A DNA stretch of 64,000 nucleotides. Source: Lytechinus pictus. Lineage: Eukaryota. The notes beneath the pieces were generated by a model that worked only from the letters and a program-made list of their open reading frames with translations, was not told where the DNA came from and searched no databases. The stretch spans positions 28,522,001 through 28,586,000 of the forward strand of contig NC_087245.1 in assembly GCF_037042905.1 (NCBI RefSeq). The letters run 5' to 3'. A program made the position numbers and the translations under genes. Each line of letters starts with the position of its first letter. The first letter of the stretch is position 1. Of the stretch, positions 1 through 64,000 are shown piece by piece.

Positions 1-1000
1 CCTGATTTCTGGATGCGAACCTTTCGACAGCACAATACCCCCTTACCTGGCAGTGCACGCCGACCCGATTGTTCCCGGCCCCGAGCGAGGGACCGCTCAG
101 CTAGTCAACCCCCACCCACGGGAAACTAGCGAGCCCGCCAATTTTGTCTTATTTGCATATTGCTGACTCGTGGCGTATTTGCATATACCTCAGGCTTATT
201 TGCATATACGAATCACCGGCCGCACCGTACATCGACGCACTGATTGGTGAAACGCCTGACCAATCACACAACGGATCAGTGCCCACCTATTGTTCCCACG
301 TTCGTGTGTACGGTCCTGGGGATTGGTATGAATAGACTACGTTATCAGATAATTTTCGTCACTTGATAAAGAGTTGCAGCGGCACTCGAAAGCTCGTGAA
401 CTTGTAAGCTAGTGAACACTTTTTGTGAGAGTGATCACGAATTTCCTTTTTGACCATAGTAGATTGCGAGACAAATGAATACCCTCTAGCGATTAATAGG
501 GGGATTACTCCCCAGAAACGATAAGGTTGTTGATCAAAGATCTATAAGATATATAAAAGAAAAACATTCTAACAAAAGGGGATAACGTTTTAATAATTTT
601 TTCGGTTCTTTGAATTATCAGTGTACCAAGCACCATTTGTGATAAATTCAGCATTTTTTTTATAGATTAGTTTACAATTCCAATAATCTCAGTGGCCTAA
701 GATATATTTTCTGGGGTTATATTGACCCATTAAGTAAAGACAGAGAGAGAGGACTTATGTGATCAAGAAGTGATAAGATAGAAAAAAAACCTAAACATGT
801 TTGGCTCAATAGTCTTAAAAATAGCTTTGGAAAAAAATAAAATATGTTTGACCCCGCAATTGACCATTGACCAGTCTTTCAAAACCACCCCTTTTTTTTT
901 TGAAAATCAGTGTTTTTGATACCCTAAACGAGTGCATGCGCGGCCCGCATCCAAAACTGAAAAAAACACCCCTTTAAACGCATTTTTCGGTCATGCATGT

Positions 1001-2641
1001 CAGGGACTCGGTTTTATAATTATAAGGGGAGCAATAAAAAGCTCTCCTAGAACTTTTAAGGAGAGCGGTAGAGGAGCACTTCAAAAAGCTCTTCTTCAAC
1101 ATACAAGGGGAGCTTTTTGCCCAATTAACAAAATGGATGGAGGAAATGTACTATAAAATTACAATCAACAACCAAAGGAAGTATTTATAATTGTTTTACA
1201 ATGTATTGTAATTAGATTGTGTGTTGTAAAACCTGTTTTAGTTAGGTTTTGACTTTGGCTAAAAGTTAAGTCACTGACAATTTTTTTTTTTTTCGGGGGC
1301 TCCATTTTAATTTTTTTGTCAAATTTCGGGGGCTCTTTTTAAATGCTACTTTTTTGTATTTTGAGGAATACCTGTTCACTTATTAAGGAATTATTACTTT
1401 TTGTTTAATATTGTATGATTTTTAAAGTTATTTATCATGTTTAGAATCTTGGATGTGGGTGTGTGTGGATGGGTGGGTGTGTGTGGGTGTGTGCGTGTGT
1501 GTGTGACTGTGAGTTGGACTTGGATATAAATGAATTCAATATCTAATTTCCACTCCATTTATTCCAATACAATACCCTAGTCAGCCATGTACATGTAATA
1601 AAGGCCCACTTACCCTAACTTTTCCTGAAGTTCTTTGAAAACGCAGATCTCCATGAAAATTTAATTTCTCTATGGGGGAGTCTAAATTTGGTGAGAATGT
1701 ATTCATTAAGAACTTAAATATACATGACAATGAAGAAATCATCAAACTTTATTGGCAGTTTTGAATAATATTCCTGAAATGTAAACTCTGTCTGAAACAG
1801 AAAATCACCATCATTGAGGCCTTTACTGAGCGAATTGTCCCCCAGAGCTCTGGCAGAGAGACAGAGCTCCAACTGGCTAGCTAGAAAAGCGCCAATGCGT
1901 GAGCCTGCCGCCGTCCTTGTAAAAAAAGATGGAGCTTTGTTTGATGATTTATTGTCTGATATAATACCTCATCCCCTAGAAAAAGAAAACAAATTATTTT
2001 TTAGTTATAATTGATAAATTAGATAACTTATTTTGGAAGTTAATAAGCCGTTTTGAAAAGCAAAGCCGAATGACAACTCACCAATGCTAGGTTACTAGAC
2101 TCTGGGATTTATTTCCTGTGTAATTCGAATTATTTTATCACAGAATTGTGATATCTGTAGCGGAAACATGTGCATTCGAAATGGCACACGGTGGTAGTCA
2201 TAATGGACCCCTATACATGCAACTCTTTCCCGACCGTTGCGTTGATTTTTTTTTTCCATACCTGGTACCATGTGTATGGAAATACGTGGTACAGAAAAAA
2301 TAACGCAACTTCGGAATTTGAAACTGCGCTACTCGCTACTTTTAAGGCTTATTCGTGATTTTGAGTGTGGATTTTGGATGGTTTTTAAATGGTAAGCGGA
2401 GCTCGAGCATATGGCACTAGTGGGCCGTTGAGTTGTTATCACTCGGCAATAATTTCGGGGGCGACATTCAGATTTTATGTCGCCCCCGAAAGCATGATTT
2501 TGGGTGATTTTGAGGGCGACTTTAGGCATTTGCGCGCAGGTCAGCTATCGCGAGGCGCGCTATTAATCGCGCTACCAAAAATGGATTAAGGCGCGCATGT
2601 AGCGCGCGATCGCTCTCGCGCGCCTTAAAATCGAGTCCCTG
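1001..2641. mobile_element. non-autonomous hAT-like DNA transposon nested in a poly-G/poly-C-ended MITE
   Basis: TIRs CAGGGACTCGGTTTTA / TAAAATCGAGTCCCTG; duplicated GCATGT at 995-1000 and 2642-2647. The host element is intact at 58328-58853. Confidence 0.75.
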
Positions 2642-3185
2642 GCATGTGTACAGCAATATATTTGAATGCCCCACCCCCCCCCCCCGTTTTATTGTAGATC
2701 TATTTCAGTATGTCAACAGCTAAATTATTTCACACCCGCTCCTGAAAGAATAATGAATGTTTTTACTTTTCATGAACCATTAAAAAATTGAAATTTATGC
2801 ATTATGTTACATAGCCATATGTGGCAGCTGCTTGTTTATGATGTCATAAATCAAACACTTAAAAGACCCTATACTGTAGACCCTAACTTTCTTTATCTTT
2901 GATGGATTTTCCTCAAATCTTCACCAAAGTTTTTTTTAATAATTTGCTGGTATGTTTACATAAAAATGTTTGTTAGGGTAAACTTCCCCATTAATATAAA
3001 TTATACAGAATGTCAGAAACTGATGACACATCAGAGTGCAGTGCCACTGCCAGTGTGACAATTGGACAAATTTCAAAATGATGCTGTTCCAACATTAATT
3101 TAAGTTTTCACCAGAAGAGATCATATCCTGTTTCATCTAAATTTTGTGATTGTTGAGCAGTCATCAGTAGCTACATGTACATGTA

Positions 3186-3446
3186 TTTTCTTATTAAATG
3201 AAAACTTTTAATATTTAAGGGATTGTAGGCCTAATTTGTACTTTTAGTTAAAGTTCATTTATTTCATTCACCTTAAAAACATGTGTACATAGACAAGAGA
3301 ATTATCAGAAACAATTTTCTTATTAAATGAAAACTTTTTATATTCAAGGGATTGTAGGCCTAATTTGTATTTTTAGTTCAAGTTCATTTATTTCATTCAC
3401 CTTAAAAACATGTGTACATAGACAAGAGAATTATCAGAAACAATTG
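3186..3446. repeat. tandem duplication of ~130 bp
   Basis: TTTTCTTATTAAATGAAAAC...GAATTATCAGAAACAATT occurs twice, head to tail. Confidence 0.9.
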
Positions 3447-3794
3447 AAGGTAAAAAGACAATGAATACAACGACATAAACAGTTTTATTGGAATTGGGAA
3501 TGACAAAAGGAGCTCGAAGACTTATAAACGTCGACCCCTTTGTACATAAGTCAATTTTGATTTTGAATAATTGCATTCCAAAATGGTTGTCCCATTCCAT
3601 AGTTGAGATTTGAGAATTGCGGCATAAATCTAACAACATTAGTTTGATATCATCATTTAATATTCATTCCAGTTTAACTTTTTGGAGCTGCAAGAGGAAT
3701 TATCTCATCAAGTATCAAGATAGTAAACACTGATCTGTTTGCCATTTCCAATTTTAAAAAGTCAAGAAAATACCTTCTTGCTTCCTTTTTACAG

Positions 3795-6700
3795 ATGAAA
3801 GTTTCAGCAGGATTTCCTACCATTGATGGTTATTCTTCGGATGCAGACATAGACACCAGGGCATTGGTTAAACAACAGAACAGGAAAAAGAAAAAGTCTG
3901 GAGGTTTCCAATCTATGGGTAAGACTGTAACAACACATAACACTGACAGATTCAAATCAGTATTTCAGAAGCAGATTTTTCTGTTTCAATGTCAAGTCTA
4001 CCCCGTACAAAAAGTTGATTTGAATAAAAAGAGAAAAAAAATCAACAGGCATAATTATTAGCCCTATGTATCAGGTATCTAAATATTTTCGAGCTCTACA
4101 GAGTGGATATAAACACTTGATAAGTTGTATTACTTAGTGACAGAATGTTAACTGTCTTTTAAAATCCTATTTAATTACTCTTTTTTATTCACTTCTCTTC
4201 ATTCCAATAGGTCTTAGCCATGCGGTTTTTAAAGGTATCATGAAGAAAGGATATAAAATCCCTACACCTATACAACGAAAAGTAAGTATTTCACTGAGTC
4301 TTTACAATACTCTCATCAGCGACCCCAAAAATATCTTACTGACACTCTGAACTTATGTCTCTATTCCTAGTCTTAAATGGATCATCATAGACAGATTGTC
4401 ATTTGCAAATGTATTTTCAGCTGCTAAAACTGATTCACATTTGCTGCATCAGATATCTATGGTGTGTGGCATCTCATTTATCATCAAAGAAGATTAAGAC
4501 ATTGGTTAACATTAAAAAAATGTGTTGTTTAGAAACATCCCGAAATTTGCTGTCTGTTTTATTTCATATCATTCATATCGAAGAAAAAAAAATACCTAAG
4601 AAGAAAAAAAAAATTATTGCAGACCCTTTCAAGAGATACACTGTAGATCTGTAACTGAACTATAATCTTTTGATTATTATACTGGAGAGTCTAATTTTAA
4701 CAAATGTAGTATATGAAATAAAATTGGGATGATGTTACTAGTCACTTTATCTTTAAACATAAAAAAATTATTTTCAGATGCAATTTTGTAAGGGTTTCAT
4801 TTTTACGACACATTCCAGAAACAGGTTACAAATGTGATCTTACAGATCAAATGTTGTAGAGGCAAATCAATGTTAACCATTGCTTTTAAGTGTACTGTCA
4901 TTGCCTTTAATCAAGTCTTCAAATACTGCTTTCCCAAGCAATCTAAATCATGTGAACATCTTGCAATTCTTCATTCATCTGTATGTTATAAAAGTGCCAT
5001 TAATAAAAGCAAGAAGGGAGTCTGATGTCCAGATGCTTTATAGAAAATTATTAATTTTTCAGCTGGGTTTTATCAACGCACATGCATCAAATAATTCTGA
5101 AAGCTTATGCATTTTGATATTGTCTCACATAAAATATCTATTGCAAAGTTCTTGATATTTCGGTCTTGTCCACACAAACAACTATGTCTGGATGTGCAAC
5201 AACTGGATATACATCAAGTTTTGTAGTGCTAGTGAATGTATACTTTGACTCTTGTGTTCCAGTGCATACCGATTATCATGGAAGGACAAGATGTTGTGGG
5301 AATGGCACGAACAGGGAGTGGTAAGACAGCAGCCTTTCTCCTTCCCATGCTGGAGCGGCTCCAGAGACGATCAGCCCAGTCTGGTGCTAGAGCCCTGATC
5401 CTGTCACCCACCAGGGAGCTGGCTCTTCAAACACTGAAATTCACCAAGGAGGTAAGCATTTCATGAAAACCTGCATTTAGTGAAGATTGATTTGTCGAAT
5501 TTGTGGGCCATCAATGAAGTTGCTTTCTTTTCCCTACAGATGATTTTTTTTTTATTTTATCAAGTTTTCTTTGAGATCAATGTCTGTTGCTTTACGAAAT
5601 GGATTATTTTATCTCCTATTAACAAAGACATGTCCTATTGGGGAGAAAAGGAAAGACCAAATTATGATTATTTGAAATATAAAGAACTTAATACATGTAG
5701 GTCATTGAAAATCCTTTTTAATTGCTTGAATTTTACCCTAAAATCTGATAGCTATGGCTATGTCATATATATCTACCGTAAGTAACGGTGTATTAACCGC
5801 ACCCGTGTATTAACCGCACCCCCCATTTTCGGATGGAAAAAAAAATCATTAAAAAAAAAAAAAAAATCAAAAAAAAAAAAATGTAATCAAACTTACTTTC
5901 TATCTCTAATATGCGTATTTAAGAAAGAGTCAAGAACCAAAAAATATCGAAGAATTACTGGTAAAAAATGATGGGAAATCAGCGCTTCGTCACTTATCTG
6001 CAAGTTGCCGATATTATTGGCCACTTCCACACTTCGAGTCACCTCACACACACACATATGGTACCGGTGTTCATTGCAAGTACCAATACCAGCATCAACA
6101 TGGGGGCTCACCCATACGAGAAGATCGTTCATATCATATTTCCTGCATCACAGCCCCACTTTTGCTTTCAGAATTCTGTCTAGCATTCAATGTCTTGACA
6201 TGAATTTTAGACAAGGGAATACGGGAAGGTTCAAGATACGAGAAATTTGCGATTTTGTTCAGGTGTTTTTCTTGTCTGCTTTGAACCACTACCAGTAGTT
6301 CTCAGTACGTGTGTGGCGGTATCTTACAGACAGCAAAATAGGAAAAAAAATGCTAGTACCGGTATACCGTATTTTCAATGGGAGCTCTGGGCGGGAATAA
6401 AGTGAATAATAATTAAAAATAAAAAGTCGGAAGGAGTGAAGATGGGGATTGAAGATTGATTTTGAGATGATGGATGATAGAGAGAAATGAAGGAAAGGCA
6501 AATGAAAGAAATTAATTGTCAAATAATACCAATAATTTGTCAAACAAAATAACTTCCACGGAAAGGTAAAGCGCCAGCTTACGTTGACGTTGCGATAAAC
6601 ATTACACATGCATGTCTTATTCGGCTAGCTGCACCGCGCTGTGCGATCGATTGGCGTCTGAACTTTGCCGCGATGACTAAAAAATGACAACAAAGACAGA

Positions 6701-9700
6701 GTCACACCATTAAAAAAAGTCAGTTTCATGAAGGTAGGTGCGTTTGTTACCGTGATATAACTTTGAGGGACATTTACGGCAAATACCGGTAGTCATAGTT
6801 GCTTCCCTTTTATACCCGCGGCTCATACCCCTCTAAACGGGATTGCCCCAAGCGGCTACGCTCGGCCACCCGACCCGAGTTGAAAACTGGTAGTGGTATC
6901 GGGCTGAGATTGGCTTGGCTCAGACCTGTCACCGTGTATAAACCGCACCCCCGACTTTTGATTCTGTCCCGCCGAGAAAAAGGTGCGGTTAATACACCGT
7001 TACTTACGGTACTCCTAATACCTTTCTCTCAAGAAGTTCCAAGCAATTGTAACAAAGGAATGTGTTCCTTTTCTGTTAATCATTATTGTTGTAGATGTGT
7101 GTGAACACACATGTATTGACATAAAATAAATAATTTTTTATTTCAACTATAAATTCAACATCATATTGATTTTGTTAAAATCATTATCTCCTATTAACAG
7201 AGACAGGTCCTATCACGGAGGAAAGGAAAGACCAAATTATGATTATTTTGAATATAAAGAACTTAATAGGTCATTGAAAATCCTTTTTAATTGCTTGAAT
7301 TTTGCCTAAAATCTGATAGCTATGTCATATATATCTAATCCTAATACCTTTCTCTCAAGAAGTTCTAGAGCAATTGTAACAAAGGAATATGTGTTCCTTT
7401 TCTGTTAATCATTATGGTTGTAGATGTGTGTGAATGATTAAGATCGGTATACATGTATTGACATAAAATAAATCATTTTTTTATTTCAACTATAAATTCA
7501 ACATCATATTGATTTTGTTAAAATCATTATCTCCTATTAACAGAGACAGGTCCTATCGCGGAGGAAAGGAAAGACCAAATTATGATTATTTTGAATATAA
7601 AGAACTTGATAGGTCATTAAAAATCCTTTTTAATTGCTTGAATTTTGCCTAAAATCTGATAGCTATGTCATATATATCTAATCCTAATACCTTTCTCTCA
7701 AGAAGTTCTAGAGCAATTGTAGCAAAGGAATATGTGTTCCTTATCTGTTAATCATTATGGTTGTAGATGTGTGTGAATGATTAAGATCAGTATATTGACA
7801 TAAAAATAAATAATTTTTATTTCAACTATAAAGCCAACATCATATAGAATTTTATAAATTTTTCATCACAATACAGTGTATGTTGTTCAAAGGTTGAAAT
7901 CTAATCAGGTGTGGTAATTCATTCATTCAAACAGCTATCTCGTTACATGGATCTGAGGTCAGAGGTCATCCTTGGAGGTGACCGGATGGATGACCAGTTT
8001 GCTGCCCTTCATGAGAACCCTGACATCCTGATCGCTACCCCTGGTCGTCTTCTTCACGTCCTGGTTGAGATGGACCTCAAGCTCATGCAAGTGGAGTATG
8101 TGGTCTTTGATGAGGCTGACAGGTAAAAGTTTTTTAATCTTTTGATTACTGAATTGTAAGTAAAACTTCCATGTGCTTTATAAAGGAACCATTCAGCTCC
8201 ATTAGGCTAGTGTGCATGTGCTAGAAGTGAGAGAAAACAAAATATGAAGCCTTAGAGGTAAATTGAATGAAGAAAAAAGGATGGATAAAAGAGGAAACTG
8301 AGAAAGAATCAAGCTGCTTACTAGAGAAGTCCATATTAGGCCTAGTCAGTATAAATGCTGGCTGGACATGCAGTGACAATGGATGTATGTATAATTGATA
8401 TTCTTGAGGTTGGCTGTAATCCATACAAGTCTATGACTTTCTGAAGAACAAAAAAGTAGTTCATGAAGTTATCAGCTTAAGTTTGAAAGTTGTGGTCTAG
8501 TTATCCTGACTCTTGCCTTTTAAATAGAAGGTCAAGTCCCAGCAATGGTTTGATTTCCTTCAGCAAGAAATTGATCCACACACTGCTGCCTGGTAGGATC
8601 AATTCTTTGAATGCACCAAGCATCTTTGGAAGCTGGGGTTAATATATAGTGCGTCCCAGAAAAAACGAAACCGAGATTTAGCGATGATTTATCATAACTT
8701 AATCCCAAATACAATAGACAAATGACCTATCAATGTAAAGCTTGGAATCTTCTCTTTCATCTGATATTACTTAGATTATTTCTCCTTCACGCATGAGTGA
8801 GCAAAAATGATTTGAAGAGGGGATACCAAAAAGTCATTTGGCGGGTTGTATCTGGCTTTCAAAATGAAAACCACATTTTTAAAAAGTTCAATATCTGCTC
8901 TTTAATTTGATACCTCAATTACAGAAAATGGTCAAGAAATAACATAGTTCTGGTTATTTGAAATAAGGCTTGAATTTCAATAATTTCATAAAATGAAGAG
9001 GTTTTACAGGCTAGCGTTCAAACTCACTCGACACTCCGTTTTGTTTACGATCAGCCATGCATTAAGTCTTTTGTTAACCATGCGATAGCTTCTGTGGGAA
9101 ACCAGTGAAAACAGTTTATTTAATGAAATTATGGAAATTCAAGCCTTATTTCAAATAACCAGAACTTTGTTATTTCTTGACCATTTTCTGTGATTGAGGT
9201 ATCAAATTAAAGAGCAGATATTGAACTTGTAAGACATGTGGTTTTCTTTTTGAAATTCAGATACCCCCCGCCAAATGAGTTTTTGGTATCCTTTCTTCAA
9301 ATTGTTTTTGCTCACTCATGCGTGAATGAGGAATCATCTAAGTAATATCACATGAAAGAGGAGATTCTAAGCTTTACATTGGTAGGTCATTTGTCTATTG
9401 TATTTGGGATTAAGTTATGATAAATCATCGCTAAATCTCCGATTCGTTTTTTCTGGGACGCACTGTATAGTGCACCATTGAATAGGCAACTAGAGAATTG
9501 GTGCCTCATAAATACTAAATGTTTTTATTATTACATTCAATATGTTCTAGCTGTATGGTTTTCTTTTCACCTCACTGCAGTATTATTTTATCTCATTTTA
9601 TCCAGGTTATTTGAAATGGGTTTTGCTGAGCAGTTGAATGAGATCTTATCCAGGTTACCAGACAATCGTCAGACCTTACTCTTCTCAGCCACCCTGCCGA

Positions 9701-12700
9701 AGAGTCTGGTAGAGTTTGCCAGTGCAGGTCTGAGTGAACCAGTGTTGGTCAGACTAGATGTAGAATCGAAGATTAGTGATCAGTTAAAGGTGTGTGTGTG
9801 TGTGTCTCTCTCTTTTTTTTGGAATGGGGGGGGGGGGGTAGTGCATGTCAGTATATATAGTAAGATGTTTTATGTTTTTGAAAGGAAGACATTGTTCCTC
9901 AGATGAATTAGATCCAACTTTATACTTGTAATCTCGTTGTTTTTTCTGTTTTTTCTGTTCTTTATCATATTACTCCAAATATATTGCAGAAATCTACATA
10001 TAAAACTACAAAACCAAATTAATTGTATATTGCATCTTTTGTGCTGAAGTTTCATTTCCAGGCAGTCATATGATTGTTTACTAGTGGCTTGAATGATTGC
10101 ATTCAGACTTAATGAATGCTTCCAATTGTCTATTGTCATCATTGGTTCCCTTATTCCTAGAACTTTCTGTGTCTCCTTTCTTTCATTTTGGCTTGAGCAT
10201 TCTGCAAAGAGGATTTAGTTCAGTATGTAAATCATATGTATTACTACCATTAAGGGAAAATGATTCTCTTCTCTCTCTCTCAACAGAATATGTTTCTATA
10301 CACACGGAATAATGACAAGACAGCCGTGTTGTTGCACCTTTTACGTTCTGTCATCCAGCCCAATCAGTTGACAGTTGTCTTCTTGGCTACAAGGCATCAT
10401 GTTGAATATGTCAGGGAGGTAAAGTCATAAAAGCTAATCTTTAATTTGGTAAATCCCCCAAATTGTATGTCACAGTTACTATTCTAATTGATTACTAGAA
10501 TTTATGAATGTGTGTGCCATCAAAATTCTAATGATATGAAGGATATAAAATAAAATTGTGTTAATTTTACAGACTTAACACCCAAATTTATTTGACTCAT
10601 TGCCGAATCGAAATAAAGTATCTGCATATTTTAGCCTTGTTACATGTTTAACCCCTTCTCAAGCATTGATTGGTTGATATTTCATGGTATAATCCTTGTC
10701 TATAGCTTTCTAAATATCCAATTACTATTAAAGTTTGTTAAGCAAGGGCTATTTATTCTGAAAATAAAAACATTCCAGAGCGGTCGTTTGGAGGTGAAAC
10801 AAGCTATCTTTTACATAAACCATTTAACCTTCTTAATTAAGACTTTTGAATCATCGCTGTCAGATGGTAAAATGGTCTATCTTCAAGTTAGACAAGTTTA
10901 CCGCCACTTCACACGGCTGTCAGATGGTAAAACGGTCTATCTCGAGAATAGCTAAAGAATGTTGTGCATTGGGATAAGATGGTAAAATTGTCTATCTAGA
11001 AGATAGACCATTTTACCATCTTTTGATGTGTAGTATGAGTGTATACATGTGCTGTGGTTAAACAGTCTATCTACACAAAAATCTCATTTATTTCATAATT
11101 AAAACCCCAAATAAGCTAAATATTCTTCAGTTGTTAGTGTTTATTGTGCTTTTTCTTTTCCCATTGCTAAAAATGCATTATTTCTGTCTCATAAAAAGGC
11201 TCAAATCTCTAAACTTTAAATTCATTTTTCTCAGAACAGCGAGTTTCGAGACAGACTGTTTACCATCTGACTGCCAAGAGAGAGGGAGCTAGATGCCAAA
11301 TTTGAATTCTGGTGGCTGAAAAAATGTCATGTACATGTATATCCTCTATTCACATCTTTGCTATACAGTTACCTGTACCGCCTCTGCATCAGGCCTGCTC
11401 TGCATTGCAATATTTTTTGACAAAGTACAATTTATGAATGCAAGTAGTTATACCTCTTTATCTGTCTTTCAATCTGATAGTTGCTAGATCAGGCAGGCAT
11501 CAGCTGCACCTACATATACAGTGCCCTGGACCAGGCTGCAAGGAAGATCAATGTTGCCAAGTTCACCCACAAGAAGACTCATATCCTCCTTGTAACAGAC
11601 ATTGCTGCCCGAGGTATTGACATCCCTATGCTAGACGTTGTCATCAACTTCCACTTCCCAGGCAAACCAAAGCTCTTTGTACATAGAGTCGGTAAGTATA
11701 AAATGCACTTGAAGTACAAGGGGAACAATATGGACCTTTGTCCAAAGCTTTTGACATCATCTTGGAAACCGGCAAAGGGATCCTGCAGATCTTGGTCCAA
11801 ACCTGTCAACATTCTTTTAAACCTGTTGACATTGTTATCTTCCATATAATGTCACATGGCCAGAACAGGAAAGACTGGTAGAGCCTACTTTCTGGTTGCT
11901 CTTGATGAATGCCTCTATCTCATCTTCAAATGTCAAAGGCAGTCCTATAGACCTTTGCCCAAACCTGTTGATATTCTTATCCTCCTTAGGTCGTGTGGCC
12001 AGAGCAGGAAGGACTGGTACAGCCTACTCTCTTGTAGCTCCTGATGAAGTCCCATACCTCATAGACCTTCATCTGTTCCTGGGCAAGGATATTGCACTCT
12101 TCAAGAAGGACGATAAGATTTCTGAAGAAGGTACTTTCAAATTTTGAAGTCAAGTATCACGCTCCTGTTAATAGGTTAAAGGTTGTTTCTGCCGAAACAT
12201 TGACAATAAACAATGCATACTTATATTGATTACTCACCCCCCCCCCCCCCAAAAAAAAGAGAACTGATTAATTATTCCTTCTAATAATGAAAATATTTCT
12301 GAATATCATGCTTAAAATATCAAGAAATTTCTGTTTTAGTTGTCATTTCATTTCATTAAAATTGATTAATAGATAAGTGTGGAATTCTTGCTTCAGAGAC
12401 TACTCTAAACATCCAGAAGATTGTGTTTTAGTTAAAAAAATGCATTTTAGCGGCGCAAATGTGCCCTCACCGAGTCATATTTAACCTATAAGCAGTGATG
12501 CCACTTGTTCTTTTTTGGCAGATTTTATACTGTTTAATTAAAATAATAATAATAATAATAATTAGACTTATATCTCCCCAAATCCACTCTGTAGAGTGCT
12601 CAAGGCGCTTTTTAGGAAATTATAAAAGAAATTAAGAAGATTTGAAGAGAAATGTTTTGAAGTAATGTTTGAAAGTTTCAGAGGTCAAGCACTGTTTGAT

Positions 12701-15032
12701 GTTTTCTTAGAGGATGAGTAAACAAATGATCTTTCACCCCAGGTTTTGGAAACTTTGGGGGTAACAAGAGAATTGGAAAAGGAGGAACGTAAGGATCTTG
12801 AAAATACTGCAGGTTTCATGTAAAGTGCCTGTTTTTATATCCCCCAAATCGTAATATGCACATAATAATATAGGATTTGTATAGCGCACGTATCCACCTT
12901 GCTAGGTGCTCAAGGCACTCCTACATGTATATTACCCCGGCTAAGCTAGTCTACCGATTCTGGTGCGCACAGCTGTTTGAGGAATTACTTCCTGCCGGTA
13001 CCCATTTACCTCACCTGGGTCGAGTGCAGCACAGTGTGGATACATTTCTTGCTGAAGGAAAACTCGCAATGGCTAGGATTCGAACCCACGACCCTCTGTT
13101 TGAAAGGCGAGAGTCAGAACCACTAGACCACGGCGCGCCCACATGTCTAAAATGCACATGTCTATCTTAGAAAATTGAAAATACTGTTTTTCCTTCCCAA
13201 ATCTTTTAATTCATCCCCCAAAATACTACAGTTCTTTTTACTAGGTTGACATCCCATTCCCTGTATAATCATGTTCTAATCTGAGTTATATTTAAATTGG
13301 TTTTTCAATCTTTTAATGGCAATAATTTCTTTCCTTCAGATAACACCGGGAAGCTTGGTCGAGTTCCTCAGTCGGTGGTCGATGACGAGGAAAGTCTTCT
13401 GAGGAACTATCACAAGATGAGCACCGACCTGGCAGGTCTGAAGAGGCCCGCATCCAATGCCATGAAGAATTTTCTAAGGTCACGACCTTTGCCCTCTTCC
13501 GCTAGTGTAAAGAGGTCAAAAGAGATTGACCCCATAGATATAGCATATCACCCCATGTATGGTAAGGAAAGTAATAACTATAATGATAATAGTAATAACA
13601 TTTGTAGGGGGCTCTATATAGATGTTTCAAAGCGCGCGGATGGGCTGATTAACTTCTTTAAAAAATACAATGAATCCATGTATGAAAAAAAAATGAGTAG
13701 CATTTACTTATAGAGGGCAGGATGAGGAGGCACAGAAGGAGGAGCAGAAAGAGAAAGGAAGGAGGAGGATCAGGAGGAGCAACGGAATTGGGAGGGAAAG
13801 GGGAGGGGAGGAGGTAGGAGGGAAAGGAAAGGAGAATATATATCTGATGGAGGACAGAGGTGTCCAAAATACTAATTAACAATCTCATCCCTATTCATTC
13901 AGTGTGAAGAGGTCATCAGCAGGAAAAAATTGATTTTGTGGAATGTTCAGTCGATATTGAATTTAAATATATCGATGAAATAATGAGGTGTGTTTTGACT
14001 TTAACAGGAATTCAAGACAGTGATCAAGAAAACACGAGAGTGCAGCTTGTTGATGAGATCAAGAGCTACAAACCACACTCTGTAAGTACTTACGTGTACA
14101 TGTACATGTTATTCCCTTCGGCAGAAGGATCTATATAAATTGTAACATAACAAAATGCCAATTCGCATGATCAGCTCTTATTTGAATGAGCACTAACACT
14201 TTCACATGAAGAAATTGCTCAAAGCTTTCTCAACATAATTTCATCTTGTGCACAAGTAAGTTACTATCGCCATGCTAGTACATGTATGTGCCACCTGCAT
14301 CAATTGCACATTTTGGACTGGCCTTTGTGCCGTAACATTAATTGCGCTCCATGGCTGGGATGGATGTTCAAATCCAATACTAGTTTAAGTTCTGTTAAAT
14401 GTCAACTGTCTCGTGTAACACAGTGCATGCCTATGTCACCAAATACAATTAAAAATGTGCATTGATACATTCATGAATCATATCTCCCTGTGGCCTGCCT
14501 TGTTGGTAACATATAATCCACTTGAGCAATTTTAAATCTATGAATTACTATATTGCGTTATATTCAACTGCAGAACATCCACATATACATGTAGTATGAA
14601 TTGATATGTTCTAATAATTTGTTGTCATTGCCTCTCGTATGAATCAATTTTAATAGACAATCTTTGAGATCAACTCCACTGCTAAGAACATGGCTCATGG
14701 CATCATGCAATCCAAGAGGAAGCTACACAACAAAGTGATCAATAGGAATATACTGAGACTGGAGGAGAGAAAGAAAGATGAGCAAGCTATGAAAAGAGTT
14801 GCCATGGAAACAGAAGATGATGAAGATGCTGAGGTATGTACATTACCATCCATATCATTATGTCTGATAATGTGTACAGTTTTGCCTAGGCATAGCTAGT
14901 GTGTATCTGGCATAGGTTAATAAGTTGTGAAATACGGAATATTTTGTAGGTGTAAATATGATAAATCCATGGTCACAATTTCTCAAAAACAGTCTCTCCT
15001 TAACTTGAGGCTAGCTATGTATCATTAGTTTG

Positions 15033-15083
<51 letters not shown>

Positions 15084-18000
15084 CTACACACAGTTTTGTT
15101 TGTGCATTGGTAGGACTAGTGAGCATGTGGCAACTATGGAAACTAGTGTTAACCCTAAGTCCCAACTGATTTGGTTTAACAGTTCCACGGTTTCTTTATG
15201 CTCACAAAACACCTTAAAACACTATAAATTAAAATCTGAGTTGCCTTTACATTTTTTTTTTCTGTTTTATCTTAGAATGCATTCTCAGTTGTTATCAGCT
15301 CAGCTGGCAAGAAGAAGAATAAGAAGGATGGAGCATCTCAGAGGTCATTGCCCTTTACACAGAGTGCCGTCAGAGATGAGAATGTGTTCATTTCATACAC
15401 AGCACCAGACAAACAGATAGAACAAGGGTAGGTATAATACACATCAAATTACACATGAATATATATATACGAACCAGTGAAATTGTGTCACTAGTAACAG
15501 AAGCGTATCCAGCATGAATTATGACAAAGAAATGTATGGGCCCATGAACAAGTATAATAGAGTGACTATTGTCCCCAGACAATTGGGCCTGTGAAATGTA
15601 GGATTGCATGAAACTGTAGGATCTGATGCTAGATACGCACCCGATCCGAGTAATACATATCAAATTAAACATTAATATTAAAAAGTGTATCAAATAGCGA
15701 TATTGTGTCACTAGTACCACATATCAAATTATGCACAAATATAAGAATTATACTAACTCATGATATTGTGTCACGTAAGACATTCATTGACATATCCAAG
15801 CATTTCTTGGGGACTGTTCCAGCCAGTCTCTAAGTAAGGTGCTCTCAATGCTTTGCACGCTATAGTGTAAACTCATTTGTTATAATGGTAAAAACAATAA
15901 CTTGTTCTTCATGATTTTCACTAAAAAGTTATATCAAAGCTCTCTTTGATACTGATACAAGAAAAAGAATGCTTAGGGAATAAAAATGAAAGTATTCAAT
16001 GTAAGATGATGAAAGATGTAACAATGTGATAGCTGTACACATTTCGTCAATTTTAGTTTTCACGTAAAACAATATTTGTCTCCCTTTTCCATATTTGCGG
16101 TAAAATGATACAGGTTGAGCATCGAGAGTAACTTTGAGCAGCAAGCAGCGGGAGCAGTCTTAGATTTTACACAAGATGAATCCAAAGAAATGAGAAAACA
16201 ACAACAAAGAAAGAAATGGTGAGGATGGTCATTGTATTCTAAAACTGAAACGTGGTGGTAATGTTTACCTGATTGCTAACAAAACATGAATACCTGTTAT
16301 GAAACAGCGGACCAAAGGCTTGAGGTCCTCGCTGACGGACATATGTAAAGAGTATTATTAGGGCACTAGCACACCAAGTTGAAATTAAACCTAGGGCACT
16401 AGAATCCGTTACCCCCGCTCTACCGACTTGGCTATCAAGCCTCTTGGTATAGGACTTATGTTCAATTTAATTAATAGAGAAAAAATAATAATAAGGATGA
16501 GAGACTGGCATTGTAAAGATGAAAAACTTCTCTTTTTACTTCTGAAAGTAAATTTACATGCAATGTTTTATAGGTTTCTTCTCTGTTCCTATTGTCACTT
16601 TGGCTCTCGTTCTCTCCCACTCCGCCTTTCCTCTTTCATTTTACTGTAGAGATGTATGAATGTTATATAACTCTTTTCTTTTTCAACCTAGGGAGAGGAA
16701 AAAGAAGAAGTTTGTTGGAGATGGAGGGAAGGACGGCAAGCAGAAGAAGATTATGACGGAGAGTGGAAAATACATCTCGGCATCTTACAAGAAAAACATG
16801 TATCCTTTACAACTCGGGTTTGATTTAAATTCTGGTTTGAAGTTGTGGTTTAATTACTGTATGGAGAGCCAATCGTGACACAATTCTCAAACAATATGTT
16901 CAATTAGTCAGCAAGATTGGGGTTAAATTCATTCATAGCTGTCTGGGAATGATAATTCAAGTATTTTCCTTTACAATTTAAACATTGGGAATAACAAAGT
17001 AGAGATGAGAATCATACAATGAAAACAGATTTTTGGCCTCTTCGCCTTCCCAAAAATTTAGTGCCAAATTAGACCATGACCTAAGTTAGACTAGACTTCA
17101 GAATAGGGGCTCTACATGTAGCATTATTATGTAAAGTTCCCAGGTTTCTGCAATACGGAAAACAAGAAAAAAAATCCCAGAATTTGGGAAGGACACAGAA
17201 TTCACAGATTTTTCGCAGAAGACACAGTGTTTCAAGTAAAAATATTTACATTATGAAAAAATTACACTTAAAAACAGCAAAATCCAATAAAACAAAAACT
17301 ATGCATAAGTTGAAATCTTCCCATGAATCCTGTTGCACAAACAAAGTCAAGAAGAAGAGGCAAAAGGCTACAGATGCAGAGGAGAGGGCTCTATCTCCCA
17401 TCCCACCCCATCCATTGCTGTCCTGGGCTGTTGCCAAGTCTCCAACCCCACATCCTGAAGCTGCTGCTGCTACTGTAGATGAGGTCTTAGAAGAGGTCTT
17501 AGAAGACTGCAGAGGGGCATTTGATAACACTTTCTACTGGAGCCAAGGGGATGGGCAGGGGCGAAGAAGGGAAATCAACAAACCAGCAGCAAGAGAAGAA
17601 GCAGAGGATGGGCTTCACCTTCTCACCAGAACAAGAGGATGCTTTTATTTTTTAGCAGGTGTTACTGCATTTAGTACTTCAAAACATGAAATCATAAATG
17701 AAATGCAGGGGCCAGCTATCATAAGTAACATGCTTGAAAGAATAGCAGTTGTATTTGAGATGAATATTTCTTTATTCACATTTGGAAGATCTGTCTTTAC
17801 ACCAAGTCTATTGTTTTGTCTTGCCATGCTACGGAACCAGCAGGTGAATTGCACAAATGGGTGATGGGGTGTGCTGCATGTTGCCTTCTTCTGAAGCTCT
17901 CTCGGGTGCCTGGACTTCCATAGTGTCAATAAGGTTTGAGGGGTCTCCTCAATTATCTTAACAGACAAAATAATCATCTCAGTGTTTCTAAGGGATACCC

Positions 18001-19613
18001 CCGCTCCCTCTCCCAGCTCCCATACCCCGCCTCTATTTGAAGGGTATGACAGCCACTTCCACCCCGATAGGTGTGGCTGGTATGAAAAGATAAAGGGGAA
18101 GCGTGTGGTGACAAGGCACCCTGTAGAGATTGTTGTTGATTATTGTTTTGCAACCCCAAGTTCTATATAGACCCCAGCTTTCTCTCCAGGGTGCTGGCCC
18201 ACAGCCCCCCATACACGAAGAGGGATGGGTGCTGGAGGCTTGCGATAGGAATTCACCCTAAACAGGCTAGTCAGTATACGGAGGAACAGTGGGAGCGCTT
18301 AGTTGCGTTGCTCCAAAGCCCCTTAGTCGTAGGATAAAGAGAGATTGGCTTTGACTTTCCGGTCGACTCCCAGTGGTGGCCTGACCAGGAGGCGCTCTGT
18401 TTGCGACTCCTTGGTCTTGGTCAGTTGATTGCTATGTTGTTGGTTGGCAGCAACTGTCCCATATCTTTGGGGAGTCACAACTACATTTGTACCTCTCCAC
18501 AGCTACACTGGAAATGACTCACACTTGTCATTTTCTGCCACATTTATTTAGTACACATATTGTTTGATATGCACAAATATGTACAGATCATTAGCATCAA
18601 CAGACTAGCTTTCTTCCTATTGACGTTGGCCTGAGTTCGAACAGCTGAAGAAATTATGAATTCAGTTCAAATTGACTGTATTATATCATTGTTGCATGTT
18701 GATTATTTTATAGAATTGCCCTTCTAGGAAATGGAAATCTGTTCATTGACCCTTGACATTATTGTGATACTATCAGATACAAAGAATGGTTACAGAAGAG
18801 TAAGGCAGATTCTCGGGATCACCATCACTCTGACAGTGAGGGTGAGGATGGTGAGAGTGTCAGGTCGGGTTTCAACAAAGGTAAGGGCATTTCATCATTT
18901 TATGAATTTACAGAAGTTGAAATTTGGAGTCTGGAGATGCTAAAATCTCATTCTGAAATCCCTCTGCGGATGCAAAAAGGTGTTAGGAATAAACAATATT
19001 TTGCAATGATCGGTGGTCATAAATTTAGCTAGCAGTGATTAAAGGTGTGTACATTAAATTTTGAAACTCATTTGGGATATTACCAGTACCATTATAAGAA
19101 ATTAATTTTCCTGATATCAACTTTATTTGAAGGGTTTTAAGATATAAGACTTGGGATCATATCAAAAAGTGTTTTGTCTGCAGTTTTCACCGACTGACTG
19201 ATCCATTCAAAAGCAAATATTTGTGTAGGTAAATTGATTACTGTATAAAACAAATTTGTATCTTTTTACCTTTAGGAGGCATCACAGGGAACAGAATCCG
19301 CTATGGTTCCAAGCGAGGGGGCAAGCACTCAGGCACCAAGAGGAGAGGTCGTCATGAAGACACCGGCACAGAGAAAGGTCAGGGGTCAAAGGGTCATCAT
19401 GGGGGTGAACTCCGGAGGAAAGAAGAGATCCTGAAGCAGAGGAAGATCAAGGGGCGCAAACAGGAGCAGAGTAGACCCAGGGCACAGCGACAAGGGGGGC
19501 GTGGTGGTGGTGGTGGTAGAGGTAGGGGGAGGGGTGGAGGTAGGGGCGGAGGTGGTAGGGGTGGATTCGGGCGTGGCGGTGGTCGGGGAGGTCGTGGCAA
19601 AGGCAGGAGGTGA
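3795..19613 (+). CDS. DDX54: ATP-dependent RNA helicase DDX54 (Dbp10 ortholog), 16 coding exons
   Basis: Exons with GT..AG ends and consistent phases: 3795-3918, 4211-4281, 5263-5451, 7935-8122, 9606-9789, 10287-10418, 11481-11691, 11990-12130, 13340-13561, 14008-14081, 14657-14833, 15276-15427, 16114-16218, 16692-16799, 18777-18880, 19276-19613 (2520 nt, ends TGA). The translation has [14 protein letters not shown] motif [49 protein letters not shown] and the DBP10 C-terminal [12 protein letters not shown] motif. The ATG at 3795 directly follows an acceptor AG, so an upstream exon probably exists that I could not locate. Confidence 0.95.
5608..7845. repeat. intronic tandem repeat, three ~340-bp units (first unit interrupted by the pogo-like element)
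   Basis: TATCTCCTATTAAC...GGAAAGACCAAATTATG...AAATAAATAATTTT units start at ~5610, ~7185 and ~7527. Confidence 0.85.
5776..7009. mobile_element. non-autonomous pogo/Tigger-like (Tc1/mariner) element
   Basis: Perfect TIRs CCGTAAGTAACGGTGTATTAACCGCACC / GGTGCGGTTAATACACCGTTACTTACGG, TA on both flanks, subterminal repeats of GTGTA(T/A)AACCGCACC. Confidence 0.85.
8647..9465. mobile_element. Tc1/mariner-type MITE with ~340-bp TIRs
   Basis: AGTGCGTCCCAGAAAAAACGAA...TTCGTTTTTTCTGGGACGCACTG, TA flanks, long near-complementary arms. Confidence 0.85.
12863..13140 (-). mobile_element. tRNA-derived SINE
   Basis: On minus: A-box-like TGGTCTAGTGG, B box GGTTCGAATCC, a central GACCCAGGTGAGGTAAATGGGTACC block and a (TAT)n tail. 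A near-identical copy is at 32427-32693. Confidence 0.85.
15037..15080. repeat. (TA)n microsatellite
   Basis: Uninterrupted TA run. Confidence 0.95.
16811..17110. mobile_element. truncated MITE, same family as 51194-51504, opposite orientation
   Basis: TCGGGTTTGATTTAAATTCTGGTTTGAAGTTGTGGTTTA matches the reverse complement of the 51.5 kb end; the right end is ACTTCAGAATAGGGGC. Confidence 0.75.
17982..18425 (+). pseudogene. decayed TatD-family (TATDN2-like) nuclease fragment inside the U12 intron
   Basis: Reads YDSHFHPDR (HxH), then a frameshift near 18143, then FCNP...[12 protein letters not shown]...[19 protein letters not shown]...[12 protein letters not shown]. This is the TatD motif order HxH, GxHP, GExGLD, Q. 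One frameshift, one stop, C-terminal half absent. Confidence 0.75.
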
Positions 19614-19803
19614 CGATAGACGATATTTCGTAGCTTACTTGTCTTCCTTACGGGGTGTTGCAAGAGACTTGAGTTCAATTGCATATCAAGCGGAAGTCCC
19701 AAAATCAAGCGTTGTTAAGCATTGCAACCAAGTTGATTTGCTACTGAACGTAAAAATCAAGTACAAATTCATGTTCAATCATAAGACTTATGCTTGATTT
19801 CGT

Positions 19804-19809
19804 AATAAA
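19804..19809 (+). promoter_or_regulatory. candidate polyadenylation signal of DDX54
   Basis: AATAAA ~190 nt after the stop codon, followed by T-rich sequence. Confidence 0.4.
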
Positions 19810-21544
19810 TATAAGTTTCTTGCAATGCTCTGTTAGATATGCCATAGAGAGGTCACTGAAAATATTAAGTTCCTTTTAATCATCAAATTTACTTTTCTCT
19901 TGCAAAAGTCTTTATTAAGTCGTGTGTAAAGACAAGGTTTATTCATAGTGGATGGTGCCTTTGAAAGGTAACTGATTTGTCAACTAGAATGAAAATGACT
20001 ACATATACTGATTTAAGATTTTAGATTTTATTTAAAAGGTTACCTTTGTTGAAAAGGATTGTTCAGAAATGTCTGAAATGTTATAGAAATAACCATAGAG
20101 TTTTGTGCAAGTATACTCTTAAAAGTTATACTCTGAAAGTTATCCATGTGTAGAACCAAGTTTATATCTCTTAATTTGGCATGCATGCAAAGTTTTGTGT
20201 GCTGCTACATTTATATGTGGGAATTTTTGGAGTTATTGTCTGTAATATTCCATAGAATGGACACTTTTTCTTTCTAAGATTCGATGAAGAGCTGCCAACC
20301 TTTGAAAACACAAATCAGTACTCAGCACATGTTGACTCTCCTAACTATTTCAGAATCTTATTTTGTTGTAAAGCAGTGTGATTTGCTTGCGATTTGCTAG
20401 CGATTTTAGTTCTTTCAAAATTATATTAAATATTGAATGGACATGTATGAATCTAAGAACAACGCAAGTCCATGACAATTCATTTCAAGAACATTAAAAT
20501 TAAAAAAAAATTGATTACAGTGTTTTGACAACAATTTGATCAGCTTTTCATTCATATTTGGCACTTCCAGGTGCAAATCACTCAAGATAATCCTTATGTA
20601 CAACACATATCTGGCGAAGAGAGGGATTAGGGTTGGTCTTATATCTATATACTAAATAAGTACCTAGGACTTTTGCTCCCTGCTAGAAATTGTGCTGCTA
20701 AGCTGCGCTTAAACGATTTGATTTGCAAGTTTATGTCGTTGGCTCCACCATGTGCATGAACAGAGTGTGCATCCTGCATACACTTCTCCTTTCTTAGACG
20801 ATGCAATGCAACTATATTTCTGTGAAAACTCTTCCTTAAATTTCTGCTTACGATGCTATGCAGGTTTTGTCTTCGCTGTTTTAGATGACATTTTCTTCAT
20901 CAATGGTCATTGCACGACTCCCTGAAATAAACCCAAAATCCAACGTCACAATCAATTCAACCCTTGTGTACTTGTTGCATATGATGTATAACATGTGTAT
21001 GGATGTACAAATGTCTTTTTTGTTGTTTGCTTTTTGGAATCATACTGATTTTTGTAATAATTGGCAGCTCTGTCTATGACATTGCAGAGACAACATGATT
21101 TAAATAGTTGGATTACATTCCAAGCACAAGAATCAAATATGGATCATTATGACAGTCATACACACAAAAAGACACATCAAACAAAGAAACAAACGGACTA
21201 AAACATGATGAATATAACAATGAGGTGAATTGGAGACAATTTTCAATAGGGCATGTTTTCAGTGCGCTTTGTTTAGCAATTAACATTTCTATTTGTCTGA
21301 TTTTGCAAATAAACCCTTCAAAAACTATTGAACTGACTACTGAATTCTTGTATTTCTGAATATGAATGTGTAATGTTCATTACCAAAGATAAATTGAATG
21401 ACCAATTCATTTTATTTGGTTTCTTCCGATCTTTTATGAAACCAATTTTTTCCCCTTGTACCTGACAGATCATTTTAGAGCAATTATCTGAAGAAAAAAG
21501 CTTTTCTTATTAAATTCTTCAGCAATCTTCAAGTCATTTACCCT

Positions 21545-22800
21545 AACTAGAACAAGAACTGTTTGGGCCTTTCAGATCACACTCCCTCACATCTGACATT
21601 GAGTAGCCATCTTTCCAAGATTTTTTGCAAGTTTGTTGCCTTGTCCACGAGGTTCATATATGTATATGCAGCAACAGTGTCTCTGTCCAACCTTCCCATA
21701 CTCATCTTCATCAACATTGCGTCTAACTGCAAGCTGTCTAAGTACAGCAAGGATTTTGAGTGTAACACTAGTGACAAGTCTTTCAGTGGTGTTGCTGTAT
21801 AAATGAGTGAGACTCAACCTGGTGCCATCCAAAGCCAAATGCATCGATCAAGCTTTCTTGGGTCATTGCCAGGGTTGAGAGCTTGGATGGTCCCAGCATT
21901 CACCCTTCACGTGTCAAGAAGAAACTACATAGTAGTAGAAGGAAACCATCATCCATTGATTTCATTTGCAAGAAGAGACTTGGGAACACTGATCTATTAA
22001 TTCTGTGCAGCCTTTGCTGGAATCATACAACTTTGTACTGCAAATTGCCAGCTTCTTGTCATCAGCTGTGAGGGGGAGCACATTCCTCAGACCAAAGCTC
22101 TCTGTACATATGACTTATAAGTTCATGGTCATATTGCGATTCTCAGTTTTCCAGAAGATCCTTTACTAAGTTCATCTCTACCTTATGTCATCTTAAGTTT
22201 AGTGGGAATGCCCTTTCTATTTGCCTGAAATGTACCAACAATTGTCTTCCATATTTTCCTTCAGTAGCTGATTTACAATCGGTAGTGAAGAGTGGAACCA
22301 ATCTGTGCTCAGATTTCTGCCCTGCAGTGGCATGTATGGCTTTATGTTCTTGACCAGGTATTGTACAAGGTTATCTGTACAAATGAATAATGTTCTGTAT
22401 GTTCTTCTCATGGCTTTCCAGTATAGGGTGCTGTAACAATTGTGTATGAGTACCAAGCTGCATTGACTGACCAGAATAAGATACTGTACTTCACTGGCTT
22501 GTTGCGATTGTACCGTTTTATCGACACGTTGGTCCTCATGGGGTATAGTGTTTCATCAATGGTGATTAAGTCATTTGGGATGCTGGAAGTTGCACAATTC
22601 CTGTTCAGCATGTTATGCATTTCAGGGAAAGCAGCATAGCGACCATGTTTCCATCTTTCTTGCGGAGTGTCTGAGTCATCAAATGAGAGTCTTGACAACA
22701 GAAACTTGAAACTGTTGTTTCATGACATGGTTGCTCCAAAGATATAGTGCCCTGTGCAATCAGAGACAAGGTGGTCAACTTTTAAGAGATTCTGGCCCAA
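21545..22800 (-). mobile_element. decayed piggyBac (PGBD-like) transposase
   Basis: Minus-strand fragments SRLSFDD..ITIDETLYPMR..YNRNKPVKYSI, GRNLSTDWFHSSLPIV, KLYDSSKGCTELIDQ, RVNAGTIQALN and a Cys-rich tail (RHCCCIY..TQCQM). Multiple stops and frameshifts; TIRs not found. Confidence 0.8.
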
Positions 22801-25800
22801 CAAAGGAGAGAATTTTTTTTCCTCTTATAACAGTAATGTTTCTAATCCATTCACAACCTCTTAGTGAAAAGAGGCTAAATTTCACATAAAAAAGAATTTG
22901 ACATTAATAATCATGTTTCGAAACTGAACATCCTTCTGGTGGCAGATGGGTGCGAATTGCGATCCATTGCTGAGTGGATGTCTGATTACCATCTCAAATG
23001 AGCTATGGTTGGGACTGTTTGAAAGCATGCAACAGACTCTTGATTGCTCATTCTTGCAAAATGAATGATAGGCGCTGGCCGGTTGGCGATGTTTGGCTAG
23101 CTGTGGGAGGTGATAGAATGGACCAGAATCTAAGTCATTTAATGATGTCGGCTATTATACGCTCTCCAACCTTTAACTTGTTAGAAACAACATCCATTGC
23201 TGGTAACACTTTAACCTGTGAAACAGAATAGTGGTTGTGCATAAGCACCAACAAAATCAGTCTTTCCCCATGCTCACTAGCATCGAGCTGTTTAACCTGT
23301 ATAGGGTACTGGCATTTATTCCGCACTTATATGACATAACTGGTAAGAATAACAATTTGTAATATGGTACATGTATATACATGTATGTTGGGGTTTAATT
23401 GTAACTTTGTCGCATTCTTATAAATCTTGAGCATACGATGAAGGTATCATCAGCTTTACCTTCAAATTTAAATTGCCATCTAGTAAAAACAAGCTCCTGA
23501 TCAATGTGTTGGGGGGGGGGCAAGGTCCTTCTCATATAGCGTTACAACCTCGGTTATGTCCACAGAAATTTCACAAGTGACTTTCGGTGTGGTGACTGAA
23601 GCACTCTTGAATTCCGAAGGTACCATAGCTCTGGGGTAGAGGATTGTGCATTAGCATTTCTTCCCCTCTCATATTTCTCCATTTTTTTTCTTTAAAGAAA
23701 TTTAGGGGGTTCAATCAAACCGCCCTGGCTCTGGGTTTGTTTACAGGTACAGGCTACATAAAGAGTAATTTTGTGTTGTTTAATTACTTTTACTCTACAT
23801 AGGGGTGCCAAAATCCATGTCACCGACACTGTTTATAGTTTCATCGCTACCTTTAGTTCAAAACCTTGTTGTCACTGCAAGCAGGAAATTTTGAATGCAC
23901 CTCCATGTACATTATGCACACACAACACACCATACTATCATTGTGGTAGCCACAAGCTCCATTACTTTTCTCCATTCAATCAAGACTCCATTTCACCAAG
24001 CAAATATAAAATTCACTAAACCACAACGCCACTTCTAACAACAGCCTCAGCCATTGTCTTATATTCTCTATCACTATTTCTCGATATATTAAAACAACTG
24101 TCTGACTTCACCTAAGCTAAGAGGACCCTGAATTGATGAAATTATCATCAATCGATCTCGATATCCCACATCATAAAGCTCTGCCTATTTTGTGTAAAAA
24201 AATGACAAGAAGATACCTATTGGATATTCTCACAACACAACAATAATGTAGTCCTTTTAAATATGTACATGTAAAAGCCTGTATTGTTTCTGGAAAATTT
24301 TAATTATCCACAAAACTTTCATTTATCTCATATATGTTTTAAATGTTCTTATTTTATATTCATTTCATAGTTAAAGAAACTGAGTTAAATGTAAGTTACA
24401 CTTACCAATGAACTTCAGAAAACTGGCTTGGAAAATCTAACAGTTGCATGTAAAATCTACCCTCATGCAGGTAAGAAACTGCAGCTCAAAATCAGCAAAT
24501 ATAGCTGCTTCTCAATGAAAATAACTGTAGATATTCCACTTCAAGATGCTTGAAAATTGCTACTGATATTTTCTTGTCTAAAATCTGCACATGACTTGTG
24601 TGCAAACCAAAGTCTGAAAGAGGTGTGTTTAAAATCTACTGGATAATTGAGAACTATTGCAGGGTCACACACACCCTTGCCCTAAAACATTCCAAGCAGC
24701 TGGTCGAAAGCAATGGATCGCTGCCTGGGACAATAAAGGACCCATTTAAAGACGAGCACAATCATTGTAAAGATGAGAACAAACAATATAACTATGTAAA
24801 TGAGCTTGTCATCGATGGCTAGATCAATCAAAGGGACTTTGCTGAATAAATTAAAGTTCCTCTCTCTTGGCAACCAGGCTAGAGTACAGAATTGATCAAA
24901 AGTTTAATTAATAGTTCGGCTAAAAAAAGGGAAATATAAAATGTAAGGCATTTTCAATGTGGCAATGGACACAGTGCGAATGCAATAATGCTTAATACTG
25001 GGTCTGAAACTTCATTATGCAAATTTCTTGTACTCTGGTGGGGGAAATTTCTCCTGATTCCATCTATGTACATGTGGTTATTTATTGGCTGTCACATGGT
25101 TATCCACACTACTTTTTGGGGACTGCAAAGTCATGTAAAATTTTAGACACATTATTGGCCCATATTTTGAGGTCCAGTCTAACTTAGGCCATGGTCGAAC
25201 TCTGTGCTTATAATAGTTATAGATTATTATAAATATTTTGTCTGCAGGGTCAAAATTTTCATTGGTTCTATACAAAACCCTCACACAAGAATGTATTTTT
25301 TTTCTCTCTGTATCTTCAGCCAAGGTGATATAGAAATGTTATTTTTACTATTCATATTTGCATATTAAATATTTCAGCCATTTCTGAACCAACTTTGTTC
25401 AAACGTGACATCCGCATTTCAAACTTACGATGGTACAATCTAAATAAATATGCAGTAGTCACTTATCATTCTATCTGACCATGACCAAAACGCAAAGTAT
25501 CCCACTACTGTACAATAAATCTAATATTCCTTTTGATTTATGTTACATTTAACCTACAGTGTATAAGTAGTGACATTTTGTTGACTGTAATTAAGACCAG
25601 TTGTAAAAAAGGAAACTTATACAGAAAGCAGGAGCAAATAAAGGATTATTGAAAAACAACAAGTGGATTCTTATGACATTTTTTGTTATGTGCAGTAAAG
25701 CATTTTATTCATAGCTCACAAACAATTTATTGAATTATGTAAATAGCCACTTTGGCATTGACATAACTTGATAAGCGTGAAGGATTACGGGAAAACTTAA

Positions 25801-26175
25801 ATTATGATTGACAGTTTGTAATATTTTTTGTGGGCATCCTCTCTTCTCCACAATTCAGGTAGAGAGCTATATCATGTAGCTGTATAAAAGTAGATCATTA
25901 TTATTAATATGATTTTTACTATTATATTCCATGTAAAGAAAAGTGTAGTTTCTCTCAATATAAATGCATAAAGGTGACATACATTGTAAACCCGCTATTG
26001 TCAATATTGAAAATATTGTTTACGTTAGATGAATTGATTTGAAAGTTAAACAATGGGAAATCAAGTTATCGAATAGCTTACAATATACATAATCGCCTTG
26101 TTTAAATGTAGCTTGTTCATAAGTATAAATTTCTGCATTCCATCCATGACATTACAATTGTATCAATTTTCCTAA

Positions 26176-26922
26176 AGGTCAAGTCCACCCCAGATAATTG
26201 TTGATTAGTATCAATAGAGAAAAATCAAACAAGCATAACGTTGAAATGTCATCACAATAGGAAGTAAAATAAGAAAGTTATGACCATTTTTTCACAAAAT
26301 AGTCATGTGCATAACTCATGATATGCAAATGAGAGAGTCGATGTCCCTCACTCACTATAACTTCTTTTTTTTTTTATTGTTTGAATTATACAATATTTCA
26401 ATTTTACAGATTTGACAACAAAGTGCAACTCGACTCAACCATACATGTAAACTGTTAAAATAATGGTAATTCCACATGTTCAGGGAGGAATACAATTTTG
26501 TTTCACATGACAATGAGAAAATTTAGAATTTTTCAGATTTCACATAATAAAATACAAAAGAAATAGTGAGTGGGTGACGTCATCAGTCTGCTCATTTGCA
26601 TACCGACCTGGGGTCCGTTGCATAAAACTTTTTACCTGAGAAAACTCAGGTTGTTTTTACCGGAGTTTTTGCCCTGTGTTAAAGTCAATGGCAGAAATCA
26701 GACTAACCTTAGTTTTCAGTTTTTACCAGAGTTTTCTCAGGTAAAAAGTTTTATGCAACAGGCCCCTGGATGTACATATAACTATTTTGTGAAATTAAGC
26801 GAAACTTTAAAATGGCATAAGTTTCTTATTTCACATCCGATTTTGATGAAATTTTCAGTGTTATGCTCGTTACATTTTCTCCTTTCATTCAAATCAACAT
26901 TTTGTTGGGGTGGATTTGTCCT
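26176..26922. mobile_element. long-TIR MITE (TTAA-type flanks, Kolobok-like) with a nested MITE
   Basis: AGGTCAAGTCCACCCC...GGGGTGGATTTGTCCT; same family as 56831-58252. Confidence 0.75.
26611..26765. mobile_element. PIF/Harbinger-like MITE nested in the 26176-26922 element
   Basis: ~37-bp TIRs GGGTCCGTTGCATAAAACTTTTTACCTGAGAAAACTC and its near-complement; 3-bp CTG duplication. Confidence 0.8.
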
Positions 26923-27735
26923 TCAAAGTTTTCCTGGAATACTTAAATTGATGGAATGGTTACAGGAATAACAATTAAGAATATAAATCATGTGTAACAC
27001 ATATCTTCTCTAAAAGTCCATCTGTATAGCAAGTAAATACAGTGTGGATCTATCAACAAGAGATTATGTGCTCTTTGGACTTGTGACATTACACACTGAC
27101 AAACGGCAATTCATGGCATATATAATATGCCTCAACTTAGCTACCATCACATATGGTACATAAAAGCAAAGAGCAACCCATACCTTGGAAACGATATCAC
27201 TATCATGATGATATATACATGTACATTCATATTCAGTTTTAACAATATCTTTAAAGAACTGTGTTATAGGACAATCAGCGTTTCTTTGACAAGAGATCAA
27301 CTAACGTTTTGTAACTCTTAGTCTAGATAATATTTTACAATTGCTGAAAGAAAGGAAATTATGGGAAAATGGGAAAGATTTGTCATTGTTACTGAATGTG
27401 TTCATCAATAAATTAAAGGGAATATAAATTATTTGGTTTAAATTTGCTCCTGTGGAATAAAATGCTATTATGCATACATTCATGGTCATTAGCCCATCAA
27501 TATAAATAGTGGCATCAACAGTCAAATAATAATCATCACACAAGAACACAACATTTTGATTTAAATTAAGCAGCATCAACAATCAATTATAAAAAAAATC
27601 AGTACAAACAAAATTAATGCTCTACATCCCGTTCACAACAAGTAGGATGATATTGCACCTATAAACTATTTCTTATATATATACATATATTCAAGATTGT
27701 CTACATATTCGCACATTGCTTACACGGATATCATA

Positions 27736-27941
27736 CAGTGCGGCCTAGAAACAAAAAGACAGAGAATTACCAATGGTTTATAATAACTTGATCATAAATA
27801 TAATAGACAAATGACCTATCATTGTAAATGTAGTCTCCTCTTTCATCTGATAACACATTTACGCACAAGTGAGTAAATTATATTGTGGTTAAATTATGAT
27901 AAATCATCAATAATTATCGGTTTTTATTCTGGGACACACTG
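27736..27941. mobile_element. internally deleted copy of the 8647-9465 MITE
   Basis: TA-CAGTGCGGCCTAGAAA...ATAGACAAATGACCTATC...TCTGGGACACACTG-TA. Confidence 0.7.
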
Positions 27942-30900
27942 TAAAGTAGCTATGGAATGAAATTCACTGTGCAACGCAAAAAAAACCACCTTGCAACTTT
28001 AAGATATTTATATGCTACCATGAAAGAATATTGAGATAAGTTACGCATACATTTATTTCAAGGACAAAAATGGATAGGCCTACTAAATGAAGATTTAATG
28101 TAATTGTTAGTTAAAGCTTCTTGTACCAAAGAGAATGATACCAAGATCACATTATTTTGTGAAGTAATTCAAGTTAGATTCTACAGCTCTTTCTTAAAAT
28201 CTATCTTTGAATTTTGCAATCTTGGCCGACACATGGGAAAAGAATTCTATTGAGACTCCACATGGATGTACAAGTACATATAAAAGAGGAAAGCTATTTT
28301 TATTGTCAAAATGAAGAAAAGTAAGAAAAGGCTTCCCGCAATCAGTATATACATGTAGGTCTTATGAAGGACACTTAACTATTGATTGCAAAAATATGCA
28401 AATTTTGAAAATGACTGGATTTCATTTCTTAATGCATCAAATTCAATCATTTTGGTGTCATTATTTTAAGTATGTGTAGACAATGATTTAACCAATGATG
28501 TAATAATATGGAATGACTGATTGAATCCAATGACTGGGGTAATAATAAATCTGTAAAGAGCTTAGACACGTCGTTCCGATGTATTAAGCGTTATATAAAA
28601 TGCGGATTATTAATATTATTTAATAAAAAAATCACACCTTTTGAAGGCACAGTGTCTATCGCTCTGTTTTTTCCCCTTGACAACCCAACATTGACAGGTT
28701 TCCTTTAAGAGTGACTTTGGTCTAGACTAGTCTTTGGGCAGTGGCAAAAAAATATTACATTTTGAACTTTAATACACTGGTTTACTAATCTTCATAAGAA
28801 ATTACAAATTTTTTTTCAAATTACACATTAACCAAGTTTCTCATCGCCTTGATATCAATAAATGAATGCCAAAGAACAGGGAACAGATATGACAACCCCA
28901 CCCATACCATGATTTGGCAAGTGATGAAAAAAAAAAGAAAGGGGGGGGGGGAGGAGGAAGGAAAGATGGCTCGGATTTAAGAATAAGCTATACCCCAATT
29001 ATTAAAAAGTATTAAAACTCATATTTGGGTCATCCCTCGCCTGTCAATCAAAATGCCATGGAAACGGCAATGCCCTTGACTGCACATTATGGAATCCATT
29101 TGCATACAATATTTATTGATATTGGTATGTCAGATATGCCTGCACAAAAATGTTGCATGCACTTTTCAGAACATTTGTTACAGAAGAACACCTGTGCATA
29201 AGCTTTTTATTGGGGGTAACACTGTTAATCAGTGTATTTTACAAATAATCAAATGAGTTCAAATAAGAAAATTAAGTATAAATGCAATCAGGAGAACCAT
29301 GTGTCCCCAATTCTAAAAGGATAATTAAGCAAATAGTCACCGTTGGTGGAGGTGATGGGCAAATTATCGCTTTCGAGGCAAGCTGTATGTAGTTTGCATC
29401 GGCAAGATAGCGAGTACATACATGTACAGCAATCCACAGGAAAATACAATAAAGTACTATGCCTAAAAAAAAAAAAACACTGTACAGCTATTCACTGTAT
29501 GAAAAATTGTTCTTGAAAGATTTATATTTCTAAAAAATGGATGGGGCAACAAGAGGAAATGCACTAACATACTTTTTTTGAAATATAAAAATTATAGTAC
29601 TTTGTAATTAATACTGAAGACTTGACAAGAAACATTGCCTATTATCAGTTGAGCCAACATCATCAACTAACTTGAAATATAACATAAAATAACAATCTAC
29701 TGCATGAAAACTTAAAATGAAGTAATATTCAGAATTGGTTGCGAGGGAATAAAATTTACATTCCTAATGTAAGAGAAAAAAAACCCAATAAAATGATGCA
29801 TAGATGACGTCTCTTGATAGCTTGGAAACATGGATATCGCAATAATAGAATAAAAAGAACATGATTTCACAATTCTCATCTGCCAATTTCAACATACATA
29901 ATAAACTTCATCTTGATCAAATTATGTTCTCCGTTCTATTCCTAGACTAGAAAGTATCAAACAGAAATACTAAAAACGTTTTTATTAAGCTTGTGCCTCA
30001 CTTAAAAAAATTTGGTGGTGTTGAACTAAAATATTTAGAATGAAATAACAAATAATAAAGCATACCAGTATGCTATGGAGCATAATAAAAACAGCAAACA
30101 AAAACTATCACATACAACCAAATTAAAATCTACAATGCTGTGAATAAATATTACTCTATTTTGGTCAAGATAACAATATTAATGGCTGGAATATTTCTTC
30201 TCACAATTCACAAAAGCACCACGGCAAAGAGTATATCATAGATCTACAAAACATTAAGAATGGAAATACTGGTAGAATCAAGAATGTTGAATATGGGAAC
30301 CAGGGATATGGTCAACGCCAGCCTCCAGGCCACATTTTGCTGGCCTCGACCAGAGTCAAGGTTTTCTCTAGTGGCCTCATGATGCAGAACTGCGGGCATC
30401 AACTACATCCTTGATGGGAACTATCAAGTGCTTTTCAAAGTGGAATGCAGTAAAACGTAAATCTTGAGTTTATACCCTACAAAACAAGAAGTAAATAACG
30501 TAAATATCTAGGTCCTCATTGTACCCTCTACAATTCATACGCTTTGGTATACATGTGCGCTCTTGTTGTGATGTCACTCTGTCATATTAATCTGGAATGC
30601 ATACATGTAAATCATAAAATGTACATATGGACATGCTGTGGATCTGTGGTAGAGCACCCGCCTCATGGACAGGAGGGGGTGGGCTCAATCCCCGGCAGAG
30701 TTATACCATAGACCTAAAAAATGGGACCTTCTTGTCAGGCACTTGACTTTTAAGAAAGGAAACGGGTAATAACATTATGTTATACAGGGCCCACTTGAAA
30801 ATAAGCAATAGCTGAAGTGGCTATCCCAGGCAAACAATTATTACCGTATTATTAATAACTCCCTTATTTTACTGCACAAAGAATTTAAGATGGGACTTAA

Positions 30901-31851
30901 AATCAGATATTGAATGTCACTTTCCTGGTTAAGTATGTCAATGACATCATACATTTACATTACATAAAGCTAGGAGATATAGAATAATACCATCTTCATC
31001 TTTAAGCACTAAATATTTGGCCTATAATTTTTAAGCAATGAGGTATTAGAGATTTCAGACATGGGATTGATTAAAGCTACTACACGGCATCATGAGCACA
31101 GAGCAATCGTTAACAGTAAACAAATATCTCTGGCGTTTTACAAAGAATTGCAAAGCTTTCACAAAGATTACTTTCAAAAGTACTTTTATAAACAAAAAAT
31201 TTCAGTGATCACAATGCAGGATTTAGTCTAGACTACATGACCTCGCCCTCTTGGTTATAGTCCAGGTACTGTTGGTTCAGACATAGACTAGTTTTCCAAG
31301 TAGATTTAGCAGGACTAACTGCTTACTTATCCAGATTCTTGTACGAATTCATTGTTGGTCCAGTGATTATATTTTCAAATCACTTTTTAAGCCAAAGAAA
31401 ATGGACAGCACATGCACACGATTTGAAACCAAAGCACAGACTCTCACAACTTGGGTGAAAACAACCATGGCAAATATTAGGGCCCAATGGCATAAAACTT
31501 TTGCTAGATTTTTTTTTTACAGCAAAAAAAATCACGAAACTGGCAAAAGAAAAATTGCCAGAGTTAATCATAGCATTAAATGCCAGAGTTCCTTATGGCA
31601 AATCTTAATATAAGACAAAAACTGTGGCGATTCTACTGGGGTTTTGCCATAGCTCCAGTACCAAGGTCATAGTTCTCAAAACTCTGGGTACGCTGTTTCA
31701 AAATGGCTGCCCTATTGCATGCTATTTACATGTAGCATACAACTGACAAGACGGGAGTCTTCAGAGATCGAACGAAAGAGAACCATTGCTCATGCAGCTC
31801 TCCTTCCATCAAACTGCCTCGTCACAGTAAAATATGACATCTGCTTGAAAT

Positions 31852-52334
<20,483 letters not shown>

Positions 52335-52951
52335 AGTAACCAGTACACCCTAAAAATATTCTGCTCCTCTCTTTTCAAAATTCAGTCAGACGAACATAAT
52401 CCGCAAAGTCTGAAGATTGCATTTTGCATTAATGTACAGTATATAGCCAATAATGTTTGGCCTCATCAAATGACTTGTTCAGCTGTAGTCTTCATGTACA
52501 ATGTATGCTTGCTTCATGAGGATATCTCAATGTATCCAAGTAAAATCAGACGTCATAGTGATGATATGCATCTGAAGATCGACAAGTTGCTTTCATATTC
52601 AATATAAGATGTGCATATAAATACACAAATACAGCACAAATGGTTGACTGCTCCCTCATTTTCTCATTTCATGAATTATGTATCTTCTATACAACAAATG
52701 TCCTTGGAAACATTAAATTATTCCTGGTAGCTCTATCTGGATGTACCGCAGATCACATGATATGAATTGCTTTTTATCTTGGTCAAAAATGACCTCCAAG
52801 CTCTCATCCCTCTTGACAGTCGATGGTGTGGTGTTTATGACGTGATGCGACTTCTAACTTGAAGCACTTACACCCTGTTAAACTGCTAACAGCAAGTGTA
52901 GTAAGACTGGATCTACAGATGCTGGTAGCCAGCAGCAAAACATTTCATTTC
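52335..52951 (-). other. 5' UTR part of the PHTF start-codon exon
   Basis: Pyrimidine-rich acceptor TTTTGTTCTCTCCAATCCAG ends at 52952 on minus. I saw no convincing acceptor closer to the ATG. Confidence 0.5.
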
Positions 52952-55767
52952 CTGGATTGGAGAGAACAAAAGAGAGATCACAAAACCCTTGCAATTTAAA
53001 GTAAACAAAGGAAACTAGTTTCAAAACAGAGCTGAGCTACATGTACACTGTATATGTTATTACCATGTCATTTCCTGTTTAATCCTCTTTATTGTGAGTA
53101 CTGTTTACAAGAGACTGGCCTTGTACATATGCAATTCCTCTCAAAACTCACGTTTTACCAATATTTGTTTGATGTCTATTTCCATATAGTTTTGTTTTGG
53201 TTTCATTTCATGACTTCCTATTTTGACAGCAGGCTGGTTGGTTGATATTTTAGTAATTTTTTTTTCTGTTTTGCATCCCAAATTCCAATTGTTAGTGTGC
53301 CTCATTATTTTTTTACAGAGAAGCTGGCAATTGGAGTTATGGGTTTTGAGCCGAGATACAATGTATAACAAGGGCCAAAGGCATGTGTTCTACACAACTT
53401 CACAGGCTGCACTATATGTATGTCAAGAATACAATGATGATACAGTAGCCTATACAATCAAGGTCAATTTACAAAAATAAAGGGATCAGATATGATTCCT
53501 CATTTTAGTGCTTGTTCAAATTCTAAAACAAAATGCTGTTTATTAAAGAGGAATTTACTGAATGGGTAATACTTCATTTATTACTGCGATATGAATTGAA
53601 TTGATATAAATTCCAGATCTGGTACTCTGAATAGCTCTACTGGAGCATCACTCTGCAGAATGTAACAAATTAATTTGTAGCTCTTCTTATTTTAACAGGA
53701 TGCCTACTGACCTGGTAAAAGTAGTTATGCTACATATAAGCATCAATTGATTAGAGCATGGAGGTAGAGGTACTTCAGTGTACAGATGATAGAAAACTCA
53801 TTACAAAAAATATGTAGTTCATCTCACTCAATCATTCACTTGTATGGTTTTCTTTCTTTTGAAAAAACAAAAACAAAAATACAAACACAACTACATCATT
53901 TACATGCTTATAAATGCTTAGTAGTGAACTTTGAAATTAATAATGGTACAGTATGTGAATTGTATATTCAAAGACAGTGAACAGAATAATACATATTGTT
54001 AGCAAACTTCATAGCTGTACTCACTCACCATTCAGTCACACAACAAGAATGCACAAAGTGATCACTTATTAAAAGGTGCACATCTTCACCATACACAGTT
54101 CTAGGTTCTTTGTATTGATTCACTAAAACCTTCACAACAATGCTTTATCTTTTACAGGCTTGTACTGTGTGTGAATTGAGAATAAGGAACAAAAGATGTA
54201 ACCTTTCAATGCACAGGATTACTGGTAAACAGTGTCTACAGACCTATACAAGGGGAGTTTAATACAAAACTGGAGTAAGCTGACCTATTTGCATATAACA
54301 TTTTCAAGTAAACAAAGAGGCAGCTGCACACGCATGCAGTGATTGCAGACACTGTATCACTCTTGTAAAAATTGATCAGTCATATTCATTCTGTGCATAT
54401 GTTTGATAAATGTAGCAGTGGTCCAATATAGTACATGTATAACATGTTGCCAGGGCAATGAGCTTAGAAACAATGTAATTGTACTGGACATGTAGCACCA
54501 AAATAAAACACAAAAATAAACAGAAAAAAAGCAGGCCGATGCATTCATTCAAGTCCACACAAGCAGCAAGTGGATTCAAATAAACATAAAAGCAATAAAA
54601 CAATCAGAACAATGAAAACTTCATCCAAAAAATGCACAAGTATGTTCAAATGTTTAAAAAGTGATGACATGTTTTTCTGTGCATCAATCTCTTAATAAGG
54701 CTTGAAGGATTCTGAAGGGGTCCTAAAATTCCCCATGCAAAGAAATTGCATTTCACGTGCCCGCATTCAGTCTTTAAGAAATTTAAGAGAATACATCTAA
54801 AAAACTACAAACAGTTACAAGCTTTCTCTGCATTTTTTTTTTTGCAGCCTCGATATAAAATCTGAATTCATCTGTTTTCATTCTTTGTCAGTCACACAGC
54901 AGGGCAGTCCCATCACCTAGGCTATAGATATTGTTGTCTGCAACCACCTCATCTGTGTTGAGTTTTTACGCATTGCGCACCAAACAATAAAAAAAGTGTA
55001 AAAGAGTCTGTTTATTTTCACTCTTACCTATGTATTGATTCACTAAACCTTCACAACAATGCTTTATCTTTTACAGGCTTGTACTGTGTAATGTTAATTT
55101 TGAGCATATTTTTGTGGGGCCCTCTATGGGTGGAAACTGGAAAATGACAATTGGCAACCAACAATTTTTTTTAATCACATAAATTCAGCCTTAGGCAAAG
55201 GTACTCTGTGATGAATAAAAATATGAAATGTACATGAACTGACTGTGCTAAGAAGTACCGGTGAAGTATTTTATTCTTATCTCATCTCACAGAGGTAACT
55301 GAGGACAAAGAACATACGGTAATCATAACTCATATACTGTGCAAATAAAGCATTTTATCATTGAAATTGATATATTTGCATTTGTTGTGTCACTTGTGTG
55401 TAGCTTTTGCCCCTGCATAGCTCTTAGACACCTTACCATATAATATGTAAGTAAAACAAGACATATAGACTGGTCAACAACCAATGTAATTAATGAGACT
55501 GAAGCTTTCACGGTCCTGAATGTGCGTGGATTCTAGCTTTTGTTTTGCCCCCCCCCCCCTCCAGTGCTAAATTGAGAGGTGTGAGACAATACAGGTTTTC
55601 GTTCCACAGACCCTATTTCTTAAGTTGTAAAATAATGATTTGGGGTAGAAGATATTATAATAAAGTTTTCTGCAGCAGCTGAGGCTGCAGCTCGAACCCT
55701 AAATCCCCAAGTTCCCCAACCAAAACAAGAAATAAAATTGATACTGTCAATAGGATACATAATAAAT

Positions 55768-56556
55768 ACAAGTGGAATGCCTCTGGCCGTCTCACCTGCA
55801 TCACGCGATTCAATATAGCAGCAGTGCTGATTTTGAAAACTACTATAACTCGCACAAGATGTTCAGTGATACTTGGTTACTCGTATTTCCACGTTTTATG
55901 AATTAGACCAATACACTTATAGAGATATGATGGCAATTCAACAAATACCCCCAACGTGGCCAAAGTTCTTTGACCTTACATGACCTTTGACCTTGATCAT
56001 GTGACCTGAAACTCGCACAGGATGTTCAGTGATACTTGATTACTCTTATGTCCAAGTTTTATGAACTAGACCAACACACTTTCAAATTTATGGCTGTAAT
56101 TCAACAAATACCCCAATTTGGCCAAAGTTCATTGACCCTAAATGACCTTTGACCTTGATCATGTGACCTGAAACTTGCACAGGATGTTCAGTAATACTTG
56201 ATTACTATTATGTCCAAGTTTCATGAATCAGATCCATAAACTTTCAAAGTTATGATGGTAATTCAACAGATACCCCCAATTCGGCCAAAGTTCATTGACC
56301 CTAAATGACCTTTGACCTTGGTCATGTGACGTGAAACTCATGCAGGATGTTCAGTGATACTTGATTAACCTTATGTATAAGTTTCATGAACTAGGTCCAT
56401 ATACTTTCTAAGTTATGCTGTCATTTCAAAAACTTAACCTCAGGTTAAGATTTGGTGTTGACGCCGCCGCCGCCGTCGCCGCCGCCGCCGCCGCCGCCGT
56501 CGCCGTCGGAAAAGCGGCGCCTATAGTCTCACTCTGCTATGCAGGTGAGACAAAAA
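55768..56556 (+). mobile_element. Helentron/HINE-like non-autonomous element with ~163-bp internal tandem cores
   Basis: Starts ACAAG; subterminal GTCTCACCTGCAT; about four cores containing TGACCTTTGACC; (GCC)n microsatellite; 3' hairpin GTCTCACTCTGCTATGCAGGTGAGAC followed by an A run. Confidence 0.75.
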
Positions 56557-56830
56557 ACTGAATTTGAAGGTCTCGTAGTGACCGATTTTAAATAAACATT
56601 CTCAGCTCAACTCAACTCTATTTCTTATGTATCTCCAGTCAGTTGCCAACTTTAATAGGCCTACTGAGCTACATGTACTAATAGCAGGAATTGCCAACAG
56701 CCATGGGTTTCACATTCACAACAATATCACAAGTAATAGTCTAGTCTCCAAGACTACAAGTATAGATAAATCAATAATAAAAAGTACAATAAATCAATGC
56801 CCTTGGAAATTGCACACACTCAATAATTAA

Positions 56831-58252
56831 AGGACAAGTCCATCCCAACAAAGAGTTGATTTGAATAAAAAGAGAAAAATCCAATGAGCATAACACTGAA
56901 AATTTCATCAAAATCGGATCTAAAATAAGAAAGTTATGGCATTTTTAAGTTCACATAATAACTTTATATCATGGACCTATTACGAATGGACATTCAACGA
57001 GAGCATTTTATGACCACCACCCGTTTCCAGCTGTCAAAATTGCTGTCTAACCCTTAACTTTCTCTTTACGCAGTTTTTACGACGACCACCCGGGGCGATT
57101 GTTTACACAAGCTCCTTTCGGCCGATGATCGTCACCGATTGATCACTGGCCCTCTTTCGACCAAAGACGGTCATGTTGTAGCCCCGATTGCCAATAGGGA
57201 AAGTCCCTTCATTACCTAGAATGCAATGCGCAATTCATATCCGTTTTTTCAGTACATTATTTTAGGCTGTCTATAATGTGCGATTGTCGTCTGTCCATAA
57301 AAAAAAATCCCGTTAAATTTCATCAATCCTGTGGAATTTTATGCCCAAATGAAAATCAACTTCTGACCGAAGGTAAGCGCTACTATCGACATCAATACTG
57401 TCCGAAAAAGATGAAATTTTAACGTTTTTCCGCAGATTTTTTCGTCGAATTTCAACTGCTTTTTTGCCGTAGATATACGGATCTGCAAGGCGATGTCAAT
57501 GCATTTCATTTCCGGTTGTTAGCGATGTACGTAAAAAATACGTTTATGCACGCCTGTTTTCTTGTTTCTGCTATCATTTTCATAGCGCTAACGTTCGCTG
57601 CTGTGCGTTGCTTTTGATAAAGTGAACGAACAACATCGCAATGGGTAGGAGCAGCGTACAATTGATTTCCGCTGTCCATCAGTGAGAGCGAGTTTTACGA
57701 CCGGCTTGATGGGTGTCAGCTGCCAGCGCTCTGTTTATAAAAGGATTAGCGGCGACGGTCTTTGGGTCAAAGGAGGGGATTCGTTGAATGTCCATTCGTA
57801 ATAGGTCCATGGTTATATGCACATCCCGGTCAGTATGCAAATGAGGGAACTGATGACATCACTCACTCACTTTTTCTTTTGTATTTTATTAAATGAAATA
57901 TTCTAATTATCTCCTCATTGTCCTGTGAAACAAAGTTTTATTTCTCCCTGAACATGTGGAATTACCATTGTTTAACATTATATGGTTTAGTCAAGTTGGT
58001 CTTTGTTGTCAAATCTGTAAAAATTGTATAATTCAAACAATAAAAAACAAAAGAAATAGTAAGGGACTTCATTGATTCTTGATTTCCATGTGACTAAATT
58101 GTGCATATAACTATTTTGTGAAAAATAGCGAAACTTTAAAATGTCATAACTTTCTTATTTTACATCCGATTTCGATGAAATTTTCAGCATTATGCCTGTC
58201 TGGTTTTTCTCTGTTGATTCAAATCAACACTTTTCATAGGTGGACTTGACCT
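56831..58252. mobile_element. long-TIR MITE (TTAA TSD) with a nested element
   Basis: TTAA-AGGACAAGTCCATCCC...GGTGGACTTGACCT-TTAA. Confidence 0.8.
56970..57811. mobile_element. nested DNA transposon with 31-bp perfect TIRs and a probable THAP remnant (P-like or ISL2EU-like)
   Basis: CATGGACCTATTACGAATGGACATTCAACGA / TCGTTGAATGTCCATTCGTAATAGGTCCATG; flanks TTTATAT and GTTATAT. Confidence 0.8.
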
Positions 58253-58327
58253 TTAATAAAGCCATATTTCATTGTCTCCAATATTTTCTTCCTAAATCTC
58301 TTAGACATTTGTCAGATTTGACTTTAT

Positions 58328-58853
58328 CCCGGGGGGGGGGGGGGGGGGCAGTCAAATGTATTGCTGTACACATGCGTGACCAAACTATTTCCAAACACCC
58401 CCTAAACGAGTTTTTTTCTGTGCGCAAACAAATTTTTTGCGGGCTTCATTTACACATTTTGGCCCCTAAACAAGTTGTCGCCAGAATATGACCCCTAGAC
58501 AAGTTTTGTCTACTTGCTAACAATAAGCTTAAATAGACAAAACTATATTCATGCTGGGTATGCCCCCCCCCCCCCCCCCCATCGGGTAGAACCTGAACAC
58601 TTTTCAGAAAGGAGGAAAAAGCCCCAGGGAAAAAGCTTGGAAAAAAAACATACCCTAAATATGTTTGACCCCGCGATTGACCATTGACCAGTCTTTCAAA
58701 ACCACCCTTTTTTTCGAAAATCGGTATTTTTGATACCCTTGACGCGTGCAAGCGCGGCCCGCGTCCAAAACTGAAAAAAGATCCCTTTAAACGCGTTTTT
58801 TTTGGGTCACGCATGTGTACATCAATATATTTGACTGGCCCCCCCCCCCCCGG
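58328..58853. mobile_element. MITE with CCGG-poly-G / poly-C-CGG ends
   Basis: TIRs CAGTCAAATGTATTGCTGTACACATGCGTGACC and its near-complement; ACTTTAT duplicated on both flanks. A partial copy lies at ~790-1000 plus 2648-2686. Confidence 0.8.
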
Positions 58854-59567
58854 ACTTTATTAAACCTTTTCCATAATTTTTTTTTTTTAATTCTATTGGA
58901 AGGAAATATATGGAAACTTTGCCAAGGAATGAAGATGACAAGAGAACCAGAGGAAAGGTGGAGAAAAATGAATGGTAATGGAGTGATTTAACTCAGTAGA
59001 CTCTACTCAGAATCTTAATTCTAACCAATCAGAAATTTGTAAGGTACATGTAGATATGCCCAGTTTTATATCTTAGCCAAAGACTTATGTACTTGTAGGT
59101 GTGAAACTCTCACTTTTTTGCCAAACTCTCGCTTTTTCATCAAACTCTCGCTCTTCCCCCAAATCTCTTTTTCACACCTGTATTACAGCCTTTCCTAATT
59201 TATTTATAAATGTAGGAGCCCGGCCCGGGTTCATTCTCACACCAACTCACAGACACTGCTGTCAGTTCCTGGCCCTGCCAGCTGCCCTAACTTTAATAAT
59301 AGGCCTAACTCACTCAACTCAAGGGTTCATTACATGCTGCCGCGCACAACAAATCAAGCCATAGAAGTCGTGTGTTGTGGATGCCAGAAGTGGCGTCGCA
59401 CTCGCAGCACGCCCGACCCACTGGCACTAGTACTAGAAATCCACTGCCAAACGTTTAAACGCGGTTCATTGTGCGAGGTTAGTATAGATCTATTACTAAC
59501 CTCGCACTAGTGTGAGTGGGCCTAACTTATTGATAATCTGTCTTTCTTGATCATGACATGATGTACA

Positions 59568-60097
59568 CTAACCCAGGGAGCTCCGGCCGCGCAGCGGGCC
59601 GGAGCCCAGGAGCTTACCGTGTATTTTACCATACTCACGGGACTAGGGTGATTTATGGTCTAAATATTTCTCCAAATGAATTGTGAAAACAGAAATTATG
59701 CACTTACCACGATTATATGGATGAAGGTCTAACGAGTGGCAGTTTCCTGACATCTGGGCACAAACTGGAACCTCAAAAAACGAAAAGTTCTCTCCTTCTA
59801 CCCCCGTCTCGATCGGCCATTTTTGTGATGAATTGTAACAAAATGGCCGATCGAGACTGGGGTAGAAGGAGAGAACTTTTCGTTTTTTTTAGGTTCCAGT
59901 TTGTGCCCAGATGTCAGGAAACTGCCACTCGTTAGACCTTCATCCATATAATCGTGGTAAGTGCATAATTTCTGTTTTCACAATTCATTTGGAGAAATAT
60001 TTAGACCATAAATCACCCTAGTCCCGTGAGTATGGTAAAATACACGGTAAGCCCCTGGGCTCCCGCCCGCTATGCGGGCGGGAGCTCCCTGGGTTAG
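59568..60097. repeat. near-perfect 530-bp inverted repeat (foldback element)
   Basis: Arms 59568-59826 and 59838-60097 are reverse complements with only a few differences; the spacer is 11 nt. Confidence 0.95.
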
Positions 60098-60100
60098 AAT

Positions 60101-60615
60101 AGATGTATGGTAGGGGGTCCTAAAGCTACGCACCACTCCAATGCGCATGCAATTTCAATTTCAAAATGCGCACTCTGTGTGTGGAGCTAGTGACTGCAGT
60201 GTGACGAACGATTCCTATTCAGTTTTTGTACAGAGGCTGCAATAAATCGCTAAATACAGAGAAAACCAGCAACTGTTTGGAATTTTGGAGTTATATTCAC
60301 TTTGATTTCATATTTTCCTATAAGAATATGAACATTATTTAGAAGTTTAGGGACAGGAAATACTTTTTCTTTGCATGATAAATTGAGTGCGTAGCTTTAG
60401 GACCCCTCTATATCGGGCGGCGAAATCAAGAGGTGTTCGGAAAACACGGCAGGATTTTCGTATTAGTGAGTTTTGTGATATTTTCTTTATGGTTATGAAT
60501 CTTTACAATATTTACACAAATTTGTGAAAGATGATTTGTTAGAATATTAAAACTGGCATAGTTTTTATCGTTTGTAAACAAAATGCGTAGCTTTAGGTCC
60601 CCCCATCATACACCT
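60101..60615. mobile_element. MITE-like element abutting the palindrome
   Basis: Imperfect TIRs AGATGTATGGTAGGGGGTCCTAAAGCTACGCA / TGCGTAGCTTTAGGTCCCCCCATCATACACCT, plus an internal TIR-like copy near 60388-60407. Confidence 0.65.
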
Positions 60616-61108
60616 GCACGTTGGCCGTTGCACTCGCTGTTCTTTTCATCTTTGAAATTGGAAATGGCATCTGACTTGCATTGCCATTATTAGTCATGAA
60701 ACACACAATTACTGAGAAGAAATATTACAAATATGAAAATGGCTGAACGTCCTTCACAGGCAGTAGACCTAACTTTAGATCTAGATCTACATCAACACGA
60801 TATCACGGTCTAGGCCTAATAATATTTCACACAGGCTAACCTCATTACCAGCGCAAGCAATTGTTATTCACGCATATCAAATGGGCTCATCACAATCCTG
60901 TGAGAAATACTATCCAATTGCACAAGAGCTACATCCCCGAAGACCACATTCGGCCTGTTCAAACTTCAAACTCAGTTCAATGCAAACTTATTTGTATTTT
61001 TCTTTCTATCTCTCGAGACTCAGCCGACAGAAAAACCGAAATATCCGAATTCCAACTACCACATTCAACACAAAAGTTCAGATATATGCAATAAAAAAAG
61101 GGACTTAC

Positions 61109-61220
61109 CACTAAAATATGCAGAACGGTGAAAGATTTCGGACAGCTAAAAGGTCTCCGGTAAAGTCAGCTGTTTACTTTTCGAAATATAAATCTGACGA
61201 TGTAAAACACGCATGCGCCA
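61109..61220 (-). promoter_or_regulatory. candidate first (non-coding) exon and promoter of PHTF
   Basis: Minus-strand donor GTAAGT at 61108-61103, CpG-enriched surroundings, and an NRF1/P3A2-like GCGCATGCGT at 61209-61218. Confidence 0.4.
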
Positions 61221-64000
61221 TCCAATTATTAGAAAAGAAGGGGGGGGGGGGGGGGGCGGTAACTTTTCCATTCTAAGAAATTATGAACAAAATGTTTTTT
61301 CCCAACTTTATATGTTGATATTTTTCTTTCAAGAAAGAATTACTTGCCCAAAAGTAGACTTTCCCTAGCTCCAGAGCAAATTTTCCTATATAGGCATATT
61401 TCAATTGTTTTTCTCTGTAAGCTGGCCCCGATTCTGTTGCTATTCAACAATCAATGATGCATTTTGAAATGTGTAAATAATTAAAATAAAATGTCTTTAT
61501 ATTACATTTTTTGTTGTTGCAATATTGCTTGCCCGCCTTTCCCCATGCATATCTGTTTCATAAAATAAATCGTTTGGGGATCGATTTATTGTGAAAAAGA
61601 TATGCATATTATTAGGGCTATTAATGAATTACAATATCTTGAACCTGAAAGTGTGCCATTGTCATGTATATGAGTGTTTGATTTTTTGCTAAGAGTTATT
61701 TTCCTGGGGATTTATTGTGAAAAAGATATGCATAGTATTAGGGCTTTAAATGAATTACAATATCTTGATCCTATATATAAAGTGTGCCATTGTCATGTAC
61801 CGACGGCATAAGCCCTACCATGCACTTAATTATCAAGTGTACCGGCATATGAGTGTTTGATTATAATCCACACAGGACCCCCCCCAAAAAAACCCCAAAC
61901 CAAGTATAACTCTTGGAAGAAATATCATTTTGACCATCTTATCCAATCCCCCCCTCAGACACAAACATATAGAGGAAACAGAGAGAGACGGGGGGGGGGG
62001 GGGAGATAGGGTGGGCCGTGGGGATGGTAGTAAATCTGCAGGTATAGTCTGATCCTTGACAGGTACAAGTATGATATCAAATTCCAACTTTATAGTCTAG
62101 TTCTAGACCATTTTTAAATTGAATTCTTTATTCACCCAGCGTACGCAAAGCCGACTGAAGCAACCCCAAAAACCTGCACTTCGCATTCACAGTCTGTGAA
62201 TAAAGAATTCAATAAAGAGTCAACAATATCTGGAACTCCTAGTCTCGAAACCAAAATTTTTTAACAATCCAGGACTTTGCACATGCTATTTATAATGTAT
62301 CGTACTGCAAGATCTAGTATAAATAAACAATTTTTTTCAAACCAATTATGTAAGAGTCATATAAACATGAACAAATATATAAAAAGGAAAGGAGAGTTGT
62401 TTCAAATTTATTAGAAATCAATAAACATTCTAAAACTATAATTCATAATAGAAAATTGGTACAAAACTATACACATTTGCATTCACTTTCATTCTTTAAT
62501 GAGGTATATCTATTTTCATTTCACATATGCAGTGGGGAATTTTTAAAACCTGTTTAAACTGCCAACCCCCCCCCCCCCATATCTATTAGCTGAACACTGT
62601 ACTTTCAATTTCAAAATAAAACAAAAAACGTGTCCTTGTGATCAGGTCATAAAAATCACCCCCTTGCTTGCAGACATCGATGGACATTTGATAGATTATT
62701 GACCCCTAGAAAACAATTCCTGCAAACAGCCTTGACTGGAAATATAATGTAAATGTACATGTATTTGCATTTATTCTTCTTTAACAGACATTCATGATAT
62801 ATTACTGGTATTGCAGAAGCTATGAATTGGAACAAAAATGTCACTCTGGAATACCGTAACTATTGAAAATTGGTCATTAAATTGTAAATGCAAAGTACTG
62901 AAATATAATGAATTTGGTTTATTAACATCTATCTTAGTTATAAAGTCTGATGATTTGCTTTTTAAGCAAGAATTATCCAGATATATATTTATGACACCAA
63001 TGCAGATCATACGTTGTATACCATTACAACACAAGGATTCCAACAATCTATAAAATAAGACACCAACAATTTTTACTTGAATAGGCATAAGACATTTAAT
63101 CTAAAAATTTTCCTTCAAAATAAAGAGGTCGATAATCAGAGATATCAACCTTTTTTGTACTGTGCCCTGTACATGACAATTAATATATTGCTATTAGCGC
63201 CCCCATGAGGACTTTCTAGGCTATGTTTATCATTTGTTTACAGGAGTGTATATAAACTCCTCAACCTACTTGAAAGACTGCTACATACCTGTATTACACA
63301 AATATAAAGCTTACTTAATCCAAAATTACCACTATAAAGTACTGTAGCTGAAAGCATGATATAAGTATCTAAGCTAATTGTGCTTGGTTTTCTAAATTAC
63401 CACTTATCAAGTGATATTCAACATCTCACCCTCCAAATACTTGCATCATACAATCTGAATGTAATCAAATTTGGGTAAATCTGAATACGGGGAAGTGGTA
63501 ATATTTTGCCAACATTCCATTTGCTCTCATCCCACATGGTCTGATCCTAGTTCGTCTACAAACGTTTGTCTATTAAGTATTTGGTCTGACTGCCACTAAG
63601 CCATTTCTCATTTTGTCTCATTTCCAATTAGGCTATTACAATTTTGTCAAAAACACTTGGTCTAACAATTTTGTCAAAATACACTTAGTCTAACAATTTT
63701 GTCAAAATACACATGGTCTAACACCACTTAATAATCTACATGATAAGATGATTTTTTTAATGAAGTTTTTAACAACTTTCTACTTGACACCAAGTATGAA
63801 AAAGTAGGCAGACAAAGTGGAAATTAAGGTCATCCAGCCATTAAACCAATTGACATGTGACCAAAGTGAGTAATGACAAAATGATGGTTGGACAAAGTGG
63901 CGAATGGACCAAATTTACAGTAGACCAACTGGGTTTAGCCACGATGGTGTAACTTGTAACACAAATTTTCTCCCAAGTCAAATAGGTTTCTGGGGTCCCA

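Follow-up and report, generated by a model that had tools for sequence, protein, structure and literature searches.

A dead TatD fragment in a U12-type intron of a sea urchin and its intact relatives in Ty3/Gypsy elements

Results

The host intron and its contents

The window, a 64-kb stretch of Lytechinus pictus DNA, carries a DDX54-like gene with a GT-AG intron of the U12 type at 16800..18776 (+). U12 introns have the consensus donor GTATCCTT and a TCCTTRAC-like branch site. The intron starts with the GTATCCTT donor, contains the branch-like site ACCCTTGAC at 18749-18757 and ends in AG. The splice joint 16799-18777 was seen in 9 reads from two of the three RNA runs. The flanking exons gave Pfam matches to DEAD, Helicase_C and DBP10CT in three of four exon pieces, DBP10CT being on the exon upstream of the intron, which fits DDX54. 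A sequence-only reading of this DNA had placed an orphan TatD-like nuclease cassette at 17340..18425 in a minor (U12) intron of DDX54, and donor, branch-like site, spliced reads and Pfam domains all agreed with that placement. The GC-richer island that it had described in an AT-rich intron was also observed, GC being 51-52% at 17340-17640 and 17938-18416 versus 33-39% in the rest of the intron.

Similarity to the element relatives described below was confined to 17938-18416, so the proposed extent was too wide. The same intron contains an unrelated high-copy repeat of ~300 bases outside the element (16811..17110, no strand assigned), recognized by sequence matches with 69-73% identity among the matches listed (31 of 41). 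A 259-codon open frame at 17085..17864 (+), also outside the TatD element, includes an unrelated 55-base repeat. This frame was rejected as a gene, since its only match in the genome was itself (one of seven scored candidates), nothing in Pfam scored above cut-off and no reads fell on it; it is probably a chance frame. It had no similarity to the element loci compared, and the upstream Lys/Pro/Glu ORF was accordingly dropped from the TatD unit to which it had been assigned.

The TatD fragment

The TatD feature at 17938..18416 (+) was recognized by DNA homology, PF01026 and trees as a decayed ORF3 fragment of a TatD-bearing Ty3/Gypsy element. Its 479 bases comprise the end of an N-terminal linker and the first half of the TatD domain. 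On the + strand, DSHFHPDR was read in one frame and FCNP ... AIGIHPK ... VVG*REIGFDF ... QEAL in another, as had been noticed before. DSHFHPDR (18048..18071, +, by translation) is the HxH metal-binding motif of Group II TatD proteins, and its D, H, H and D were invariant in 12 of 12 aligned ORF3s. The frameshift within the domain, localized to 18130..18150 (+) by the frame switch and by indels relative to a natural intact copy, and the premature TAA at 18335..18337 (+), immediately 5' of the E-x-G-x-D motif, were both present; the count of a single frameshift was too low, as comparison with the natural intact copy exposed further indels at 17971-18037. From the Leu-rich stretch thought to precede the motifs, RGLLNYLNR belongs to the fragment and the remainder does not. 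The second piece of the fragment matched PF01026 with an E value of 6.2e-06 and 26.2 bits, just under the cut-off of 27, which bore out the TatD assignment at the profile level; the first piece alone had zero Pfam matches.

Over most of its length the DNA was 76-78% identical to eight element copies, and pieces on C13 matched it at 89-91%. Its translation showed 79-83% amino-acid identity to element ORF3s, which it joined in trees with 99-100% support. Only short chance pairs were found when terminal repeats were sought around the fragment, and LTR, gag and pol of the nearest family had no match anywhere in the 64-kb window. The assignment to Gypsy elements was therefore made by homology and trees, with no LTR, gag or pol alongside, and on this basis the fragment is almost certainly a piece of an ORF3 of the TatD-bearing Ty3/Gypsy clade. 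No reads from the three RNA runs fell on 17938-18416. The window copy is an ordinary dead relic that has no function, not a cassette; we infer that it is what deletions have left of an older subfamily copy, and its position inside a U12 intron looks incidental.

Intact TatD-bearing Gypsy elements

An intact frame of 441 codons with a PF01026 match (E 4e-29) was found immediately 3' of rve and PHD domains. Genome-wide, 62 PF01026 matches corresponded to 52 TatD loci, which were sorted by hand into 37 with same-strand gag/pol upstream, 2 LTR-TatD-LTR loci, 2 ambiguous loci, 10 without pol and the single host TATDN2. The relic is thus no orphan, and copy counts and flanks, including LTR pairs, supported the earlier suggestion that it was mobile-element cargo and not a host TATDN copy: the intact relatives are ORF3s of Ty3/Gypsy elements.

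The element layout is LTR, gag (helix-hairpin-helix and CCHC), pol in the order PR-RT-RH-IN-PHD, TatD ORF3, polypurine tract and LTR. The pol order and the gag CCHC were established with Pfam on two pols from this genome, two foreign pols and three gags, and catalytic motifs were present; RNase H motifs were intact in all pols checked. The six copies of one family spanned about 11.7-12.3 kb, with LTR matches of 371-384 bases that were 99.5-100% identical; LTR pairs in eight more families (nine in total) were 94-100% identical. By eye, a 4-base target duplication was seen in five of the six copies and in seven of the eight other families. A primer-binding site beginning TGGCG lay 1-3 bases past the 5' LTR and a G-rich polypurine tract ahead of the 3' LTR; the primer is presumably tRNA-Ser. 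These elements form a large, recently active group. A nested family of three copies was without ORF3, which indicates that TatD is accessory. LTR-TatD-LTR derivatives without gag and pol arose at least three times, with differing junctions, and one of them was frameshifted.

Phylogeny

In trees, the element TatDs formed a single clade that adjoined TATDN2 but was apart from host TATDN2. Because TATDN1 and TATDN3 are absent from the trees, TATDN2 can be called the sister only provisionally; neither gene was recovered in an exon-wise search of the genome. The proposed tree check was thus carried through for TATDN2 alone. An origin of the captured gene in the urchin's own TATDN2 lineage was only weakly rejected (p-AU 0.044). 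The window piece might be taken for a processed pseudogene derived from one of the host TATDN genes, as it is intronless and broken and an intact relative is publicly annotated as 'putative deoxyribonuclease TATDN2'. However, its protein identity to the element ORF3s was high as given above, host TATDN2 had no tblastn match to the window at E 0.01, and the DNA match to elements leaves no room for TATDN1 or TATDN3. A constraint tree grouping the fragment with host TATDN2 was rejected (p-AU 8e-7), which together with the DNA homology refuted a TATDN2 pseudogene; a pseudogene of any host TATDN gene is exceedingly improbable. Neither an absence of TatD similarity nor a single copy nested in a host TATDN clade was found.

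The pol and TatD trees had three of six splits in common and no conflict above 63% in both, and their distances were correlated (Mantel rho 0.43, p 0.014). Judged from these sequence comparisons, TatD and pol have broadly co-descended.

The ORF3 protein

All eight full ORF3s tested scored above the PF01026 cut-off over the whole domain (75-127 bits). The seven ligands H, H, E, H, H, E and D were retained in 9/9 pol-linked families, a tree group that includes the C17 LTR-TatD-LTR copy, itself without pol, and in 7/7 foreign contigs placed in the tree. The families are just 33-50% identical, yet the active site is intact. Of ten unsaturated TatD comparisons between subfamilies, eight gave dN/dS values of 0.07-0.18 and the other two 0.47-0.49. 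These values point to purifying selection on the ORF3 TatD. It could be argued that TatD was captured a single time and has since travelled with the elements neutrally, as one family has lost ORF3 and still has three copies; but the intact active site and dN/dS values mostly below 0.2 largely refute this, and we regard it as very improbable.

The predicted ORF3 model (pLDDT 90.8) had the fold of a TIM-barrel amidohydrolase, with TM scores of 0.68-0.73 to TatD structures; the top 16 fold ranks were all TatD proteins, TATDN3 being the top Foldseek match. From the conserved ligands, ORF3 is very probably an active two-metal nuclease. Most ORF3s have an additional zinc-finger-like domain of 135 residues. 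It matched no Pfam family, atlas matches were at most 0.82, no Foldseek match was obtained at E 0.001 in PDB and BFVD, and the best VIA-align Z was 3.3, negatives that do not prove a new fold. Basic runs resembling nuclear signals were present in four of eight ORF3s. No transmembrane stretch was found in any of the eight, the maximal 19-residue hydropathy being 1.0-1.5.

ORF3 expression

A putative splice acceptor with 16-19 pyrimidines in 20 was located 26-348 bases 3' of the pol stop in all nine families. The control gave 3 of 81 pol windows, a comparison that flatters the signal because non-coding is set against coding DNA. Donors scoring at least 8/9 were present in only seven of nine leaders. 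In family A, ORF3 starts with an ATG at offset 0. There were 11-16 reads over 10 kb per run, many of them antisense, and no ORF3 splice joint was among them. The acceptor pattern suggests that ORF3 is probably made from a spliced subgenomic message in an env-like manner.

Discussion

A possible role of the nuclease

As a whole, we hold with good confidence that the window contains a dead ORF3 fragment from a TatD-Gypsy clade whose nuclease would be an accessory that clears RNA:DNA hybrids. In the proposed mechanism, ORF3 would be translated from a spliced subgenomic RNA, as env is, and would attack the RNA of hybrids, whether these are R-loops formed at transcribed copies or remnants from reverse transcription; clearing might then lead to more insertions, the nuclease itself being dispensable. 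This role is proposed by analogy with human TATDN2, the nearest characterised relative in the trees, which degrades the RNA of R-loops (PMC10711561). Taken alone, the proposal that ORF3 removes the RNA strand of hybrids and so raises insertion yield without being essential is tentative, at somewhat less than an even chance. With RNase H motifs intact in pol, the elements have no obvious need of another enzyme to clear hybrids.

With the same origin, TatD might instead act on DNA as an AP endonuclease or 3' exonuclease that repairs or trims cDNA or integration gaps. Such activities are known for TATDN1, TATDN3 and three E. coli TatDs (PMC10085689), and the gag HhH motif of DNA-binding type, the PHD finger on integrase and the nuclear-signal-like runs would suit this function. 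Nevertheless, as a protein apart from Pol, ORF3 is not an obvious companion of the integration complex, and the element clade adjoins TATDN2; we consider DNA repair unlikely. Slightly less likely still, again with the same origin, ORF3 might be a counter-silencing factor acting in trans for any copy, degrading host small RNAs or nucleic acids that set off host sensing. Its position in the env slot with its own likely message, the repeated origin of LTR-TatD-LTR derivatives and the 135-residue domain, which could bind a host partner, are consistent with this, but the derivatives may be plain deletions, and one is frameshifted.

Comparison with known systems

The nearest known parallel is an ORF3 that encodes a DEDDy exonuclease in bdelloid elements. 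Juno and Vesta of bdelloid rotifers are likewise of Gypsy type with a non-env enzymatic ORF3, a nuclease whose catalytic residues are intact and whose transposon clade is apart from host enzymes (PMC5408684). Their ORF3 is a DEDDy 3'-5' exonuclease, whereas that of the urchin elements is a TatD amidohydrolase barrel. In PMC5408684, comparisons within the genome did not deviate significantly from neutral evolution; in the urchin elements dN/dS between subfamilies was mostly low, the gene has persisted in most of an old clade, and HhH-gag, IN-PHD and the 135-residue ORF3 domain are extra.

With Group II TatDs (TATDN2, TATDN3, E. coli YcfH and YjjV) ORF3 has PF01026, the HxH motif, the barrel fold and a long low-complexity N-terminal extension in common, and with TATDN2 also the same seven ligands (PMC10085689; PMC10711561). 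It differs from them in being intronless (the host TATDN2 locus contains introns), inside LTRs and in a clade apart from host TATDN2. Errantiviruses, the env-carrying Ty3/Gypsy elements (PMC13524379), also have a third ORF 3' of pol with a splice acceptor ahead, but here ORF3 is a TatD nuclease rather than a glycoprotein. Errantivirus identity was rejected on the TatD domain and the missing hydrophobic stretch (8/8). PMC13524379 describes no env-carrying elements from echinoderms and does not mention nuclease, DNase or PHD; its supplementary file 3, on echinoderm gag-pol elements, may include these families. In literature listings and abstract beginnings, outside the repeat databases Repbase, Dfam and GyDB and the bulk of subscription journals, no account of TatD in a retrotransposon was found.

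The TatD elements extend by one class of nuclease the short list of enzymes that LTR retrotransposons have captured. The capture is old, selected and clade-wide, with the sister family that is without the gene as a natural control, and the role of non-env ORF3s thereby becomes testable in a laboratory sea urchin. TATDN2 gene counts and annotations are inflated by transposon genes in urchins and probably in bivalves. The diverged TATDN2-like enzymes offer a set for biochemistry, as does the 135-residue domain.

Distribution outside this genome

In foreign contigs, an IN-PHD end was upstream of TatD in 8 of 10, and gag-pol-ORF3 was present in 3. Those with the same layout come from another animal, probably a mollusc; the observed taxonomic range of TatD-bearing elements is a lower bound. 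Taken jointly, the chances are about even that an old, undescribed animal Gypsy lineage, ranging over echinoderms and probably molluscs, kept a captured TATDN2-like nuclease, joined to a zinc-finger-like domain without a known fold, for hundreds of Myr as a dedicated accessory for processing RNA:DNA hybrids or disarming host silencing, that at least one copy was re-domesticated by hosts, and that many public 'TATDN2' genes encode the element protein. Viral contigs gave two weak matches. In the metagenome scan, 79 of the 80 kept loci scored far lower, and the 18 of these that were translated or placed in trees look bacterial; the remaining locus was closely related, and its contig was too short to include pol.

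Decayed TatD fragment in the intron of a DDX54-like gene

The TatD-like sequence in the window is a defunct remnant from a clade of Ty3/Gypsy LTR retrotransposons in which a third gene behind gag and pol (ORF3) encodes a TatD domain (PF01026). The sequence-only reading had drawn the cassette at 17340–18425; homology to relatives held for 17938–18416 (plus strand) and not for the remainder, and the open frame upstream, considered as part of a TatD element, matched only itself. The motif DSHFHPDR was present at 18048–18071 as proposed, followed by FCNP, AIGIHPK and REIGFDF where they had been placed; the frame switch, near 18130–18150, precedes FCNP, and the stop (TAA, 18335–18337) lies between the last two motifs. 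In the Pfam search the downstream piece matched PF01026 (E 6.2e-06), but just below the curated cut-off.

Matches to DEAD, Helicase_C and DBP10CT marked the host gene as DDX54-like, as had been supposed. In its U12-type intron (16800–18776) the donor reads GTATCCTT and the branch-like site ACCCTTGAC; nine reads showed the intron to be spliced. No RNA reads were found over the intron interior (17041–18767), the neighbouring exons being covered ∼4–5-fold in the better runs. Two unrelated dispersed repeats lie in the same intron, at 16811–17110 (∼300 bases) and 17694–17749 (∼55 bases).

TatD as the third gene of intact Gypsy elements

Thirteen other DNA matches to the fragment were found in the genome, and six fell in copies of one family, with elements of ∼11.7–12.3 kb and LTRs 99.5–100% identical. 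This family has a gag of ∼730 codons, an overlapping pol of ∼1450 codons and then the third frame, which is cut by an internal deletion in one copy; in public annotation the product of this ORF3 is called 'putative deoxyribonuclease TATDN2 [Lytechinus pictus]'. Pfam assigned HhH and CCHC domains to gag, PR-RT-RH-IN followed by PHD to pol, and TatD to ORF3.

A family search gave 62 TatD matches, a lower bound because the window piece is absent from them, forming 52 loci. The surroundings of all 52 were fetched and classed by hand. In keeping with the mobile-element cargo proposed from sequence alone, 37 had gag/pol upstream on the same strand; two were LTR-TatD-LTR, ten were without pol inside the fetched stretch, two were ambiguous, and one was the intron-containing host TATDN2. 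Eight more families were bounded by LTR pairs 94–100% identical, with elements of 10.5–15.7 kb. Between families, TatD domains were 33–50% and pols 52–73% identical. The LTRs of two families (L025:4543–4913; L089/L113) end in TA...TA, not TG...CA, and the first has a leader of ∼2.6 kb ahead of gag.

ORF3 comparison revealed an additional 135-residue domain with a C2H2-like finger (L087:6393–6791 and relatives, alignment A3), common to 7 of 11 compared ORF3s and most foreign relatives; the window's own subfamily is without it. It has invariant C, C, H and H and the motif P-x-N-x-P-x-x-L-x-H-x-R. Its predicted model was confident, with no match in Pfam or in fold comparisons.

The nearest described case is that of bdelloid elements, whose ORF3 is a DEDDy exonuclease; TatD is not mentioned in the available part of that paper (PMC5408684). 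The accessible portions of surveys of env-carrying Gypsy (PMC13524379), Troyka (PMC12440569) and mollusc LTR elements (PMC6238403) held no matching passage, and a review of accessory domains, as far as available, names only chromodomain, DnaQ-like exonuclease and helicase (PMC6338049). In a squid paper, TATDN2 appears solely in a figure legend (PMC6962438). No description of TatD in LTR retrotransposons was found in searches of the literature; within that scope, the clade appears to be a variant not described so far.

Descent and loss of the TatD gene

TatD trees of 71 and 48 rows were built (LG+G4, quick search; without TATDN1 and TATDN3), 19 partial or redundant rows having been removed ahead of the first. 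Element TatDs formed one side of a branch (SH-aLRT 95–97), host TATDN2s another group and bacteria a third. Nesting of the window piece in a host TATDN clade, the alternative raised by the sequence-only reading, was rejected for urchin TATDN2 (p-AU 8e-7). Joining all element TatDs with urchin TATDN2 was rejected weakly (p-AU 0.044). Supported splits agreed between the pol and TatD trees.

In the reverse test, the IN-PHD tail gave 41 matches, nine of them new contexts: one with TatD, two with the ORF3 N-domain, three truncated and three without ORF3. The last three are copies of one family (L243, L244, L245) with ∼2 kb of common non-coding sequence after pol. Its sister in the tree is a family that does carry TatD (support 98%); the gene was therefore lost in the family without ORF3, and TatD is accessory.

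Active site, expression and possible role

All seven ligands were retained in 9/9 pol-linked families and 7/7 foreign rows, whereas both lone ORFs had changes among them. Pairwise TatD dN/dS was 0.07–0.18 in eight of ten unsaturated comparisons and 0.47–0.49 in two; an integrase control gave 0.26 (one comparison). The window piece gave 0.10 and 0.18 (89 codons), indicating that most of its divergence arose while its lineage was alive.

In 9/9 families the pol stop is soon followed by a strong pyrimidine tract and CAG, an ATG lying no more than 81 bases away, versus 3/81 pol windows; donor-like sites were found in the LTR or leader in 7/9 families. These acceptor-like and donor-like sites point to production of ORF3 from an env-like spliced message; no joint into ORF3 was seen among the sparse RNA reads. 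No membrane stretch was found in ORF3, and its domain is predicted to fold as TatD. RNase H was intact in the element pols. TatD enzymes are described as 3′ exonucleases and AP endonucleases (PMC10085689), and human TATDN2 as degrading the RNA strand of R-loops (PMC10711561). The ORF3 TatD might clear RNA:DNA hybrids for the element; we tentatively rank this role, at somewhat under an even chance, ahead of an action in DNA repair at integration and of one in counter-silencing.

Relatives in other organisms and lone copies

A profile search returned 29 hits among 7990 scored, and the relatives include proteins of three urchins besides L. pictus and of one clam. Relatives also occur on ten contigs (L233–L242) from two Sedimenticola-labelled bins, preceded by an IN-PHD end in eight, an RT piece in one and neither in one; three carry complete gag, pol and ORF3. 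The Gypsy elements in these bins are of animal type, so that the contigs, and likewise the 'TatD family hydrolase' entries, are probably host-animal contamination. The source animal is likely a mollusc, because the TatD of one contig groups with the clam protein. Three long-branched TatD proteins (P0017, P0018, P0022) were placed beside the element clade.

A lone TatD-clade ORF of 1180 codons without gag, pol or LTR (L091:1216–4755, G000:C4 ∼20.31 Mb) has three active-site changes. It shares 89% identity with a protein from another urchin species across 1137 aligned columns, and is a candidate domesticated copy. A decayed copy (L118) adjoins it. Two further lone open ORFs, 97% identical, lie near the ends of C18 (L086:1210–3534) and C15 (L207); one ligand is changed, and neither pol nor a clear LTR pair was seen. 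LTR-TatD-LTR deletion derivatives without gag/pol were found at L033:2225–6956, at L035:3464–6258 and at a contig joint on L202 (run X6); the junction within ORF3 differs between all three.
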